This document shows positions 1 through 64,000 of a DNA stretch of 64,000 nt, piece by piece. Made by a program: the position numbers and the translations under genes. The stretch spans positions 8,897 to 72,896 of the forward strand of contig WAKB01000005.1 in the NCBI GenBank assembly GCA_015523545.1, in the 5' to 3' direction. Each line of letters begins with the position of its first letter. Within the stretch, counting starts at the first letter, position 1. Below the pieces are notes generated by a model. It had not been told where the DNA came from. It searched no databases and saw only the letters and a list, made by a program, of their open reading frames with translations. The stretch comes from Candidatus Geothermarchaeota archaeon. Its GTDB lineage: Archaea; Thermoproteota; Nitrososphaeria; Geothermarchaeales; JDFR-13.

Positions 1-307
1 CGCCATGCCTACCTAGGACATCCCAGAGAGCCTCGACCCTGAGATCAGATATAGACATGTATCTAAGCCTATACTCCCTATCTATCACCACGAAGTGGGG
101 AATACCATGTCTATACGGCTCCACACCCGTAAATGCAGAGTACCAGCTCGCAGGAGTCACAATGGGTAGGGGTGCTACAACCTCGCCGAACCGCCCCTCC
201 CCAAATATCTCTGAAAGATTAGGTGTATTACCCGACTCTACAAGCTCCCTAATAAGGCTTGGCGGAACCCCATCCCACCCGAGTAGCAGTATACGCATAC
301 TACTCAT
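1..307 (-). CDS. Alkaline-phosphatase-superfamily protein (type I phosphodiesterase/nucleotide pyrophosphatase-like), N-terminal 102 codons only; gene runs off the left edge
   Basis: Not in ORF track (open at edge). Manual minus-strand translation from ATG at 307: MSSMRILLLGWDGVPPSLIRELVESGNTPNLSEIFGEGRFGEVVAPLPIVTPASWYSAFTGVEPYRHGIPHF... The GWDG..PNL..P.TPASW.S.FTG..P..HGI pattern is the metal/nucleophile N-terminus of this superfamily. Its ATG (307-305) overlaps the cysC TGA (306-304) as ATGA. Confidence 0.6.
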   Translation of the reverse strand, partial: MSSMRILLLGWDGVPPSLIRELVESGNTPNLSEIFGEGRFGEVVAPLPIVTPASWYSAFTGVEPYRHGIPHFVVIDREYRLRYMSISDLRVEALWDVLGRHG

Positions 308-840
308 CCTATGAAGCCCCGGCTCCTTAGGAAACCGAGTATCTTCTCAAGACTCTCCTCAGGGGTCTCCCTATCAGTCTCCACCACGATCTCGGGGTTT
401 AGCGGCTCCTCATACACGTCCTGGATACCAGTCATATTCTTAATCTCACCCTTGAGAGCCTTCCTATAGAGGCCCTTGGGATCCCTCTCAACAGCCACCT
501 CCACTGGACACTTCACATAGACCTCTACAAACCTATCCCCATTAAGCTCCCTCGCCAGGTCCCTAGCCTCCCTATACGGGGAGACGAAGGAGGCGAGCAC
601 CACCACCCCATTCCTACTCAGGAGGTGCGTAACAAAGGCCACCCTCCTCAGATGCCTAAGCCTATCCTCACGGGAGAAGCCCGCCTCGGGGCTCAGCCAA
701 GGCCTAACCTCATCACCGTCGAGATGCTCCACACATAGGCCCATGTCTGACAGCCTCTCCCTAAGCATCCTAGCCAGTGTAGTCTTACCCGAGCCAGGTA
801 TACCTGTAAACCATACCACGAATCCCTTCTCACATGGCAT
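304..840 (-). CDS. cysC: Adenylylsulfate (APS) kinase
   Basis: P-loop GIPGSGKTT, LDGD, FVSPYRE and KGLYRKA motifs, with typical APS-kinase size. Track start is GTG 849; the first ATG at 840 (MPCEKGFVVWFTG) is preferred. It overlaps the end of the upstream DHH gene. Confidence 0.9.
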   Translation of the reverse strand: MPCEKGFVVWFTGIPGSGKTTLARMLRERLSDMGLCVEHLDGDEVRPWLSPEAGFSREDRLRHLRRVAFVTHLLSRNGVVVLASFVSPYREARDLARELNGDRFVEVYVKCPVEVAVERDPKGLYRKALKGEIKNMTGIQDVYEEPLNPEIVVETDRETPEESLEKILGFLRSRGFIG

Positions 841-1846
841 CGGGGACACCTAGATACCTAAATATTTCGCCTAGGACAGCCCTATATTTCCCGGGCTCAA
901 CAACTGCGCCCAAGACATTCCTCTTACCCCCTGCGTATAGACCCATGCCCCTCAGCCTCTCTATCAGAGGCCTAAGGTCTACATCACCCCTCCCAGTCCT
1001 GAGATATACCTGGCTATAGCCATTGGCCAACCTAGGGACACCAAGCAACACGTATTTATCGGGGTTCCTCCTACTGAGCAGCCTACCCAGCTTAGACACT
1101 ATATAGAGCCTACTATCCAGCTCCCGGAAGAGTATCCCATCGATCTCCTCCAGCTCCATCCCCGCTAGACGCTCCAACTCCCGCCTAAACTCATAGAGCC
1201 TGGCCCTCCAGTCATCCCTACCCAATAGCACCTTGGGATCCTCACTATACTCCACCAGGGCGTGGACAGTCTCTATCACACCCTCCCTGTCGAGGAAGAG
1301 ATAGTTTGTATCCACAAGCCGGGAGAGCTCTATAAAGTCTTCAGGCCTCAAGCCATGCCTACTAGCCACCCTCTCGACAACCCAGTAGTATCTAGACTCC
1401 CTCATACCCTCCTCCAGATCCCCAGCTATGCCCAGGGCGGTCATCGTGTTAGGCTCTATCCCAAGGGCATCGGTGATGACCATCGAGGCGGAGGGATAGA
1501 GATCTCCAGACTCATCAATATACCTGGCTATAAACAGGCTATCCGAAGGCTCCCTATGGTGGTGGTCAAACACGTAGCCGGGTACGCCTAGATACTCCGC
1601 CACCCTCTCGATAGCCCTCGTGGAGACACCCATATCAGCGACCACCAATGCATCGACATCTATATCTCTGGGGAGATCCTCGGGTACGAGCCTATACAGC
1701 CCTATAACGGGGGTGTAGAGCACGGCGTCCAGCCCCAGGGCATCCAGTAGGAGGGCGGCGGAGGAGATTCCATCTGCATCCCAGTGGAAGGCTAGTAGGG
1801 CCCTACTACCGCCAAGCTTCTCCCTCACATCCCTAGGCATGTCCAT
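830..1846 (-). CDS. DHH-family phosphoesterase (NrnA/RecJ-like), encoded between sat and cysC
   Basis: DHH motifs HWDADG (I), VVADMG (II), FDHHH (III) and GIAGD (IV-like). Track start is TTG 1903; the ATG at 1846 (MDMPRDVREKLGG) gives the usual short N-terminus before motif I. Confidence 0.75.
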   Translation of the reverse strand: MDMPRDVREKLGGSRALLAFHWDADGISSAALLLDALGLDAVLYTPVIGLYRLVPEDLPRDIDVDALVVADMGVSTRAIERVAEYLGVPGYVFDHHHREPSDSLFIARYIDESGDLYPSASMVITDALGIEPNTMTALGIAGDLEEGMRESRYYWVVERVASRHGLRPEDFIELSRLVDTNYLFLDREGVIETVHALVEYSEDPKVLLGRDDWRARLYEFRRELERLAGMELEEIDGILFRELDSRLYIVSKLGRLLSRRNPDKYVLLGVPRLANGYSQVYLRTGRGDVDLRPLIERLRGMGLYAGGKRNVLGAVVEPGKYRAVLGEIFRYLGVPDAM

Positions 1847-1899
1847 AATTCTAGACACCCATCTAAGTATAGCGTGGCTAAGGGGATAAAGACGGGGTG

Positions 1900-3048
1900 T
1901 CAATCCACGAATGGATTGTCGAAGGAGAGTATAGTCTCGGCCACCTCTCTACGCATCATCTCCCCCGGCGGGACAATACCCCGCGAAAGGCTCTCCCTTA
2001 TCTTGGTACCACTGATATAGATCCTGAGATCCCTATCGTGGGGACATATCTTCTCGTTGGACATGCCTCCACACCCCCTACAGTAGAAGAACTCCCTGAA
2101 GAAGAGGGGGGTAATACCTAGGTCGGGGAACTCTGAGAAGATCTCCTGGGCCTCATACCTCCCGTAGTAGTTACCCACCCCAGCATGGTCCCTACCTACT
2201 ATGAAGTGGGTAGCCCCAAAATTCTTCCTCATAATAGCGTGGTGGATAGCCTCACGGGGGCCTGCGTAGCGCATGGCATAGCGGACAATACTCATTACGA
2301 CGGAGCCCCTAGGGTAGAACCGGTTGATGAGTGTCTTATAAGCCTCGAGGATAACCTCATCCCTAAAGTCGCCCCTCTTCTTCCTACCGATCACTGGGTT
2401 TATGAAGAGGCCGTCGACAAAGGTTAGGGCGGTCTTCTGGACATATTCATGCCCAAGGTGGGGTACGTTCCTAGTCTGGAAGGCGACCACAGTCTCCCAG
2501 CCCCTCTCCCTGAAGAGCACACGGGTCTCCCTAGGTGTGAGGAAATAGTCCTCATAGCCATCCCTAACCATCGGGATATACTCGACAGAACCCCCAACCA
2601 GGTAGTCCCCCATGGACATCACCCTAGCGACACCTGGGTGAGCCGGGTCAGTAGTCTTGAACACCTTCTCCGCATAGAGACCCTTGTCATAGCGGTATAC
2701 CTCCTCCACCATCAGGAGCCCCACGGGCTGGCCACCATACATAAGTAGAACCGTGTCCCCAATCCCGATTGACCTCCTAGCCTCCTCATCGATATCCAGG
2801 ACTATTGGGATCGTCCAGGGAAGGTCGTTGGATAGCCTCATAGTATACAGGACACTCTCCAGCTCCACACTGTCCAGGAAGCCTGTCAAGGGGCTGTAGA
2901 CACCATACCCGATGTTCTCGAGATCCCTATAGATAGTGTCGTCAACATCCAGCTGGGGGAGCCCCCTACTATCCCGGAGGATATCCTCCATCCTATCCCT
3001 AGGCAATACCCTCTTTACAAGCCTACCCCCATGGGGACGGCTGACCAT
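1900..3048 (-). CDS. sat: Sulfate adenylyltransferase (ATP sulfurylase)
   Basis: Signature QTRNVPHLGHEY (HxxH) and VGRDHAGVG; about 380 aa with a PUA-like N-terminal region. ATG start verified at 3048. Confidence 0.92.
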   Translation of the reverse strand: MVSRPHGGRLVKRVLPRDRMEDILRDSRGLPQLDVDDTIYRDLENIGYGVYSPLTGFLDSVELESVLYTMRLSNDLPWTIPIVLDIDEEARRSIGIGDTVLLMYGGQPVGLLMVEEVYRYDKGLYAEKVFKTTDPAHPGVARVMSMGDYLVGGSVEYIPMVRDGYEDYFLTPRETRVLFRERGWETVVAFQTRNVPHLGHEYVQKTALTFVDGLFINPVIGRKKRGDFRDEVILEAYKTLINRFYPRGSVVMSIVRYAMRYAGPREAIHHAIMRKNFGATHFIVGRDHAGVGNYYGRYEAQEIFSEFPDLGITPLFFREFFYCRGCGGMSNEKICPHDRDLRIYISGTKIRESLSRGIVPPGEMMRREVAETILSFDNPFVD

Positions 3049-3058
3049 AGATAGACAC

Positions 3059-3310
3059 CTAGTCTAGATATCCGAGGCTCCTAAGCCTCTCCCTGATACG
3101 GCTGACCTCCTCCTCACTAAGCTCATGCCCAGCGTCTAGATCCTCCTCAAGCCGGGAGACACCCTCCCTCAGGAGATCAACCACAAGCTCATACACAGAA
3201 TCTGCACCGATCCTGCCTGCTAGGGCCTCAAGCCTCCTGTAAAGAGTCTCCGGAATCTCTATAGAGACCTTCCTCACCAGCCACACCCCTAGATCAGCGG
3301 TTGAAGCCAT
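3059..3310 (-). CDS. Small ribbon-helix-helix (CopG/Arc-like) protein, possible regulator
   Basis: KVSIEIPETLYRRLEALAGRIGADSVYELVVDLL fits the beta-strand plus two helices of an RHH fold, followed by an acidic C-terminal tail. It sits 10 nt upstream of sat on the same strand. The start may be an internal GTG. Confidence 0.45.
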   Translation of the reverse strand: MASTADLGVWLVRKVSIEIPETLYRRLEALAGRIGADSVYELVVDLLREGVSRLEEDLDAGHELSEEEVSRIRERLRSLGYLD

Positions 3311-3339
3311 TATTAGATTTACAACCCCTACTTTTTAAC

Positions 3340-3822
3340 ATGCCAGTAGAACTAGTGCCAGGGCTATACGTAGGGCCGGGCAAGATACTCCTAGACATAG
3401 AGGTGGACAGGATAGTCTCACTAGACTGTGGAGCCAAGCCCACAGCCCCAAACAGGCCCAGGGAGAGATGCCTACACATAACCGACTTCGACGTTGAGCC
3501 AGTCAGGAACATAGGCCTAGCCATAAAGGAGATAGATGAGGCCAGATCCAGGGGGGAGAGGGTATACCTACACTGCCGAGCAGGCTGTGGCAGAACTGGG
3601 ACGGTAGCAATAGCCTACCTCATATACCTGGGGAAGAGGATGGAAGAGGCATCGAACACCTTCTGGAGAGCCAGGGGATGCGGCCCCAGCACATATAGAC
3701 AGACCCTCCTCCTAGAGGCGTTCCAAGAAGCCGTGGATAGGCTAGGCCCCAGGGAGGCCCTCGAGACCCTCATCAATAGCAGCGGTCTAGAAGACTTCAT
3801 AGCCAAGATACATAGAGGGTAA
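3340..3822 (+). CDS. Dual-specificity / protein-tyrosine phosphatase
   Basis: Cys-X5-Arg P-loop HCRAGCGRTGTV and small DSP-sized protein. Track start is TTG 3301; the ATG at 3340 (MPVELVPGLYVGP) is preferred. Confidence 0.8.
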   Translation: MPVELVPGLYVGPGKILLDIEVDRIVSLDCGAKPTAPNRPRERCLHITDFDVEPVRNIGLAIKEIDEARSRGERVYLHCRAGCGRTGTVAIAYLIYLGKRMEEASNTFWRARGCGPSTYRQTLLLEAFQEAVDRLGPREALETLINSSGLEDFIAKIHRG

Positions 3823-3916
3823 GGCCTAACCAGTTGTGGCGGCCCAGCCTATACTATTTATACAAGCACCCCATACAATAGAGGTGTATATCTAGCTTCT
3901 ATACGGTGCATAAAAG

Positions 3917-5245
3917 ATGGATGAGAGGATAAGGGAGCTGATGGAGAAGGCCGAGAGACCCGGCCGAATAGCCCCCGAACTACATAAGAAGTATGGAGGC
4001 AAGATAGAGATAGTCCCTAAATGCTCTATAAAGAGCCTAAGCGACTTCGACATATGGTACACACCCGGGGTAGCCGCAGTATCAAAGATAATAGCCCAAG
4101 ACCCCGACAAGTCCTTCGACTACACAAACAGGTGGAACACTGTAGGAGTCGTGACGGACGGCTCAAGAGTCCTAGGCCTAGGAAACATAGGCCCAGAGGC
4201 CTCACTACCAGTCATGGAGGGGAAGGCACTCCTATTCAAATACCTCGGAGGGGTCGACGCATTCCCAATAGCTTTGGACGCCAGGGATCCGGACAGGTTC
4301 CTAGACATACTAAAGGCCTTGGAACCCAGCCTCGGAGGGATAAACCTGGAGGACATCGAGAAGCCGAAGTGCTTCTACATACTGGAGGAGGCTAGGAAGA
4401 GGCTCGAGATACCTGTCTGGCACGACGACCAGCAGGGAACAGCCACGGTCATACTAGCCGGCCTCATAAACGCATTGAAGATAGTGGGTAAGAAGCTGAG
4501 CCAGGTCAAGATAGTCCTCTTCGGAGTAGGGGCAGCCAATACAAAGGCGGCGGAGGTACTCATACTAGCAGGGGCAGACCCAAAGAAGATGTACCTAGTA
4601 GACAGCAAAGGAGTGATCCATGCCGGGAGAAAGGATATTCTGGAAGTGGAGAAGAACCCATGGAAATACAGGCTGGCAGAGATAACCAACCCGGAGCATA
4701 TAGAGAAGGTGGAGGGCGCCTTCAGAGGGGCAGATGTAGTGATAGGCGCCTCTAAACCAGGGCCAGACACCATCAAGAAGGAGTGGATACGCCTAATGGC
4801 CGAAGACCCAATAGTATTCGCCACAGCAAACCCAATACCCGAGATATGGCCATGGGACGCCAAGGAGGCCGGGGCAAGGATAGTGGCCACTGGCAGGTCA
4901 GACTTCCCCAACCAGATCAACAACAGCCTAGGATTCCCAGGCATATTCAGAGGAGTCCTAGACGTGAGGGCAAAGACAGTGACCGACGAGATGTGTATAG
5001 CAGCAGCCCAGGAGATAGCAAAGTTCGCAGAGGAGAGGGGTATACACGAGGAATACATAGTCCCAAGGATGGATGAATGGGAGGTCTACCCAAGAATGGC
5101 TGTGGCAGCCGCATTACAGAGTATTAAACAAGGAGTAGCAAGGGAGAAGCCGAGCAGACAGGAACTATGGGAACGGGCCACCTCCATGATCACGAGGAGC
5201 AGGAAGGTCTACGAAGCAATCCTCAAGGCGGGGCTGATAGGGTGA
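3917..5245 (+). CDS. NAD(P)-dependent malic enzyme (oxaloacetate-decarboxylating malate dehydrogenase)
   Basis: WYTPGVA, VVTDGSRVLGLGNIGPEASLPVMEGKALLFK, Rossmann FGVGAAN and ATANPIPEI motifs. About 440 aa, the short prokaryotic malic-enzyme type. Confidence 0.9.
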   Translation: MDERIRELMEKAERPGRIAPELHKKYGGKIEIVPKCSIKSLSDFDIWYTPGVAAVSKIIAQDPDKSFDYTNRWNTVGVVTDGSRVLGLGNIGPEASLPVMEGKALLFKYLGGVDAFPIALDARDPDRFLDILKALEPSLGGINLEDIEKPKCFYILEEARKRLEIPVWHDDQQGTATVILAGLINALKIVGKKLSQVKIVLFGVGAANTKAAEVLILAGADPKKMYLVDSKGVIHAGRKDILEVEKNPWKYRLAEITNPEHIEKVEGAFRGADVVIGASKPGPDTIKKEWIRLMAEDPIVFATANPIPEIWPWDAKEAGARIVATGRSDFPNQINNSLGFPGIFRGVLDVRAKTVTDEMCIAAAQEIAKFAEERGIHEEYIVPRMDEWEVYPRMAVAAALQSIKQGVAREKPSRQELWERATSMITRSRKVYEAILKAGLIG

Positions 5246-5394
5246 TCTGTATCCGGTCACACTCGATTCCCGTACAGACTAGAAATCATTTAAAAACACT
5301 ATACAAACTGGATGAAAATTTCAATATAGACGTGTAACTATTACCAGAAAAATCGTAACACGGCAACAATATAGGCCTATCAACACGTTATATC

Positions 5395-5404
5395 CCTGAT
5401 CAGG
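5395..5404. promoter_or_regulatory. 10-bp palindrome CCTGATCAGG abutting a TATA-like CATATATAC upstream of nrdJ
   Basis: Read directly. The TATA-like element at 5406-5415 is about 60 nt upstream of the nrdJ ATG, and the palindrome occupies the BRE-proximal position. Confidence 0.25.
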
Positions 5405-5476
5405 CCCATATATACTTAGGAGGGTATTTCCATCGCCCTCAGAGTAACCTTTGTGTTTCAATGAGGTGGAGCAGTC

Positions 5477-8098
5477 ATGATGCGCATCAGAGTCTCGAAG
5501 GTTGTGAAGCGAGACGGCAGAGTAGTGGACTTCGACGTGAAGAGGATTGAGAACGCAGTTATGAAGGCTATGAAGGCGGTCAAGCAGTACGACCCCGAGA
5601 AGCATAGGAAGGTGGTCGAGCTAGTCCTGAAGATCCTAGACGAGAAGTATGGTGACAGCGGCATACCCACTGTGGAGGAGATCCAGGACATCGTGGAGCT
5701 CAGCCTAGTCAAGCACGACCTCTACGAGGTGGCGAAGGCCTACATACTCTACAGGAAGGAGAGGGAGAGGATTAGGCGGGAGAAGATGCTTATCCTAGGT
5801 AAGGAGAAGCTGGACGAGGTCGATAAGAGCCTAAGCCTAAACGCTATCAGACTCCTAGCCAGCAGATACCTATTGAAGGACGAGGAGGGCAGGATAATCG
5901 AGTCACCCAAACAGATGTTCCAGAGAGTGGCTATGGACATAGTAATAGCGGATCTCCTCTACGACCCAGAGGTCTTCAGCCTTGAGGGGGGTAACCAGCC
6001 CTTCCCAACAGAGGACTTCGATCCAGAGCTCTACGACGGGAAGTATGGATTCACCCTACCAGACGGGGAGAAGGTAACCTGGAACAAGTACCACCTAGAC
6101 AGGATGAAGAGCCTCTACGACAGGCTGAACAGCCAGGGCAAGATGAAGATCTCTTGGAGTGAGTTTCTAGAGAAGCTGGAGTCTGGATGGCACCAGAAAT
6201 ATCTGGATAAGTATCTCCAGTACTACGACCTGATGGTCAGTAAGAGGTTCATACCCAACAGCCCCACACTCTTCAACGCGGGTACAAGGCTTGGACAGCT
6301 ATCCGCATGCTTCGTACTAGACATGGAGGACGATCTAGAAAGCATAATGGACGCCGCGAAGGACGCAGCCATGATATTCAAGAGCGGGGGAGGAGTAGGC
6401 ATAAACTATAGTAAGCTGAGGCCCGAGGGAGACATAGTCTCATCCACATCAGGAGTAGCCAGCGGACCAGTATCCTTCATGAGGATCATAGACACCATAA
6501 CAGACGTGATAAAGCAGGGAGGGAAGAGGAGAGGCGCAAACATGGGTATACTAGAGGTATGGCACCCAGACATAGAGAAGTTCATAACCTCGAAGGAGAA
6601 GGAGGGCGTCCTAGAGAACTTCAACATCTCCGTAATGCTCAACGACGAGTTTATGAGGAGGCTCGACGAGGACGGAGAGTATGAACTGATAAACCCGAGG
6701 AACGGTGAGAAGGTAAGGAAGGTGAGGGCTAGGCAGCTATTCAGGATGATAGCCGAGTACGCCTGGAAGACAGGCGACCCAGGACTACTCTTCCTAGACA
6801 GGATAAACGCCCACAACGTTATGAAGAAGTCCCTAGGCCTCATAAGGAGTACAAACCCATGCTCCGAGGAGCCCCTATACCCCTATGAGAGCTGCAACCT
6901 GGGAAGCATCAACCTCTACGCCTTCGTAAGGTTCGACGAGGATGGGAAGGCATGGTTCGACTGGGACGCCTACCACAAGACCATAGAGGAGGCCTACGAA
7001 TTCCTAGACAACGTTATAGACGTCAATAAATATCCGATCAAGAAGATAGAGGAGGTTACCAACAACCTACGTAGGGTAGGCCTAGGCATAATGGGCCTAG
7101 CAGACACACTGGCAGCCCTAGGAATACCCTACAACAGCGAGGAGGGATTCGAGTTCACCAGGAAGATAACTGAGCACCTAACATACTACGCCCTGAAGAA
7201 GAGTGTGGAGAGGGCTAGGACCAGGGGTACATACCCACTCTACGATAAGAGCAGCTACAAGGAGGGGGAGATGCCTGTAGAGGGCTTCTACAGGAGGGAG
7301 CTCTGGACACTCGACTGGGACTCACTGAGAAACGAGATAATGAAGTATGGCGTCAGGAACGTAGGGGTGACCACGATAGCCCCGACAGGCTCGATCTCAA
7401 TGATTGTAGACGTATCCTCAGGGATAGAGCCTATATTCGCACTAGTATATGAGAAGAGGGTGTCGGTAGGAGTATTCTTCTACACAGACATAGAGTTCGA
7501 GAGGCAGCTGAAGGAGAGGGGCCTCTACGACGAGCAGCTACTAAAGAAGATAGCCGACAACGGCGGGAGCCTACAGGGCCTAGACGACGTTCCAGAAGAC
7601 CTTAAGAAGACATTCCCAGTCGCCTACGACATACCCTGGTGGGACCACATAAGGATGCAGTACGAGGCAGGCCTATGGATAACAGAGTCGATAAGCAAGA
7701 CGATAAACATGCCGTCATGGGTCACCGTGGACGACGTCGAGAAGGCATACCTATTCAGCTACCGCCTAGGAGTAAAGGGTATAACCATCTATAGAGACGG
7801 GAGCAAGAGTGTACAGGTACTCGTCACCCCAAGCCAGAGGACGGGCAGATATATGGTAGTCGTCCAGAACAAGACGCTGGAGCTCCTCGAGAAGCTGGGT
7901 ATAGAGAGGCCTAACCTAGGCGAGGAGACCAAGCCTAGGCAACCGACACTCCAGATAACCACCGGCGAGGAGGACGGCGGGGCAAAGGCCACCAGTAAGT
8001 ACGAGGCCTGCCCAGAATGTGGCAGTAAGATGCTGAGCCATGCAGAGGGCTGTATAACATGCCTAGAGTGTGGATGGTCAGCCTGCGTAGTAGCCTAA
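5477..8098 (+). CDS. nrdJ: Class II (adenosylcobalamin-dependent) ribonucleoside-triphosphate/diphosphate reductase with N-terminal ATP-cone
   Basis: ATP-cone (VVKRDGRVVDFDVKRIENAV), active-site TNPCSEEPL...CNLGSINL, and C-terminal Zn-ribbon CPECG...CITCLECG. The 873-aa length leaves no room for an intein. SD GAGGTGGA lies 7 nt upstream. Confidence 0.92.
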   Translation: MMRIRVSKVVKRDGRVVDFDVKRIENAVMKAMKAVKQYDPEKHRKVVELVLKILDEKYGDSGIPTVEEIQDIVELSLVKHDLYEVAKAYILYRKERERIRREKMLILGKEKLDEVDKSLSLNAIRLLASRYLLKDEEGRIIESPKQMFQRVAMDIVIADLLYDPEVFSLEGGNQPFPTEDFDPELYDGKYGFTLPDGEKVTWNKYHLDRMKSLYDRLNSQGKMKISWSEFLEKLESGWHQKYLDKYLQYYDLMVSKRFIPNSPTLFNAGTRLGQLSACFVLDMEDDLESIMDAAKDAAMIFKSGGGVGINYSKLRPEGDIVSSTSGVASGPVSFMRIIDTITDVIKQGGKRRGANMGILEVWHPDIEKFITSKEKEGVLENFNISVMLNDEFMRRLDEDGEYELINPRNGEKVRKVRARQLFRMIAEYAWKTGDPGLLFLDRINAHNVMKKSLGLIRSTNPCSEEPLYPYESCNLGSINLYAFVRFDEDGKAWFDWDAYHKTIEEAYEFLDNVIDVNKYPIKKIEEVTNNLRRVGLGIMGLADTLAALGIPYNSEEGFEFTRKITEHLTYYALKKSVERARTRGTYPLYDKSSYKEGEMPVEGFYRRELWTLDWDSLRNEIMKYGVRNVGVTTIAPTGSISMIVDVSSGIEPIFALVYEKRVSVGVFFYTDIEFERQLKERGLYDEQLLKKIADNGGSLQGLDDVPEDLKKTFPVAYDIPWWDHIRMQYEAGLWITESISKTINMPSWVTVDDVEKAYLFSYRLGVKGITIYRDGSKSVQVLVTPSQRTGRYMVVVQNKTLELLEKLGIERPNLGEETKPRQPTLQITTGEEDGGAKATSKYEACPECGSKMLSHAEGCITCLECGWSACVVA

Positions 8099-8100
8099 CC

Positions 8101-8517
8101 CTAGATCAGATCACCCTCAAACTCCTTTTTTACACCTATCCTACTCGCTAGGCCAGCAAGGATATCATATATCTTTCCCATCCTCTCAAGAAAACTCTCC
8201 TTCGTCTCCAGCTCCAAAATCTTATCCGTGATCTTGAAGACGGCGAAGGAGTTCGACTGGTTCTTATGCTTCTTCAGAGTAACCGTTATTGAGCCATCAT
8301 CCTCATAGTACGCCAGGTAATAGGAGTAGTCCTCATCCAACTCGCTGGAGCCAAGCCTGATAACACGACAGACAGATCCAGGCCTATACTCTACACACTC
8401 AGCCTTCTCGAGCAGGATACGTACCTTCTCCACTAGGGATGACGGGTTGGAAACAGGATCCTTATTCTCGGGCATAGGCTCATCCCTCAATACTCCCGCC
8501 CCCCCCCAGTTACACAT
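8101..8517 (-). CDS. Hypothetical small protein (about 124-138 aa)
   Basis: ORF only; I recognise no motif. The likely true start is the ATG at 8475 (MPENKDP), downstream of a G9 run. It has its own AT-rich TATA-like region in the 135-nt gap after the HerA-like gene. Confidence 0.4.
   Translation of the reverse strand: MCNWGGAGVLRDEPMPENKDPVSNPSSLVEKVRILLEKAECVEYRPGSVCRVIRLGSSELDEDYSYYLAYYEDDGSITVTLKKHKNQSNSFAVFKITDKILELETKESFLERMGKIYDILAGLASRIGVKKEFEGDLI
8499..8507. repeat. Homopolymer C9 (G9 on the coding strand)
   Basis: Counted directly (8499-8507). It lies between the most upstream ATG (8517) and the likely start (8475) of the 138-aa ORF. Confidence 0.9.
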
Positions 8518-8652
8518 ACATCGGGGGGCATATACTTATCACGTCTCTGAAAATATATAAGTTTTAAAGGTGTTGGGATATATGCATGTAAAAAGCGGAT
8601 ATATACCAACTGTTTTTCCTCTGGGGTCTAGCCAGGTCTAATAACATGCCTC

Positions 8653-10422
8653 TCAAGCCCTCTTGCTTAGTAACCAGTCCAAGACATAGTCCTCATTATT
8701 ATCAGTCCTAACCTCTACAGGTATGTTCTTATACTTCGTGGCTACATGGCTCATGAATAGCCACTCCCCCATGTCATAGGCCTGTACCTTATCGATGATC
8801 GACTTACTGATGGAGAATGCATCAGCGACGACCGACCTATCATATGTCCTGGGCAGGGTGGAGACGAAGTATGTGTGGAGCTGCTGCATAATACTAGTGT
8901 TTAGATGGGCGACACGCTGAGTCACTATCCAGCCGCCAACCCCATACTTCCTCCCCTGCCTAAATAGCTTCTCAAGAGCAAGGTTAGAACGATCCATGTT
9001 CCTAGCACCCCTACTCTCACGGGAGATGAACTCATGCGCCTCATCAACCACGAACAAAACCTTCCTACCGAGGCCGGCCGTCTTCTTGAGTAGGAAGATC
9101 TCGTCGATCAGCCTGGCTATATATTCCCGGGCCAGGAAGTCCTCCGGTATGTAGAGTAGGTATAGCCGCTCCTCCCCATTGTATAGGATCCGGCGAGCAA
9201 ACTTCCTTATAGTCTCGTAATCCTTCTCAACCTCTTCTGGTGGCTCCTGGATCAAGGCTATCAGTGATTCGAGCTTAATCCTCACAGTACTCCTCTGGTT
9301 TAGTGGATTAGCCACCTCTCTCAAGGTCTCCAGGACATCTCGATGCATGTCTTCATAGTTCTCCTTGAAGGTCTTTAGATCCATCCTCCTATCCATCTCG
9401 TAGAGGCTCCTCACAAGCTCCCTAAGCTTTACACGCCCATCCAAGGTTAGCTTATCAGCATCACGCAGGACAGAGTTGATCTCACCTATTACAGACTCTA
9501 TCGTCACCTCATCATCCTCTAGGTATAGCTTCTTAGTCGGGATATTCATGAGTATGTCGCGGACGATCTTGGGGTCTAGCCCTTTCTCAGCCATCCTCTG
9601 CTGGAGGGTCTCCGGATAAACCACCGTCTCCCTAAAACTGTCTATTGGTGTGGAGGGGTCTAGATAGATCGCCCCATACCTCTCCAGCATATCGATGATG
9701 TTTATCGGGTACTCGCCAGTAATGTCTAGGACCACGGCTACAAGGTCATCCACGGTATCCATAATCTTCCTGAGGAGGTTGGAGGTTAGGTTGGACTTCC
9801 CCGTACCGGTGTAGCCGAATATACCGGTGTGGTATCTATGTAGGGTGCTTATATCTATCTTGGCCGGGACTTCATATCCCTTCACCCTTCCTACCTCCAC
9901 TGTATAGCTACCCTCCTTGTTCACGAGGTATTGGTAGGTCGATGCTGATAGGAGGTGCGCCCTACTACCTGTGAGTGGTGTCAAGAGCTTCCTCATCACC
10001 ACCCTATCCCTGTTTATCAGGTAGCCGGTGTTCACCGCCCTTACAGCCATCCAGTTATTCCCATCCTCGTGGAACCAGCTCTCCTCAATATTCTCCAGGA
10101 CATATTCCTGTAGCTTATAGGGTAGTGAGACCCCGACACTCCCCATCTCCATGTGTAGCGGCATGATATCGGCTACGTCGAATATTATGAACCAGTCCTC
10201 ACCGTTATACCTCCTCTCAACACCTATGAGGATGGGGTCGTGGAGCCTGTCGAAGACCTCGATCTGGAAGGGCGCCACTATATATGCAAGGCCCTCCGAG
10301 ACCCCCATCTTCCCCTCCTTATCAGTTGGGTTCTGCACGGTGTAGGCCGCTATCCTGGCGTCGAACTTCTCGTCCAACACGTCGAATAGTGGTTCTACAC
10401 CCTCCACTTCCTTCCCCACCAT
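8653..10422 (-). CDS. HerA-like (FtsK/HerA superfamily, DUF87) ATPase
   Basis: Walker A GYTGTGKSN, Walker B VLFVVDEAHEF (HerA-type DEAH) and GRKYGVGGWIVTQR (arginine-finger region). There is an N-terminal beta-rich (HAS-barrel-like) region and a helical insert of about 230 aa between Walker A and B. The ATG lies 2 nt after the stop of the NurA-like gene. Confidence 0.8.
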   Translation of the reverse strand: MVGKEVEGVEPLFDVLDEKFDARIAAYTVQNPTDKEGKMGVSEGLAYIVAPFQIEVFDRLHDPILIGVERRYNGEDWFIIFDVADIMPLHMEMGSVGVSLPYKLQEYVLENIEESWFHEDGNNWMAVRAVNTGYLINRDRVVMRKLLTPLTGSRAHLLSASTYQYLVNKEGSYTVEVGRVKGYEVPAKIDISTLHRYHTGIFGYTGTGKSNLTSNLLRKIMDTVDDLVAVVLDITGEYPINIIDMLERYGAIYLDPSTPIDSFRETVVYPETLQQRMAEKGLDPKIVRDILMNIPTKKLYLEDDEVTIESVIGEINSVLRDADKLTLDGRVKLRELVRSLYEMDRRMDLKTFKENYEDMHRDVLETLREVANPLNQRSTVRIKLESLIALIQEPPEEVEKDYETIRKFARRILYNGEERLYLLYIPEDFLAREYIARLIDEIFLLKKTAGLGRKVLFVVDEAHEFISRESRGARNMDRSNLALEKLFRQGRKYGVGGWIVTQRVAHLNTSIMQQLHTYFVSTLPRTYDRSVVADAFSISKSIIDKVQAYDMGEWLFMSHVATKYKNIPVEVRTDNNEDYVLDWLLSKRA

Positions 10423-10424
10423 GG

Positions 10425-12233
10425 CTACCGCCTCCTATGCTCAACCCTAGCACGGAACTCCCTAAACCTCCATGGGAGCATGAATGTCTTCGACTCCCTC
10501 ATAATACTGTAGATCCTACCCTCCATCAGGCGGGAGACCCTGTCCCTAATAACCCGGATCATTCGCTTCACCTCCTTATCAGCTAGGAAGAGGAGGTAGT
10601 TATGGCCAGCCGCCTCTAGGGGGAGGGGCTTGTCAAACATGGATAGGATGTAGAGGATCGCGTTGTCAAGAGGGTTATACCCTCCATCACCATCCTCGAT
10701 GTATAGCTCTACACCCACCCTACTCTCCTTCGTGGGCCGCCTCCTCCTGAAAACCACCTCCTCCCTCCTTACGAACTGGTTGTCAGGCTCCCGTGGGAGG
10801 TAGAACCTGTCGAAGAAGAATATAGGACTCCTCATCCTCACGTCACCCCTGACCCACTCCCTAAGCTGGAAATACTGCCGTATCAAGAACCGGGGAGGCG
10901 GGACAGCCCCCCTGGGCGCCTCTAGACCAGTCCTATACACCAGTGCTGAGAATACATTGTCGTATCCGACCGACCTCCACGGCATGGGTAGATCCTCCGG
11001 CTGCCTAGCCGATATCAGTGTGAATAGGTTCCTATCCGTCCTGGCTATCCTGGTCAGCTGCTCCGACCCCCGCAGACCACCCAGGTATGGGGCTACAGAC
11101 CTGATTATATCTGTAACAGCCGTGTCCTTACCCATACCTATAACAAGCTTATCACTACTCCTCACAATCTCGGCCAGCCTATAGATCTCCACTATGCCTA
11201 TGAGGCTTAGATCAGCCACCGTTACAGGCCTACCCTTCACGTATAGGGGGTGCTCCACCGCCCCACCCCCGAATAGCTCCTCTAGGAAGCCGTCGCACAC
11301 CCTGGATACACGGGTCCAATAGTCCTTCACACCGCTTGCCAGGGCTAGGCTGTTATGCATCACGTCCTCAACCAACATGTTGAATAGCTCCTTCCCCAGA
11401 TTCCTCTCCAAACGACTGAGAAGCTTGTCTATCCTAGGAGATGTAGGTATCACCCTCCCAAGCTCCCTAAGATCAACAATGCCATCCTCATCCGCAAGGC
11501 TCAGCATACGGTCGACTACATAGGCAAGCTTCTGGCCGGGTATGTACTGGAGGCCTAGGAAGCCCGGCCTAGGACCTATGTGGAGTGTGAGGTAGATATC
11601 GATCGGCTGTATAGCCTCTCCACCCATAGCATCCCCGTCCGTGAATACCCAGTCCCAGTCCTTGTCAAGCATATCCCTGAGATTCCTGGAGTATGGCCCA
11701 TAGGTACTGGCTATAGGCCTATCGAGGAAGACGATCTTAACATCATCCCTCTCCAGGGACTTCCTAGCTATGTAGAACTCCCCAACCGTCATAACAGCGT
11801 TGGGGATGCTCTCTATAGTCCCCTTTACAGACCTCTCCTCCAGTGCAGAGCCGAAACCACTGGCCTCCACGGAATCCTCTAGCGAGTAGGGCACGACCTT
11901 ATAGATACTCTCCCTCGCAGAGATGTCCGACTCATCGAGCTTGACACCTATACCGTCACGGCTAACAGTGAACCTCGCCTCAGCGGTGGCGACGGCTATA
12001 AACATGGTTATTATGTCAAGCGCCACCGAGTGGTCCATACTACCGTCTATACCTATCGCTGTATACTCGCCCTCGCCCCACAGCCTATATAGGTAATTCT
12101 TTGCAGCCGCCTCGTCCAGCGTCCTAGTGAGGCGTGACGTATCTACCCTGCCCTCTACCCTCTCCAAGGAGGTTCTGAAACGATTCTCGAGGAACTGGAT
12201 CCCCCTCTTAAACTCATCAACGTCCCAGGACAT
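10425..12233 (-). CDS. NurA-domain nuclease-like protein, unusually long (602 aa)
   Basis: TAIGIDGSMDH matches the first catalytic (I/V)DGS motif of NurA nucleases. It is immediately upstream of, and coupled to, the HerA-like ATPase. A TATA-like AAACTAAATATATTT lies about 25 nt upstream of the ATG at 12233. Confidence 0.6.
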   Translation of the reverse strand: MSWDVDEFKRGIQFLENRFRTSLERVEGRVDTSRLTRTLDEAAAKNYLYRLWGEGEYTAIGIDGSMDHSVALDIITMFIAVATAEARFTVSRDGIGVKLDESDISARESIYKVVPYSLEDSVEASGFGSALEERSVKGTIESIPNAVMTVGEFYIARKSLERDDVKIVFLDRPIASTYGPYSRNLRDMLDKDWDWVFTDGDAMGGEAIQPIDIYLTLHIGPRPGFLGLQYIPGQKLAYVVDRMLSLADEDGIVDLRELGRVIPTSPRIDKLLSRLERNLGKELFNMLVEDVMHNSLALASGVKDYWTRVSRVCDGFLEELFGGGAVEHPLYVKGRPVTVADLSLIGIVEIYRLAEIVRSSDKLVIGMGKDTAVTDIIRSVAPYLGGLRGSEQLTRIARTDRNLFTLISARQPEDLPMPWRSVGYDNVFSALVYRTGLEAPRGAVPPPRFLIRQYFQLREWVRGDVRMRSPIFFFDRFYLPREPDNQFVRREEVVFRRRRPTKESRVGVELYIEDGDGGYNPLDNAILYILSMFDKPLPLEAAGHNYLLFLADKEVKRMIRVIRDRVSRLMEGRIYSIMRESKTFMLPWRFREFRARVEHRRR

Positions 12234-12282
12234 CTACACCGTGGATAATCATGGCCCATGAAATATATTTAGTTTTTCCTGC

Positions 12283-13305
12283 TCAGGGTATCCAGCGATC
12301 CACATATCTAACCATGTTCTGTAGGACGGCTATCCTAGAGGGTGGATAGTCATCCATGTACCTGAAGCCGTCGAGCCTCCTAAGAATCTTCCTCGCATAT
12401 CTACGTATCTCCTCAATACTCATCATGTTAGACTTCCTAAGCCTCTTCGTCGAGTAGCCCAGATGCATATAGCTCTTAACCTCTATGAAGTGTGGATTAG
12501 CTATCTCGAGGAGCTCCACATACTCGGGGACATACTCGTCAAGGGCATTCACATCCTTAATCATAGTCATCCTGATAACGGTTCTCGTATCAACCTCGCT
12601 CAACAGCTCCAACGTCCTCATATACCTCTTCCAGGCATCGGGGTATAGAGGCTTATCCACCCGCCTCATAACCTCCTCATTAGGCGCCGACATCGATATG
12701 TACAGCTGTGTAGGCAGTGCATCCTCATCCATCATCCTCTTAATCATGTCTGGCTGGAGGCCGTTCGAGACTATGTAGATAGACCTGGTCGATGGGAGGC
12801 TCTTCAGATACTTTATAAGCTCGGGTAGGCGTGGATAGAGAGTGGGCTCCCCTGAGAGGGAGATAGCGTAGTGCGTCGGCTCCCTAGACTCCTCCAACTT
12901 CCTGAAGTCGACCCCAGGCATACCTGGATATCCACTCATCAGCCTACTCCTCTCCCTCATCAGGCCATCCATTATGGATATGGGGTCGTCAACCTCGTCA
13001 AACCCCATATCAACCTTCTTCATAAACTCCATGGGCCTCCAGCAGAAGATACACTTCATGGTACACATCATCCCGGCGGGGCTGAACTCTATACATCTAT
13101 GGCTATCTATACCGTAGAATACCCTCTTGTAGCATACACCCTCATTCTTAACACTCTTCTTGGTCCAGTGGCAGACCTCCACGGTCGAGTGGTTATACAC
13201 GCCATAATGAGCCTTCAACAACTGGTTAACAATCCTCTCCGGGATCTTTATCACACTGCTCTGGGACATTTCCATATATATTATATGGACAGGGCTTAAA
13301 AGCAT
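12283..13305 (-). CDS. taw1: tRNA wyosine-derivative biosynthesis radical-SAM enzyme TYW1/Taw1
   Basis: Radical-SAM cluster CTMKCIFCWR, plus the upstream Cys region HSTVEVCHWTKKS...CYK...HRCIEFSP typical of TYW1. Start uncertain (ATG at 13305, 13275 or 13269). Confidence 0.85.
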   Translation of the reverse strand: MLLSPVHIIYMEMSQSSVIKIPERIVNQLLKAHYGVYNHSTVEVCHWTKKSVKNEGVCYKRVFYGIDSHRCIEFSPAGMMCTMKCIFCWRPMEFMKKVDMGFDEVDDPISIMDGLMRERSRLMSGYPGMPGVDFRKLEESREPTHYAISLSGEPTLYPRLPELIKYLKSLPSTRSIYIVSNGLQPDMIKRMMDEDALPTQLYISMSAPNEEVMRRVDKPLYPDAWKRYMRTLELLSEVDTRTVIRMTMIKDVNALDEYVPEYVELLEIANPHFIEVKSYMHLGYSTKRLRKSNMMSIEEIRRYARKILRRLDGFRYMDDYPPSRIAVLQNMVRYVDRWIP

Positions 13306-13315
13306 TGAGGAAGGG

Positions 13316-14476
13316 TTAGGAGACGAGGATCAGCGCGGCTATAGCCGCCAAGTCAGATAGTGAGGTGACCACGGGGATAACTAGGTTGTCGGGATCGAGG
13401 CCACGCATAAAGACCGCTATCGACATGACTAGGGAGAAGACTCCAAGTAGGGTCATCGCAATAATCGATGAGAGGAGTAGGCGTAGAGGCTCCAGGGGAT
13501 GGGCCACGATCACCACTGGTGAGACGCTTAGACCAGCCACTATCGCCGCGGGTATTAATAGTGGGGCGACAAGCCTAGACACCACCCCTAGAGAACCTAT
13601 ATACTCGCCCAGGTGTAGAAGGGTAGTCGCCCTTGAGGCGAGGGCGGCGGCGAAGCTCCCTACGAGGCTAAGGATGGCTGGGACAACCATATAGATATAC
13701 GGCCTATCCACAAGCGTCTCCCAGAAGCCCCCTAGTATAAACCCACCCATGCCAGATGAGAGGGCCACCATGAGGAGGGACAGGAGGGACTCAGCCACAC
13801 CCCTCCTAACAACACCTCTCTCAGCATAGGAGTATAGCCTGATAGCCAGGAGAGTATATAGTAGTAGGGACAGGGCGGCGACGAGCCATAGAACCTCCGG
13901 ATGCATTACGGTAACAGAGACCAGTAGGAGGCTGGTCACGACGTCGGAGAAGTTGCTCGCCACTGGGTAGAGCATGATATCAGGGTCCCAACCCCTCCTG
14001 AAAATCACCGCCCCGAGAACCACGTTTATAGGCAGGGTCAAGGCCATACTGAGGATCACGACGTAGCTTGTTACCAGGAATATCCTAGCCAGGTCTGTAG
14101 ACCCGGTAAGTACATATTCAGCAGCAGAGCCGGCAAGGGTGGAGAGTAGGACGACTATGTAGCTATCAATGATGACCGCCAGGAGGTGGCCATAGAACAC
14201 CGGTGTGTTACGCCTGAGACCTGGATACATACTACCTAGGTGGAGGCCCGAGGAATACCCCCCGCTAAAGATCCCTGTCAAGGCGCCACGGAAGCTAAGC
14301 ATCATAGGGAGTATGATGACCAGGCCTTGGTCCAGCCCAGGGCTATATAGGTAGAGTAGGAGGCCGGAGACGATGTTAAGGAGGGAGGCGGAGAAGGATG
14401 CCAGGCCCTGGATAAACTCCCCCCTATCCAAAGAGGCCACCCCTGAACATAATACGCATAGACATAGTGTACACAC
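13316..14476 (-). CDS. MgtE-like divalent-cation transporter, membrane domain duplicated (SLC41-like)
   Basis: About 10 TM segments. Two copies of the MgtE signature are present: DPDIMLYPVASNFSDVVTSL and DPDNLVIPVVTSLSDLAAIA. The Cys-rich N-terminal extension in the track is probably not translated. Confidence 0.7.
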   Translation of the reverse strand: MCTLCLCVLCSGVASLDRGEFIQGLASFSASLLNIVSGLLLYLYSPGLDQGLVIILPMMLSFRGALTGIFSGGYSSGLHLGSMYPGLRRNTPVFYGHLLAVIIDSYIVVLLSTLAGSAAEYVLTGSTDLARIFLVTSYVVILSMALTLPINVVLGAVIFRRGWDPDIMLYPVASNFSDVVTSLLLVSVTVMHPEVLWLVAALSLLLYTLLAIRLYSYAERGVVRRGVAESLLSLLMVALSSGMGGFILGGFWETLVDRPYIYMVVPAILSLVGSFAAALASRATTLLHLGEYIGSLGVVSRLVAPLLIPAAIVAGLSVSPVVIVAHPLEPLRLLLSSIIAMTLLGVFSLVMSIAVFMRGLDPDNLVIPVVTSLSDLAAIAALILVS

Positions 14477-14600
14477 CGCCCCCCTCCATCAAGCCCCGAT
14501 CTACATGACAACACCCATACAGGTCATCTGGGCCCTGCTATAAGCCGTGGACACCAAATTATTATTGTAGCCATAGATTCATATGGCGAGGGTGTAGAAG

Positions 14601-15779
14601 TTGGGCCGGAGGCTAGGGTACAGCCCCAAACCTGTGGCGGAGCTCCTAAGGGAGCTAAAGGACCTGTCACAGCTCATGATGAGCCTATCCTACTGCAGCC
14701 TATTCTTCGGAGACCCCTCCCTCTACAGGGAGATAAGCCATCTAGACGATAGGGTGGACTACCTGAGGAGCCTATTGATAATGCAGGCGGCACTAGCCAC
14801 CAGGGATAGGGAGGACGCCGAGAGGATGCTCTCAGTCTTCGACATGGCCTCGGCAGTAGATAAGATAAGTGAGGTGGCTAAGGACATATCAGAACTCACC
14901 CATGACAGGCTGAGGATAGAGCTGGGAGACTATGTTATGAGGAACAGCAGGACAAACTTCGTCTACACACTAAGGATCACTGGGGACAGCCCCTTCAGAG
15001 ACAGGTCCATAGAGAGTGCCTACGACATGGTGGGAGAGATATTCGACATGGTAGCTATAAGGAGGGGGGAGGACTACATACTCTCACCCGGGGAGGACGT
15101 GGTTCTCAGGGAGGGAGACGTCATCTACATCAAGGGATTGGCCGAGACAATCAGGAGGATAATATCTATGCATGGTGAGAGGAGCGGCGGCGGTGTGAGG
15201 CTGGACCCGGAGAAGCTGGAGGGCATACTCTATGTGAAGAACCTAAGCGAGTTCATGGTTGACATAGCCTACGGAGCCCTCTTCACAGGCTCAGAGGAGC
15301 TTGCCCAGGAGCTAGAGTCTCTAGAGGATGGGATAGACCAGGTGACGAAGGATCTAAAGACAGGCGTCATAGCAGATAGGGAGATTAGTGATAAGGAGAA
15401 GCTAGCCCTCATAGAGTTTATAGACTCCTGTGAATACCTCGGAGACGCCGCACTAGACATGACCTACAGCCTAAGGATGGGTATCCCGCCACACCCAATT
15501 ATAGAGACAATACTTGAGACCACGGATGAGAGGTATAGGCTCCTAAGGATCCCTAGGGAGCTGGCCGGGAAGGAGCTGGCCGACCTCGGCCTCACAAAGC
15601 TGGGGGTAGACATATTAGCGATAAAGGTCGGGGGATACTGGTACCTCAACCCCCCGGTCAAGGGGTATAGGCTCAGAGGTGACGAGCAGATAGTCATACA
15701 GTACTTCGAGGAGGCGGAGGACGAGGTGGCCCAGCTGGTCGAGAGGCTAGGCCTCAGCCAGCCTCCTCGGCAGGCCTGA
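14601..15779 (+). CDS. PhoU-like / TrkA-C (RCK_C) domain protein
   Basis: N-terminal PVAELLRELKDLSQLMMSLSYCSLFF (PhoU-like helices, repeated once more) alternates with two TrkA-C-like beta domains (ILSPGEDVVLREGDVIYIKG; YRLRGDEQIVIQ). It is divergent from the MgtE-like gene. TTG is the only possible start. Confidence 0.65.
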   Translation: MGRRLGYSPKPVAELLRELKDLSQLMMSLSYCSLFFGDPSLYREISHLDDRVDYLRSLLIMQAALATRDREDAERMLSVFDMASAVDKISEVAKDISELTHDRLRIELGDYVMRNSRTNFVYTLRITGDSPFRDRSIESAYDMVGEIFDMVAIRRGEDYILSPGEDVVLREGDVIYIKGLAETIRRIISMHGERSGGGVRLDPEKLEGILYVKNLSEFMVDIAYGALFTGSEELAQELESLEDGIDQVTKDLKTGVIADREISDKEKLALIEFIDSCEYLGDAALDMTYSLRMGIPPHPIIETILETTDERYRLLRIPRELAGKELADLGLTKLGVDILAIKVGGYWYLNPPVKGYRLRGDEQIVIQYFEEAEDEVAQLVERLGLSQPPRQA

Positions 15780-16995
15780 CCCAGAGGACCAGCCCCTCAA
15801 CCTTCTCCACAACAACCTCGCTATCCTTCGGGATGTATACGTCGGACCTGGCTGTCCAGTCATCACCAGCGACGTGTACGATACCAGGTTTACCAGGCAC
15901 TATATCCGACTTAGCCACCCCCCTCATACCCACCAACCTACTCTTCTCCAAGGGGCTCTCCCTCATCGCAAGGGTCTCCCTAATCTTGTGGAGGTAGAAG
16001 CCGAAGAACCCCACACCAGCTATTAGGAGTATCATCCCACCTATCACGAGGAGACGCATATTTAGGGTCCATATGAAGTACTCCCCCCGGTAGAGGAGCA
16101 GTATCCCCAGGATCGTCATGATAGCGCCGGCAACCGCGAGCTCCCCCTCCCCGAACCACGTCTCCATAACTATTGCGAAGGCCCCGATCAACATGAGTAT
16201 AACCGCCGTGGAGTCAGCCCCTAGGATACCTAGGCCTAGGAATGCCATGACTAGTAGGGCAGCCGCCACCACCATACCTATGTAGGTCGGGTTGAACAGT
16301 TCGATCAGGATGAGGAGGGCCGCTATATTAAGGAGTATGCCTAGGATGAATGGGTCTGTCAGCATCGCTAGGAGATGGCTACGGGCATCCTTCTCAACAT
16401 ACTCCACGGGCCTACCTGATAGCCCAAGTATATCTAGGAGCTCCGCCAGATCACCCACCAATAGATCAGCAACGCCTAGGCGGAGAGCCTCCTCAGCCGG
16501 TAGGTTAAGGTTCTCAAGAACCATGAGCCTGGCAGCTGTGACGTTCCTACCACGGGCCTCTGCAATACTCTCTATCCAAGCCACCATAGCGTTCAGGACC
16601 TTTGGATCAACGTTACCCGATAGATCCCTAGGCTCCGCCGAGCCTATCGACGAGCCTGGGCCCATGGCCAACGTCTCAGCCGATAGCGAGATATACACCC
16701 CTGCAGAGAAGGCGAAGCCACCCCTTGGGACGAAGACAGTCACGTTGGCGCCCGACTCTAGAATAGCGGTCACGATATCCTGTGTAGGCTTCAGATACCC
16801 CCCATTAGTCCTGAGGTAGATGATGACTGGCTCACCAGGATCCGATGCATATAGATGCCTAGCCACCAGGTCTCCATATCCACCGTCTATCGTACCGTCT
16901 ACCACTATCACCTTTATAGGCTCTGAGGGCTGGCCCCACACTCCTGTCAATGCCAGTATAAAGATTAGGATTAGGAGGGCAGGGGCCTTAGCCAT
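15754..16995 (-). CDS. NfeD-type membrane-bound ClpP-class serine protease
   Basis: Signal peptide, ClpP-like domain (GGFAFSAGVYISL), central TM block and C-terminal NfeD OB domain (GVAKSDIVPGKPGIVHVAGDDWTARS). It is directly downstream of the stomatin gene. Confidence 0.85.
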   Translation of the reverse strand: MAKAPALLILIFILALTGVWGQPSEPIKVIVVDGTIDGGYGDLVARHLYASDPGEPVIIYLRTNGGYLKPTQDIVTAILESGANVTVFVPRGGFAFSAGVYISLSAETLAMGPGSSIGSAEPRDLSGNVDPKVLNAMVAWIESIAEARGRNVTAARLMVLENLNLPAEEALRLGVADLLVGDLAELLDILGLSGRPVEYVEKDARSHLLAMLTDPFILGILLNIAALLILIELFNPTYIGMVVAAALLVMAFLGLGILGADSTAVILMLIGAFAIVMETWFGEGELAVAGAIMTILGILLLYRGEYFIWTLNMRLLVIGGMILLIAGVGFFGFYLHKIRETLAMRESPLEKSRLVGMRGVAKSDIVPGKPGIVHVAGDDWTARSDVYIPKDSEVVVEKVEGLVLWVRPAEEAG

Positions 16996-17000
16996 GGGGG

Positions 17001-17891
17001 CTAACCCCTCTTCTCTAGAAACTTCTTCACATCCTCTATGAGCTTCGTCACCTCCATTGGCAGGACGATCTTGGTAGACTCTCCCTTAGCCACCTCCTTT
17101 AGAGTGTCTAGGTACTGGAGGATCATCGTGTTCTTATCAAGCTCTCTCGCCACCTCCAATATCTTGGCCAGGGCGAGTGCGTATCCCTCAGCCCTCAGTA
17201 TCATCGCCTGCCTCTCACCCTCAGCCCTTAGAATCGCGCTCTGACGCTCACCCTCAGCCACCTTGATGGCAGACTCCTTCCTACCCTCCGCCTCGGTAAC
17301 CATCGCCCTCCTGTTACGCTCCGCACTCATCTGACGAATCATAGCGTCCTGCACCTCCCTCGGAGGAGTAATCTCCCTGATCTCCACCAGCGTTACCTTC
17401 ACGCCCCACTTCTGAGTAACCTCGTCGAGCTTCACCCTGAGGATATTGTTTATCTCCTCCCTCTTAGCCAGGACGGAGTCCAGCTCTATATCGCCTATCA
17501 CAGCCCTAAGCGTGGTCGTTGCGACGCCTGTAGCAGCACCCTTGAAATCCCTGACGTTCAGCACACTCTCCAGCGGGTCTACAACCTTGAAGTATATGAG
17601 GAAGTCTATATCTACTGGTGCGTTATCCTTGGTGATACATGTCTGCTTAGTAACCTCGATATACTGCTCCCTAAGATCCACCTTTACAGGCACGTCGATG
17701 AAGGGTATGAGGAAGATTAGGCCCGGTCCCTTCACACCGATAGCCCTACCAAGCCTGAAAACAACTATCCTCTCATACTCCCTAACCACCCTTATCGATG
17801 CCCGTATCAATAACGCCAGGAATATGATGATTACGATCGCGAGTATTAGGCTACCAATATCTATAACGGCCTGGAGAACCATCCACTCCAT
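17001..17891 (-). CDS. Stomatin/prohibitin-family (SPFH, band 7) protein
   Basis: N-terminal TM, SPFH core (VREYERIVVFRLGR...VDLREQ) and C-terminal Ala/Glu-rich coiled coil. Classical stomatin-NfeD operon arrangement. Confidence 0.9.
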   Translation of the reverse strand: MEWMVLQAVIDIGSLILAIVIIIFLALLIRASIRVVREYERIVVFRLGRAIGVKGPGLIFLIPFIDVPVKVDLREQYIEVTKQTCITKDNAPVDIDFLIYFKVVDPLESVLNVRDFKGAATGVATTTLRAVIGDIELDSVLAKREEINNILRVKLDEVTQKWGVKVTLVEIREITPPREVQDAMIRQMSAERNRRAMVTEAEGRKESAIKVAEGERQSAILRAEGERQAMILRAEGYALALAKILEVARELDKNTMILQYLDTLKEVAKGESTKIVLPMEVTKLIEDVKKFLEKRG

Positions 17892-17951
17892 AGCAGATCT
17901 ACCAAAAGATATGTAGTTATCCGGCGATTTAAGGGGGTCTGTATACCTTGT

Positions 17952-18797
17952 CTATGTACGGAACATCATCGGCTCCGCATCTACATATTTCATCCCGTGT
18001 CTCCCAGCTATCTCGGAGAACCTGCTTACCACATCCCTATACCATTCGTAGAGCTCCCTCCTACCAAGCCCCCTATAGAGCTCCACCAGATCCGGCCTAT
18101 AATCTTCCAACGCCCCTAGTAGACGCTCCCTAACACCCACCTTGAAGCGTAGAATATCCGTGTATATCGTGTCTACACCCCTGTTCAAGGCATCCAGAAC
18201 AACCTCCTCGAACATGGCGGGATCGTCGTTGAGCCTAGGCATTACCGGGGCATAGTAGACCCATGTCTCCACACCCCTCTCCGAGAACCGCTCCAGCATC
18301 GCAACCCTAGCCCATGGGGCCGGAGTCCAAGGCTCTAGGATCCTCCAGAACCTCTTGTCGTATGACGGTGCCGACGTACCTATATCCGCTGGCCCGGCCA
18401 CTATAAGGTCTAGATCCCTGAGGACGAGGGGATACCTAGTCTGTATCGATAGGTGTAGATCCCGCCTCCACCGTAGAACCTTGATAACCCTCCTGGTAAG
18501 CCTAGTCCTAGCCTCCAGGGGCTGATAAGGATCTATATAGGTGCCTATACCTATGACCGCCCCCTTCTCGAACCTATCAAGCTTCTTAGCCAGCTCACGG
18601 GGGAGGTACATCTTCGCCTCTATATACTCGCCCCAGTCATACCCCACCCCCCTTATCTTGAAGTACTGGATGGAGTAGCAGTATCTACAGCCCCCCTCAC
18701 ATCCGAAGTATGGGTTTATGCTATAGTCCATCTCGGGGAGGGGTGTCCTATGGAGGTAGTAGCTACCCCTAATCCTCTCCCTATATACCGGGGTCAA
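17952..18797 (-). CDS. Radical-SAM protein of the SplB / DNA-photolyase-like group
   Basis: INPYFGCEGGCRYCYS (CxxxCxxC). Start is TTG 18797 (4-nt overlap with the nreA stop) or ATG 18731. Confidence 0.7.
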   Translation of the reverse strand: MTPVYRERIRGSYYLHRTPLPEMDYSINPYFGCEGGCRYCYSIQYFKIRGVGYDWGEYIEAKMYLPRELAKKLDRFEKGAVIGIGTYIDPYQPLEARTRLTRRVIKVLRWRRDLHLSIQTRYPLVLRDLDLIVAGPADIGTSAPSYDKRFWRILEPWTPAPWARVAMLERFSERGVETWVYYAPVMPRLNDDPAMFEEVVLDALNRGVDTIYTDILRFKVGVRERLLGALEDYRPDLVELYRGLGRRELYEWYRDVVSRFSEIAGRHGMKYVDAEPMMFRT

Positions 18798-20074
18798 AGA
18801 TACTCACCTAGACGCCTCTGCTTAGTCCAGAAATCTAGCACCTCGCTCCTCCACATATGCCTAGGGGTCCTCAGCCTGCTGAATATATGGTTGAGGGCCT
18901 CCTTTAGAGATCCAAACCTCAGTGGCCTCTCCCTGAATAGCATACGGACACTCTCCCGCACACTCCACACACCTACTGGGAAGACATAGCCTGGATATGC
19001 CTCCCTAAAGATCACGACCGATGCCTGCCTACCAATCCTATCGAGATACTCGAGGGTGGCTAGGCGTGAGGCATAGTAGCAGCCACCTATATCGGCATAC
19101 TCCCTCCTAGGCCTCCCAAACTCGGCAGAGCCCTCCACCACAACCCTGGTGCCTAGGCGGTTCCAGAAGGTCCCTGGGTACCAGGCCTCCATAAACTCAT
19201 ACATCCATGGCCCTGGCATCAGAAGTGCTACATATCTATTCTCGAGGAAGTCCTTCTCATAGACTAGGTAGGTATCTATCTCTGGGTAGCGCCGAACCCT
19301 CCTGTAGAGCCACCTACCAAGGATATCGTCGACAGCAGTTATCGACCACCTAGTGGGTACGAGTACACGTCCACGCCTCCTCCCAAGACCACCCATGCTG
19401 AAGACCCTTATAATCCTACTAACCTCCACACCTGAGCGGTAAAGCTCGACTACACCCTCCTCAGCCGGTAGATCGGTGTCACCCACCCTCTTCTCGATAC
19501 GGTAATCTATCTTCAGGCTACCCAGTGAGAGGCTCTTAACAGGGGCCCTAGGCCCGAAGGGCGTTATATCCTCGTCTATAACCATTACCCTGACCGGCCT
19601 CCTCTCAAGCTGGATCTCCACCTCTGGGCTTCTACGGGCTATGGCTAGGTCCAGGATGTCGTGGTATAGCCTGTCTCCCCTCCTTGGGAGGTGTTTATCC
19701 ACCCTCCTCCATCCCAGGACCAGCCTACTCCTCAGGCGGAGTATATCCTCTAGGCCTAGGTCATGCCACCTCTCGGGATAGTCGTAGATAGAGGTGTCAC
19801 CAGTCTCCGGAGGGGTGAGGACACCCATAGATACCTTCGGATACCCCATCCTACCTATGAAGACACTTGGAGGGCTCGCCCCATAGATATCCTCTCTATA
19901 CAGCTCCCTATAGCTCTCCATCAACGCCCTATACTCTAGTATGACTGGGCATACTGGCTTCCCACATAGGAGGTCCCTCCCCCTACACCTGACACATATA
20001 CTCTCGCTATAGAGCCTAGGCTTCACAAAGCCATCCAGCACAGGGCCTCCGCCGAAGAGGCTGTCTATATTCAC
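18794..20074 (-). CDS. nreA: Archaeal Nre-family DNA repair protein with C-terminal PIP box
   Basis: N-terminal Cys cluster CVRCRGRDLLCGKPVCPV, about 420 aa. The extreme C-terminus KQRRLGEYL fits the PCNA-interacting motif QxxLxxYL. The GTG start overlaps the nitrilase stop (GTGA). Confidence 0.7.
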   Translation of the reverse strand: MNIDSLFGGGPVLDGFVKPRLYSESICVRCRGRDLLCGKPVCPVILEYRALMESYRELYREDIYGASPPSVFIGRMGYPKVSMGVLTPPETGDTSIYDYPERWHDLGLEDILRLRSRLVLGWRRVDKHLPRRGDRLYHDILDLAIARRSPEVEIQLERRPVRVMVIDEDITPFGPRAPVKSLSLGSLKIDYRIEKRVGDTDLPAEEGVVELYRSGVEVSRIIRVFSMGGLGRRRGRVLVPTRWSITAVDDILGRWLYRRVRRYPEIDTYLVYEKDFLENRYVALLMPGPWMYEFMEAWYPGTFWNRLGTRVVVEGSAEFGRPRREYADIGGCYYASRLATLEYLDRIGRQASVVIFREAYPGYVFPVGVWSVRESVRMLFRERPLRFGSLKEALNHIFSRLRTPRHMWRSEVLDFWTKQRRLGEYL

Positions 20075-20892
20075 GCCTCCTCCCTCTCCAGCTCCTCCCC
20101 GCCTAGGGTGTATAGCTCCGGCCTACGATCCCTCAGTAGGTGGTTCCTCCTAGTTATCCATTTATCCCTAGCCCTCCCGAGATCAACTATAGCGGTGTAC
20201 GCCTCCTCTGTATAGGGCCTAGCCCTATAGATAGGCTCCATATCGGGGGATGATATCTGGCTCATACCCTTGAAGAGGAGCCTCTTATCCCCACGGTCAT
20301 CCATACCCACCCTATTAGCCGTGACTATATATACAGAGTTCTCCCTAGCCCTTACAAGGGTCGCTGTATAGGCGTAGTCGAAGACGAGGTTGCTTGGATG
20401 GGCTATCACATCTGCACCCTGGAGGGCGAGGCTACGAGCAACCTCTGGGAAGGCCCAGTCAAAGCATATCATAACCCCCAGCCTGAAGCCGATGTCGAAC
20501 ACCCTGGGCGGCCTATCCCCAGGGTCGAACCATATCTTCTCCTCGTTGAAGAGGTGTATCTTCCTATATATGCCTAACAACTCACCCCTAGATGCTACCA
20601 CCGCTGAGTTATATAGCCTATCACCATCAGGCTCGGCAACGCCAGCCACTACCGTGGCTGACAACCTTTCGCTCAGCCTAAGAACATGCAGCAGACTGGG
20701 CTCCCAGAACCTCCGCCCCAGCTCCAACGCCTCCTCCCTAGATCGGAAGAGGTATCCTGTATACGTCAGTTCGGGGAGGACTATTAGGTCTGGAGAATCC
20801 AAGGTATCGGCCAGCCTATCTATACGGCCCATGTTCCAGTCTAGATCCCCAAACCTAAGCCTCGGCTGGATAAATCCTAGGGAGACCTCCAT
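20071..20892 (-). CDS. Carbon-nitrogen hydrolase (nitrilase superfamily)
   Basis: Catalytic triad context: PELTYTGY (Glu), YRKIHLF (Lys), MICFDWAFPE (Cys). Confidence 0.85.
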   Translation of the reverse strand: MEVSLGFIQPRLRFGDLDWNMGRIDRLADTLDSPDLIVLPELTYTGYLFRSREEALELGRRFWEPSLLHVLRLSERLSATVVAGVAEPDGDRLYNSAVVASRGELLGIYRKIHLFNEEKIWFDPGDRPPRVFDIGFRLGVMICFDWAFPEVARSLALQGADVIAHPSNLVFDYAYTATLVRARENSVYIVTANRVGMDDRGDKRLLFKGMSQISSPDMEPIYRARPYTEEAYTAIVDLGRARDKWITRRNHLLRDRRPELYTLGGEELEREEA

Positions 20893-20898
20893 TCCAAG

Positions 20899-21600
20899 CT
20901 ATATTCTAAGCCTAGGTACATTAATAAAGAACTCTAGGATCATGCCTATGCCCAGCTTACTCCTACCAGCATATCTACTCCGGAATATGAATGGGACCTC
21001 ACCAAGCCTATGCCCAGCCCTATGGAGTATATAGGCGGTCTCCACCTGGATCATGAAGCCCCGGGATCTAGGTCTATACTTCAGGAGGGTAGATATGGCC
21101 TCCCTACTGAAGACCCTATATCCACTAGTCACATCCCTGATCGGGAGGCCTAGGACTATCCGGGCATATGTATTGGCACCCCAGCTAATTATCCTCCTGG
21201 TTATGGGCCACCCTTCAATACCGCCACCCTCTACATATCGGGAAGCCACTACGAGGTCGAGCCCCTCCTCAGCCTTCCCGAAGAGCCTTGGGAGGTACTG
21301 GGGGTCGTGCTGGAGATCGGCGTCCATCTGGGCTACGTAGTCGTATCCCGTATCATAGCCATATCTATAGCCCGTGTAGAGGGCTGATGCGAAGCCCCTC
21401 TCCCCCCTCCTTATTACATATCCCACCCTATCCCCATACTCCTCCCTGAAACTTCTGAGAATCGCCTCTGTCCCATCCCTACTATCATCATCAACGACGT
21501 AGATGTCTAGCTCTATAGGCTGGCTCAGAATCGCCTCTAGAAGTGTTGGTAGGCTATCAGCCTCCCTATAGGTGGGTATAACTACTAGTCTCCTGGGCAT
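20899..21600 (-). CDS. Family-2 glycosyltransferase, dolichyl-phosphate mannose/glucose synthase-like
   Basis: VVIPTYREADSL, YVVDDDSRDGT and QMDADLQHDP (DxD). Track start is GTG 21609; ATG at 21600 preferred. Confidence 0.85.
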   Translation of the reverse strand: MPRRLVVIPTYREADSLPTLLEAILSQPIELDIYVVDDDSRDGTEAILRSFREEYGDRVGYVIRRGERGFASALYTGYRYGYDTGYDYVAQMDADLQHDPQYLPRLFGKAEEGLDLVVASRYVEGGGIEGWPITRRIISWGANTYARIVLGLPIRDVTSGYRVFSREAISTLLKYRPRSRGFMIQVETAYILHRAGHRLGEVPFIFRSRYAGRSKLGIGMILEFFINVPRLRI

Positions 21601-21612
21601 CGGACGCACCGT

Positions 21613-22746
21613 CTATACCCCTAGCTCCACACCCTCCCCACTACCATGGCTATATCTAGGTCCGCGCCATATAGGCTTGGTCAGCCTGGCATCCACAAAG
21701 CCCTTCACAGCATCCACTATCCTGAGGTGGCTCTCCCCACCCCCGAAAACCTTGGAGACGTCTAGTCCACGCCGCCTCCCAAGCCTCTCCACGGGGATGC
21801 TTGACAACTCATCTATGGAGGCTGTAGTAGCCACTCCACGATCCACGAGGTTGTATAGATCTGGGGACCCCGTTATCAGTGTCACCCCCCTCCTAAGTAC
21901 CGAGGATTCTAGGGCCAGCTCGGGAGAGTCGGTCACGACATGCCTCGAGTTGTTTATCAGGCTTAGATGGTCTAGATAGTCCTGGATCTCTATGGGTATG
22001 ACTAGGTACTTGGTCATCGACTCGTAGTAGAGCCCCATGTCTATAAGCCTCTTCTTCTGCCACTTGGCCAGTGGTATCACGACGTCTATATCCCACTTGA
22101 GGGATGCCTCCCCAACGGCCTCCAAGAAGCGTGAAGGGTCACGGGAGCCTGTGTAGGCCAGTATGTAACGCCTCCTCTCAAGACCGATCTCGTCAAGTAT
22201 ACTGCTGAGCCTCTCCGCCCTAGAGATGTTAGTCAGCACGGCGTCCACTATAGGGGAACCGACGTTGTATAGCTGTTCACGTGGGAAGCCCTCCCTCACA
22301 AGGTTCTCATAGTACTGCCTACCCGGTGTGAGGTTGACTGTGCTGTGCCAGTCAATATACTGCCTGAGATACTCCTCCTCAGACTCTATATAGGTCCTTA
22401 GACCCGACTCTAGATGGATCGTCCTGACATCTAGGCTGGATAGTGTGTCAAGTATCGTCTTGGTGGCTGGTGAGTAGCCAGCCAAGACAGCTAGGTCTGG
22501 CTCATCCCTCTCAACAACCTCCCTAACCTCGTTTATAAGGGCCTCCGTATCCCGATACCTAATAACCCTCCTAGGCTTGTCATACTCGAGGGATATGTAT
22601 TGGAGGCCCTTCTCAAACCATCCATGCTCCTCCACCACATCATAGTGGAGGATGGATATGTCTGTAGACTCGATAAGCTCCCTATATACCCGGGATAAGA
22701 GGATTATTGAGGAGCGGGTGGGGGTGAATATAGCTATAGATGGCAT
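21613..22746 (-). CDS. UDP-N-acetylglucosamine 2-epimerase-like (WecB/Epimerase_2 family) protein
   Basis: From the ATG at 22746 the N-terminus MPSIAIFTPTRSS resembles the WecB start (MKI..V.GTRPE), and NVGSPIVDAV resembles the conserved GNP.IDA motif. Overall similarity is judged weak. Confidence 0.5.
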   Translation of the reverse strand: MPSIAIFTPTRSSIILLSRVYRELIESTDISILHYDVVEEHGWFEKGLQYISLEYDKPRRVIRYRDTEALINEVREVVERDEPDLAVLAGYSPATKTILDTLSSLDVRTIHLESGLRTYIESEEEYLRQYIDWHSTVNLTPGRQYYENLVREGFPREQLYNVGSPIVDAVLTNISRAERLSSILDEIGLERRRYILAYTGSRDPSRFLEAVGEASLKWDIDVVIPLAKWQKKRLIDMGLYYESMTKYLVIPIEIQDYLDHLSLINNSRHVVTDSPELALESSVLRRGVTLITGSPDLYNLVDRGVATTASIDELSSIPVERLGRRRGLDVSKVFGGGESHLRIVDAVKGFVDARLTKPIWRGPRYSHGSGEGVELGV

Positions 22747-22814
22747 CTCGAGGTGCACCTCAGCCCAGGGCCTAGCATCTTTAAATAGGTGGGTCAATAT
22801 AAATTCTACTTGCC

Positions 22815-22988
22815 ATGAGGAATATTAAGCTGGATACCAAGAGTATCCGCTACCGCTGCCTAAAATGTGGAAGCGTCTTCACAGCGACCGTGATCTCACA
22901 GCAGAGCTTCCTCAAATGCCCCAAATGCAACTTCACAGTCCTCGAGAAGGTTAGGAGGGATATGGGTAACAGGGTACTCGCTAGGTAA
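22815..22988 (+). CDS. rpoP: DNA-directed RNA polymerase subunit P (Rpo12)
   Basis: Below the ORF-track size cutoff. Manual translation gives 57 aa: MRNIKLDTKSIRYRCLKCGSVFTATVISQQSFLKCPKCNFTVLEKVRRDMGNRVLAR. The YRC.KCG...KCP.C...K.R zinc-ribbon pattern is typical of RpoP. TATA-like CTTTAAATAGG lies about 27 nt upstream. Confidence 0.75.
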   Translation: MRNIKLDTKSIRYRCLKCGSVFTATVISQQSFLKCPKCNFTVLEKVRRDMGNRVLAR

Positions 22989-22993
22989 CCCCT

Positions 22994-23578
22994 CTAAAGC
23001 TCACCTGTCCCAAGGATCACGGGCAGCTCCTCCAGGAACTCTGGGAGAGCCACCAGGGGGAGCGCTGCTCCAAGCCCCTTCATAATTAATGGCCTCCTCA
23101 TCCTGAGCGAGACTATAAGGGGTATCCTCCTACCAGGGAGATTCCCCAGCTCACCACACTTTGTTTGTAGATCCACTAGTATCCTCCTAGCTACCGAGGG
23201 CGTCAATGGCCGGTTCCACTGTTTACAGTCTATACATAGTATGTGGCCCCTACCTATACCCAGGACATCGACCTCCCTCCTACCCAGCCTAACATTCATC
23301 TCGACCCTGTATCCATAGCTCCTTAGGATATAGGCCGTCAGCCTCTCGAAGCCCCTCCATGTAAGTATACGGGCCACGTCATCCACATATCCCTGGGCCA
23401 GTAGACTCTCCACAACCCTATAGAAGACCTCGTCATCCCGGAGGAGATGCTTCATACTATGGAGGCGTCTAAGCTCCTCCTCGGTCAAGCCGTATAGGTG
23501 AGCCAGCCTCTCCCACTCCCTCCCAGTATGTATAGCGAGGAGGACAACTAGACGTGTGGGGTGTAGCCCCAGATCCAC
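22994..23578 (-). CDS. Restriction-endonuclease-fold (Mrr_cat-like, PD-(D/E)xK) protein with N-terminal wHTH-like region
   Basis: YILRSYGYRVEMNVRLGRREVDVLGIGRGHILCIDCKQW matches the Mrr catalytic-core pattern (D...D/E-x-K). Confidence 0.5.
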   Translation of the reverse strand: MDLGLHPTRLVVLLAIHTGREWERLAHLYGLTEEELRRLHSMKHLLRDDEVFYRVVESLLAQGYVDDVARILTWRGFERLTAYILRSYGYRVEMNVRLGRREVDVLGIGRGHILCIDCKQWNRPLTPSVARRILVDLQTKCGELGNLPGRRIPLIVSLRMRRPLIMKGLGAALPLVALPEFLEELPVILGTGEL

Positions 23579-23581
23579 CGC

Positions 23582-24007
23582 CTAGTCCTCCATGGTTAGG
23601 ATTAGGAGTGGCTTATCAACCCTGTGTATAAGTGATCTGCTCACACTCCTACCTAGGAAGCGTGGCGGCTTCTTCCTCTTTACCAGAACTATTAGATCGT
23701 ATGGAGTCTCGATAGACTCTTCGTATATTGCCTCTGCAACGTCGCGGGCGAAGACAATCTTCTCCGCTACCGTGTAGCCTAGACCCCGGAGCACATCCCC
23801 AATCTCCCGGAGCTTCCCCTGATACTTCTTAATGATCTCCAGCTCCTCCTCACGCACATGGTCCAAACTTGTTACCTGTGGTATGGGGATTGCTGTGAAT
23901 ACCGTGGCCTCCACCTCCTGAGGCCCCACAATCTTGGGTAGGTGTAAATATGGATATGGTGATGTATATAGGCCCACAGGGATGAGGAGGCGCATCACTA
24001 CTTCCAC
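23582..24007 (-). CDS. Universal stress protein (UspA) family
   Basis: About 140 aa with LLIPV...DLIVLVKRKK...GRSVSRSLIHRVDKPLLIL, the typical USP C-terminal motif. It overlaps the preceding RAM-domain gene by 10 nt. Confidence 0.6.
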   Translation of the reverse strand: MEVVMRLLIPVGLYTSPYPYLHLPKIVGPQEVEATVFTAIPIPQVTSLDHVREEELEIIKKYQGKLREIGDVLRGLGYTVAEKIVFARDVAEAIYEESIETPYDLIVLVKRKKPPRFLGRSVSRSLIHRVDKPLLILTMED

Positions 24008-24234
24008 TCACCTATGACTATGCTACTCTGGGTCATGCGGACACCGCTGATCTTCATGATCTTATCCTTGAGGAGGCGTCTAAAGCTCTGAACATCCTCC
24101 ATATCCACCTCAATGAATACGTCGAACTCCCCGGTTATCTCGTAGACCTTAACAACCTCCTCTATCTTGCTCAGCTCCTTACATACGTGGTCAAGCTTAT
24201 TCGGCTCCACCACTATCAGGACGATCGCCTTCAT
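23998..24234 (-). CDS. Stand-alone Lrp/AsnC ligand-binding (RAM) domain protein
   Basis: A 78-aa beta-alpha-beta-beta-alpha-beta pattern: KAIVLIVVEP...VVKVYEITGEFDVFIEVDMEDVQSFRRLL. Confidence 0.8.
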   Translation of the reverse strand: MKAIVLIVVEPNKLDHVCKELSKIEEVVKVYEITGEFDVFIEVDMEDVQSFRRLLKDKIMKISGVRMTQSSIVIGEWK

Positions 24235-24252
24235 ACAATACCACTTCCCACA

Positions 24253-26097
24253 CTAGTCTATATATAGGTAGATAGGCTCGACACCGGCTGGGAGGCGTAG
24301 CAGGCCCCAGCGCCCAGCCTTCCTAAACACCCTCTTAGGGGCTATGAAGGCCGCCTGGTCCACTGAGAGGTCGCTTAGAAGCTTCATAAGACCCTCCTCC
24401 CCACCCACGAATATACGGTGCTCCACTAGATATCCCTCCTCCCTAAGAAGCTGCTCAAGAATCTCCAGCTCCCTGTCGAACTCCCTCGCCAGGTCTATAG
24501 CCACCTTCCCACGCCCATCACTAGGGATGTCTAGATGGCCTATCAGGAAGATCCTATGTATCCTTGGGAGCTGGGTCTCTATAGCTGCTAACACCTTCTC
24601 TGGATCAACCCCAGGTGTGACTATGACAGCAGTCCTCAGGTGTGGAGTGGCTGGCGGGATCTCCTCCACACTCCTCCTCTCAAACACACCCCAGCCCTTC
24701 ACCCACCTATAGAATGTGTAGAGAGCAACCCCTATCAATACCCATGCGAAGCCCAACACCCTGCCGTCCGGGTGGTAGAGCACCACCAGGCTGAAGAGTA
24801 TACCAGTGGATATTAAGCCCACCACAGCCACCAAGCTATACTCGACTCCATTCACCTTTATGTTAAGAGGGGTCTTCCAATTCCTATAGGCATCCTTATC
24901 AAGCTTCCTAAGCCTGATATGGCTCAGGTTCACTAGGAAGTAGCTTAGGAGGGCTCCAAAGTTGTATAGACTAGCTACGAAGTGGATCTCACCTGTCAGC
25001 GCTAGCGATCCTCCTATCAGGCTGAAGAAAACTATGCTTATGTATGGAGTGGCCCTAGTGGGATGTAGCTTACTAAATATCTTAGGTAGCATCTGGAAGC
25101 GGGACATGCTATATACTACCCGTGAAACACCTATCACTCCTGTATTTGTGGAGACCATGTTTATGGCGAATGCTACGAAGGCTACGCCTAGTGAGAATAT
25201 TCCTCCAATAAGCGGGACTTGACTAGCTATAGAGGCTATCGGATTATAGGCCTCCTCAGCCAGCACCTCCCATCCCAGCACACCCAGGCCTAATACTGAG
25301 AAGGCTAGGGTGAAGAAGACCACAGCAACAATCCCTATCTTAAAAGCTCTATGGAGATGCTTCCAAGGATTCCTAGTCTCCTCAGCCGCCTGTGCAATCG
25401 ACTCTATACCTATGTAGCTACTCATGGCCAGGGTTACTCCATATAGGAAATTCTCAGTCTGTACATCGAGTAATCCCGTGTAAGATACATATTTCACCCT
25501 CTCAGGGTTTCCAAAAAAGTTTAGTTGTTCTAGGAACCTACCTAAGTCAAACGCATATAGATAACCCAGTGTCAAGACTGCTAGCTCAGTAGCTATGGTT
25601 ACCAGTACAAGTACAACGTTAAAATCGCTCGACTCCTTTATTCCGATAATGTTTAGGATTATTAGAAAGATGACTATGGTGAATGCTGTTACACCCACCC
25701 CACTAAGTTCCAAACCCAAGAGTTGGACGTCCTCCCTAAGTGAAGGAAGTATGAATGATAGGTATCCTGCCGAGGCTATGGAGAAGAGTGCTATGTTAAG
25801 AACATAATCTAGAAGTATTGCCCAGCCCATGAGAAAGCCTAGAGCATCACCACCCGCCTTTGTCCCATAGACCTGAGCCCCACCAGCGTATGGATATAGC
25901 TCGCTTAGCTCCGCGTATACTAGGCCAGTGGTTATGTAGCATATAGACGCTATTAGGAAGGCTAATGGTGAGAAGCCAGCAGCGTATAGAGCTACAATTC
26001 CTATCGCTAGGAATACGTCGGCACCGACATCCGCGAAGCCCATTGAGAAGGAGCCGAGCAGACCTATCTCCCTCTTAAGCGAGACCTTCTTAGACAT
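24253..26097 (-). CDS. APC-superfamily amino acid permease fused to a C-terminal cytoplasmic USP-like domain
   Basis: About 12 TM helices with APC-like GSFSMGFADVGADVF and SYIGIESIAQAAEE, followed by a soluble tail of about 140 aa (TAVIVTPGVDPEK...AAFIAPKR). Confidence 0.8.
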   Translation of the reverse strand: MSKKVSLKREIGLLGSFSMGFADVGADVFLAIGIVALYAAGFSPLAFLIASICYITTGLVYAELSELYPYAGGAQVYGTKAGGDALGFLMGWAILLDYVLNIALFSIASAGYLSFILPSLREDVQLLGLELSGVGVTAFTIVIFLIILNIIGIKESSDFNVVLVLVTIATELAVLTLGYLYAFDLGRFLEQLNFFGNPERVKYVSYTGLLDVQTENFLYGVTLAMSSYIGIESIAQAAEETRNPWKHLHRAFKIGIVAVVFFTLAFSVLGLGVLGWEVLAEEAYNPIASIASQVPLIGGIFSLGVAFVAFAINMVSTNTGVIGVSRVVYSMSRFQMLPKIFSKLHPTRATPYISIVFFSLIGGSLALTGEIHFVASLYNFGALLSYFLVNLSHIRLRKLDKDAYRNWKTPLNIKVNGVEYSLVAVVGLISTGILFSLVVLYHPDGRVLGFAWVLIGVALYTFYRWVKGWGVFERRSVEEIPPATPHLRTAVIVTPGVDPEKVLAAIETQLPRIHRIFLIGHLDIPSDGRGKVAIDLAREFDRELEILEQLLREEGYLVEHRIFVGGEEGLMKLLSDLSVDQAAFIAPKRVFRKAGRWGLLRLPAGVEPIYLYID

Positions 26098-26143
26098 GGA
26101 TCTCCGAACCCACCCCTCCCTCTACCCGGAGATTAAGATATCT

Positions 26144-27313
26144 TCATATGCGCCGCCTAGATTTAAGGGTGATATAGAGGTATACCAGGACTGGCAGGGT
26201 GGCGTAGAAGAGCAGGGTCACTAGATTTACATAGTACTGGATCCTCAGGAGAGCTATAAAGAGACCTACAATGAGGAGGTATGCCAACATGACATAAGTG
26301 TCTAGACTACTCCTCCTACGCCTGGCTCTTCTACCAAGGTATGTGGCTAATAGTGAGACTACAACCATATAGACAAGCCCATACAAGGAGTAGATCGTCC
26401 TTCCCCTAACGGCATTCTCCAACTCATCAGTATTTAGGAAGATGATGTCCACATCACCTATTCCAAGGGAGTAGACAATATCCTCAAGCCCCTCTTTTAT
26501 GGAGACCGGCCTAGTCACAGCTTCCAGATAGTCTTTGAACCCTGTTAGTCTCCACTCTACACGGAGTACCTCACCAGAGACCACTGGATACGTTATGTCT
26601 AGGATGTCTACATAGGTATCCAGGTTCACCAGTAGGTAGATTGGGGGTGTTCTCTTGAAGTTGTAAGTATCCCCGTCATAGCTAACTTCCTCGGGGATCC
26701 CCAGAGATGTTCTGAGGGGTTCAGTATCCATGAATATGAATGTGTATGTCATGTTTATTGACAATACGCTTGGATAGTAGAAGGCGAGCCACTTCTCGTC
26801 GAGCACTACCTCAAATATCGGATCATCCCTCAACCTATACTTCTCGTCAAGCACTATTAGAACCTCTCCATCCTTTGGCTCGTCCAGTCCTAGCTCGTTG
26901 AAGTCTGGAGATGCTAGGAAGAATTGTATGCGTGGGATTGAGAAGCCAGCAAAGTATTTGCTGTCGAAGCCGCCGAAGAACAGGTTTATATTTATGTAGC
27001 CAGCTCTGTAGACCCATTCAGTACCCGGCTGGGCTATATAGAGAAATCCATAGACCCTATCCGGTTCTAGCCCAGCCAACTCCCTTGTAAGATTGTTGAA
27101 CTTGGGTTGTGTAACGTTCTCTTCCTGGAATGAGAGGCTATATATCTTGGCGACTACACCCAGCTCAATACCGGATACAATGGTGTCAACCTCGTTTTTT
27201 GTTACCCAGTAGGTTATGAATAATCCTAGGATCAGGGCTAGGAGATATATCGCTATCAAATAGTGTGTGACGCCTCTTCTCACATGCCTAGACATACCAT
27301 TATATGTTGGCAA
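26144..27313 (-). CDS. Hypothetical membrane protein (N-terminal TM, extracytoplasmic domain of about 270 aa, C-terminal TM pair or triple)
   Basis: ORF plus a clear hydrophobic N-terminal anchor (YLIAIYLLALILGLFITYWV) and C-terminal TMs flanking an RRARRRR loop. No family recognised. It has its own TATA (AAATTTTTATATTACC) and lies after a T-rich stretch downstream of the SBP gene. Confidence 0.5.
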   Translation of the reverse strand: MPTYNGMSRHVRRGVTHYLIAIYLLALILGLFITYWVTKNEVDTIVSGIELGVVAKIYSLSFQEENVTQPKFNNLTRELAGLEPDRVYGFLYIAQPGTEWVYRAGYININLFFGGFDSKYFAGFSIPRIQFFLASPDFNELGLDEPKDGEVLIVLDEKYRLRDDPIFEVVLDEKWLAFYYPSVLSINMTYTFIFMDTEPLRTSLGIPEEVSYDGDTYNFKRTPPIYLLVNLDTYVDILDITYPVVSGEVLRVEWRLTGFKDYLEAVTRPVSIKEGLEDIVYSLGIGDVDIIFLNTDELENAVRGRTIYSLYGLVYMVVVSLLATYLGRRARRRRSSLDTYVMLAYLLIVGLFIALLRIQYYVNLVTLLFYATLPVLVYLYITLKSRRRI

Positions 27314-27423
27314 TATATCCTCATAAAAGGGTTCTCTACTAAGATGTATGGAGACTTTTCCCCGGACGATATATAGGTAATATAAAAATTTTGGAGGGTT
27401 TTAAAAAGGAGGGGTTGGGTGGG

Positions 27424-30354
27424 CTACTTCTTCTTGATGAAGAAGAGGGCGATGGATGCTAGCTGTAGTATCACTACTAGTATCAGCAGCGTCGTCACCA
27501 TTGATAGTGCGTCTAGCTTCTGTGACAGCTCGTCTAGCGAGTTCTGTAGGTCGTTGAACTGCTGCGTCTGGGTCTGGGCCTGGTTATCTAGCTGGTCACC
27601 CAGGTTGCCTAGCTGGTCGCCAAGGCCTGAGATCGCCGTGTCTATCTCGCCGAGGGCCTCACTTACACTGTTGAGAGCGTTGGCCAGGTTGTCTGATAGC
27701 TGGGACAGTGCGTCAGCTAGGCCGTTCAGTCTGTTGGTTATCTCATCCAGCCTAGTCTGTGTCGGGTTGGGCTGTAGCTCTACTGTAATGACCTGCTTCC
27801 AACCGTATAGCCCGCCGAAGGTTGCGAATACCTCTATCTGGTATACTCCTTGAGCTATACCTCTTGTCCTAGCACCTGGTATTATTGCGTCGAACCTACC
27901 TGGCTCTATTAGGCTTGCCTTTGCAGCTGCTATCTCCTCCCCGTCTAGAGTCAACAGCTTTACAACGACCTCACCCTGTGATGCTGGTACAGCTATCTCG
28001 TTCGGGAATGTCTCTACATATGTTAGGTATACTGTTACTGGTATGTCCTCACCGACGAACATGTCGTCAGGTACCTCTACTGCGTCGATCCTTAGGAATG
28101 CTACTGAGAACTGCTCTAGGAACTGCTGCTCAGTGAATGGATAAGACTCATCCCTGAAGGCAGTCAGCTCCATGAACCTCTCCTCAGGCCTGTACTGCTC
28201 GATCATGAATGGACCGTTGCTGATGTATGCGTGGCCAAACTGCTCGATGAAGGCTATCGAGTTCTGGAACCTCTCTGCGGCCTCGTCAGCCGTTAGCCAT
28301 GGGGCTGCGTATGGCGATACGTATGGAGCGTCGACCTGCCTAACAACGCTGCCGTTAACCTCTACCGTCCAGCCCTCGTTCAGCAGATTCTCCATAGCAG
28401 CCATTATATCCTCAGCGTGAGATGCACTGATCAGGTCTAGACCGACCTCTGGCTCAACATCCTCCCAGTAGTAGTCAGTACCGGTTGCTGGGCCGTTGGC
28501 GACTACTACATACTCCATAGCGTCCCAGATCTGTACTGGTAGGTCTGTGAAGAAGTCATAGTTCCATGCAATAGCTCCGTCTGAATATGGGTGATAGTAG
28601 TCAGCATATACTGCGATAGCTGTCTCGTTTATCACCTCAATACCCTTGATAGTCTCTAGGAATGGCGTCGCACTACTATCAACTGAGCTGTCATAGAACG
28701 GATCACCCTCGAAGTCCATACTTGCCCACTCATATGTGAAGGCCAATGCTGCCATTACATCAGCTATCGTCATCATCGTACCGTCGTGGAACTTTCCGAA
28801 CTTAAAGTTATAGGTGATCTTGACCAGTGAAGTCGTCTCCTCACCTATCTCCACCCACTCCTCAGCTACTGGGTCGAATACCATGGCTGTTGCTGGCACT
28901 GGATACTGTGGTATAAGGAAGCCATCTTCAGATATGTCGAACTGCTTCTCAACCACGAAATCTGCCCTTACAGCCGTTGGCTCACCAAGCCTCGGGTGTG
29001 GGAATATACCATAGTCCCTAACAGCAGCCCTTACGATCTCTGCATAATAGCCCTGGAAACCTAGGACTGGGTTCCATACCGTTAGGAAGAGCTGACCCTG
29101 GGCAGAGTATTCTAGGAGCCTAATGATTCCGTCCTCGGTCGTAGCAGTCCTGTAGAACCACATGTTGGCTGGACCGGTTACGAATCCAGGTATCACGTTG
29201 GTAAGATCTGCGCTGGCTGCCCAGTACTCAATAGTGTTAACCGCGAACACCCTGACTGACTCCTGCATACCCATCTTGATCAGGGTCTTAATCGTCTGCT
29301 CATAGGACTCCTTGTCGGGCAGTGCACCCTGCACCAGCTTAAATGATAGCTCGTCTATGGTCTCGTTCCTATATACAATCCAGTCCTCCAGTGGGAATGC
29401 TGGCACGAAGCCGAAGGTTGATGAGTAGAAGAATACTGCGTCACCCTCCACATATGGGTAGTCCGATAGTGAGATCCAGCCCTCAGTATAGATATTCCAC
29501 CTATAGTCCCTTGGGTTGGTTATGTATACAGTGCTGATAGCCAGCCTCCTCTCAGTCTCTGCGATCTCCACCTTTATACCTGTCTGCTCTATCCATGAGG
29601 CGAAGGCTCTACCACCCTCTCTCCTCTCATCCTCAACCCTCACGATGAACTTAACTGTTACGATCTCCTCACCACCAGGTACACCTGGACCGCTGAACTT
29701 CCACCAGAACCCTGCTGGGGAGTCTGGATCAGTTACCTTCTCCAAAGTGTAGTCAGTGCCCTCCAGCTGGTTTGCAACCTCTGTGAGGGCTGCATCCACA
29801 ATCTGCTTAGCTAGCTCCAAGTTACCCTCCTCGGTGAAGCCAAACTCCCTTATGAATGGCTCCACCCAAACGTGGAATGGGTTGCTGACCATGATCGGTG
29901 AGAACATCGGCTCACCGCCGCCCAGCAGGATCTCGTCGATTAGGAACTTCCTGTTCAAAGCATAGTTCATTGCGAACCTGACTTCCCTTATAGCGAATGG
30001 GTTGAAGTGTACCTCACCGGAAGTGGTGTTTACTATACCTGGACCCAGCTCAGGACTCTCTACTGGATTGAAGACGTATGACCAGAATGAAGACCTTGAC
30101 TCGTAGGTCTTCAGGTTCTGCCTTAGAGCCTCTGATAGCTGGGCCAGAGTCGCTGGTGAGACACCCCACATGAATATGTCTGCCTTACCAGCAGCTACGT
30201 CTGCTAGACCAACGTCCTGCGTCAGCCTAACCTCAACGAGAACCTTGTCTGCAGGTGGACCCGGCCTCTCCTGGGCATATACCGGTGCCTGGATGAAGAA
30301 CACTGGCAACACGAGTAGAATAGCGAGTACTATGGACCATGCTGCCCTATTCAT
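27424..30354 (-). CDS. ABC transporter substrate-binding protein (family 5, Dpp/Opp-type), very large, with C-terminal coiled-coil stalk and TM anchor
   Basis: Signal peptide MNRAAWSIVLAILLVLPVFFIQAPVYAQ, a family-5 SBP-like body adjacent to the DppBCDF-type genes, a 112-aa heptad-like tail and the final TM MVTTLLILVVILQLASIALFFIKKK. Confidence 0.8.
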   Translation of the reverse strand: MNRAAWSIVLAILLVLPVFFIQAPVYAQERPGPPADKVLVEVRLTQDVGLADVAAGKADIFMWGVSPATLAQLSEALRQNLKTYESRSSFWSYVFNPVESPELGPGIVNTTSGEVHFNPFAIREVRFAMNYALNRKFLIDEILLGGGEPMFSPIMVSNPFHVWVEPFIREFGFTEEGNLELAKQIVDAALTEVANQLEGTDYTLEKVTDPDSPAGFWWKFSGPGVPGGEEIVTVKFIVRVEDERREGGRAFASWIEQTGIKVEIAETERRLAISTVYITNPRDYRWNIYTEGWISLSDYPYVEGDAVFFYSSTFGFVPAFPLEDWIVYRNETIDELSFKLVQGALPDKESYEQTIKTLIKMGMQESVRVFAVNTIEYWAASADLTNVIPGFVTGPANMWFYRTATTEDGIIRLLEYSAQGQLFLTVWNPVLGFQGYYAEIVRAAVRDYGIFPHPRLGEPTAVRADFVVEKQFDISEDGFLIPQYPVPATAMVFDPVAEEWVEIGEETTSLVKITYNFKFGKFHDGTMMTIADVMAALAFTYEWASMDFEGDPFYDSSVDSSATPFLETIKGIEVINETAIAVYADYYHPYSDGAIAWNYDFFTDLPVQIWDAMEYVVVANGPATGTDYYWEDVEPEVGLDLISASHAEDIMAAMENLLNEGWTVEVNGSVVRQVDAPYVSPYAAPWLTADEAAERFQNSIAFIEQFGHAYISNGPFMIEQYRPEERFMELTAFRDESYPFTEQQFLEQFSVAFLRIDAVEVPDDMFVGEDIPVTVYLTYVETFPNEIAVPASQGEVVVKLLTLDGEEIAAAKASLIEPGRFDAIIPGARTRGIAQGVYQIEVFATFGGLYGWKQVITVELQPNPTQTRLDEITNRLNGLADALSQLSDNLANALNSVSEALGEIDTAISGLGDQLGNLGDQLDNQAQTQTQQFNDLQNSLDELSQKLDALSMVTTLLILVVILQLASIALFFIKKK

Positions 30355-30390
30355 AGAAGTAACACCTCACAAATTATACACGGACACAGG

Positions 30391-30403
30391 CTTTATATAT
30401 CTT
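30391..30403 (-). promoter_or_regulatory. Putative TATA box (minus strand AAGATATATAAAG) for the substrate-binding-protein gene
   Basis: About 40 nt upstream of the ATG at 30354. SD GTGAGGTG lies at 30362-30369 (minus). This implies the SBP gene is transcribed separately from the permease and ATPase genes. Confidence 0.4.
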
Positions 30404-30411
30404 AAAGCCCC

Positions 30412-30464
30412 AAAAACCGTGGAAAACCGATGTAAAACCACATTTTTAGGAAGATATGGAAAAA
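30412..30464 (-). terminator. Cluster of oligo-T tracts (T5, T4, T4, T5 on the minus strand) after the second ABC ATPase gene
   Basis: A-runs on the plus strand at 30412-16, 30423-26, 30434-37 and 30460-64, starting 25 nt after the stop at 30489. Archaeal termination typically uses oligo-T. Confidence 0.35.
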
Positions 30465-30488
30465 GGATTTTAGTGGTTGGTTAGCTAG

Positions 30489-31607
30489 CTAGTAGAGGTG
30501 GCAGGCTACATAGTGCCCCTTCTCCACTTCTATTAGCTTTGGTTCCTCGGCCTTACACCTAGCCTGGATTTCGGGATGCTCATCGAAGGCTACGCATCTC
30601 GGGTGGAAGCGACAGCCAGGGGGTACGTTGACCGCGCTTGTTATCTCACCCTTTATCCTGATATCCTTTATTATGTGTCTCCTATTAGGGTCTGGGATCG
30701 GTATCGCCGCAACCAATGCCTGTGTATAGGGGTGTAGAGGGTTCTTAATGATTTGCTCAGCAGAACCGAGCTCTACTAGCTTACCTAGATACATCACCCC
30801 AATATAGTCGCTAATGTTATAGGCTATTGTCAAGTCGTGGGTTATGAACAGTACGCTGACACCGAACTTCTCTTTAAGATCCAGGATCGAGAGTAGAACC
30901 TCCGCCCTGAGGGATACGTCTATCATGGCTATAGGCTCGTCAGCCACTACAAATGAGGGGTTTAGGAGTAGGGCCTTAGCAATATTTACACGCTGCCTTT
31001 GACCACCACTGAGCATATGGGGGAATCGGTTAGCTATATCCTCGGCTGGAACAAGCTTCACCGCCTCTAGAGCCTTTAATATGATCTCATACCTCTCCTC
31101 AGGACTGTCCCCAATACCATGTATTACTAGAGGCTCCATCAGTATATCCCTAATTCTATACGCAGGGTTTAGAGAGGAGTACGGATCCTGGAAAATTATC
31201 TGTAGTTTAGTCCTTAGGGGCTTCATCCATTTACTCGGAACCTGGGCAAGGTCGACATATCCATCGTAGAACTTTATCCTTCCACCGGAGATGTCGTCAA
31301 GCTTCTTCCTAGTCTCATCATCAACCTTGAAGAGTATGTGGCCTGAGGTAGGGTCGTATAGACGTACAAGGGTCATCCCAGTAGTGGTCTTGCCACATCC
31401 AGACTCTCCTACAAGCGAGAAGATCACACCCTTCTTAATGTCGAAGGATATGTGATCCACAGCCCTGACAAACTTCTGTCTACGCCTGGCAATGACGTCT
31501 AGAACGGAGCGCCTTATCGGGAAATATTTTACAAGGTCTCTAACAGCCAGTAGGTCGTCCTCACTAAGCTCCTTTACATAGTCTTGGGGGGTGAACTCCT
31601 TAGTCAT
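30489..31607 (-). CDS. ABC transporter ATP-binding protein (DppF/OppF-type)
   Basis: Walker A GESGCGKTT, signature LSGGQRQR, Walker B FVVADEP and a C-terminal oligopeptide-type extension. The ATG at 31607 is preceded by GGAGGTGA (track start GTG 31616). Confidence 0.9.
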   Translation of the reverse strand: MTKEFTPQDYVKELSEDDLLAVRDLVKYFPIRRSVLDVIARRRQKFVRAVDHISFDIKKGVIFSLVGESGCGKTTTGMTLVRLYDPTSGHILFKVDDETRKKLDDISGGRIKFYDGYVDLAQVPSKWMKPLRTKLQIIFQDPYSSLNPAYRIRDILMEPLVIHGIGDSPEERYEIILKALEAVKLVPAEDIANRFPHMLSGGQRQRVNIAKALLLNPSFVVADEPIAMIDVSLRAEVLLSILDLKEKFGVSVLFITHDLTIAYNISDYIGVMYLGKLVELGSAEQIIKNPLHPYTQALVAAIPIPDPNRRHIIKDIRIKGEITSAVNVPPGCRFHPRCVAFDEHPEIQARCKAEEPKLIEVEKGHYVACHLY

Positions 31608-31619
31608 CACCTCCACCTC

Positions 31620-32579
31620 CTATTCATATAACCAGCAGGCTGCATACTGGGTCTTACCAACCTTGAACATGGGGGGCTCCTCCCTCCTACACTTATCAAA
31701 GACGAATGGACATCTATCTGCGAATCTACAACCCTGGGGAGGGTTCCTAAGATCTGGTGGTGTTCCAGGGATGTAGTGAAGGCCCTTCTCAGTCAGCTTG
31801 GGGATACTCTTTAGGAGGCCTTGGGTATATGGATGCTTTGGATCTGCGAAGAGCTCGTCGCTAGAGCCTATCTCAACCATCTTGCCTGCATACATTATCG
31901 CTAGTCTCTCAACCACCTCAGCCATGATGCTCAGGTCATGTGAGATAAGTATCAAGCTAATGTTAAACTCTTTCTTTAGGCTTTTCAGAAGGTTGAGGAT
32001 CTGGGCCTGGACAATAACGTCTAGAGCGGTTGTAGGCTCATCAGCTATGACGACCTCCGGCCTCAGAACCAGGGCCATAGCAATCATTACACGCTGCTTC
32101 ATCCCACCGCTAAGCTCATGTGGATACCTATTCACGATCTCCGGGTCGAGACCGACCTTGGGAAGGATCTTCTTGGCCTCCTCGATAGCCTCGTTCTTCT
32201 CCAGCCCCTTATGAACCATTAGGGGCTCGGCCAGCTGGTCACCAATCTTGTATACTGGTGTCAAGGCGTTCATAGCCCCCTGAAAGACCATGCTGACCTT
32301 CTTCCACCTAATCTTCCTCCTAAGCTCCTCCTCACTCATCTTGGCTATATCCATCCCGTCGAGGAATATGCTTCCTCCAGCTATTCTACCAGGTGGTGGG
32401 ACTAGGTTCATCAGGGAGAAGCCCAGCGTACTCTTGCCACATCCTGACTCACCGGCCAGTCCTAGGGTCTCACCCTTCCGGAGCTGGAAGGAGACGCCCT
32501 CCACAGCCTTTACTACGCCTGCATAGGTGTAGTAGTATACCCTAAGATCCCTCACATCCAGTGCCAGATCGGACGACAT
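31620..32579 (-). CDS. ABC transporter ATP-binding protein (DppD/OppD-type)
   Basis: Walker A GESGCGKST, signature LSGGMKQR, Walker B VVIADEP. ATG at 32579 (MSSDLALDVRDL) is preferred over the track start 32615. Confidence 0.9.
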   Translation of the reverse strand: MSSDLALDVRDLRVYYYTYAGVVKAVEGVSFQLRKGETLGLAGESGCGKSTLGFSLMNLVPPPGRIAGGSIFLDGMDIAKMSEEELRRKIRWKKVSMVFQGAMNALTPVYKIGDQLAEPLMVHKGLEKNEAIEEAKKILPKVGLDPEIVNRYPHELSGGMKQRVMIAMALVLRPEVVIADEPTTALDVIVQAQILNLLKSLKKEFNISLILISHDLSIMAEVVERLAIMYAGKMVEIGSSDELFADPKHPYTQGLLKSIPKLTEKGLHYIPGTPPDLRNPPQGCRFADRCPFVFDKCRREEPPMFKVGKTQYAACWLYE

Positions 32580-32586
32580 AGCCAGA

Positions 32587-33993
32587 TCACCTGAGCAGCC
32601 TCGGGTTAAGGACACGGTCTAGGGCGGTGCCTATCAATACGAAGGCTAGGCCAGATATAGCTATCATGAAGCCTGGTGGGAGAACCCACCACCACATACC
32701 TGTGAGAACAGCGCTCTTCCTCTCGGCATCACTCAGTATACGTCCCCAGGTGATCTCCAAAGTACCCTGGGCACCTAGTAGGAAGCTTACACCAGCCTCA
32801 GTCAAGATAGCACCAGGCACGGCGAAGGCAACCAATGCGAAGGTATATGGCAATATCTGCGGCAATATATATCTAAGCACTATCCTAGAGGTCGAGGCGC
32901 CAACAGCCTTTGCAGCCGTTATATAGAGCTGCTCACGTATCTGCAGAGCCATGCTACGGATTGTCTTGACAGGGCCTGGCCACGAGAATACGATAAGAAG
33001 GAGTATGAGGTTCCATATCGTAGGCTTAAAGGTATATGCCAGGATCAAGAGGAGAGGTAGGAGAGGTATCGAGATTGCGAACTCCTGTATACGCTGGAGA
33101 ATCTCATCCGTCCATCCACCCACATATGCACTAACCGTTCCATAGACAACCCCTATCAAGACGCTGACTATAGCTACTACAAGGCCAAGGACTAGAGCTA
33201 TCCTAGCCCCCCAGATAATACCCACGAAGATATCCCTTCCGAAGCTATCAGTCCCGAAGATACCGTACGCAGAGCCTAGAACCACGAGCCTAGCCTCGTT
33301 AAATGTTACATTGGTACTCCTCCTGAAGAGGGTGATCTCAAACTTATACTCTCCTTTGAGGGGAGGGGCCTTCTCGAGTAGAACATCTTCCTGAGCCTCC
33401 GAGAACAGGATCTTGACAACATCAATAACATTCGTCAGGCCACGAGACGTGATGTCCTCGAAGTTTTCAGGGTCATATTTCTTCATAAAAGTGATGATGG
33501 TGGACCTTGCCTTCTCATCTGTGGAGAGCGTGATCTTAGCTAAGGGGGCTGCAGTGGTTAAGTCGAGGACACGGGAGAGGCTTGTGCCGTCAGGCCTATA
33601 GATGTTCATAACCACGATATACTCCTCGTCAGCCGCACCCTCAGCCTTTGATACATTTATATAAAGAATCACATCTGAGGGAGGCACGTCCGCCGCCATA
33701 TCATAGGAAATATTGAAGGTGAACCTGTAGCCCTCCCTACTAGGGATTCTATATGTAAACTCGGAGGTCGATGCATACTCCCTACCCTCGATAATACCTA
33801 CCCACTCAGGGGGGACACCCTTGGGGATGTTCTTCTCAGTCCACCACTCTATATCATACCAGCGATACCCAGCCTCCTCATCACTGATTACCGGGGCAGC
33901 GACGGCCATCCCTACAATGATCAGTAGGAGGAAGACCCCGATCAACCCACTCTTGAAGCGTAGGAACTCCGATACTATGTCCTTAATTCCCAT
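32587..33993 (-). CDS. ABC transporter permease (DppC/OppC-type) with extracytoplasmic insertion of about 200 aa after TM1
   Basis: Conserved permease loop AAKAVGASTSRIVLRYILPQILP. There is a large loop between the first TM and the core. ATG at 33993 (track start GTG 34002). Confidence 0.85.
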   Translation of the reverse strand: MGIKDIVSEFLRFKSGLIGVFLLLIIVGMAVAAPVISDEEAGYRWYDIEWWTEKNIPKGVPPEWVGIIEGREYASTSEFTYRIPSREGYRFTFNISYDMAADVPPSDVILYINVSKAEGAADEEYIVVMNIYRPDGTSLSRVLDLTTAAPLAKITLSTDEKARSTIITFMKKYDPENFEDITSRGLTNVIDVVKILFSEAQEDVLLEKAPPLKGEYKFEITLFRRSTNVTFNEARLVVLGSAYGIFGTDSFGRDIFVGIIWGARIALVLGLVVAIVSVLIGVVYGTVSAYVGGWTDEILQRIQEFAISIPLLPLLLILAYTFKPTIWNLILLLIVFSWPGPVKTIRSMALQIREQLYITAAKAVGASTSRIVLRYILPQILPYTFALVAFAVPGAILTEAGVSFLLGAQGTLEITWGRILSDAERKSAVLTGMWWWVLPPGFMIAISGLAFVLIGTALDRVLNPRLLR

Positions 33994-34001
33994 CCCATAC
34001 A

Positions 34002-35063
34002 CTATCTACCGCCTCCCACACCAACCTTGATCCTCGGGTCCAGCAGGGCATATGCGAAGTCTAGAGCCAGGATGGCGAAGACGTAGAGGAAGGTGGATAT
34101 ATAGGTCAGACCTATAACCACTGGCATATCACCATTAAGGATGGCCTGGTAGAAGAGCCTACCGATACCTGGCCAGTTAAAGACGGCCTCGGTGATTATG
34201 GCACCACCTATCGAGCCAAGGATAGCCAGGGTTGTCGAGGTAACGATTGGTGGGCTAGCTGTCCTAAGCACATGACCATAGAGAATCTTCCTCTCGGGAA
34301 CACCCTTGGCCCTAGCCGTATTGACGAAGTCCTCGGTCAAGACGTTGAGCACGATACTCCTAGTGGCGTAGCTCCAGCCACCAAAGTTTACGAAGACGAA
34401 GACTATCAGCGGCAGGGCCAAGTGATACAACACGTCTAGGGCATACGCCATAGGCTCCTCAGGGGGCGGTATACTGACCATACCTCCCGAGGGGAATATA
34501 CCGAGTGTATATGAGAAGTAGAAGATGAAGATCATGCCCACCCACCACATGGGTAGGCTATACGTAAACATAGCGAATGTCGATATAGTCCTGTCTAGAA
34601 GCGAGCCTACCTTAGTAGCCGCCTTGATACCAAGCAATATACCTATGACTATCGTGACGATAGTACCAGTCGTGAAGAGCAGGATCGTCCTCGGCAACGC
34701 CTCTAAAATAATGTCGGACACCACCGGCGACCCACCTGCACTCTTCAGCACCATCGCGTTACCAAAGTTGAACATCATCGCGTCTACGGTCCGGTATAAC
34801 ACCCTAATATGATAAGGCTGGTCAAGGCCATACTGCTGCTCATAAAACTTTATACGTTCCTGTACAGCCCTCTGCTTCTGCTCCTCTGTCCACTGGGCAT
34901 ATTGAGGATTCCTGTATATCTCTTGGTAAGCCCTCTCCCTGATATCGGTCCTGATCTGATCCTCAACATACTCATTCATCATAACCGCGGTGATGAGCAG
35001 GACTAGGAATAGTATGATGAGGGCATTCACGATTCTAAAGGCGAGGTATCTAACGACCGCCAT
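34002..35063 (-). CDS. ABC transporter permease (DppB/OppB-type)
   Basis: TARAKGVPERKILYGHVLR (EAA-loop region) and six TMs. ATG at 35063 (MAVVRYLAFRI) is preferred over GTG 35099, since the TATA at about 35108-35117 is too close to 35099. Confidence 0.85.
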   Translation of the reverse strand: MAVVRYLAFRIVNALIILFLVLLITAVMMNEYVEDQIRTDIRERAYQEIYRNPQYAQWTEEQKQRAVQERIKFYEQQYGLDQPYHIRVLYRTVDAMMFNFGNAMVLKSAGGSPVVSDIILEALPRTILLFTTGTIVTIVIGILLGIKAATKVGSLLDRTISTFAMFTYSLPMWWVGMIFIFYFSYTLGIFPSGGMVSIPPPEEPMAYALDVLYHLALPLIVFVFVNFGGWSYATRSIVLNVLTEDFVNTARAKGVPERKILYGHVLRTASPPIVTSTTLAILGSIGGAIITEAVFNWPGIGRLFYQAILNGDMPVVIGLTYISTFLYVFAILALDFAYALLDPRIKVGVGGGR

Positions 35064-35194
35064 CACACCACCTGCGGCTACTACTTCTAAAAATATCACG
35101 GTACAACCCTTTATATTTCAAGGTAGAGCCACACATACACGTCTAAACACGCTGTCTTATCCCTAGACGCAACAATATAATTTGTCGGTAGGAG

Positions 35195-35749
35195 ATGTCG
35201 AGACGCCTCTCCACATTAGACAAGATAGTTATCCTTGCTGGTATAGCTAGCATCATCCTTTTCCTTCTCGCCCCCCAAGTAGCCAACCTATTGTTTACAA
35301 AGACAGAGACTATTACACTCAACGATAGAAGCCCATTAAACCAAGAAGGGTTAGCAGTTATCCAGCTAGAGAGTGGAGACAAGATCGAGGTTTTAATCAA
35401 CGTTGAGAAGGGAAGAGTCGCGTACGTCATGAAGGCATATATAGTCAAGCCAAATTTGGGGAGCGAGTTCAACCCGGCGATAACACGCTACAGAATAATC
35501 GAAGGTACAAAGATCTTCGAGGAAGGGACATATAAGAGAGTGGTGACTGCCAAGATCAACGCCAATTACGCTGCAGAGTTTAGACTCGTGAATTCCAGCG
35601 AAGCAGCGGTGGAGATTACCTTCAAACCACTGGAGATGCCCAACTGGGTTCTTAGGCTCAGAGTGGTGACGGGGATAGTCGGCTTGATAGCCGTTCTCTA
35701 CATGTTTGGACGCTTCTACGAAGAGCCGAAAGAAGCTTTAATTGACTAG
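35195..35749 (+). CDS. Hypothetical bitopic protein (N- and C-terminal TM, beta-rich ectodomain of about 110 aa)
   Basis: ORF with SD GGTAGGAG. TM at IVILAGIASIILFLLAP and at VVTGIVGLIAVLYMF. First gene of a three-gene unit ending in signal peptidase. Confidence 0.5.
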   Translation: MSRRLSTLDKIVILAGIASIILFLLAPQVANLLFTKTETITLNDRSPLNQEGLAVIQLESGDKIEVLINVEKGRVAYVMKAYIVKPNLGSEFNPAITRYRIIEGTKIFEEGTYKRVVTAKINANYAAEFRLVNSSEAAVEITFKPLEMPNWVLRLRVVTGIVGLIAVLYMFGRFYEEPKEALID

Positions 35750-35784
35750 GATAGGGATTATTATCTCTTTAAGGGTGATCCATA

Positions 35785-36081
35785 GTGGCCGAGGCACCCA
35801 CATTCCCCATAACCACTGAGGCACTCATCAACTTCCTCTACGCCATATACTACTTCATTAGGGACATAATAACGTTCATCCTGGAGAACACACTCTTTAA
35901 GGAGGCACCTGAGATAGCCGTGATGTACGGCGACATAATAACATTCCTGATAAGCATAACAGCGATCTACATCCTCCTAGTCATGATCGAGTCTGTTAAG
36001 AAGTACTTCAAGATAATCCTCATACTGGGCTGGGGACTACTATTCCTCTCAATAGCCCTGACCATCGTAAAGGGAGCATGA
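35785..36081 (+). CDS. Hypothetical small membrane protein (3 TM)
   Basis: ORF (GTG start) with three hydrophobic helices. Its stop lies 1 nt before the signal peptidase ATG. Confidence 0.45.
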   Translation: MAEAPTFPITTEALINFLYAIYYFIRDIITFILENTLFKEAPEIAVMYGDIITFLISITAIYILLVMIESVKKYFKIILILGWGLLFLSIALTIVKGA

Positions 36082-36082
36082 A

Positions 36083-36664
36083 ATGGATAAACAGGTTGAT
36101 AAGGGCCTAGCAATAAGGATAGCGGCTATACTCATAATAACGCTCTTCATAATCTTCGGCCTCCCAACAGTATTCAAAGCCGTACTAGGCACCGAGACAC
36201 CATTTATGGTCGTCATCTCGAGGAGTATGGAGCCAACCCTAAAGGTAAACGACATAATAGTTGTTGTAGGGGTAGACCCAGACGATATCGAGGTAGGAGA
36301 CATAATAGTATTTAGAAACCCCACCGGCGGACCAGTCCCAATAGTCCACAGAGTAGTCGACATAATCATCCTCCCAAATGGGGAGAGAGGCTTCATAACC
36401 AAGGGTGATAACAACAACCTAAACGACCCATGGACACTTACAGATGAGTACATCATAGGTAGAGTCGTCTTCGTCATCCCCCAACTCGGTATAATAACCA
36501 GGATATTCACATCCTCACCACTCACACGCTATGGAATCATACTGCTCATAGTTCTTGCCATGATCTACCTGGAGTATAGGGATTACATAAAGAGGAAGGA
36601 AGAGGAGGCGGAGGAGTTCCAGGTCTACGACTGTATAGAGGCCGAGGTGGAGGAGGAAGAATAG
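36083..36664 (+). CDS. Signal peptidase I, archaeal/eukaryal Sec11-type
   Basis: Catalytic Ser box VVISRSMEPTL, His box PIVHRVV and GDNN box KGDNNNLNDP. N- and C-terminal TM, acidic tail. Confidence 0.88.
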   Translation: MDKQVDKGLAIRIAAILIITLFIIFGLPTVFKAVLGTETPFMVVISRSMEPTLKVNDIIVVVGVDPDDIEVGDIIVFRNPTGGPVPIVHRVVDIIILPNGERGFITKGDNNNLNDPWTLTDEYIIGRVVFVIPQLGIITRIFTSSPLTRYGIILLIVLAMIYLEYRDYIKRKEEEAEEFQVYDCIEAEVEEEE

Positions 36665-36718
36665 ATTAGATTATTAACCCCGTGACGAGTTAATATACCT
36701 TTATAAAGGTGTTTTTAA

Positions 36719-37288
36719 ATGGCGGATGACATTCCTGTCGAGCCGGATGTACAAATAGTGAATGTAGTGGCCACCGTGAAGCTTGGACAGGATATCAACC
36801 TACGCAAGATCCTCGAGAAGATACCACAGGCAGAGTACGACCCCAGGAGGTTCCCCGGACTAGTCTATAGACTAGACAGGCCCAGAACCGCTATACTCAT
36901 ATTCGGCTCAGGCAACATGGTGATAACAGGGGCGAAGACCGAGTCGGCGGTCAAACAGGCTGTAAACAAGCTGATAAAACAGTTTGAGGAGAAGGGTATA
37001 CTCACAGGGGTGAAGCCGGAGGTAAAGATAGAGAACGTAGTCGCATCGGGAAACCTTAAGGGATACATAGATCTAGAAGGCGCCGCCTACGAGCTAGAGT
37101 TCACCATATACGAGCCGGAGGAGTTCCCAGGCCTCATCTACAGGATGGACGACCCAAACGTGGTGATACTCCTATTCTCAAGCGGGAAAATAGTATGCAC
37201 AGGTGCGAGGAGCGAGGAGGAGGTGTACAGGGCGGTGAAGAAGCTCCAGAAGAAGCTTATCGACGCCGGACTCATAGAGTATTCCTAG
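36719..37288 (+). CDS. tbp: TATA-box binding protein
   Basis: Two direct TBP repeats: IVNVVATVKL...FPGLVYRL..PRTAILIFGSGNMVITGAK and IENVVASGNL...FPGLIYRM..PNVVILLFSSGKIVCTGAR. TTAATATAC about 25 nt upstream implies a near-leaderless mRNA. Confidence 0.95.
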   Translation: MADDIPVEPDVQIVNVVATVKLGQDINLRKILEKIPQAEYDPRRFPGLVYRLDRPRTAILIFGSGNMVITGAKTESAVKQAVNKLIKQFEEKGILTGVKPEVKIENVVASGNLKGYIDLEGAAYELEFTIYEPEEFPGLIYRMDDPNVVILLFSSGKIVCTGARSEEEVYRAVKKLQKKLIDAGLIEYS

Positions 37289-37335
37289 CCCGAACCCCAA
37301 CACTTTTTCCAATATTACTAGAGAGGTAGAAAACC

Positions 37336-38628
37336 TTAGTAATAGAACTCCCTAACCTTATTCCTAAGAAGCGCAATACCGATCGTGAAGAATAGATTGG
37401 TGAATAGGATCACACCCGAAGTCACCTGCAGGATGAACTCCACAGCCTCGGAGAAAAGCTCTCCAAACACCAGCTCAAACTCATTCTGAACCCTAACAGC
37501 CATGACAGCTGCTGCCAAACCCCTGGCGTAGGAGAAGGATATTATCTCCGCAGGTACAAGGCTGGCCTCACCGAAATTGAGGCTCTTAGCTACAAGTAGG
37601 GAGACTGGGAACCTGACTAGGAAAAGTATTACAGAGAGGAGTAGGGATATGATGATTGTCCATAGATCCCTGATGTTCATGATTATTCCTACCTCCACGA
37701 AGAAGAATATCTTAAGCAGGAGGGTGAGTTCAGAGTGCATAGACTCTAGTGAGTAGAGCTGGTAAGTCAGGCTTTCCGGACTCCTCTTCTCGAAGAGAAA
37801 CGGTATATGCCTAAAGTTAGTCAGGACTATACCACATGTAAGCACAGCAATGGCACCACTACCATTGAGGCTCTGGGTAGCAACATAGATAAGGATGAGG
37901 TAGGCGATAGTCATCGTATAGACGTGCTTCTCCTTCTTAAACCTATCCAAGAGATTTGCCAGAATCCACCCAGATAGGACACCGAGGACAACACTTATTG
38001 AGAAGCTCGATGCTATGCTTCCCCCCACATTCCTGAGGTCGAGGGTTACCCCATTCTGAAGCATCTGTAGCGTAATGATCAGTAAAACCGTCTCTGTAAA
38101 TATGATGACGAGAACATCGGTTAGAACCGACTCTATACTCAGGGTAACCTGTACCTTGGTAGGAACGCTTATTCTCTGTATAACGCTTACAATGATAGCG
38201 CCACTACCACCACCTATGATAGTGCCCACAAGCAGACTCATCAGAATATTGTCAGGATAGAATCCTATGACATAGTATAAGAAAAGAGTTGTTGCCAAGG
38301 TAGACAGGGCGAACCCACCGAAGGCGAGTATTAAGGCTGGCTTGGCAGACGCAAATAACTCCCGAATATTTATCCCAAAACTACTCTCAAACATGATTGA
38401 GATCAGGGCGACGGCTCCTATGTAGGGGGCTGCCCCCTTGAGAATTTCTATATCGACAAGTCCTAGGCCAGGTCCCAATACATATCCTAATATAATTAGG
38501 AAGATAGCGTCCGGAATGTTATGCCTATTTAGAAGTACAGAGCCTATGAAGCCAATGAATATTATTATGGACGCTATCATCAACCCCCATTCGACACTCA
38601 TCACTCCCAAATTAAACCACCAGCCCAC
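37336..38628 (-). CDS. Cation/proton antiporter (Na+/H+ exchanger, CPA1/NhaP-like)
   Basis: About 12 TM and 430 aa with Na_H_exchanger-like segments (PDAIFLIILGYVLGP; FESSFGINIREL). Assignment from overall pattern only. Confidence 0.6.
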   Translation of the reverse strand: MGWWFNLGVMSVEWGLMIASIIIFIGFIGSVLLNRHNIPDAIFLIILGYVLGPGLGLVDIEILKGAAPYIGAVALISIMFESSFGINIRELFASAKPALILAFGGFALSTLATTLFLYYVIGFYPDNILMSLLVGTIIGGGSGAIIVSVIQRISVPTKVQVTLSIESVLTDVLVIIFTETVLLIITLQMLQNGVTLDLRNVGGSIASSFSISVVLGVLSGWILANLLDRFKKEKHVYTMTIAYLILIYVATQSLNGSGAIAVLTCGIVLTNFRHIPFLFEKRSPESLTYQLYSLESMHSELTLLLKIFFFVEVGIIMNIRDLWTIIISLLLSVILFLVRFPVSLLVAKSLNFGEASLVPAEIISFSYARGLAAAVMAVRVQNEFELVFGELFSEAVEFILQVTSGVILFTNLFFTIGIALLRNKVREFYY

Positions 38629-38712
38629 CCTTATATCTCTCCCTTAAGGTACCAGGTATCACGGGTTCTAGACTACTATATTAGGTTCGTCACAGCCAAA
38701 TATGTTTTGTCC

Positions 38713-40473
38713 ATGAAGTTCGAAGACCTTGCGAAGTACCTCCTCAGGGTGGAGAAGACCACTGGAAGGATCGAGATGGTGAATATCCTTACCGAGCTAT
38801 ATAGGACTGTTAAGGATCCGGAGGAGGCTGCATATATCTCCTATATCCTGCTGGGGGAGATCGAGCCCCCATACAAGGGTGGGGAGCTAGGGCTCAGCGA
38901 GAAGCTGATAACTAGGGCGATAGCCAAGGCCGCCGGATACGACACGAAGACGGTTGAGAAGAAGCTGAATGAGCTAGGCGACGTAGGCCTAGTGGCGGAG
39001 GAGATGATGAAGAGGAAGAGGCAGATGGTATTCCTGACACAGGAGCTAACAGTAAAGAGGGTCTACCAGACCTTCAAGAAGATCTCCAAGGTGCAGGGTG
39101 AAGGGGCTATAGAGACTAGGGTCAAGCTCCTAACAAGCCTCCTGGTGGACGCCACGCCACTAGAGGCCCGGTACATAGCGAGGCTCGCCGACGGGAACAT
39201 GCGTCTAGGAGTGGCCGACATGACGATACTCGAGGCATTAGCCAATGCAAAGGGGAGCAGGGAGATGAAGCCCCGTCTAGAGAGGGCCTACAACAGGCTA
39301 CCCGATATCGGGGAGATAACCAAGATACTCTTGACCGAGGGCTGGGAGGGCATCGACAAGGTGGATGTCACACCAGGCATACCAGTCAGGCCCATGCTGG
39401 CAGAGAGGGTCAGGAGCCCCGAGGAGGCGTGGGAGAAGACTAGGGGAAGGCTAGCAGCGGAGTTCAAGTACGACGGAGAGAGGATGCAGATACACATACT
39501 ACCCAACGGCAATATAGAGATATTCAGCAGGAGGCTCGAGAGAATAACCCACCAATTCCCCGACGTCTTGGAAGTCGTGAGGAAATACGTTGATCTAGAG
39601 GTAGGTATACTAGAGGGAGAAGCCGTTGCAGTCGACCCCGAGACGGGTGAGTTTAGACCCTTCCAGGAGCTTATGAGGAGGAAGAGGAAGCACGACATCC
39701 ACCAGGTCGCCAAGGAGATACCCGTCTCCCTAAGGATCTTCGACATTATATACGACGGGGAGAGCCTGATGAACAAGACCTTCCCAGAGAGGAGGAAGAG
39801 GCTGGAAGAGGTAGTGAAGACCAATGAGAACATAGCCCCATCAGACATAACATATCCCAAGACTGTGAAGGAGCTATGGGACTTCTTCCACCTATCCGTA
39901 GAGCAGGGTCTAGAGGGGCTCATGATAAAGAGCACCGGCCCCGACTCGATATACCAGGCAGGGGCCAGGGGCTGGCTATGGATAAAGCTAAAGAGGGACT
40001 ACAGGTCAGAGCTGACAGACACACTAGACCTAGTAGTCGTAGGGGGCCTCTACGGCCGCGGAAGGAAGGCAGGAGTACTAAGCAGCTTCCTAATGGCGGT
40101 ATACGACCATGAGAACGATGTATTCAAAACCATATGTAAAGTAGGGACAGGCTTCAAAGACGAGGACATAGTAGAGATGAACAAGCTGTTAAAGCCATAC
40201 CTAAGGGAGAAGAAACCGGCCAGGGTAGATGCGAAGATGGAGCCCGACAAATGGGTCGAGCCAGCCATAGTCCTAGAAATAACGGCCGCGGAGATAACCC
40301 TCAGCCCACTACATACATGTGCATACAACAAGATAGAGGAGGGCGTCGGCCTAGCCCTCAGATTCCCACGCTTCACCGGCAGGTACAGACTGGACAAGAG
40401 GCCAGAGGATGCGACGACAGAGAAGGAAGTCATCGAGATATATAAGAGGCAGCGCAGGGTAGGGGTGGAGTAG
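38713..40473 (+). CDS. lig: ATP-dependent DNA ligase (Lig1-type, replicative)
   Basis: Adenylation motif I EFKYDGERMQIH, motif IV EGLMIK, motif V/VI WIKLKRDY...LDLVVVGG, and a C-terminal OB domain ending LRFPRF. ATG at 38713 (track start TTG 38707). Confidence 0.93.
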   Translation: MKFEDLAKYLLRVEKTTGRIEMVNILTELYRTVKDPEEAAYISYILLGEIEPPYKGGELGLSEKLITRAIAKAAGYDTKTVEKKLNELGDVGLVAEEMMKRKRQMVFLTQELTVKRVYQTFKKISKVQGEGAIETRVKLLTSLLVDATPLEARYIARLADGNMRLGVADMTILEALANAKGSREMKPRLERAYNRLPDIGEITKILLTEGWEGIDKVDVTPGIPVRPMLAERVRSPEEAWEKTRGRLAAEFKYDGERMQIHILPNGNIEIFSRRLERITHQFPDVLEVVRKYVDLEVGILEGEAVAVDPETGEFRPFQELMRRKRKHDIHQVAKEIPVSLRIFDIIYDGESLMNKTFPERRKRLEEVVKTNENIAPSDITYPKTVKELWDFFHLSVEQGLEGLMIKSTGPDSIYQAGARGWLWIKLKRDYRSELTDTLDLVVVGGLYGRGRKAGVLSSFLMAVYDHENDVFKTICKVGTGFKDEDIVEMNKLLKPYLREKKPARVDAKMEPDKWVEPAIVLEITAAEITLSPLHTCAYNKIEEGVGLALRFPRFTGRYRLDKRPEDATTEKEVIEIYKRQRRVGVE

Positions 40474-40521
40474 AAACCCCCGTATAACATACATCTAGAA
40501 CAACACGTCACGACAGAAAAG

Positions 40522-40530
40522 TTTATAAAT
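40522..40530 (+). promoter_or_regulatory. Putative TATA box TTTATAAAT
   Basis: A-rich BRE-like GAAAAG lies immediately upstream. The box is about 30 nt upstream of the 30-codon sORF ATG at 40561. Confidence 0.4.
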
Positions 40531-40560
40531 AGGCTACCTATCCAGAGTCAAGAGGAGGTG

Positions 40561-40653
40561 ATGAGGATGAAGAAGGAGATCGAGAAGCTCGAGATAGGCA
40601 TGTCAGCAATACATGCCACATGGTACTTCAAGTTCAGGCCCGAGTTCAGGTAG
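40561..40653 (+). CDS. Candidate 30-aa small protein (MRMKKEIEKLEIGMSAIHATWYFKFRPEFR)
   Basis: Below the track cutoff. Strong TATA TTTATAAAT at 40522-40530 and SD GGAGGTG at 40554-40560 immediately precede the ATG. No homolog recognised. Confidence 0.3.
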   Translation: MRMKKEIEKLEIGMSAIHATWYFKFRPEFR

Positions 40654-40755
40654 ATGGGCCTTAACAACCTTTTTACCGATATTCTCTAACCACCAAACCT
40701 ACATTCCCATTTATCTATACACCAGAACCCTATAGGGTGTAGATGGGTGGTATAG

Positions 40756-41064
40756 ATGGGTGGACAGAAAAAGCCTACTATAAGCAAGCTAAAGAAGATG
40801 CTCGAAGGCAAGAAGAGGAAGAGTGATAGGGAGGAGGTAAGGAAGGTTGAGTATGGAGTGATTATAGACGAGGCTACGAGGAAGGAGCTGATAAGCTTCA
40901 TCAAGAGCTCCAGATATATAACCCCCTCCATGGTCTCAAGGAAGGCCGAGATAAAGATTAGCGAGGCCAGGAGATTCCTAAAGGAGCTTGAGAACCAGGG
41001 AATGATAAGGCTGGAGCTCAAGAACCGGGAGCTGGAGGTCTACGTACCAGTCAAAGCCGCTTAA
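40756..41064 (+). CDS. rps25e: 30S ribosomal protein S25e
   Basis: Lys-rich N-terminus, then a winged-helix core: ITPSMVSRKAEIKISEARRFLKELENQGMI. About 100 aa. Confidence 0.7.
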   Translation: MGGQKKPTISKLKKMLEGKKRKSDREEVRKVEYGVIIDEATRKELISFIKSSRYITPSMVSRKAEIKISEARRFLKELENQGMIRLELKNRELEVYVPVKAA

Positions 41065-41431
41065 CAACCGCCCTCCTAACCCCCTCCAAACCCCTAAGCA
41101 AATCCAGACCCTCCACAACCTCCCCTATCTCCACATAGTTTTGCTCCAAGCTCTTGAAGTCCTCAAGAACGATAGCGAAGCCATCATCAATAGGTGTGTA
41201 GAGAACCTTCCCGGCCGTGAAGACCCCTGGAAGACCCCTGAGCCCCTTCTCCACACCTAGGGGGATGATCACCACCTCACCCCTCCTCATGGCGTAGGTC
41301 TGCACCTCCCCCTTCAACTCGAGCTCCGAGATTATGGAGAAGCCCCTATCATTGTCGAGAGCCAGTACAGCCTCCCCCAGATCCTCCACAACAACCCTAT
41401 ACACAGTCTTATTCTCTGAGGGCATGTCCAA
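41051..41431 (-). CDS. Hypothetical protein, possibly cyclophilin-like fold
   Basis: The 126-aa C-terminal EIGEVVEGLDLLRGLE resembles the cyclophilin VFG.V.EGMDVV..IE strand-helix. Weak evidence. Confidence 0.3.
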   Translation of the reverse strand: MDMPSENKTVYRVVVEDLGEAVLALDNDRGFSIISELELKGEVQTYAMRRGEVVIIPLGVEKGLRGLPGVFTAGKVLYTPIDDGFAIVLEDFKSLEQNYVEIGEVVEGLDLLRGLEGVRRAVVKRL

Positions 41432-41491
41432 ACGACCTATTGATACACCGGGTCAAAACATTTTTAAAGTGTCCCTATATAAATTATTCCG

Positions 41492-41806
41492 ATGCCCGAG
41501 ATGACAACAGAGAAGAAGCGTAAGATAAGATATAAAGACCTGATAACAATCGGCCCGCCCAAGCTAACCGCGTATGAGCGGGCCAGAATAATAGGTATAA
41601 GGGCTGTACAGATAGACTATGGGGCCGAACCCTTCATAAAGGCGGAGAAGGGGATGACGAGCATAGACATAGCCATCAAGGAGCTGGAGAGCGGGGTCCT
41701 ACCACTCTCAATAAAGAGGAAGCTCATCTACCGAGACGACTTCGACCCCATACCCGTTAAGTGGCTCCTACTAGCCGAGATGGAGGATAGGGAGGTAGAT
41801 ATCTAG
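41492..41806 (+). CDS. rpoK: DNA-directed RNA polymerase subunit K (Rpo6)
   Basis: LTAYERARIIGIRAVQIDYGAEPFI...IAIKELESGVLPLSIKR is the Rpo6/RPB6 core. Confidence 0.9.
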   Translation: MPEMTTEKKRKIRYKDLITIGPPKLTAYERARIIGIRAVQIDYGAEPFIKAEKGMTSIDIAIKELESGVLPLSIKRKLIYRDDFDPIPVKWLLLAEMEDREVDI

Positions 41807-41875
41807 CCAGATCTTGGGAACCATTTATATACCCTCCCCCCTTATCTAAATACATAACAATCAACGGTGATCACT

Positions 41876-42154
41876 ATGAGCGCCGAGGGTGAGAACGTAA
41901 TCTTCATCGGGAAGAAGTCAGTGATGAACTACGTCCTAGCAGTGCTCCTCCAGTTCGACGTCGGCAACAAGGTCGTCGTACTCAAGGCCAGGGGTAAGGC
42001 CATCTCCAAGGCCGTCGACGTTGCCCAGATAGTGAAGAGGAGGCTCCTAGGCGGCAAGGTAGAGGTGACCAGCTGCAAGATCGACACCGAGGAGGTCGGC
42101 GAGCCTCCAAGGAAGGTCTCAACCATCGAGATAGTCCTAGAGCAGACAGCCTAG
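41876..42154 (+). CDS. albA: DNA/RNA-binding protein Alba
   Basis: NVIFIGKKSVMNYVLAVLLQF...VVVLKARGKAISKAVDVAQIVKRR. TATA ATTTATATA at 41823-41831. ATG at 41876 (track start GTG 41867). Confidence 0.93.
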   Translation: MSAEGENVIFIGKKSVMNYVLAVLLQFDVGNKVVVLKARGKAISKAVDVAQIVKRRLLGGKVEVTSCKIDTEEVGEPPRKVSTIEIVLEQTA

Positions 42155-42180
42155 AACCATCACCCTTCTCTCTCCTCTCC

Positions 42181-42190
42181 TTTATATAAA
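42181..42190 (+). promoter_or_regulatory. Putative TATA box TTTATATAAA downstream of albA
   Basis: Strong AT palindrome in an otherwise GC-neutral 134-nt gap. It would give a leader of about 75-85 nt for the 204-aa ORF. Confidence 0.35.
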
Positions 42191-42288
42191 ATCCTGGATC
42201 CAGTCTATACTTTACCCATGTCCCCAATATGGATACCCTTATGCCCGTGGGATGTCTATTTATCACCCACATCATGTTCTAATACTGT

Positions 42289-42903
42289 ATGGTCAAGATG
42301 GCTGGGATAGACGATGTAGAGGAGCTCCGCCAATACCTCGAGAAACGTAGGGAGGAGCTGGAGGAGGAGCTCCGAAGGATAAACCGGTTCCTCAAGGCGT
42401 TGGAGGACATGATAACAGAGAAGTCCTTCTCACCAGCAGACAAGATAAAGCCACTAGGCGCAGAGGGGCCTGAGCCAAGGGAGTCTATGAAGACTGGACG
42501 AGTAGAGGCCAGTATAGAGGCCAAGCCACAGCAGGAGAAGCCCCTCAGAACAGAGATACTATGGGTAAGCAGGGGTAGACCAGTAGCCTGGGTGGATCAC
42601 TATCCACACGCCGTGGTAGTCAGGATAGACAAGTCCTTCGGATTCAGGGTCGACGACACACTAGTGACACGTTTCCTAGAGCCACGTCTAACCGAGGAGA
42701 TGTCCAAGGATATGAGGGAGATCGAGGAGGGGAAGAGGCCGAAGGACAAGAGGTTCTCCTTTCACATACTGGATGAAGACGGGATAGTGTCTAGGATAGA
42801 GGTTGTAGACCATGGAGAGGTAGCTAGGAGGAGGGATACCATTGGGAAGATCAGGTGGGCCCTCAAAAAATTTGAGGAGAAGAAGATGGGTGAGAACCTC
42901 TAG
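42289..42903 (+). CDS. Hypothetical protein (N-terminal coiled coil, C-terminal alpha/beta domain)
   Basis: ORF only, with a charged heptad-like N-terminus (EELRQYLEKRREELEEELRRINRFLKALEDM). A strong TATA at 42181-42190 implies a 5' leader of about 75-85 nt. Confidence 0.45.
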   Translation: MVKMAGIDDVEELRQYLEKRREELEEELRRINRFLKALEDMITEKSFSPADKIKPLGAEGPEPRESMKTGRVEASIEAKPQQEKPLRTEILWVSRGRPVAWVDHYPHAVVVRIDKSFGFRVDDTLVTRFLEPRLTEEMSKDMREIEEGKRPKDKRFSFHILDEDGIVSRIEVVDHGEVARRRDTIGKIRWALKKFEEKKMGENL

Positions 42904-43283
42904 AGGACGGGCCTAAACTTCACGCCATAGATGATCTTCCCATCCTCCCCATAGGTATAGAGCTTCCTAAGGGTAGCCTCGACCTCCATACCCTCACTAG
43001 GCTCATCCACATCTGTAAGCATACCAATAACCCTAGTACCATCACTTAGCTCCACAACAGCGAGGTAGTATGGCCTATAACGGTTATACCTAGTGGGGAG
43101 GGCCTTCAACAGGGTATAGTGAACAACCCTACCCCTCCTCGGCAGCTGATACTCCTCAGTAGCCCCTCCACACCTAGCGCAACGCCTACGTGGAGGGTAG
43201 GAGGTCTCACCACACTCCCTACACCTACTCCCAATAAGCCTATACCTATACCTCCTAAACCTCCAGTCACTAACCTCTGTCAT
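42900..43283 (-). CDS. DUF35 OB-fold/zinc-ribbon protein (scaffold subunit of the archaeal thiolase/HMG-CoA synthase complex)
   Basis: Zn ribbon CRECGETSYPPRRRCARCGG followed by an OB-fold segment. Directly downstream of the thiolase and HMGCS genes. Confidence 0.85.
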   Translation of the reverse strand: MTEVSDWRFRRYRYRLIGSRCRECGETSYPPRRRCARCGGATEEYQLPRRGRVVHYTLLKALPTRYNRYRPYYLAVVELSDGTRVIGMLTDVDEPSEGMEVEATLRKLYTYGEDGKIIYGVKFRPVL

Positions 43284-43286
43284 CCA

Positions 43287-44447
43287 CTACACCCCCAGGA
43301 CAAAGGCATATGCAGATATATCCAGGCCCACCATAGAATGGACAAGGGCATACTCAGCACCATCCACCTGGTTATCACCAGCCCTACCGAGAAGCTGCAT
43401 AGCTGCCTCGGCCAACTGGTAAGCGGCCGTGGCCCCCTTAGGATCGCCCCTGGCCTTGGCACCACCGAAGGTGTTCACAGGCAACTCACCAGAGAGGGAG
43501 AAGTGCCCCCTCTCCAACAGCTTCCCTGCACCGCCCTTGTCAGCCAGTCCCAGAGACTCTAGGACGAGGGCACCCGAGATCGATGAGGGGTTATACATCT
43601 CCAACAGGTCTATATCCTCCGTCTCCACACCAGCCTTCTCAAGTGCCTTCTCAACAGCCCTAGAACTGGCCGAGAAGAATAGGGGTGAGGCCCTATCAAA
43701 AAGGTTGGCGGGCTGCCCAGCAGCACCCATACCAAGGAGCTTGACATACTCAACCCCCAGCGAGTCTGCATACTCCTTATCCATCAATAGTATGTAGGCC
43801 GCCCCATCCCCAGGCGCCGTCACATCGAAAATCGTTAAGGGATCGGAGACTGGCGATGCCGACCTAACCATGTCATACGTAATCCTATTCCTAAACTGTG
43901 CATGTCCAGCCCGGGACGCGTTCTCATGCTCGTTTACCGGGAGGTATGAGTATAATGGCTCGTCGAGGCCATACTCCGAGAGATACATCTTGGCGAGGAG
44001 GGCGTGGAGACCAATCTCGGTCAGGCCCGAATAGTTCACGAGGAAACTGTCCTCTACCAGTGATACACCCCTATAATTAGGGGCGGGAAGCTCATCACTC
44101 ATCTTCTCAACACCACCGACTAGGACAGCCTTATACATCCCCGAGTATATCCCTAGGGCAGCATTGTAGAGAGCCTGGGCCGATGAGGCAGCGCCAGCCT
44201 CGAAGTTTGATACAGATGCATCGAACCTCGCCACAAGATCTGCTATGTGGCTAGCCAGGGAGAGCTGTAGCTCGTAAAACCCTGAGAGAGCCGTACCCAC
44301 ATATATAGCATCTATCTCCACTGAGGGGAGACCCTCGAAGACCTTCTCGATAGCCTCTAGGGACAGGTCCTTCAAACCCCGATCCCAATGCTCACCAACC
44401 CGGGTGAAGCCATACCCAGCTACTACAGGCATACCCATAGGACTCAC
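43287..44447 (-). CDS. Acetyl-CoA acetyltransferase (archaeal thiolase)
   Basis: Thiolase-like fold, about 385 aa, with C-terminal GGAKARGDPKGATAAYQ and HSMVG motifs. Part of the conserved HMGCS-thiolase-DUF35 gene trio. Confidence 0.85.
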   Translation of the reverse strand: MSPMGMPVVAGYGFTRVGEHWDRGLKDLSLEAIEKVFEGLPSVEIDAIYVGTALSGFYELQLSLASHIADLVARFDASVSNFEAGAASSAQALYNAALGIYSGMYKAVLVGGVEKMSDELPAPNYRGVSLVEDSFLVNYSGLTEIGLHALLAKMYLSEYGLDEPLYSYLPVNEHENASRAGHAQFRNRITYDMVRSASPVSDPLTIFDVTAPGDGAAYILLMDKEYADSLGVEYVKLLGMGAAGQPANLFDRASPLFFSASSRAVEKALEKAGVETEDIDLLEMYNPSSISGALVLESLGLADKGGAGKLLERGHFSLSGELPVNTFGGAKARGDPKGATAAYQLAEAAMQLLGRAGDNQVDGAEYALVHSMVGLDISAYAFVLGV

Positions 44448-45490
44448 CTCCTCAGGATATCCCTAAACATTGCATAGGTTGCATAGTCACCCGGAACCAT
44501 CCTAGAGATAAGCTTAGAGACAGGAGGCTTCATCCTCCTCTCCTCAATCAGGTCAGTAACCTCGAAAACCATCGAGTCACTACCAGCACCGGAGCCGAAG
44601 GATGCGAGCAATATCTTGTCACCAGGCTGGGCAACGTCTAGGGTGGCCGCCAAGCCGAGTAGGCTTGAGCCGCTATAAGTATTCCCTACAAGGGCCACTA
44701 CAAGGCCTGGCTTGATCTGATCCATGGTGAAGCCCAGCTTCTTGGCTACACGGGTCGGGAACTTATAGTTTGGCTGGTGGAACACGGCATACTTGAAGTC
44801 AGAGGGGCTATATCCATACTCATCGAAGAGCCCCTTCACACTCGACATGATATGGTGGAAATAGGCCGGCTCACCTGTAAACCTGTAGAGATGACGGGGA
44901 TACTCCTCCAGACTCCTCCTCCAGAAGTCGGGAGTATCCGAGACATAAGTGTAGGACGCCTCTAGCCTAGCCAACACACCATCTTCGACCCTAGATATTA
45001 TGTAGGCTGCACCACCCGCGGCAGCAGTATATTCAAGCTCATCACCAGGCCTACCCTGTGCAGTATCCGCACCGATAGCTAGACCCATCCTGATCATACC
45101 AGAGGACACCAGTCCAAAGACAGTCTGCATAGCCTCTGTACCAGCCTTACAGGCGAATTCATAATCAGCCGACAATATGTTCCTACTAAGGCCAAGAGCC
45201 TCAGCCACGACCGTTCCCGATGGCTTAACAGCATAGGGCTTAGACTCGCTCCCGATGAAGACCGCCCCGATCAGAGATCGATCAGCGCCCGAAGACTCTA
45301 TAGCCCTCAACGCGGCTTCATAGGCGATCGTTATCGTGTCCTCGTCATAGCTAGGAAAGCTCTTAGACTTTATAGGAGTGGCGTCACGCCCCCAGAGATC
45401 AGCTATATCCCTATTCTCGATGATATACCTGGGGATATACGCACCATAGCCGTAGATCCCCACTTCCCTGGTGGGCCTCATAGTATTCAC
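44444..45490 (-). CDS. Hydroxymethylglutaryl-CoA synthase
   Basis: Active-site Cys context SADYEFACKAGTEAM, FHQPNYKF (His) and GNTYSGSSLLGL. About 348 aa, archaeal type. Confidence 0.88.
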   Translation of the reverse strand: MNTMRPTREVGIYGYGAYIPRYIIENRDIADLWGRDATPIKSKSFPSYDEDTITIAYEAALRAIESSGADRSLIGAVFIGSESKPYAVKPSGTVVAEALGLSRNILSADYEFACKAGTEAMQTVFGLVSSGMIRMGLAIGADTAQGRPGDELEYTAAAGGAAYIISRVEDGVLARLEASYTYVSDTPDFWRRSLEEYPRHLYRFTGEPAYFHHIMSSVKGLFDEYGYSPSDFKYAVFHQPNYKFPTRVAKKLGFTMDQIKPGLVVALVGNTYSGSSLLGLAATLDVAQPGDKILLASFGSGAGSDSMVFEVTDLIEERRMKPPVSKLISRMVPGDYATYAMFRDILRR

Positions 45491-45569
45491 CGGTGGATTA
45501 GGTATAGTATTCCAGCCCAGTTTTTTAGAATAGTATCTATATACTCCGAGGCATGGCTAGGCTATTACC

Positions 45570-46322
45570 TTAGCCCATTACAGAGCCCAGCTCCCTGAGG
45601 GGAGGCAGCTCCATAACAGCCTCACCAACCACTATGGCGTATGGCCTCATCAGCCCCATGTCAAACCTACGCAGGATTGGGGACATAGGCCTCATCAACT
45701 CATAGCTCGCGTAGTTACTCCCCCCAGACAGCTCCGAGACGGGTGGAAGGACGAGGAACTTCTTCTCACCATAGTCCCCCCAGAGGAAGCATTTAAACCT
45801 ATACTTACCACCAGCCTCATCCCTCAGGACGATACTTGGGTGCTCATGTCCCAGGATAACCACCTCCCTAAGCTCATCCGGATCCACATCCTCATGGCCA
45901 TGGATGATGGTGTACCACTCACCATCCAGCCTCTCGAAGAAGCTATATCCAAACCTATCCAGCAATACCCCGAGATAGTTGTCGTGGTTACCCCTAACGA
46001 CATAAACCTTCACATGATAATCATCCCTGAGACGCTCGAAGAAGCTCCTAAGCTCCCTCCACTCACTAGTCTTGAGAAGCCCAAAGGAGTGCTTGAGATC
46101 ACCATCGAAGATGACCGTGGAGGGCTTATAATCCTCGATCGCCGAGAAGACTATGTCTGCAGTGGCTCTACTAACCCCCCTGGGTAGGAAGACCCCCTCC
46201 TCCTCAAGAGTACCCTCGATACCTAGATGGAGATCCGAGAATACAAGTGCATCCATATCCTCGATATACGCTGCGGGCCATGGATCAGCTATGTATAGCC
46301 CCCTATACAGCTTTATCGCCAT
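45570..46322 (-). CDS. Calcineurin-like metallophosphoesterase (PdeM / Lhr-associated MPE type)
   Basis: Motifs SDLHLG, GDLKH, GNHD, HGH and GHEHP. The ATG at 46322 lies 20 nt inside the 3' end of the Lhr-like helicase gene. Confidence 0.8.
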   Translation of the reverse strand: MAIKLYRGLYIADPWPAAYIEDMDALVFSDLHLGIEGTLEEEGVFLPRGVSRATADIVFSAIEDYKPSTVIFDGDLKHSFGLLKTSEWRELRSFFERLRDDYHVKVYVVRGNHDNYLGVLLDRFGYSFFERLDGEWYTIIHGHEDVDPDELREVVILGHEHPSIVLRDEAGGKYRFKCFLWGDYGEKKFLVLPPVSELSGGSNYASYELMRPMSPILRRFDMGLMRPYAIVVGEAVMELPPLRELGSVMG

Positions 46323-48927
46323 TCCCACCAATCTTAAGCCACAGCATGTTATAAAACCTCTGGAGTATCTTGACCCTATCCTCCATCAAGACCACGTCCT
46401 CCATACCCCTCAGTAGGAGGCCATGTGCAAACGGTGAGGGAACGTCGCTTATTGGCAGTACGACGAAGCGCCTCATCCCAGACTCCACATCCCTAAGAAC
46501 CGACTCAGCACTAGCTACATCCATCTTATCCTCAATAACCTCCCTAACCGCCTCCCTAAGGAGTGGGAAGTCCCTGATCCTCCTGACAAACTCGAATATA
46601 GCCTCACTATTCAGCTGCTGCCTCGTAAGCCTAGTCTTCCTACCCTTGTAGTAGCGTAGAATCATGAGCCCACGGTTAGCTACATGTCTAAAGATCCTCC
46701 TGATATAGTGGCTACTCAATACAGAGGCAGCCACCACGTCCCTAAGCTCATCGCTACCTACACTCTTCACCAGCCACTCCACATCAAGCTTATCCATAAA
46801 CTCCCTAGGATAGCCTATGCCGAAGCCGTGGTCATCCACCAAGACCTTCACACTAGTCCCCAACGCCTCCCTAGCCCTATAGGCATAGGCCTTGGCCAAG
46901 ACGCTGTTAGTCCTCCTACCGAAGACCCCATGGAATATGAGGTATAGTAGGTTCTCCCCTCTATCGAGATACCTCTCCACGAGTATATCCCTTGGCGAGT
47001 GGAAAACATCCACACCAAGGCTCCTGAGGTAGCCGGCCTGCGCCTCTATATACCTGACAAGGTTATCCGCCGCCCAGTCATCCGCCCTCATAAACCTCTT
47101 TATGAAGCGCCTAGCCCCCTCCCTATGCCCACTGCTCACCATCTTATATATAACGTATCTATATCTCGAGAGGGCCTCGCCAAGGTCGAAGGATAGGGGC
47201 AGCATCTCTGATATCCATGTAGGGACGGTGGGCTTCCTACCATCGGCAGGCTCTACATAGACCTTATCACCCTTAACTCCGAGGAAGCGGTAGGTCCTAC
47301 CCGAGAGGACGAAGATATCACCCACATCCAGATGCTCGACGAACTCCTCCTCGAGAAGACCTATCCTCTTCCTCCCGTGATAGACGACTAGGTTCATGTT
47401 CTCGGGTATCGTGCCTATATTCATGAAGTAGATAGGCCTTAGGTAGCGGCCACGCCTACCAAACTCCATCGTCTCCTCGTCGAACCATATCTTCCCATAG
47501 ACCCTATAATCCTCGAGGCCATACCTACCACTTAGATATCTAAGGACGTCTAGGAACTCCTCCATCGAGAGATCGTGGTAGGGATAGGCCCTCCTAACAA
47601 CCCTATAGGCATCCTCGACACGCCACTTCCTCTCTAGGGCCATCCCAACTATATGCTGAGCCAACACGTCGAGGGGCTTCCTAGGGATATAGACACGGTC
47701 AAGCCTACTCCTATACGCCTCGGATATCAAGACCCCATCCTCAGCCAGGTCGTCAAGATCCAGGGCTACAAAATACCCCTTTGAGACCCGGTCAAGGCTA
47801 TGGCCACTCCTACCGATCCTCTGGAGACCCCTGTTAATACTCTTGGGAGACCCTATCTGGACAACGGCATCTATATACCCGATGTCTATACCCAGCTCCA
47901 GACTAGTACTAGTCACCACGCAGCGTATCTCACCCCTCTTAAGCTTCTCCTCAATATCAAACCTAACCTCCCTCGAGAGGCTGCTATGATGGACACCAAG
48001 CTCAGCCTCCCTCACAATACCATACTTCACCAAGTGGTACGCCACCCTCTCAGCGCCGCTACGCGTATTGGTGAAGACAAGTGTGGTCCTATGGCTATCG
48101 ATAACCCGTTTAAGGAACATGTAGAGCGCCCTATTCTTCTCCTCACTATCCGTATAGATCAGGTCTTTAACCGGGGAGTGTAGGCGGAGATCCATCTCCT
48201 TCACGAAACGGGCGTCGACAATGACGCATTCACGGGGCGACCCATCGTCGTTATAACCCACGAGATACCTGGCCACCTCATCCAACGGATGTATAGTTGC
48301 GGATAGGCCTATACGTCTCAACGGGCCATCCACGAGCTCCTCCAGCCGCTCCAGGGAGAGGGCGAGGTGTACACCCCTCTTATTCTCACAGAGGCTGTGG
48401 ACCTCGTCTATAATGACCCACCTAACACTCCTAAGCCTCTCCCTAAACTTCGGGGCTGTTATGATCAGGGCTAGAGACTCCGGCGTAGTGATGAGTATAT
48501 GTGGCGGCTTACGGAGCATCCTGCTTCTCTCACTCTGAGTCGTATCCCCAGTCCTAATATCAACCCTTATCTCGGGAGGCTCACGACCATCAGCAGATAT
48601 CATCTCAGATATATCCCTAAGGGGTGTCTCAAGATTCCTACGTATATCATTGTTCAGAGACCTTAGGGGGGAGACATACACAGCGTATACAGTGTCCCTA
48701 AGCTCACCCCTCTTAGCCATCTTATACAGCTCGCTCAGGATGTATAGGAAGGCCGTCAACGTCTTACCCGAACCCGTAGGGGAGGTGATCAGTACATTCC
48801 TACCCGCCATTATATGGGGTATACCCAGCCTCTGGGGAGGAGTCAGATCCTCGAAGCGGGAGAACCAACGGGCTACGTCAGGATCTAGTGCAGCCAACAG
48901 CTCCTCCTTAGTAATCCCCCTCTCCAT
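46303..48927 (-). CDS. lhr: Lhr-type ATP-dependent DEAD/DEAH-box (superfamily 2) helicase
   Basis: Motif I SPTGSGKT, motif II IIDEVH, motif VI QRIGRSGH and TSTSLELGIDIG. About 870 aa with the Lhr-core-sized C-terminal extension. Confidence 0.88.
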   Translation of the reverse strand: MERGITKEELLAALDPDVARWFSRFEDLTPPQRLGIPHIMAGRNVLITSPTGSGKTLTAFLYILSELYKMAKRGELRDTVYAVYVSPLRSLNNDIRRNLETPLRDISEMISADGREPPEIRVDIRTGDTTQSERSRMLRKPPHILITTPESLALIITAPKFRERLRSVRWVIIDEVHSLCENKRGVHLALSLERLEELVDGPLRRIGLSATIHPLDEVARYLVGYNDDGSPRECVIVDARFVKEMDLRLHSPVKDLIYTDSEEKNRALYMFLKRVIDSHRTTLVFTNTRSGAERVAYHLVKYGIVREAELGVHHSSLSREVRFDIEEKLKRGEIRCVVTSTSLELGIDIGYIDAVVQIGSPKSINRGLQRIGRSGHSLDRVSKGYFVALDLDDLAEDGVLISEAYRSRLDRVYIPRKPLDVLAQHIVGMALERKWRVEDAYRVVRRAYPYHDLSMEEFLDVLRYLSGRYGLEDYRVYGKIWFDEETMEFGRRGRYLRPIYFMNIGTIPENMNLVVYHGRKRIGLLEEEFVEHLDVGDIFVLSGRTYRFLGVKGDKVYVEPADGRKPTVPTWISEMLPLSFDLGEALSRYRYVIYKMVSSGHREGARRFIKRFMRADDWAADNLVRYIEAQAGYLRSLGVDVFHSPRDILVERYLDRGENLLYLIFHGVFGRRTNSVLAKAYAYRAREALGTSVKVLVDDHGFGIGYPREFMDKLDVEWLVKSVGSDELRDVVAASVLSSHYIRRIFRHVANRGLMILRYYKGRKTRLTRQQLNSEAIFEFVRRIRDFPLLREAVREVIEDKMDVASAESVLRDVESGMRRFVVLPISDVPSPFAHGLLLRGMEDVVLMEDRVKILQRFYNMLWLKIGGNGDKAV

Positions 48928-48972
48928 AGCGCACCAAGACAGACTAGTATAGAAAACGTGGGTTATAACGCC

Positions 48973-49677
48973 TTAGACCTCCTCAGGACCAGCCTCCTCC
49001 CCACCTAGACCCTCATATTCAGCGGCGAGATAGATGAAGGCGCCAAGCACAGCTATGTTCAGAAATGTCGACAATGGGTTTGTGAGTATCGAGAGCAGTG
49101 AACCGGATAGGGAGAGTAGGGCGCCAGCCACGATAGAGATGATTATGAAGATCAGTACATGGGCGAGATTGTCTATGATAGCTTTGAAGCCCTTCTCGAG
49201 ATTCTCAGCTATCCTAGATGGATCGTATAGGATGGAGTAGACGACCAGCATAATACCCAGTGGAGCCGTGATGATGAGGGCGCTGAGGATCACGGCTATA
49301 ATGCCAACGACTATATAGGCGCCGATCGCGGACTGAACCTCCCTCTTAGCCCTCTCAAAGTCTGTGGAGCCCTCGGTAAAAGCCTGGAGGAACATCTTGC
49401 CGCTGATGACCATCAAGACGTATATTACGAGCTGTATAATTAGGTTAACCACCAGTACTACGAGCCACCAGAAGAATATCACGAATGGGAGGAGGAAGAT
49501 AGCTGCGGGTAGGAAGACGATGCTCAGGGCATAGATCAATAGGCCGGAGATGAGGGAGAGTAGTACAGGGTATATCCATATCTTGTTATCCCTAGTCATC
49601 CAGTCGATACTCCACTTCAACATATCGATAGGGTTTGTAGTAACACCGCCTGTTCTACTCATATGGTGGGACACCAC
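48973..49677 (-). CDS. Hypothetical polytopic membrane protein
   Basis: ORF with 5-6 hydrophobic helices and an acidic C-terminal tail (GGEEAGPEEV). No motif recognised. Confidence 0.45.
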   Translation of the reverse strand: MVSHHMSRTGGVTTNPIDMLKWSIDWMTRDNKIWIYPVLLSLISGLLIYALSIVFLPAAIFLLPFVIFFWWLVVLVVNLIIQLVIYVLMVISGKMFLQAFTEGSTDFERAKREVQSAIGAYIVVGIIAVILSALIITAPLGIMLVVYSILYDPSRIAENLEKGFKAIIDNLAHVLIFIIISIVAGALLSLSGSLLSILTNPLSTFLNIAVLGAFIYLAAEYEGLGGEEAGPEEV

Positions 49678-49772
49678 CCCACTAATTTACCAGCTATAGA
49701 TATATATTAAGGGTCTTGAACACAGGGCTCAGGGGGAGAGGGGCCTAGAATAATTATTGGGGGTGGATAGAG

Positions 49773-51557
49773 ATGGTGCTAAGAGTAGCCGTGATAGACC
49801 GGGACATATGCAACCCGGACAAGTGTAACCATGAATGCCAGAGGTTCTGCCCACCCGTGAAGATGGGTATAATGGCGGTAGAGTTTATAGAGGGGGAGCC
49901 ATATATCAACGAGCCCCTCTGCATAGGCTGTGGAATATGTGTGAATAAATGCCCCTTCAACGCAATAACAATAGTGAACCTCCCACAACAGCTCGAGACA
50001 GACCTGATCCACCAATATGACGTCAACGGCTTCAGACTATTCCGCCTACCCACACCCCTAAAGGGGCAGGTCCTCGGAATAGTTGGTAGGAACGGGACTG
50101 GGAAGTCTACAGCCATAAAGATACTCTCAGGCAGACTGATACCGAACCTAGGCAACCTCGAGAAGGAGGCCGATAAAGACGCAGTCCTAGACTACCTCTC
50201 AGGCACACAGCTATACTACTACTTTAAAGACCTCTACGACGGGAGGCTAAGAGTATCATACAAGCCACAGGAGGTATACCTAACCCCCAGGATAGTGAAG
50301 GGCAGGGTTATAGACCTACTCCGGAAGGCCGACGAAACAGGCGAGATAGACTATATGGTGGAGAGGCTGAACCTGGGTAACAGTCTCGACAAAGACGTCA
50401 AGAATCTCTCAGGAGGAGAGGTGCAGAGACTCGTACTAGCTGCAGCACTACTAAAGGATGCAGACGCATACCTGATAGACGAGCCCAGCAGCTTCAACGA
50501 CGTCTTCGAGAGGATGGCCATAGCCAGGCTAATCTCCGAGATAGCACAGAGAGGGAAATACGTGGTACTGGTTGACCACGACCTAGCCTTCCTAGACTAT
50601 GTAAGCGACCAGGTATCGGTAGTCTATGGAGAGCCCGGCACCTATGGCATATTCACCCGCAACGAGAGTGTAAGGACAGGGATAAACATATTCCTAGACG
50701 GATACATCCCAGGAGACAACATAAGGTTCAGGGATAAGAAGATAGTCTTCGAGAAGCCACAGCCCAGCCATAAGGTGGAGGAGACACCGATACTCAAGTA
50801 TACAAGGCTTAGCAAGACCCTCAACGGCTTCCACCTAGAGGTGGAGGAGGGAGAGATATACAATGGAGAGGTAGTCGGGGTAGTGGGCCAGAACGCCACG
50901 GGCAAGACTACATTCTTCCGCATGTTAGTAGGTGAGCTAGAGCCGGACGAGGGCGAGATAATAGTGGGGCCGGGGAGGATAGCATATAAGCCTCAGTACA
51001 TAAGACCAGAGTATGAAGGCACAGTCCAGGACTTCCTCCTGGAGAAGGTCGGGTCGAGGGCCCTGTCAGGCCAGGCAGTAGACAACCTACTCAAACCCCT
51101 CAACCTATACAAGCTACTCGAGAGGAGGGTGAAAGACCTATCGGGAGGGGAGCTACAGAAGCTCTACGTATCAGCAACACTACTTATGGAGGCGGATCTC
51201 TACCTACTAGACGAGCCGTCAGCCTTCATAGACGTGGAGGACAGGCTAGTACTCGCCAACGCGATAAACAAGTTCATAAAGCTAAGCGGTAAACCCGCAG
51301 CCGTGATAGACCACGACCTAATAATGGTGGACGCGGTCTCCGACAGGATAATAGTATTCAAGGGAGAACCATCGAGAAGGGGATATGCAACCAAGCCTAT
51401 GGACAAGATAGACGCTATGAACACCTTCCTCAAGGAGGTAGGAGTAACCCTGAGACGGGATAGGCATAGCGGGAGGCCAAGGATAAACAAGCCAGACAGC
51501 AGGCTCGACAGGTACCAGAAGGAGATAGGCGAATATTACTTCCTAGAGACCAATTAA
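49773..51557 (+). CDS. abcE1: ABCE1 / RNase L inhibitor (ribosome recycling factor)
   Basis: N-terminal 2x[4Fe-4S] region (CNPDKCNHECQRFCPP; CIGCGICVNKCP). Two ABC domains (GRNGTGKST / GQNATGKTT; LSGGEVQR / LSGGELQK). Confidence 0.95.
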   Translation: MVLRVAVIDRDICNPDKCNHECQRFCPPVKMGIMAVEFIEGEPYINEPLCIGCGICVNKCPFNAITIVNLPQQLETDLIHQYDVNGFRLFRLPTPLKGQVLGIVGRNGTGKSTAIKILSGRLIPNLGNLEKEADKDAVLDYLSGTQLYYYFKDLYDGRLRVSYKPQEVYLTPRIVKGRVIDLLRKADETGEIDYMVERLNLGNSLDKDVKNLSGGEVQRLVLAAALLKDADAYLIDEPSSFNDVFERMAIARLISEIAQRGKYVVLVDHDLAFLDYVSDQVSVVYGEPGTYGIFTRNESVRTGINIFLDGYIPGDNIRFRDKKIVFEKPQPSHKVEETPILKYTRLSKTLNGFHLEVEEGEIYNGEVVGVVGQNATGKTTFFRMLVGELEPDEGEIIVGPGRIAYKPQYIRPEYEGTVQDFLLEKVGSRALSGQAVDNLLKPLNLYKLLERRVKDLSGGELQKLYVSATLLMEADLYLLDEPSAFIDVEDRLVLANAINKFIKLSGKPAAVIDHDLIMVDAVSDRIIVFKGEPSRRGYATKPMDKIDAMNTFLKEVGVTLRRDRHSGRPRINKPDSRLDRYQKEIGEYYFLETN

Positions 51558-51579
51558 CATATCTAGGCGGTGCATACAG

Positions 51580-52788
51580 ATGGATAGGAAATTCCTAGTA
51601 GCCAGCCAGGAAGAGATCAAGAGGGGTGGGACTACAGACATCTACTTCATCCGTACAGTAGACATACTAAGGAAGGAGGGTAGGGCAGAGGCACACGTCG
51701 ATATGGAGATAACCTCGGGAGGCCTACCATATGGATTCACATGGGGTGTACTCGCCGGGACATATGAAGCAATAAACCTCCTAGAAGGGCTACCCGTAAC
51801 CCTCAGGATCATGCCGGAGGGCACCATATTCAAGCCATATGACTACAACGGGGTACGCGTACCCATCGGATACGTCTCAGGCAGATACATCGACTTCTCT
51901 ATCTACGAAACCCCACTCCTGGGACTACTGAGCCAAGCCACCGGTGTAGCTACATATGCGGCCCACCTGAGATACCATGCATGGGACAAGACACTCCTAG
52001 CATTCGGGGCCCGGAGGATGCACCCAGCAATAACCCCGATGCTCGACTACGCCGCATACATAGGAGGGTTCGACGGGGTCTCCTCCATACTAAGCGCCAA
52101 GATACTCGGGATGAGACCTATGGGAACCATGCCACACGCACTAATAATAATCATGGGGAGCCAGGAGGAAGCCTGGAAAGCCTTCGACAGACACGTAGAG
52201 AGAGGCGTCCCCAGGATAGCCCTGATAGACACGTTCGCGGACGAGAAGACCGAAGCCATAAAGGCAGCCGAGACACTCGGCGAGAGACTCAACGGTGTCA
52301 GGCTCGACACGCCGGGCTCAAGGAGGGGGGACATAGCCACAATAATTAGGGAGGTGAGGTGGGAGCTAGACCTACGGGGATATAGAGACGTAAAGATATT
52401 CCTCTCCGGAGGAGTGGATATAGAGCTCGTGAAGAGGCTGGGAGACGCACCGGTGGATGGATACGGTGTGGGAGCCAGCCTCTCAAACGCCAGGATAGTC
52501 GACTTCGCCCTAGACATAGTACAGCTCAACAACAAGCCAATAGCCAAGAGGGGTAAGTTCAGCGGTGTAAAGGAGGTCTATAGATGCAGGGAATGCTACG
52601 AATACCTAGTACTACCAAGGGGTAACGAGGTAGGGAGATGCCCACGCTGCGGGGGAGAGATGGAGGAGATGCTGGTGACAGCCATAGAGAAGGGTGAGAA
52701 GAGGCCGGGGATTGAGGAGCCAAAGATGGTAAGGGAAAGGGTTCTGAGACAGCTCGAGAGGATCAAGTCCCTCGGGTGGGGGGACTAA
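51580..52788 (+). CDS. pncB: Nicotinate phosphoribosyltransferase (archaeal short type with C-terminal Zn ribbon)
   Basis: Type II PRTase pattern (GTTDIYF, FGARR, GTMPHA, RLDTPGSRRG, GVGASL). C-terminal CRECYEY...CPRCGG. Confidence 0.8.
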   Translation: MDRKFLVASQEEIKRGGTTDIYFIRTVDILRKEGRAEAHVDMEITSGGLPYGFTWGVLAGTYEAINLLEGLPVTLRIMPEGTIFKPYDYNGVRVPIGYVSGRYIDFSIYETPLLGLLSQATGVATYAAHLRYHAWDKTLLAFGARRMHPAITPMLDYAAYIGGFDGVSSILSAKILGMRPMGTMPHALIIIMGSQEEAWKAFDRHVERGVPRIALIDTFADEKTEAIKAAETLGERLNGVRLDTPGSRRGDIATIIREVRWELDLRGYRDVKIFLSGGVDIELVKRLGDAPVDGYGVGASLSNARIVDFALDIVQLNNKPIAKRGKFSGVKEVYRCRECYEYLVLPRGNEVGRCPRCGGEMEEMLVTAIEKGEKRPGIEEPKMVRERVLRQLERIKSLGWGD

Positions 52789-52789
52789 G

Positions 52790-53587
52790 ATGTCCATCCC
52801 CACCAGTGGGGCCAGGAGACTGACGAGTAGAAACGATGTTAGACACCTACTAAGGGATCTAAGGGAGGATATAGTCAGCTATATGGAAGAGTATGGCCTG
52901 CGGGGCATAGCAGTACTCATCGACGGTAGCTGGGAGGGGGCCGTAACACTGGCTGCAGCCACATTCATAGCGAGCCAGATACAGACAAACCTATCTGCAT
53001 TCTACATCCCCCACGGAAGAGCTGTGGGAGTACCCAGAGACCTGGCTAGATGGGCCAAGACAAAGAGGGTCGTCATAAAAAACCTAAGAATTAGGGATGC
53101 CTCAACAGTTATGAGGGCATACCTATCCGAGGTTACAGGAGCAGGAGGGGCTGGGATAACATACTCCCTATCAAGCATAGTGGCCAGGGCCATCGCGGAT
53201 AGGAATAGGCAGTTCCTACTAGGGAGATATACATATACACAGTGGATACTCGGCGAGTTCGACACGATAGAGATGAGGGCCGTCGACTATCACCCACTCA
53301 TAAAGACCTACTATAGCGACCTACCCATCATAGCCTCCTACTTCGGCATGGAAGGGATAATCTCGAAGCTTAGGATAGACCCTAGACTAGCCAGAACAGC
53401 TGAGAGACTAGGCCTAGACGGGGTCTCCACACTAGACAACCTACTCGCAAGGATAGTCCCATCCTCAGGGCTGATCGACGAGGAGAGCCTCAGGAAGATA
53501 GGCGTGACACACGAGACTATAGAGAACCTGATCGAGAAGATATATCTCGCGGGGATTAAGAGGGAATGGCCATCACCCCTACCATAG
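52790..53587 (+). CDS. NAD+ synthetase (NadE)-like PP-loop-family protein with degenerate catalytic motifs
   Basis: It is collinear with about 260-aa archaeal NadE. The PP-loop SGGxDS position reads IDGSWEG, and the LGTSN..E...GYFTKWGDG..D region reads LGRYTYTQWILGEFDTIEMRAVD. The ATG lies 1 nt after the NAPRT stop. Confidence 0.5.
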   Translation: MSIPTSGARRLTSRNDVRHLLRDLREDIVSYMEEYGLRGIAVLIDGSWEGAVTLAAATFIASQIQTNLSAFYIPHGRAVGVPRDLARWAKTKRVVIKNLRIRDASTVMRAYLSEVTGAGGAGITYSLSSIVARAIADRNRQFLLGRYTYTQWILGEFDTIEMRAVDYHPLIKTYYSDLPIIASYFGMEGIISKLRIDPRLARTAERLGLDGVSTLDNLLARIVPSSGLIDEESLRKIGVTHETIENLIEKIYLAGIKREWPSPLP

Positions 53588-54550
53588 AACCAGATCCACC
53601 AATCCACGTCTAGAGGAGGATGACCATAGGAGCCTCCCACCCCGCCAATACTCGACATATTGATGGACCGGTGGTGGATATCTACCCACCCCCAGGTTAA
53701 CCGTGAAAAAGTCCCCATCCATAGGCGGGTCCCTCCACACCCATTTAAACACCACCACCGGCTTAGACCCCCCGTATCCATATGAGAGATCAACCACATA
53801 CCCATCTCCCTCATAGACAAGACCCACCGGACGGGCCGTCTCACCAGACACCTGGATCAGGGTAGCATGTAGGACTTGATCCCCGCCATATATAACTGGG
53901 ACTAGAAGCCCAGTATCGACGCCGAGCCCACCCAACACCCTGACATACTTCTCCACAACCTCACCACCAGCCTCGCCAACCTCCACATCATCTCCAAGCA
54001 GCTCCACAGGGGTCTCGACAAGGCCCATAGGGTTAGGCGGGAGAAGGACCAACCCACTATCCAGCTTAGTGAGGAGACCCACATCAATCAACGGTGCTGG
54101 GTAGTTTAGATACCTGATACCCAGCCCAAGATATGGAGGCTCATCTAGACATGTGAAGCCCGGCCTCCACCTACCCGGCATCACCCTTGAATAGGAGTAG
54201 CCAATATCGACTAGAGGCGAGTAGCCAGCCACCCTATACTCCAAGGGAGTATCGTCTATCAGGTTTACCCTGAGCCTATCACCCGGCACCACGGGCCGAT
54301 CAAGATTGAAGAGTGTGACTAGCCCCAACACGACGGGTCTGAAGCCCCATAGACGTTTGAGGACAACCTTCTCAACATGAGATACCAAGTCTAGGTCGAT
54401 ATCCTCGAGGAGGAAGTCCACCCAACCCACCTTACTGACGAGGTGGTGGGGGAGCTCGAAGACGATACGTGTGATGAAGCCTCCATGCCTATAGATATCT
54501 AGGTGGGCCTTCCCCGAAGACTCCTTCAACATCCTGATAATACTGTGCAC
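53579..54550 (-). CDS. Hypothetical protein (323 aa, Gly/Val/Leu/Pro-rich, probably beta-rich)
   Basis: ORF 3 nt (GTG) or 21 nt (ATG 54532) downstream of the deacetylase gene. Its 3' end overlaps the convergent NadE-like gene by 9 nt. No motif recognised. Confidence 0.45.
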   Translation of the reverse strand: MHSIIRMLKESSGKAHLDIYRHGGFITRIVFELPHHLVSKVGWVDFLLEDIDLDLVSHVEKVVLKRLWGFRPVVLGLVTLFNLDRPVVPGDRLRVNLIDDTPLEYRVAGYSPLVDIGYSYSRVMPGRWRPGFTCLDEPPYLGLGIRYLNYPAPLIDVGLLTKLDSGLVLLPPNPMGLVETPVELLGDDVEVGEAGGEVVEKYVRVLGGLGVDTGLLVPVIYGGDQVLHATLIQVSGETARPVGLVYEGDGYVVDLSYGYGGSKPVVVFKWVWRDPPMDGDFFTVNLGVGRYPPPVHQYVEYWRGGRLLWSSSSRRGLVDLVLW

Positions 54551-54553
54551 TGC

Positions 54554-55477
54554 CTACACCGTATAGAGTCGGACAAGTATACCTGCCCATACAGTCCCGA
54601 AGAGCTCGGGCTGATACCCTCCCCCTCCCAGCATCGCTATACCGATACCCCTATCCACAGCATACCCAAGGATCCTCTCCACAGCATAGAGATAGTCTCC
54701 TAGAGGGTAGTCTAGCTGGGTAAGAGGGTCACCCTCAACACCATCCATACCCGCCTGGAGAATAACATAGTCTGGAGACACCTCATCCATCCATGAAACA
54801 CATTTATCAACAGCCCTCCTAAGAGGCCCACCACCACAGCCCGGGGGTAGCACCACGTTTATCTTCGTCCCCTCAGCCTCCCCCTTACCACGCTCCCACT
54901 CAAACCCAGTCCCCGGGAAGAGTGTGGCGGGATCCTGGTGGACATCGAATATATAGACTTGGGGGTCAGCCTCATAGGGATAATACACACCGTCCCCATG
55001 ATGGGCATCGATATCGATATACATAACCCTGTCTACACGATCCCTAATACTCTCAATCGCCACCCCGATATCGTTGAATATACAGAAGCCCGAGGCCCTA
55101 TCCGGGAAGGCGTGGTGCCACCCACCAGCAATATTGACAGCCACACCCCCATCCAATGTACTCAGGACACCATCTAGAGTGGCATACACACTTTCAAGGG
55201 CTACCTCGAAGACCCCCTTATAAGCCGGGGTATCCCCACGATCCAGCAGCCCATAACCCCTCTCAGAAGCCTCCCTAACAGTCTCTACATACTCCCTGCT
55301 ATGGAACCTGAGGAGTACCTCCTCACCCCTCCTAGGCGGCCTCCTAAACACTACACCCTCCTTATTACTCAGAGCCTCCACAGCCCTGATGAAGGGTAGA
55401 TACCTCCGACTAGTGAGGGGATGGGGCGGTGGGAAGCCGTATCTGAAGAGCTCCTCACCTACATATACTATCCTCAT
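54554..55477 (-). CDS. Histone deacetylase-family enzyme (AcuC/acetylpolyamine amidohydrolase-like)
   Basis: GGWHHAFPDRASGFCIFND and YIDIDAHHGDG zinc/catalytic motifs. ATGA overlap with the upstream GTPase gene. Confidence 0.88.
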   Translation of the reverse strand: MRIVYVGEELFRYGFPPPHPLTSRRYLPFIRAVEALSNKEGVVFRRPPRRGEEVLLRFHSREYVETVREASERGYGLLDRGDTPAYKGVFEVALESVYATLDGVLSTLDGGVAVNIAGGWHHAFPDRASGFCIFNDIGVAIESIRDRVDRVMYIDIDAHHGDGVYYPYEADPQVYIFDVHQDPATLFPGTGFEWERGKGEAEGTKINVVLPPGCGGGPLRRAVDKCVSWMDEVSPDYVILQAGMDGVEGDPLTQLDYPLGDYLYAVERILGYAVDRGIGIAMLGGGGYQPELFGTVWAGILVRLYTV

Positions 55478-56691
55478 CTACCCCTCCGCCTAGCCAGGAC
55501 GAGGTGGATCACATCCCTGTCATGAAGGATATAGTCCTTAGGAAGCTTGATACCAGTCCTCACATCTATCCCGTAGAGGAGATACTTCGGCAGGTCGCTA
55601 TGTATAGCAGTCGCCAGATCCACCAGAGTAGCATCACGGGGGAGGAGGAAGACGTCAGGCAGTACACGGCCCCTCCTATCACTAAGCCTCTCAACATCCT
55701 CCACAGGATATACAAACTTGTAGCCCATCACCTTGAACACCAGGGTGTTCAGGGCGAACTGTACACCAGTCCTCATGATCTTCGAGAATACGAAGCGCTC
55801 CATATACTCCAATGCCCTCTTCTGCTTCTCACTAAGGAGGTCAGGCTTCACAACCTTGAACTCCTCGGTACCGGGTACATACTCGACGAGCCCCTTCTGC
55901 TGTGCCCTCCTCAAAGCCAGCTCAGAATCGGCGGAGGCCGGGATAACAACCACATCCTTAAGATTATTACTAAGCCTCAGATAGTTCTCCTCCGCACCCT
56001 CCAAGTCTATCTTGTTAGCCACAACCACCGTCGGCTTGGATATCTCCCTAATGGTATAGGCGAAGTTCCTACTCTCATCATCAGTCCAGTCGGCGAAGGG
56101 CTTATCCTGGAGCCCCGTCAATGCAAGGGACTTCTCAATATGCTCCCTACTAACCTTGATCCCGCTAAGCACAATGTAGAGGGCCTCCACAATACCCATG
56201 GTCTTCTCATACTTCTCGATAGTGCTCCTATTACCCTCTATAATCTTATGGTACCATAGCACCAACTCCTCCTCAATATCATAGTAGTCCCCCAGCGGAT
56301 CCCCATACCCAGGCTCAACGATATTACCCTCGGCATCAATACTCCCAGAAGCGTCGACGATGTGTAGGAGGGCGTCAGACTGCCCAGCAACCGTCAAGAA
56401 CCTGTTTCCAAGCCCCTTCCCCAGGTGCGAACCCTTTATCAGTCCCGGCAAGTCATGCAGCACCACGGGATAGAAGCGGAAACCATTTATACAGATACTG
56501 TTTCTAGGCTCATCCTTCACGTTAAACTCTCGGCAGACACATGGCGACGACACATGAGCAATACCCGTATTAGGCTCCTTCGTGGTGAAGGGGTATGGCT
56601 GAACCTCAGCATTTAGAAGGGTCGCAGCATTGAAGAAGGTTGTCTTACCAGTGTTTGTCTTACCTATTATACCAATCTTAATCGTGGTCAA
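55474..56691 (-). CDS. Obg-like GTP-binding protein (YchF/DRG-related) with C-terminal TGS domain
   Basis: G1 GKTNTGKTT, G2 region FTT, G3 DLPG, G4 ANKID. C-terminal TGS-like ILHDRDVIHLV. Confidence 0.8.
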   Translation of the reverse strand: MTTIKIGIIGKTNTGKTTFFNAATLLNAEVQPYPFTTKEPNTGIAHVSSPCVCREFNVKDEPRNSICINGFRFYPVVLHDLPGLIKGSHLGKGLGNRFLTVAGQSDALLHIVDASGSIDAEGNIVEPGYGDPLGDYYDIEEELVLWYHKIIEGNRSTIEKYEKTMGIVEALYIVLSGIKVSREHIEKSLALTGLQDKPFADWTDDESRNFAYTIREISKPTVVVANKIDLEGAEENYLRLSNNLKDVVVIPASADSELALRRAQQKGLVEYVPGTEEFKVVKPDLLSEKQKRALEYMERFVFSKIMRTGVQFALNTLVFKVMGYKFVYPVEDVERLSDRRGRVLPDVFLLPRDATLVDLATAIHSDLPKYLLYGIDVRTGIKLPKDYILHDRDVIHLVLARRRGR

Positions 56692-56756
56692 ACCCTACAC
56701 CCCACCCAATGACCATAAAATTTCCCGCCATGCAAATTATTTTAACTTGAGCGGGG

Positions 56757-57683
56757 ATGGCCAACCTATCGATAAGGAGGGTGGGTGGGGGAATACTAGT
56801 AGAGTATCAAGGCGTTAAATACGCCCTCGACAAGATCCCCTCTAGGGTGGGGGCCGACTACAATCTAATATCCCACGCCCATATAGACCACCTACCCCAT
56901 AGGCCAAGGGGCAGGGTACTAGCCTCCAAGGAGACCCTCCTCCTGGCAGAGGCCAGGAGATACAGGTATAGAAACGTGGTGGAGAGTATTAGGGACGTAG
57001 AGGTATTCGACGCGGGCCACATACTAGGCTCCCGCTCCTTCCTAATAGGTGGGAAGATCCTCTACACAGGAGACATAAACACATCTAAGAGGATTTTCCT
57101 CGAGAGGTTCAGGCCTCCCCAAGCAGAGATACTTATAATAGAGGCCACCTATGGAGATCCTAGATACGTCTTCGGAGGCTTCGATGAACAGGTTGCAAGG
57201 CTTATACGATTCGTATCTAGGAACATGGTCAGAGGCGTAAACATAGTCCTGAGGGCCCACCCACTTGGGAAGCCCCAGATAATCACACATCTACTCAGAA
57301 ACGTGAAGAACCTATACGTCAGCCCAAGGGTAGCGAGGTACAACAGGATATACAGCGAGGTGCTAGGCCTAGACGGCCTCCTATATGGGGGAGAGCCACC
57401 TAGTGACGAGCCCTACGTGGTAGTGGCTGCTGGTAACGAGGAGCTGAGCCTACCCAGCAACGGCTGTGAGACGGTGGAGGCCAGGGTCTCAGGCTTCATG
57501 ATAAGGTCTAGGAGGGGGATAGCCATGAGCGACCACCCAGACTTCAACAGCCTTATAGAGGTTGTTGAGGAGGTGGGACCCAGGAAGGTATACACGATCT
57601 ACGGCTACGCATCCAGACTAGCCGAGGAGCTGCGCAGCCTAGGCTACGACGCAGAGCCACTAACCAGCAGAGATGTAGACTAG
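56757..57683 (+). CDS. Metallo-beta-lactamase-fold beta-CASP-like nuclease (resembles DNA-ligase-associated exonuclease family)
   Basis: HxHxDH as ISHAHIDHL, AGHILGS, GDIN, EATYGDP and SDHPDFNSLIEVVEEVGPRKVYTIYG. About 308 aa. Confidence 0.65.
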   Translation: MANLSIRRVGGGILVEYQGVKYALDKIPSRVGADYNLISHAHIDHLPHRPRGRVLASKETLLLAEARRYRYRNVVESIRDVEVFDAGHILGSRSFLIGGKILYTGDINTSKRIFLERFRPPQAEILIIEATYGDPRYVFGGFDEQVARLIRFVSRNMVRGVNIVLRAHPLGKPQIITHLLRNVKNLYVSPRVARYNRIYSEVLGLDGLLYGGEPPSDEPYVVVAAGNEELSLPSNGCETVEARVSGFMIRSRRGIAMSDHPDFNSLIEVVEEVGPRKVYTIYGYASRLAEELRSLGYDAEPLTSRDVD

Positions 57684-58519
57684 CCAGAGGCCTTGGAGAC
57701 CGTTCCCATTATACTCCTATAAGCAGACTCGACATCCACTTTGGGATCGAGGAAGGAGGCTGCATAGGCAGCAGCATATGCAGCAGCCTCAACAGGCTTA
57801 TGACCCAGCTTGAGGAGGTAGTGGCTGAAGACGTATAGGAAGTAGTCACCCACGCCAGTGGGGTCTGGGGCATCCACCCTATATGGAGATACTGTATATA
57901 CCTCATCCCCAGTCTTCACCTTGAACCCATCCCCCCCAGAGGTGTAGAGATAAACATCAGCCTCAATACCCAGCTCCCAAGGGGGGCTGGAGACATCCTC
58001 TACAGAGGCCTTGACCACAGAGAACCTAACACTCCTCAACCCCTCTAGTGACCCGCCCATTACAACCCTTCCTCCATCCACACGCCTAGCGAATCCCTGG
58101 AGATCAATCACTACGGGGAACACACCTGAGAGGGAGGCTGGAACCGAGGGGGACACCTCACCCAGGACTGGGGAGACTATGATAAAGTCGGGGGAGACTA
58201 GGGAGGCTATCCTCTTCGCATAGACCGGGTCCAGTGTATACCCGCCTCCATCGACCTCCTGCCTCCTCATATCACCGCCATAGATATTGGTGAAGCGGAG
58301 ATTCCTCCTCCGGGAATCCATGTCTAGGAACGTTATGCTTGGCCCCAGAGCCATGGAGAGGTCGAAATCCATACCCACTGGGGATAGAACCGCGTAGTCA
58401 TCACCCAGGCGCTGGGCCGCCATACCGGCATAGTGGGGAGGCCCACCTACACCAAACCTATGCACCTCGCCAGAGACTATCACGTCATATGTATAGCCAC
58501 CGATTATCAGTGTATCCAT
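57680..58519 (-). CDS. PfkB-family carbohydrate/nucleoside kinase
   Basis: C-terminal ATP/anion-hole motif DPTGVGDYF and an N-terminal GG region (LIIGGYTYD). It shares a CTAG convergent stop with the beta-CASP gene. Confidence 0.7.
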   Translation of the reverse strand: MDTLIIGGYTYDVIVSGEVHRFGVGGPPHYAGMAAQRLGDDYAVLSPVGMDFDLSMALGPSITFLDMDSRRRNLRFTNIYGGDMRRQEVDGGGYTLDPVYAKRIASLVSPDFIIVSPVLGEVSPSVPASLSGVFPVVIDLQGFARRVDGGRVVMGGSLEGLRSVRFSVVKASVEDVSSPPWELGIEADVYLYTSGGDGFKVKTGDEVYTVSPYRVDAPDPTGVGDYFLYVFSHYLLKLGHKPVEAAAYAAAYAASFLDPKVDVESAYRSIMGTVSKASG

Positions 58520-58537
58520 AGTAAATGCCCCGGGACA

Positions 58538-59032
58538 CTACTTCTCATCCGCATCAAACTTTGAACCCTCAATAATCTTCAACCCACTCTCAGAGTCATC
58601 AACCTTGATAACCTCATCCTCGAATACAAAGATAGTGTACTCCACCACCGCGCCAACCTTATTACCCTCCTCCATCATGTGACCCGTATAGGAGGAGCAC
58701 TCGTCACCTAGAGAGACGTGAATATGGATCACAGGCTCACCATCATACTCAGCTATAAAACCGTTACCCGTCATCTCAAGGAGGCCATCGAACTTCAGAG
58801 GCAACTCCTCATACTTCTTCTTTTCCATATCGTAGTATCCAAGCTTTGCCTCGGATAAGGCGCCAAGTAGCACTATGCTACCCCCACGTATTCTTAACTC
58901 CTTAGCGATCTTCTTCAGCTCTGGAATTACGTCTTCACCCTTTCCTATCCTGCCATAGATAACTTTGACTATCTTGGTTTCGTCCGCCGTAGTATCTGTT
59001 ATTTTATTAGTTTTATCGTTTCCGTTGCTCAT
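58538..59032 (-). CDS. PPC (DUF296) domain protein
   Basis: LLGALSEAKLGYYD...LEMTGNGFIAEYDGEPVIHIHVSLGD...TGHMMEEGNKVGAVVEYTIF fits the PPC/DUF296 pattern. Confidence 0.65.
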   Translation of the reverse strand: MSNGNDKTNKITDTTADETKIVKVIYGRIGKGEDVIPELKKIAKELRIRGGSIVLLGALSEAKLGYYDMEKKKYEELPLKFDGLLEMTGNGFIAEYDGEPVIHIHVSLGDECSSYTGHMMEEGNKVGAVVEYTIFVFEDEVIKVDDSESGLKIIEGSKFDADEK

Positions 59033-59044
59033 GAATCTATATTA

Positions 59045-59074
59045 TTGACACATCCACTGTATTAACTGTGTCAA
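59045..59074. repeat. 8-bp perfect inverted repeat TTGACACA-N14-TGTGTCAA overlapping the rhomboid stop codon
   Basis: Read directly. It sits in the 38-nt gap between the rhomboid gene and the PPC-domain gene, so it may be an RNA hairpin/terminator or a protein-binding site. Confidence 0.3.
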
Positions 59075-59775
59075 TATCCCCTCCAGCGGTATCCCCGATA
59101 TACTATCAGCTCCCTATACCTCTCCGTCCTCAGCCTCACCCTACCGATATTCTTAAGCAGTAAGCCCAGCACAACCCCGAAAACAAAGCCGCCAATATGG
59201 GCCCAATAGGCCACTCCGAAGCCTGCGGGCCTGAATATGGAGACCATTCCATAGAGGAATTGTATGACGAACCAGAACCATATGTAGTGTATAGCTGGGA
59301 TCTCGTAGATCATGATGAAGAAGTAGAATACCGCAGTCACTATCCTAGCGAAGGGAAAGAAGATGATATACATCCCCAGAACACCCGAGATCGCCCCTGA
59401 GGCACCTATCATAGGGATATAGGGATTACCCGGGACGAGGCTCTGGGTAATCGCCGCCGCTATGCCTGAGGATATGTAGAACGCAAGATAGTTGAGGTGG
59501 CCAAGGGCGTCCTCAACATTATCACCGAAGATCCATAGGAAGAGCATGTTACCCAGCAGGTGGTGTAGATCCCCATGTAGAAACATCGAGGTAATCAGAG
59601 TCTCAAGCCTCTCACCAGTGAAGAGGTATATAGGCTTGAACCCCCACTGATCCACTATGAGGGGATAATCCTCCCTGAAGAATGTGAGGAAGAATATCGC
59701 GACATTCAGGACGATTAGGGACTTTGTAACTATAGGCCTAGTCTCACTGGGATTTATGTCTCTAAGGGGGAGCAT
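59071..59775 (-). CDS. Rhomboid-family intramembrane serine protease
   Basis: HGDLHHLLGNMLFLWIFG, catalytic GASGAISGVLG (GxSG) and AHIGGF (His). Six TMs. Confidence 0.9.
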   Translation of the reverse strand: MLPLRDINPSETRPIVTKSLIVLNVAIFFLTFFREDYPLIVDQWGFKPIYLFTGERLETLITSMFLHGDLHHLLGNMLFLWIFGDNVEDALGHLNYLAFYISSGIAAAITQSLVPGNPYIPMIGASGAISGVLGMYIIFFPFARIVTAVFYFFIMIYEIPAIHYIWFWFVIQFLYGMVSIFRPAGFGVAYWAHIGGFVFGVVLGLLLKNIGRVRLRTERYRELIVYRGYRWRGY

Positions 59776-59814
59776 AAAATAGAGTCATCCACCGTCATAA
59801 CTAAAAAATGGGGG

Positions 59815-60447
59815 TTACAGCCTCCAAACAATCCTGAGACCATTATCGATCGTGACGTAGGGAGGTTGTGGATCCCCAATCAATAGGCTACACCTCCTCG
59901 TAGACCCGATCCTAAGCCGATTACCATCCAAGTATAGCGTGACTGGGCATCCACCATACAGCCTAAACAACTCCTCGATCGGATATCCATATTCCCTGAC
60001 AAGTGTTATCGACCCCCTGCTGTAGGGCCTCCCCCTGATTAGTATCTTCCCAGCCCTCTCGATGAGACCCAGTAGATAGTCCCTATCCACCATCACCGGC
60101 ACCAGGTGGTTCGAGAGTGTCACTGGATCAGTCTCCACACCACTTATAAGGAGCTGAGCCTCCCCCTCACTATCCAACAGTACAGTGGGGTCCCTAAGTA
60201 CGGCCCTAACCAGTATCCCACCCCTCAGCTTGTCATAGACATGCCGTGAAGGCGTATATAGAGGTGAGGCGACGCCCCTCCCCACAGCCATAACCCCGAA
60301 CCCGTTATAGGCACCGTTCCTCACAAGCACCTTATACCCGTCCAAGAGTTCCTCCACCCCCTCTGTAACGATGTAGGGAGGCCTATCCAGCACCGCTACA
60401 AGCCTGGGCTCTCCAGTGATCAGCTCCCTAAGGTCAGTAGGCGCCAA
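59815..60447 (-). CDS. Hypothetical soluble protein (about 190-210 aa), last gene of the RecA/KaiC-like cluster
   Basis: ORF only. Start is TTG 60447 (28-nt overlap with the upstream gene) or GTG 60393. No motif recognised. Confidence 0.45.
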   Translation of the reverse strand: MAPTDLRELITGEPRLVAVLDRPPYIVTEGVEELLDGYKVLVRNGAYNGFGVMAVGRGVASPLYTPSRHVYDKLRGGILVRAVLRDPTVLLDSEGEAQLLISGVETDPVTLSNHLVPVMVDRDYLLGLIERAGKILIRGRPYSRGSITLVREYGYPIEELFRLYGGCPVTLYLDGNRLRIGSTRRCSLLIGDPQPPYVTIDNGLRIVWRL

Positions 60448-60716
60448 AGAATCATCACCTCCCTCCTAAAGAAGTAGATGATCAGTAGGACGAGGATCAT
60501 CGCTGGGGGAACCTCGATCAGAAGCGCTATAAACGCGCCTAGGAGGACATATATCGTGGTCGTCCTCATCATACCGGGATATCTATGGACGAGTATCGGT
60601 GAGCTCAGCAAAGCAATGATGAAGAGCATAGCAGCAGCCAGGTCAGAGACCAGGCTGATAGCCATGGAGGCCATGTAGCCAGCGACGACTACCTTAATCA
60701 GCCTCCCCATCCACAT
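60420..60716 (-). CDS. Small 3-TM membrane protein (about 96-98 aa)
   Basis: The ATGs at 60716 and 60710 lie inside the last 17-23 nt of the upstream ATPase gene (TAA at 60696-60694). Three hydrophobic helices. The track's longer N-terminal extension is rejected. Confidence 0.5.
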   Translation of the reverse strand: MWMGRLIKVVVAGYMASMAISLVSDLAAAMLFIIALLSSPILVHRYPGMMRTTTIYVLLGAFIALLIEVPPAMILVLLIIYFFRREVMILWRLLTLGS

Positions 60717-61674
60717 CCTGTGTAAACCCCCTCTCATCAAGCCTGAGCCTAAGCCTCCACCCAGCCTCGGGCATGTGTGGAGCCCTATACCCAATCACTT
60801 CCCGATAACCATCCTTCTCCAGCCTCATGTAGAGCACATATTTGAATCCATAGCCCACCGCTGAGCCGCCGTAGAAGGAGTGGTAGTTCGTCGTGGGATT
60901 CCTAGACTCGTGGTTAGAGACGAATACTATCAAGTCATGGCTAGAGGCGAGGGTGCCCAGCGAGTGAAGCATCACATTTAATATCGCTGCCCTGGTCGGG
61001 AAGTCCTGTAGATGGAAGATATAATTCTTCATGAGGCCGCCTAGGCTGTCGAGGAGTATAAACTTGACGCCGGCACTCCTTATGAAGTTGGCCAGGGGAG
61101 ATGTCTCAAGATCGGTCGTCCTGTCCATGGAGGCCTCAATCTTCTTACTACCCACCTTGACGCTGCTCTTCATTCCGAGGATCTCAGCCAACCCCTCAAC
61201 GCCCGAGACCTCATATACGTATATAGCCCTATCCACAGCCCTCTCCGGCCTAAGCTCCACCTGTGGAAGGAGATATTCGAGAACTCTCCTGAGATAGGTC
61301 TCATCTACCTCCATCCCCAACTCCCCGAAGACATCCATCATAACGTTTCGAATGTCGTTCAGATAGCGCCTCTTACCACCCTGCACCCTATACTTCTCCT
61401 TCGATAGCCTAACCATCTCCACCTCTACACCGAACCTCTTTGCAAAGCGCTCCATCCACGTCTTGGAGAAGTTATTGTAGAAGCTATGCTCAGAGTCCAG
61501 CACCAATGCGGAGCCAAACCCACTGGAGACCCATTCATAGAGGATCTGTAGAGCCAACAAGCTCTTACCAGTCTGGTACCTACCATAGATATGTATCATG
61601 CTGGAGGGCGCTACTCCACCCATGAAGACCTCGTTAAGCCTAGGGATCGAGTTTATAAGGAGCCTCCTACTCAT
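60694..61674 (-). CDS. RecA-superfamily (KaiC/RadA-paralog-like) ATPase with large insertion between Walker A and B
   Basis: LINSIPRLNEVFMGGVAPSSMIHIYGRYQTGKSLLALQ (Walker A GxxxxGKS), ALVLDSE, Walker B-like KFILLDSLGG and LIVFVSNH. The ATG at 61674 overlaps the stop of the upstream gene (ATGAGTAG). Confidence 0.65.
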   Translation of the reverse strand: MSRRLLINSIPRLNEVFMGGVAPSSMIHIYGRYQTGKSLLALQILYEWVSSGFGSALVLDSEHSFYNNFSKTWMERFAKRFGVEVEMVRLSKEKYRVQGGKRRYLNDIRNVMMDVFGELGMEVDETYLRRVLEYLLPQVELRPERAVDRAIYVYEVSGVEGLAEILGMKSSVKVGSKKIEASMDRTTDLETSPLANFIRSAGVKFILLDSLGGLMKNYIFHLQDFPTRAAILNVMLHSLGTLASSHDLIVFVSNHESRNPTTNYHSFYGGSAVGYGFKYVLYMRLEKDGYREVIGYRAPHMPEAGWRLRLRLDERGFTQDVDGEAD

Positions 61675-62833
61675 CACCCTCCACCTCCCTAAGAAGACCC
61701 ACACCCTTAGCGGTCAGCCTATAGACAGGCCTGGGACGCCCCACCTCACGTCTTAGGTAGCCATCCCTCCACAGCCTCTCTAATAGGCTATAGACAAGCC
61801 TCCTCTCAACACCAGGCATATGGATATAGACACCGTCTGCAGTCAGCTCCCCATAGCCCGATATTATCCCTAGGATCCTGGCAACGATATCCCTATGCAG
61901 CTCTAGATAGTCAGACCCAGCCCCCGACTCAGGGGTCTCGTGATATGATGAGCCCTGCTCTATAGGGGTCTCCCCATCAGAGTAGGCCGGCTCAACCCCA
62001 ACAAGGGCATCCCCATCCCACGCCACATACCTAGTCGGATACGACTGGTCAGCAGAGTATGCATATATCTCCCCCAGCCTAGCAAGGCCCTGCTCAGCCA
62101 CAACGACGTTGAAGAAGGGTATTACCCTATGATCCAGCCTATTGCTATGGACCAGAACCCGGTGCTCACCGAGGCTCCAGAGTATGTAGTCATAACCTTT
62201 TAGGAGAGGGTCACCATCCATCAATATCTGCCCAGCCCCATCCCCAAGCAGAAGGCTGAAGACCAGCTGTGGAATAACCAGCCTAGCCCAGGGACCACAG
62301 CCCGAGTACCTAACCACGATAGACTCATCACTAGGTAGCGAGACCGTCTCTGCCGGTGGCTCCAAGACACGCCCATCAGTATTCTGGACCACCATACCCA
62401 GGAGCCTATGGAGCTCTATATAGCCAGCCTTCTCGATACCGCCAGTCTCCTCAGCCCTCTCACCAGCCACCTCGTAGAGCACATGTAGTGAGGGGTCGTC
62501 GTACTCCCTCCTAACATCCCCGACCAACACTGGGAGAACCAGCATCCAGTACTGCAGCTTCATACCCAATGCCCTAACAAGGATGTAGAGACTATTCATC
62601 AGCAGCTCGGGCCTCATAAGAAGGTCTAGACGTATATCGAGGCCATACTCAAGCACCAGGCCGCCCTTATAGACACCCCGTGGATCATGGAGAACCATAC
62701 CACCTAGAGCGCTGAAGACCTCACCTACAAAGTCGCTGCGATACCTACCTACATAGAGAACCGCACCCCTGAGGAGCCTATCCGCTCCACAGTCCCACCT
62801 AACACCTTCGAAGACACACTCCATCAGAGGCAC
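61667..62833 (-). CDS. Two-domain protein: degenerate RecA/KaiC-like N-terminal domain plus C-terminal winged helix-turn-helix
   Basis: AVLYVGRYRSDFVGEVF aligns with the neighbour's IHIYGRYQTGKSLLALQ but lacks GK[ST]. GLVLEYG parallels ALVLDSE, and RVLVHSN parallels LIVFVSNH. The C-terminus VERRLVYSLLERLWRDGYLRREVGRPRPVYRLTAKG is PadR/MarR-like wHTH. Start is GTG 62833 or ATG 62824. Confidence 0.5.
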   Translation of the reverse strand: MPLMECVFEGVRWDCGADRLLRGAVLYVGRYRSDFVGEVFSALGGMVLHDPRGVYKGGLVLEYGLDIRLDLLMRPELLMNSLYILVRALGMKLQYWMLVLPVLVGDVRREYDDPSLHVLYEVAGERAEETGGIEKAGYIELHRLLGMVVQNTDGRVLEPPAETVSLPSDESIVVRYSGCGPWARLVIPQLVFSLLLGDGAGQILMDGDPLLKGYDYILWSLGEHRVLVHSNRLDHRVIPFFNVVVAEQGLARLGEIYAYSADQSYPTRYVAWDGDALVGVEPAYSDGETPIEQGSSYHETPESGAGSDYLELHRDIVARILGIISGYGELTADGVYIHMPGVERRLVYSLLERLWRDGYLRREVGRPRPVYRLTAKGVGLLREVEGDE

Positions 62834-62848
62834 CCGCTCATGCGGGTG
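62831..62848. repeat. Perfect 7-bp inverted repeat CACCCGC-tcat-GCGGGTG spanning the predicted transcription start and GTG codon
   Basis: Read directly. It lies between the TATA box and the ATG at 62824, and could act as an operator or as a 5'-end RNA hairpin. Confidence 0.3.
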
Positions 62849-62856
62849 CGGAAACC

Positions 62857-62866
62857 CCTTATAAGG
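62857..62866 (-). promoter_or_regulatory. Putative TATA box (palindromic CCTTATAAGG) of the four-gene RecA/KaiC-like cluster
   Basis: AT core TTATAA lies about 25-28 nt upstream of GTG 62833 and 35 nt upstream of ATG 62824, the expected archaeal promoter geometry for a leaderless or short-leader mRNA. Confidence 0.4.
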
Positions 62867-62882
62867 AACACGGCCCCTTCAA

Positions 62883-62902
62883 TTTGCAAAAACTTTTGCA
62901 AA
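62883..62902. promoter_or_regulatory. Two copies of the 8-bp palindrome TTTGCAAA (62883-62890 and 62895-62902), 12 bp start-to-start, just upstream of the TATA box
   Basis: Read directly as aaTTTGCAAAaactTTTGCAAAgag. The position upstream of BRE/TATA is typical of archaeal activator or autoregulator sites. The first gene of the operon encodes a wHTH. Confidence 0.3.
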
Positions 62903-63023
62903 GAGCCTTGGGTGTCAGCACCTATCTGCTTTCATCGCCCTGGGCTCAAACCTTTCGAGCCTCATCATCCACATAAACTATACCATCTTAAATTCAGATT
63001 GGCTGGGCATCTATATCTATGAC

Positions 63024-63602
63024 ATGGGGAGACCCACAATCTACGTAGTCACAAAGTCCCCCGGGAGGAGAGAAGCCCTCGAGAGGCTGGGATTCAGATT
63101 TGAATACATAGGCATCGACACCCCCGAGACAGTTCTCAAAGACCCGATAGAGACAGTCCTCATGAACAGCATCCTAAAGTCGAAGGAGGCCGCTAAGATA
63201 GTAGATGGATACATACTCACCTTCGACACAGTGGTCTACATCGACGGCGAGATACTGGGGAAACCCAAGAGCAGAGACGAAGCCATATCAATGCTAGAGA
63301 AGCTCTCCGGCAGGGGGCACTGCGTCTATACAGGGATAGCCCTACACACAGGAGAGGAGATAGAGACAGACTATGGAGAGGCCCGTGTATGGTTCAGGGA
63401 GCTTGGGAGGAGAGAGATAGAGTGGCATGTAGAGAGGGAGGAGTACTGGAGATACGCCGGGGGATACAGGATACAGGGGCTGGCATCACTCTTCGTCGAG
63501 AGGATAGAGGGCGACTACTACACTGTAGTCGGTATACCACTAGCCAAGATGATCACTATGCTTAGGAAGGCCGGGGTAGAACCCCTGGAATATATCGAGT
63601 AG
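63024..63602 (+). CDS. maf: Maf-like nucleoside-triphosphate pyrophosphatase
   Basis: SPGRREALERLG, FDTVVYIDGEILGKPKSRDEA and YAGGYRIQG motifs. Confidence 0.88.
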   Translation: MGRPTIYVVTKSPGRREALERLGFRFEYIGIDTPETVLKDPIETVLMNSILKSKEAAKIVDGYILTFDTVVYIDGEILGKPKSRDEAISMLEKLSGRGHCVYTGIALHTGEEIETDYGEARVWFRELGRREIEWHVEREEYWRYAGGYRIQGLASLFVERIEGDYYTVVGIPLAKMITMLRKAGVEPLEYIE

Positions 63603-63654
63603 CCATGTACCTGGGTTAAAACCCATGGGAGACCATATATAGATGTGCATAGAG

Positions 63655-64000
63655 ATGAGGATTGGGATAGCCTCCGACCACGCAGGTTACAGGCATAAAG
63701 AATATATCAAGAAGGCCCTAGAGGAGAGGGGATACGAGGTAGTAGACTATGGAACATACTCCGAGGAGTCGGTAGACTATCCCGACTACGCCTCAAGACT
63801 GGCCAGCGACGTCTCACGAGGAGCCCTGGAGAGGGGAATCCTAATATGCGGGACGGGTGTAGGGATGTCGATAGTCGCGAATAAATATCCTAATGTTAGG
63901 GCTGGCCTAGCCTATTCAGACGAGGTCGCCGAGCTGATAGCTAGGCATAACAACGCCAACATAATATGCCTAGGCGGGAGAACCATGACCAAGGAGGAGG
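63655..64000 (+). CDS. rpiB: Ribose-5-phosphate isomerase B (RpiB/LacA/LacB family), N-terminal 115 codons; runs off the right edge
   Basis: Not in track (open at edge). Manual translation gives MRIGIASDHAGYRHKEYIKKALEERGYEVVDYGT...GILICGTGVGMSIVANKYPNVRAGL...; the SDHAG and CGTG(V/I)G motifs are diagnostic. Confidence 0.85.
   Translation, partial: MRIGIASDHAGYRHKEYIKKALEERGYEVVDYGTYSEESVDYPDYASRLASDVSRGALERGILICGTGVGMSIVANKYPNVRAGLAYSDEVAELIARHNNANIICLGGRTMTKEE

Follow-up and report, generated by a model that had tools for sequence, protein, structure and literature searches.

A widespread pairing of a large NurA-fold protein with a HerA-family ATPase in Thermoproteota, probably a chromosomal DNA-processing machine

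The closest described relatives of the gene pair analysed here are the canonical HerA-NurA machines, solved from S. solfataricus (2YGK, 4D2I), P. furiosus (3TAL) and T. kodakarensis (9X1L-9X1P), whose genes stand in the nurA-herA-mre11-rad50 operon. NurA-HerA is essential in archaea where this has been tested, and its role is newly debated, with end resection set against the destruction of foreign DNA (PMC12977600). Thermoproteota genomes normally carry several paralogous NurA-HerA pairs, which co-evolve and are inherited vertically. Pyrobaculum, for example, has three or more, one of which is a CRISPR-linked nurA-csm6-herA cluster (PMC3396285), and SiL_0094/0095 of Sulfolobus form a NurA-like/HerA-like pair (PMC9976892). 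A HerA-family hexameric motor with an adjacent effector or nuclease is also the core of the anti-phage systems SIR2-HerA and DUF4297-HerA, and of the Thermus TdtA system.

The window (the whole 64,000-nucleotide stretch of DNA that was analysed) contains two minus-strand ORFs, of 602 and 589 aa, which an earlier note had described as a NurA-like/HerA-like pair. Both were recovered at exactly the positions and sizes given there (Table 1). The claimed coupling also holds, as the junction reads ...AGGAGGCGGTAGccATG, giving a gap of 2 nt between the nuclease and ATPase genes, with a GGAGG 9 nt ahead of the downstream ATG. The stop codon of TYW1 is followed by a 49-nt gap, and the BRE/TATA-like element within it probably serves, judging from its sequence, as a promoter for the pair itself, leaving a short leader. 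Most orthologous loci have comparable TATA-like elements at 25-40 nt upstream, and apart from these no conserved operator was seen in the upstream regions.

The flanking genes are those originally named, that is, TYW1, identified by Pfam Radical_SAM and Wyosine_form, and a small ORF of 138 aa without a match in Pfam or NCBIfam. Homologues of the latter were found by phmmer only in loci L008, L009, L011-L014, L027 and L029. It was considered as a third component and rejected; beyond the window's own taxonomic family it does not occur next to the pair, and it thus lies outside the widely conserved module.

Table 1 Features of the NurA-like/HerA-like locus in window coordinates.
Feature	Position	Strand	Basis or remark
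BRE/TATA-like element AAAAACTAAATATATTT	12261..12277	(-)	~34 nt upstream of the 602-aa gene ATG; probable promoter
602-aa predicted NurA-fold nuclease of large subfamily	10425..12233	(-)	ORF, AF2 model, Foldseek, orthologue Pfam NurA
Asp63 codon (GIDGSMD), predicted NurA motif I catalytic Asp	12045..12047	(-)	Invariant in 33 sequences; hhalign to IDGS Asp
Glu152 codon, predicted catalytic Glu	11778..11780	(-)	Invariant; aligned with conserved NurA Glu
Asp171 codon (FLDRP), putative counterpart of NurA 'DGS' Asp	11721..11723	(-)	Invariant D-R-P; hhalign
Winged-helix-like insert, residues ~235-300, in enlarged middle domain	11334..11531	(-)	AF2 and orthologue Pfam
Asp552 codon (LADK), at putative position of canonical NurA catalytic His (LAH)	10578..10580	(-)	Invariant in 33 sequences
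589-aa HerA-family ATPase	8653..10422	(-)	Pfam DUF87, PADLOC HerA, PDB HerA chains
Walker A GYTGTGKS (G203-S210)	9793..9816	(-)	G.TG.GKSNL kept across 35 orthologues
Walker B VLFVVDE (V455-E461)	9040..9060	(-)	DEA invariant across the family
138-aa ORF, own TATA-like element	8101..8517	(-)	Downstream of the pair

Searches of Pfam, NCBIfam, PADLOC and PDB with the 602-aa protein, using phmmer and profiles of 6 and 33 sequences, returned nothing meaningful. An AlphaFold model from a 6-sequence alignment was unusable (pLDDT 55), so a second, monomeric AF2 model was built from 33 sequences (pLDDT 85, pTM 0.89). The top 10 Foldseek matches of this model in the PDB are all NurA chains (E 3e-8 to 7e-6, probability 1.00). 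The best is T. kodakarensis 9x1m_G (E 3.3e-8), P. furiosus 3tal, 3tai and 3taz are also matched, and S. solfataricus 2ygk has the highest target TM (0.68). The first match after these ten comes only at E 0.04, and a viral structure library gave no significant match. As modelled, the protein has the same RNase H/PIWI-like fold as canonical NurA, in agreement with the identity originally assigned to it. The predicted layout comprises N-terminal helices, a first RNase H/PIWI part, an enlarged middle domain, a second PIWI part and long C-terminal helices.

Orthologues provide a further link to the family. Pfam NurA (PF09376) matches 20 of the 33 at E <= 0.1 (best 3.6e-6), and it exceeds its 21-bit cut-off on orthologous frames of ~600 aa in genomes G057, G029, G018, G068, G042 and G038, with matches spanning model positions 2 to ~170 in several of them. 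The window protein itself is not recognised, unlike the published paralogue pairs, and its family membership by sequence is therefore transitive. Profile-profile comparison gave weak alignments. With default settings, hhalign against a 13-sequence NurA alignment covered the IDGS region alone (E 0.12), while relaxed settings yielded colinear alignments of the NurA motifs at E 0.001 and low probability.

The protein is larger than canonical NurA (602 aa versus 278-451 aa; PMC3300031), and its middle domain, enlarged relative to the canonical one, holds a winged-helix-like insert. This insert is predicted to run helix-strand-helix-helix-strand-strand, and the corresponding segment of the orthologues gives sub-threshold Pfam TrmB, MarR and HTH_24 matches.

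The 589-aa partner is, by its sequence, a HerA-family ATPase. It matches Pfam DUF87 (PF01935; 1.1e-15, 58.8 bits against a cut-off of 23.2), PADLOC HerA (4e-29) and the PDB HerA chains 8wiv, 4d2i and 9x1l, and a profile of the ATPase alignment matches S. solfataricus HerA (4d2i) in two blocks. The GTGKSN and VVDEAHEF motifs noted earlier are present, as GYTGTGKSN (Walker A, K209) and VVDEAHEF (Walker B, D460/E461). As in canonical systems, a long helical domain separates the two motifs, and the gene lies directly beside that of the NurA partner, in the same direction and translationally coupled to it. An insert of about 230 aa had been proposed between the Walker motifs. The long spacer is indeed there, but most of it is accounted for by the helical domain usual in HerA; the motifs are 252 residues apart, compared with 202 in S. 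solfataricus HerA (K154 to E356), so that only ~50 residues are extra. A similar excess of ~50 precedes Walker A. In known complexes the N-terminal HAS barrel of HerA docks NurA. A HAS-barrel-like N-terminus had been proposed for the present ATPase as well; its residues 1-125 found no match among profiles and PDB sequences.

The curated NCBIfam models HerA_Thermprot, helicase_HerA, HerA_antiphage and CedD score the ATPase at 57-68 bits and their cut-offs of 600-970 are not reached. The genome's own mre11/rad50-linked HerA likewise falls short (38-49 bits), hence the shortfall reflects a deep lineage as much as a paralogue. Pairwise BLAST between these two ATPases of the genome is barely significant. 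Phylogenetic analysis placed the ATPases adjacent to large NurA proteins in one clade (SH-aLRT 100), apart from the mre11/rad50-linked, wHTH-trio-linked, short-NurA-linked and CedD-like clades.

Elsewhere the genome has a canonical nurA-herA-mre11-rad50 operon, located on a different contig (C1:246118-253394), whose Mre11 and Rad50 are marked by Metallophos and a zinc hook, respectively. It also encodes a short NurA-HerA pair accompanied by three small paralogous proteins (C8:44795-48559). The large pair is thus the third in this genome, a number in line with the other Thermoproteota. The possibility that it was the only HerA/NurA present, with mre11 and rad50 relocated, is answered by the canonical operon. 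Its separation from Mre11-Rad50 was correctly recognised, the neighbours being TYW1, the small ORF and RNR. The earlier note had further proposed a divergent second machine, which stands as regards an extra NurA-like/HerA-like module unlinked to Mre11-Rad50, but not in the count.

The short pair resembles the large one in being stand-alone without Mre11-Rad50, conserved in Nitrososphaeria and Bathyarchaeia, and associated with a winged-helix element. However, its nuclease has 335 aa and its winged-helix proteins are separate genes, whereas the large nuclease carries the module internally, and the ATPase clades differ. That the internal winged helix might be related to those small proteins was considered and dropped, as BLAST revealed no similarity. 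Taken as a system, the large pair represents a variation on a known machine and not a new kind.

Across 41 loci from Nitrososphaeria and Bathyarchaeia, the ATPase gene directly follows the nuclease gene in about 37, mostly with a 4-nt overlap or a 2-nt gap, and the same pair occurs in more remote relatives. In three loci no ATPase gene adjoins that of the large NurA. The two proteins have closely correlated pairwise identities (Pearson r = 0.97). Of 401 Thermoproteota genomes sampled, 80 carry the pair (20%; 29% of genera), nearly always as adjacent genes and in nearly all carriers as a single copy. Carriers include ammonia-oxidising lineages and Bathyarchaeia, as well as 12 of the 14 genomes of the window's taxonomic family. 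It is a widespread conserved family and not an oddity of one genome. An impression of rarity, based on a word-indexed search that gave just 6 relatives, was overturned by exhaustive searches. An apparent nuclease-ATPase fusion in genome G308, a 1218-aa 'open frame', proved to be two separate ORFs. The distribution across Thermoproteota is patchy.

The gene order TYW1-pair-small ORF-RNR-malic enzyme is kept down to 40% protein identity, and no other gene recurs beside the pair across lineages. The protein tree of the family groups by lineage, with no sign of frequent transfer. Given the single copy, the largely within-lineage inheritance, the housekeeping setting and the coexistence with a canonical operon, we think it probable, if well short of certain, that the pair represents a distinct, ancient NurA-HerA subfamily acting as a chromosomal DNA-processing or genome-maintenance machine, and not a mobile defence system.

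A defence or variable-island setting had been suggested at the outset. This is unsupported, as the context is housekeeping and syntenic; the six neighbouring proteins gave no defence-model matches except a radical-SAM cross-hit. Even so, the canonical HerA-NurA of T. kodakarensis cuts both strands and has been proposed to be antiviral (PMC12977600), so a housekeeping context leaves room for a defence role. The pair would then be an innate module working like RecBCD, an exonuclease-translocase that engages invading DNA of viruses or plasmids at its free ends and degrades both strands, with the winged helix aiding target recognition or the sparing of self. Several observations are consistent with this, namely that HerA ATPases join effectors in anti-phage systems, that PADLOC HerA models are the best-scoring profiles for the ATPase, that one Thermoproteales paralogue pair is linked to CRISPR and csm6 (PMC3396285), and that the distribution is patchy.

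We nonetheless regard a defence function as unlikely. The pair is near-universal in the window's family and syntenic with housekeeping genes, and no defence genes recur beside it. The 64-kb window holds no CRISPR-like array, csm6 is not nearby and nothing lies between the two genes. The nuclease has no PADLOC match, the ATPase gives weak HerA matches only, and the NCBIfam cut-offs it falls so far below include those of anti-phage models. The effectors of anti-phage HerA are SIR2 and DUF4297, whereas the partner here has a predicted NurA fold.

The pair may instead be a motor for DNA transfer or chromosome segregation, in which a HerA/FtsK-type pump would move DNA at division or during cell-to-cell exchange while the nuclease processes the substrate. 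Such a role has precedents, an FtsK-like function of archaeal HerA having long been proposed. DNA donation in Thermus requires both TdtA, a HerA-like ATPase, and the NurA-like nuclease encoded next to it (PMC5365140). HerA is a member of the FtsK-HerA superfamily, while FtsK itself is missing from archaea (PMC12977600), and the promoter of the Sulfolobus NurA-like/HerA-like pair has a cell-cycle regulator box (PMC9976892). We consider it very unlikely here, as neither protein is near a membrane anchor, pilus gene or integrase, a CedD-like ATPase (164 bits) is encoded separately in this genome, and the Thermus system resides on a mobile element (ICE transjugation) while the large pair sits in a stable chromosomal context.

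The NurA IDGS motif reported for the 602-aa protein is found as GIDGSMD at residues 61-67. Across 33 sequences of 25-40% identity, residues D63, E152, D171, K369 and D552 do not vary, and hhalign shows them colinear with the NurA motifs, matching the canonical Asp-Glu-Asp order and conserved Lys. The equivalents of the first three in P. furiosus NurA are D51, E105 and D126 (PMC3300031). The canonical catalytic His (P. furiosus H411, 'LAH') is absent, and the invariant D552 appears to take its position, an assignment from a second hhalign alignment that is weak on its own (E 0.12). T. maritima NurA has Glu280 and T. thermophilus Argonaute has Asp660 at this position (PMC3300031), so a His-to-Asp change would be compatible with catalysis. 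None of the four acidic residues predicted to bind metal varies in these sequences, which suggests that catalysis is under selection. A further reading makes the 602-aa protein a NurA-like scaffold with altered or lost catalysis, whose His-to-Asp change and large inserts would go with a regulatory or DNA-binding role alongside the ATPase. This would accord with the missing His, a divergence beyond Pfam detection and a winged helix suggestive of DNA binding, but is highly improbable in view of the invariant acidic residues and those of the two related enzymes.

For the chromosomal machine that we favour, the cryo-EM and biochemistry of T. kodakarensis HerA6-NurA2 provide the template (PMC12977600). 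Six copies of the ATPase would assemble into a ring and spend ATP on driving double-stranded DNA through the pore and into a dimer of the 602-aa protein. There the strands would be parted and then cleaved in two RNase H-like active sites that depend on metal. The analysis itself establishes the modelled fold, motifs, gene pairing, co-evolution, distribution and context. From the solved complexes we infer, by homology, a 6:2 assembly with translocase and nuclease activity, and from the genomic setting the most likely cellular role.

All ten clusters sampled in public records are either nameless or labelled 'hypothetical protein', and the finding thus fills an annotation gap. It also poses a simple biochemical question in the His-to-Asp change. 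A bolder proposal, which we hold to be distinctly unlikely, sees in the pair a third and ancient machine for DNA processing in Thermoproteota, with DNA recognition built in through the winged helix of the nuclease and an essential chromosomal job independent of Mre11-Rad50. If so, the machine could clear or resolve DNA when replication terminates or cells divide, an FtsK-like task for which archaea otherwise seem to have no protein, or process stalled forks, and the housekeeping system would have gone unrecognised so far because sequence profiles miss it. More broadly, one genome holds three NurA-HerA pairs that differ in their accessories (Mre11-Rad50, separate winged-helix proteins and an internal winged helix), and their comparison could help to separate the roles of these machines.

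The two open reading frames have exactly the coordinates and lengths given in the earlier note, and the junction sequence AGGAGGCGGTAGccATG bears out the 2-nt gap it had described between the nuclease stop codon and the ATPase start, with a Shine-Dalgarno-like GGAGG 9 nt ahead of the ATPase ATG. A TATA-like element, AAAAACTAAATATATTT, lies within the 49-nt gap between TYW1 and the pair, ~34 nt ahead of the nuclease ATG. Since similar elements were found upstream of most orthologues, the pair probably has its own promoter. The downstream 138-aa ORF, which is kept only inside the family of the source genome, has a TATA-like element of its own (TTTAAAACTTATATATTTT, in 8518-8652), preceded by a T-rich stretch past the ATPase stop. 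A G9 run separates its two candidate ATGs, and the shorter start at 8475 therefore looks more likely.

Genes of the locus (window positions) and related modules on other contigs of the assembly (C1, C3, C8)
Feature	Position	Strand	Description
602-aa nuclease ORF	10425-12233	-	ORF reading
589-aa ATPase ORF	8653-10422	-	ORF reading
TYW1			upstream neighbour of the pair; Pfam Radical_SAM and Wyosine_form
138-aa ORF	8101-8517	-	downstream neighbour of the pair; no family match
Class II ribonucleotide reductase	5246-5476		neighbour; orthologous genes with Pfam ribonucleotide-reductase domains
MgtE-like transporter			further neighbour of the pair
Canonical operon	C1		nurA (404 aa), 206-aa ORF, herA (636 aa), mre11 (Metallophos), rad50 (zinc hook)
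206-aa ORF of the canonical operon	C1:251575-252195		between nurA and herA
Second pair	C8:44795-48559		NurA (335 aa), HerA (474 aa), three small paralogous proteins
Lone CedD-like ATPase	C3:27376-28872		498 aa; NCBIfam CedD 164 bits (cut-off 600)

The 602-aa protein matched nothing in Pfam, NCBIfam, PADLOC or the PDB sequences, profile queries included. A first AlphaFold model, built on a 6-sequence alignment, was poor; widening the alignment to 33 orthologues of the fetched loci gave one with a pLDDT of 85 and a pTM of 0.89. With this model, all ten significant Foldseek matches in the PDB were NurA, the next standing at E 0.04. The best was T. kodakarensis NurA inside the HerA-NurA complex (E 3.3e-8), and P. 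furiosus NurA and S. solfataricus NurA (target TM 0.68) were also matched, while viral structures offered no counterpart. Independently of the structure model, the Pfam NurA profile picks up 20 of the 33 orthologues (best 3.6e-6), and whole-genome Pfam NurA scans placed orthologous ~600-aa frames above the cut-off at coordinates agreeing with the homologue search. The NurA identity first read from a short motif is supported by the fold and, by way of the orthologues, by the family profile. The window’s clade forms a long branch in the nuclease tree, which explains why its own nuclease escapes the profile.

Across the 33-sequence alignment (25-41% identity to the window protein, except one close relative at 87%), the invariant residues are D63 (GIDGSMD, containing the IDGS motif noted earlier), E152, D171-R-P, K369-D-T and D552 (LADK). 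In hhalign comparisons these are colinear with the IDGS, Glu, DGS, KTS and LAH elements of NurA, the second half being weakly supported. The catalytic residues of P. furiosus NurA are D51, E105, D126 and H411 (PMC3300031), whereas the position of the histidine is an invariant Asp in this subfamily. The same position is Glu in T. maritima NurA and Asp in T. thermophilus Argonaute (PMC3300031), which makes a DEDD site plausible; judged from these residues, the nuclease is probably active. Its extra length comes mainly from an enlarged middle domain, the equivalent of the P. furiosus M domain, and from a second half that has gained strands and long helices. Within the middle domain, residues ~235-300 adopt a winged-helix topology in the AlphaFold model, and orthologues show sub-threshold TrmB/MarR/HTH_24 matches over this segment.

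Pfam assigns a HerA central domain to the 589-aa protein (DUF87, 1.1e-15; 58.8 bits, cut-off 23.2), which also matches PADLOC HerA models (up to 4e-29) and the solved HerA chains 8wiv, 4d2i and 9x1l. Its Walker A (GYTGTGKS, K209) and Walker B (VVDE, D460/E461) motifs are conserved family-wide. The insert of about 230 aa that had been proposed between them proved to be mostly the ordinary HerA helical domain: the motifs stand 202 residues apart in S. solfataricus HerA (K154 to E356), as against 252 here. The N-terminal 125 residues, where the earlier note placed a HAS-barrel-like domain that stays putative, resemble nothing by sequence. Scores fall below the curated NCBIfam HerA-type equivalog cut-offs (57-68 bits against 600-970), as do those of the genome’s mre11/rad50-linked HerA, so that the low values reflect both paralogy and the depth of the lineage.

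The assembly searched (1.15 Mb, 17 contigs, ~90% complete) carries a canonical nurA-herA-mre11-rad50 operon, and the pair is therefore additional to the canonical machine, as the description of an orphan pair had implied. With the second pair on C8, it is the third NurA-HerA module of the genome. BLAST similarity between the window pair and these paralogues is barely significant. The small proteins of the C8 locus (134, 159 and 143 aa) include two clear paralogues (BLAST 4e-9), each with a winged-helix-like C-terminus. In the canonical operon, the 206-aa ORF (GEVYRLEGSDVVVYLL...GNFLYIDTGEGGVIVV) resembles a HerA HAS-barrel N-terminus, and its last 68 nt run, in a different frame, into herA as annotated; the canonical HerA of this assembly may be split, frameshifted or mis-started. 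CedD, the model on which the lone C3 ATPase scores, is the DNA-translocating ATPase of the Ced system for DNA import, so this Nitrososphaeria genome may have a Ced-like component.

A word-indexed search returned only six relatives of the nuclease, whereas exhaustive searches found many more, those of 1.84 billion proteins giving 127 representative clusters. The large NurA occurs in 49/301 genomes of the class Nitrososphaeria, and in 80/401 genomes and 47/162 genera of the phylum. Named records, from 44 titled loci on which the distribution by order rests, include Geothermarchaeota, Nitrosocaldus, Nitrososphaerales, Nitrosopumilales, Conexivisphaerales, Pelearchaeum, Bathyarchaeia and Culexarchaeia; every public name met among the members sampled is ‘hypothetical protein’. 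Nearly all carriers are single-copy, and two genomes (G001, G391) hold two large NurA-like copies each, on different contigs. The pair on one contig (L056, DASQZS010000093.1), labelled with the bacterial name ‘Candidatus Acidoferrum sp.’, is nearly identical to a Bathyarchaeota MAG copy (L069; branch lengths 0.017 and 0.005); mis-binning of an archaeal contig is the most likely reason, rather than a transfer.

In ~37 of 41 loci a HerA-like gene directly follows the nuclease, most often overlapping it by 4 nt or separated from it by 2 nt, and the same pairing is seen in remote relatives (E 1e-6 to 1e-41). Three loci from high-GC MAGs of Conexivisphaerales, an ‘archaeon’ and Nitrososphaerales (L054, L057, L070) have a large NurA-like gene without an adjacent HerA-like gene; the ATPase may lie elsewhere or have been lost. 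There the nuclease gene adjoins a Sua5/YrdC-like gene, with CO-dehydrogenase-like genes on the other side in two of the three. Pairwise identities of nuclease and ATPase correlate at r = 0.97, and the nuclease tree clusters by lineage. In a HerA-family tree of ten genomes, the ATPases adjoining large NurA form one clade (SH-aLRT 100), apart from the mre11/rad50-linked, small-wHTH-linked, short-NurA-linked and CedD-like clades.

At 40% protein identity, relatives within the window’s family still have TYW1, the pair, the small ORF, ribonucleotide reductase and malic enzyme in this order, and 12 of 14 genomes carry the pair, the two non-carriers being 72-75% complete. In the wider family no other gene recurs beside the pair, which adjoins genes for ribosomal proteins, a thermosome subunit, aminotransferases and similar products. 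Genome maintenance is the favoured candidate for the cellular role, given this stable synteny, the near-universal presence within families and the co-existence with the canonical operon. By analogy with solved HerA-NurA complexes, from which we infer the mechanism, the HerA hexamer would push dsDNA along its tunnel toward the NurA dimer, which would separate the strands and cleave both at RNase H-like sites (PMC12977600, PMC3300031).

A role in defence is kept alive by the argument that HerA-NurA degrades both strands, perhaps as an antiviral activity (PMC12977600), and by a CRISPR-linked NurA-HerA paralogue (PMC3396285). The defence-island setting raised in the earlier note found no support: the genes in conserved synteny are housekeeping genes, the flanking proteins gave no defence-model match except a radical-SAM cross-match, and the 64-kb window has no CRISPR array. 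The locus is neither variable nor a defence island. DNA transfer or segregation, for which Thermus TdtA working with a NurA-like nuclease (PMC5365140) offers a precedent, is less likely because the pair lacks membrane or mobile-element features.

That a Thermoproteota genome can hold several paralogous NurA-HerA pairs has been documented before (PMC3396285, PMC9976892). The large-NurA subfamily, its size, the winged-helix-like module inside the nuclease, the invariant His-to-Asp change and its breadth across Nitrososphaeria and Bathyarchaeia appear to be undescribed in the literature searched. The best-supported reading is that the pair represents a distinct and old subfamily of NurA-HerA nuclease-translocases.

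Follow-up and report, generated by a model that had tools for sequence, protein, structure and literature searches.

Several described systems contain elements that resemble parts of the locus analyzed here. The partition proteins AspA (pNOB8 system) and TubR (TubZRC system) bind to repeats that lie ahead of their own operons. In FtsK and TraB, an FtsK-HerA domain is followed by a C-terminal winged helix-turn-helix (wHTH) domain that reads 8-bp motifs, and in the Ced system, small membrane proteins accompany the VirB4-like CedB. Among the RadA paralogues that consist of the core domain only, sso0777 is inducible by DNA damage and is under a dedicated DNA-binding protein (PMC2175319). Here we describe an operon of four genes, denoted A to D, from a 64-kb window (the entire stretch of 64,000 nucleotides that was analyzed) of a Geothermarchaeota genome. 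The parts of this operon are recognizable and built from known folds; the assembly as a whole corresponds to no described system. In searches against PADLOC, NCBIfam, Pfam and PHROGs, A, C and D matched no such system either, in agreement with the first-pass annotation of this DNA.

The four genes are located on the minus strand and overlap at their boundaries (Table 1); the ORF calls confirm the junctions proposed in the first pass. The octanucleotide ATGAGTAG at 61667-61674 is common to the stop codon of A and the ATG of B. C has two possible start codons within B, one at 60716 (23 nt inside) and one at 60710 (17 nt inside), and the TTG of D, at 60447, lies 28 nt within C and is preceded by a Shine-Dalgarno-like motif, GGAGGGAGGTGAT; an alternative GTG start of D is found 26 nt past C. 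In public gene calls, A starts at the ATG. Archaeal transcription terminates at oligo-T, and the T6 run past D is therefore read as the probable terminator.

Table 1. Positions of the genes and predicted features of the operon in the 64-kb window.
Feature	Position	Strand	Basis and remarks
Gene A	61667-62833	-	ORF; 388 aa from GTG, 385 aa from ATG at 62824
A, N-terminal domain (aa 1 to ~285), predicted P-loop-less ASCE fold of FtsK-HerA/VirB4 type	61979-62833	-	Foldseek; DUF87 match
A, C-terminal wHTH (aa 309-385)	61679-61909	-	Profile search and Foldseek
Gene B	60694-61674	-	ORF; 326 aa
B, family-specific insertion region (aa 69-200)	61075-61470	-	Lies between RadA-aligned blocks; basic motif KGGKK conserved
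Gene C	60420-60716	-	ORF; 98 aa
Gene D	59815-60447	-	ORF; 210 aa
Palindromic operator-like element, 20 bp, TTTGCAAAA-N-TTTTTGCAAA	62883-62902	.	Conserved across promoters
TATA box, TTATAA within CCTTATAAGG	62859-62864	-	Column block conserved in the alignment of 15 promoters; putative promoter
T6 run, likely archaeal oligo-T terminator and operon end	59803-59808	-	7 nt past the D stop

The A-B-C-D order, with tight or overlapping junctions, is kept in all related loci with enough flank (at least 15), down to 36-38% identity of B and with varying flanking genes. The arrangement is thus not due to chance, and the recurrence in every such locus bears out the proposal of a conserved, translationally coupled unit. 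The first-pass annotation had suggested that conservation of the gene order, and of the Walker A loss in A, be sought across Thermoprotei. Both are indeed conserved, but outside that group: the relatives fall in Nitrososphaeria/'Ca. Geothermarchaeota', in a single order of uncultivated thermophilic archaea. A search of 1.84 billion proteins yielded only 24 representatives of the A family, and both A and B are restricted to this lineage. The phage, plasmid and viral collections contain no relatives of the operon proteins, and PADLOC models yield no match to A, B, C or D at E <= 1. These negative results and the downstream synteny, which is kept, favor a vertically inherited cellular function. 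The chromosomal position of the operon is fixed and syntenic across the order. A rhomboid protease gene (Pfam E 1e-33), reported previously at about 40 nt downstream of D, begins 39 nt past D. Depending on the locus, its strand is that of the operon or the opposite one, or the gene is missing, and we rejected it as part of the set because its orientation and presence vary.

One alternative interpretation of the locus is that A is only a conventional ligand-sensing transcription factor, with B, C and D being unrelated genes that are merely co-transcribed. A protein that combines a wHTH with a large N-terminal domain and is encoded next to an operator-like palindrome would suit this role. However, the 8-nt A/B overlap and the B/C and C/D overlaps have been kept between deeply diverged loci, including those with other flanking genes, the four positions co-occur in every locus, and neither A nor B is found beyond this archaeal lineage, which makes this interpretation very unlikely.

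The N-terminal domain of A resembles an ATPase that lacks Walker A, as was noticed in the first pass: GK[ST] is present in none of the 18 members of the A family. Nor do these 18 proteins share a conserved sequence where Walker B would be expected (DGD, DAD, FSD, KSN and others). The confident AF2 model of A (pLDDT 85.2, pTM 0.85) was compared to known structures using Foldseek; the N-terminal domain matched VirB4 (4ag5_C) with E 2e-4 and probability 1.00 over 272 columns, with a moderate TM-score (0.51 on the target, 0.38 on the query), as well as the HerA-like TdpA (8wfd_C; E 1e-3). One of the 18 A members (P0035) also matches the Pfam family DUF87 (HerA); its residues 36-209 correspond collinearly, along ~170 aa, to profile positions 43-213 of 220, and the score falls below the cut-off (E 0.025; 15.1 bits against 23.2). 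Judging from the predicted structure, the domain appears to belong to the FtsK-HerA/VirB4 fold type, without a P-loop or Walker B.

These results bear directly on the original interpretation of the locus, in which A and B were an inactive and an active paralogue of the RecA superfamily, the dead copy carried a fused DNA-binding domain, and the two together formed a KaiC-like membrane-to-DNA signaling hub. GK[ST] is indeed absent in A and kept in B, both proteins have ASCE-type alpha/beta folds, short motif resemblances between A and B are visible in the raw sequence, and B scores above the Pfam cut-off for KaiC. However, none of the 18 A members matches the RecA, KaiC or Rad51 families of Pfam. 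Alignment of the A and B profiles with hhalign gives a probability of 0.45%, with only the wHTH in the aligned part. The model of A leads to VirB4 and TdpA, with no RecA-like structure among the best 50 Foldseek matches; one A member points to HerA, and B is closest to RadA/Rad51 rather than to KaiC. Accordingly, we abandon the RecA-type fold of A and reject A as a decayed paralogue of B; a signaling hub built on such a pair is exceedingly improbable.

Protein B is a RadA/Rad51-family core ATPase that lacks the N-terminal HhH domain and starts ~10 aa ahead of the core. Matches to RadA/Rad51 structures in the PDB (E 1e-14 to 1e-11), which are better than those to KaiC, fall into two blocks: residues 11-68 align to positions 12-74 of the RadA core, and residues 201-316 align to positions 124-239. 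In Pfam, both KaiC (28.6 bits) and Rad51 (25.6 bits) are above their cut-offs, and the KaiC match (PF06745, cut-off 26.6) is confined to residues 10-86 (profile positions 5-75 of 231). The scores against NCBIfam models are 44.5 bits for RadA (E 1e-11; cut-off 259), 36.4 for TIGR02236 (cut-off 361), 29.1 for RadB (cut-off 172), 23.5 for ArlH, which matches the N-terminus of B (E 4e-5; cut-off 215), and 17-24 for the archaeal KaiC models (cut-offs 232-307).

The motifs on which the assignment of B to the RecA superfamily had been based occur without variation in 18 family members, and the assignment stands. Walker A contains G31, G36 and K37, followed by S or T; D60-x-E62, with the catalytic Glu, and the Walker B D209 (LDS) align to RecA and RadA. 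N254-H255-E256 is also invariant; here, a His occupies the position of the Gln that senses the gamma-phosphate (RecA Q194; TNQ/INQ). Because NHE is found instead of NQ, the activity of B is not certain. The L2 loop is short. Between the catalytic-Glu strand and Walker B, the two RadA-homologous blocks are separated by 133 aa, compared to ~50 in RadA, and hence the net insertion is ~83 aa; the insertion itself was correctly recognized in the first pass and is conserved throughout the family, but its size, given there as about 130-150 aa, was overestimated. It is kept in all 18 homologues, with L119, K178, D188 and F197 invariant, and no domain was detected within it in searches of Pfam and NCBIfam.

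Given that B is nearest to RadA, RadB and Rad51, the operon might encode a lineage-specific accessory module for recombination or DNA repair, in which B would be an aRadC/RadB-like mediator of RadA and A a damage-responsive transcription factor. Core-only RadA paralogues are known as repair factors in Crenarchaeota, the damage-inducible sso0777 among them, and in several genomes, an Ogt/MGMT-type gene (PF01035) is located just downstream. That gene, however, is absent in the window and in its nearest relatives; the shortness of the L2 loop speaks against strand exchange; and a soluble mediator would leave the obligatory membrane miniprotein, the large pseudo-ATPase domain of A and the conserved 83-aa insertion unexplained. 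We therefore consider a repair module unlikely.

Profile searches and Foldseek agree that A ends in a wHTH of the PadR/MarR-like type, as the first-pass annotation had stated. In sequence, the closest matches are AspA (E 0.001-0.003) and TubR (E 0.0065); the structural matches include the AspA-DNA complex (5k5q), Sso10a-2, MarR, PadR and TubR, with TM-scores of 0.45-0.71 on the target, and Pfam PadR and TrmB match weakly. W355, R356 and G358 of this domain are invariant in 7 sequences.

The palindromic element upstream of the operon is new to the present analysis. It is made up of two copies of the octamer TTTGCAAA, spaced by 12 bp, has the core CAAAA-N2-3-TTTTG, and is located ~31 bp upstream of the TATA box, which in turn precedes the A start codon by ~30 nt. 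In the 64-kb window, the core has a single match (0 expected), and TTTGCAAA occurs 3 times (0.08 expected). The core is found exactly once per locus, 56-77 nt ahead of the A start, in 14 of the 18 loci, and the palindrome aligns in all 15 promoters of the promoter alignment. Most likely, this palindrome is the site of the winged helix of A; a different regulator could also be its binder. With a site upstream of the TATA box, activation would be as plausible as repression. Autoregulation fits these data, given that the putative operator belongs to a single operon and that a wHTH protein is among the products of this operon; AspA and TubR, the nearest relatives of the wHTH of A, likewise act on repeats ahead of their own operons.

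A partition-like cassette would account for several of the same features: A would be a centromere-binding protein acting on the upstream repeats, B a RecA-type filament NTPase that replaces ParA, ParM or TubZ, and C a membrane anchor. The wHTH of A is nearest in sequence to AspA and TubR, with structural matches to both, the palindromic octamers are repeated immediately ahead of the operon, an arrangement also seen in partition cassettes, translation of the NTPase is coupled to that of the DNA binder, and FtsK and TraB likewise pair an FtsK-HerA domain with a C-terminal wHTH. The octamers are only two, however, with no extended repeat array resembling a centromere seen in the window, and a motif found once per locus could be a simple operator. 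Moreover, the similarity of the wHTH extends from AspA and TubR to ordinary PadR/MarR regulators. When compared with ParABS, AspA-ParB-ParA and TubZRC, the locus has a wHTH resembling centromere-binding proteins and the two octamers, but its NTPase belongs to the RecA family, from which we know of no partition NTPase. On balance, a partition cassette seems quite unlikely.

Protein C is, by its sequence, a small membrane miniprotein with 3-4 predicted hydrophobic segments; thus, its earlier description as a membrane miniprotein holds, with the count of three transmembrane segments corrected to three or four. A hydrophobic ORF of 84-143 aa occupies the position of C in 12 loci, and the C-terminal tail is conserved (F/W-R/K-E/D-V/L...R). 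Protein D is a soluble, fast-evolving protein with the motif K-[LF]-R-G-G. It matches nothing in Pfam or the PDB, in keeping with its first description as a protein without recognizable motifs. A word search found only one close homologue, and the members of the clade made up of the window and loci L001, L003, L009, L011 and L006 are connected with E-values between 1e-12 and 1e-4. Elsewhere, the D position is occupied by genes for proteins of 269-467 aa, whose homology to D could not be demonstrated; the position is so variable that it may not represent a single family.

Such fast divergence, with lengths of 210-467 aa, is reminiscent of arms-race effectors. It could suggest a domesticated or degenerate mobile-element or defense module, related either to HerA-type defense (TdpAB, Sir2-HerA, NurA-HerA) or to Ced/T4SS-like DNA transfer, with D as the variable effector. 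The matches of the A fold to VirB4 and TdpA, and the small membrane proteins that accompany CedB, are consistent with this possibility. Nevertheless, the ATPase motifs are missing in every HerA/VirB4-like A member, the four proteins match neither PADLOC models nor viral, phage or plasmid proteins, and the operon occupies a fixed syntenic position across the order. No nuclease, pilin or VirB6-like gene was seen near the operon at the loci compared, nor were archaellin genes. In contrast to the Ced/Ted and type IV systems, the sole membrane protein is the one of 84-143 aa, and there are no CedA-like or pilin neighbors in these loci. We give very little credence to a defense or transfer origin.

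The interpretation that we prefer, with about an even chance of being correct, is that this is a single autoregulated, lineage-specific operon encoding a membrane-tethered, DNA-bound ATPase complex. In this putative complex, A would be a catalytically dead, ring-ATPase-like scaffold with an FtsK-HerA/VirB4-type fold, and its winged helix, seated on the 20-bp palindrome, would both control transcription of the operon and hold the complex on DNA. B, whose synthesis is coupled to that of A by the 8-nt overlap of stop and start codons, would supply the nucleotide-dependent step, C would anchor the assembly in the membrane, and D might be a rapidly diverging adaptor or effector. Positioning of DNA, or a DNA transaction, at the membrane appears more likely to be the process involved than pure signaling. 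A bolder version, which we regard as a long shot, is a previously unseen machine for DNA positioning or segregation: the dead FtsK/HerA-like ring with its AspA/TubR-like winged helix would mark a palindromic chromosomal site, a RecA/RadA-family ATPase, rather than ParA, ParM or TubZ, would act as the polymer or switch, and the miniprotein would couple the machine to the membrane.

If the four proteins cooperate as proposed, they would exemplify a dead FtsK-HerA-type ring that came to serve, at the membrane, as the DNA-binding scaffold of a RecA-family ATPase, a combination that, to our knowledge, has not been described. Such a complex would also enlarge the set of archaeal RadA paralogues, which is still poorly understood. 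Its scope is limited to one order of uncultivated thermophilic archaea; within this uncultured lineage, the conserved palindrome provides a concrete DNA target, and the small set of proteins makes reconstitution tractable.

Among the known systems, the archaellum motor (ArlH-ArlI-ArlJ/ArlX) offers an analogy only: a single-domain RecA/KaiC-like ATPase, ArlH, is combined with a ring ATPase and a membrane component. However, ArlI is an active secretion-type ATPase whereas A is a putative dead FtsK-HerA-like protein with a wHTH, pilin and archaellin genes are absent from the vicinity of the operon, and B is far from the ArlH model. By sequence, the wHTH of A matches AspA (pNOB8) and TubR (pBtoxis) best, and both also rank among its best structural matches; like A, each is the product of the first gene of an operon that includes an NTPase gene and has DNA repeats upstream. 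In contrast to A, they are small (~90-120 aa), stand-alone proteins with ParA and TubZ, not RecA-family proteins, as partner NTPases; the sequence matches have marginal E-values (1e-3), and in structural comparison generic MarR/PadR regulators do about as well. With the RadA paralogues (RadB/aRadC), B shares the RadA/Rad51 core without HhH, intact Walker A, catalytic Glu and Walker B, a GG...Y/H...K/R C-terminal block and a short L2 region; it differs in the ~83-aa insertion, the NHE instead of NQ sensor, NCBIfam RadA and RadB scores that fall far short of the cut-offs, the invariable co-encoding with A, C and D, and confinement to one archaeal order. Finally, unlike the FtsK-HerA ATPases (VirB4, 4ag5; TdpA, 8wfd), A has neither a HAS barrel nor a transmembrane N-terminus, its sequence similarity to them is sub-threshold, and its family lacks the Walker A lysine, a conserved Walker B and the DxxGE glutamate, so that A cannot be a motor. 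The predicted fold of its N-terminal domain is nevertheless theirs, and, as in FtsK-gamma and the TraB of Streptomyces, which read 8-bp DNA motifs, the ATPase-type domain is followed by a C-terminal winged helix, with a repeated 8-bp motif adjoining gene A.

Read directly from the sequence, the junctions of genes A to D are all as the first-pass annotation had described them. ATGAGTAG is common to the stop codon of A and the start codon of B; C has two candidate ATG codons, 23 and 17 nt inside B; and D has a TTG start 28 nt inside C, preceded by GGAGGGAGGTGAT, which fits the Shine-Dalgarno consensus of archaea. The D stop codon is followed after 7 nt by a T6 run (59803-59808), and the start of a rhomboid gene (Pfam E 1e-33) follows 39 nt after D.

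Positions of the A-D genes and upstream elements in the window, and of Ogt/MGMT-type genes in related loci (L numbers)
Feature	Position	Strand	Description
Gene A	61667-62833	minus	ORF, 388 aa
Gene B	60694-61674	minus	ORF, 326 aa
Gene C	60420-60716	minus	ORF, 98 aa
Gene D	59815-60447	minus	ORF, 210 aa
Palindrome	62883-62902		upstream of A; shared by aligned promoters
C/D box sRNA gene	62915-62968 (Rfam match 62913-62972)	minus	between Maf-like gene and gene A
Ogt/MGMT-type gene	L005 8929-9324; L006 9290-9778; L007 8435-8917; also L015, L017, L019		PF01035

Word-indexed searches retrieved just 4 A relatives, 20 B relatives and 1 D relative. Looking up gene contexts and scanning species-representative genomes added 17 further loci. 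In an HMM search run exhaustively over 1.84 billion representative proteins, the only hits were 24 proteins of the A family. The A-B-C-D order, proposed from the window as a distinct gene set, recurs in every locus with enough flank: a 374-435 aa protein with a winged helix-turn-helix (wHTH) domain at its end comes first, followed by a RadA-like protein of 326-337 aa, the start of which usually overlaps the A stop by 8 nt, a hydrophobic protein of 84-143 aa, and a protein of 210-467 aa. All loci are assigned to Nitrososphaeria/'Candidatus Geothermarchaeota', JdFR-13 and JdFR-14 among them, and the system is limited to one uncultivated order; the closest relative of the window is a 'Nitrososphaeria archaeon' MAG (B identity 97%). 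The upstream neighbours vary by clade (Maf, GHMP kinase, DUF1614, or RpiB/OMP decarboxylase). Given that the rhomboid gene shares the A-D strand in some loci, lies on the other strand in others and is missing elsewhere, it was ruled out as a fifth member, and the conserved unit is A-D. Downstream, genes for a PCC-domain protein and a PfkB-family kinase (window 58538-59032 and 57680-58519) form a syntenic block across the whole order, joined in relatives by an acylphosphatase gene; this synteny points to vertical inheritance of the A-D operon at a fixed chromosomal site.

Just downstream of A-D, the more distant genomes carry an Ogt/MGMT-type gene (PF01035, DNA_binding_1) in the position that the rhomboid gene takes in the window. 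Such a neighbor may be a hint of DNA repair or may reflect synteny only; a repair-mediator role for A-D appears unlikely.

No PADLOC model matches A-D; no relatives were detected of B in viral contigs or of A, whose alignment is too divergent for a pattern scan, in plasmid or phage records; and no nuclease, pilin or VirB6-like gene is present near the A-D loci. Together with the fixed synteny, these results speak against both a defence island and a conjugation module. The variability of D leaves a defence-like role a small probability, and we consider a domesticated defence or transfer role for A-D highly improbable.

Protein B exceeds the Pfam cut-offs for KaiC (28.6 bits) and Rad51 (25.6 bits), with both matches restricted to the N-terminal 80 residues, and its C-terminal part matches NCBIfam RadA models (E 1e-11), far under the equivalog cut-offs. 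A profile of 18 B homologues aligns with RadA/Rad51 structures over two blocks (E 1e-14 to 1e-11), in which residues 11-68 and 201-316 of B correspond to residues 12-74 and 124-239 of the RadA core. Between the blocks, B has 133 residues compared to ~50 in RadA, that is, a net insertion of ~83 aa. All members have this insertion; some of its positions are invariant, and it includes KGGKK, a basic motif. Also invariant are G31, G36 and K37 of the Walker A motif, the catalytic D60-x-E62, the Walker B D209, and the C-terminal block FYGG...GYGFKY. In contrast to RadA, B contains NHE in place of the RadA/RecA-type NQ sensor, and its L2 region is ~10 residues shorter. Judging from these sequence features, B is a probably active, core-only RadA paralogue representing a new subfamily, for which strand exchange is an unlikely activity.

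Protein A, by sequence methods, shows a weak C-terminal wHTH and nothing more. The first-pass annotation had interpreted A as a RecA-type, decayed copy of B, in the context of KaiC-like signaling. Profile-profile comparison of A with B gave a probability of 0.45%, with only the wHTH aligned, to part of the B insertion; none of the 18 A members examined matched RecA, KaiC or Rad51 models; and no RecA-like structure was present among the 50 best Foldseek matches in the PDB. What stands of that proposal is the loss of Walker A, given that GK[ST] occurs in no member of the family alignment; a conserved Walker B is likewise missing from every member. An inactive/active paralogue pair is, accordingly, scarcely credible. 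The A family conserves an hhhhD-x-x-G-x-[WY] strand, a G-x-D turn, W96, and an E-S-x-G-x-E-K-x-x-Y helix. One family member, P0035, has a collinear, below-threshold match of 170 residues to Pfam DUF87, the central domain of HerA (E 0.025), which begins right after the Walker A region of the profile.

The AlphaFold2 model of A obtained with an 18-sequence alignment (pLDDT 85.2, pTM 0.85) superseded an unusable one from 4 sequences (pLDDT 40). In Foldseek searches of the PDB, the top match of the N-terminal domain was the VirB4 ATPase domain (4ag5_C, E 2e-4, 272 columns, TM 0.51 normalized to the target), followed by TdpA of the TdpAB complex (8wfd_C, E 1e-3), and the C-terminus matched AspA-DNA, Sso10a-2, MarR/PadR and TubR. 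From the VirB4 and TdpA fold matches, the lack of GK[ST] and Walker B, and the presence of the wHTH, we conclude that A, as modeled, is an FtsK-HerA/VirB4-type pseudo-ATPase fused to a winged helix. By sequence, the wHTH best matches two centromere-binding proteins, AspA (E 0.001-0.003) and TubR (E 0.0065), as would suit a partition-like role of A-D, which we nevertheless rate as distinctly unlikely. A fold search of BFVD yielded only low-TM P-loop-plus-wHTH composites.

The PDB sequence match to the 'hub' 8kea (E 0.0035), a baseplate protein of cyanophage A-1(L) (PMC10966104), was taken as chance. A weak collinear likeness (E 0.24) was also seen between the A-family profile, at positions 5-71 and 187-228, and 9s34_A, a 300-aa chain denoted 'Archaeal proteasome activator 1'; the P-loop-less pattern IGxxDP...hhhhD..G is common to both. 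This match was absent with the A sub-profile and from the top Foldseek matches, and no publication on 9s34 was found.

In each of the 12 loci examined, protein C has 3-4 hydrophobic segments, the last of which is followed by a conserved charged tail. Protein D is soluble and fast-diverging. The window D is linked to its counterparts in the related loci L001, L003, L009, L011 and L006 (E 1e-12 to 1e-4), with which it shares K-[LF]-R-G-G; in other clades, the proteins encoded at the D position (269-467 aa) have no demonstrable homology to it. No Pfam match was detected for 11 D-position proteins, and no PDB sequence match for a profile of 6 D-clade sequences.

Upstream of A, all 15 aligned promoters contain TTTGCAAAA-N-TTTTTGCAAA or close variants, with a TTTATAAGG-type TATA box ~17 bp past the palindrome and ~30 nt ahead of the start codon. 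The 64-kb window contains 3 copies of TTTGCAAA (0.08 expected), and the double site and the core CAAAA-N2-3-TTTTG once each (0 expected). A single copy of the core, 56-77 nt ahead of A, is present in 14 of the 18 loci. L007 and L013 are one and the same sequence; the ORF as listed there begins just 9 nt past the core, and the true A start is likely ~57 nt further downstream. With a site this specific adjoining an operon that opens with a wHTH-encoding gene, the palindrome is most simply interpreted as A's own operator; that A is a plain regulator of unrelated genes seems very unlikely. The third TTTGCAAA copy, inside gene B (61439-61446), overlaps codons for F-A-K, residues that are not conserved in B homologues, and so is probably coincidental. 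In a metagenome scan aimed at a wider regulon, the palindrome was found on at least 120 mostly unrelated contigs, only one of which carries an A homologue. Dozens of short contigs (L040-L098) from JGI samples Ga0209782 and Ga0209366, unrelated to this archaeon, contain the 20-nt palindrome TTTGCAAAANTTTTTGCAAA, some in two copies, which suggests a repeated element of some other organism. A 9-bp inverted repeat, CGCACCCGC-ATGA-GCGGGTGCC (62830-62850, minus strand), covers the A start codon (GTG) and the point at which transcription is expected to begin. Being shared only with the near-identical locus L008, it is not a family feature; it could act as an operator locally or fold into an RNA hairpin.

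In the C/D box sRNA, the C box (ATGATGA) is followed by a 12-nt guide with the invariant GCTCGAAAGG; next come the D' (TTGA) and C' (CGATGA) boxes, a guide of 13 nt that varies in sequence and, last, the D box (CTGA). The sRNA is retained upstream of A in loci L001-L004 and L008-L011; Rfam sR28 covers it over the full model length, with a score of just 16.3 bits (E 0.75).

Under the mechanism we propose, A-D would be expressed from one autoregulated transcript and form a stoichiometric complex, in which A would be an oligomeric pseudo-ATPase scaffold with its wHTH bound to the palindrome, B would bind and hydrolyze ATP, C would provide membrane attachment, and D would act as a variable adaptor. 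The analysis establishes the gene set and its coupling, the folds, the state of the motifs, the palindrome and the distribution; the interactions, DNA binding by A, the activity of B and the process served are proposals. As an umbrella reading of the role, some form of DNA transaction or DNA positioning at the membrane has, in our view, about an even chance.

None of the A-D proteins has a name in the sources searched, and no described system fits their architecture. The folds of the components are each already known; new are the insertion-bearing B subfamily, the architecture of A, in which a P-loop-less FtsK-HerA-like domain is joined to a wHTH, the obligatory pairing of A and B with a miniprotein, and the conserved putative operator. 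The domain order of A is that of FtsK-gamma and Streptomyces TraB, to which A would be analogous, without the motor.
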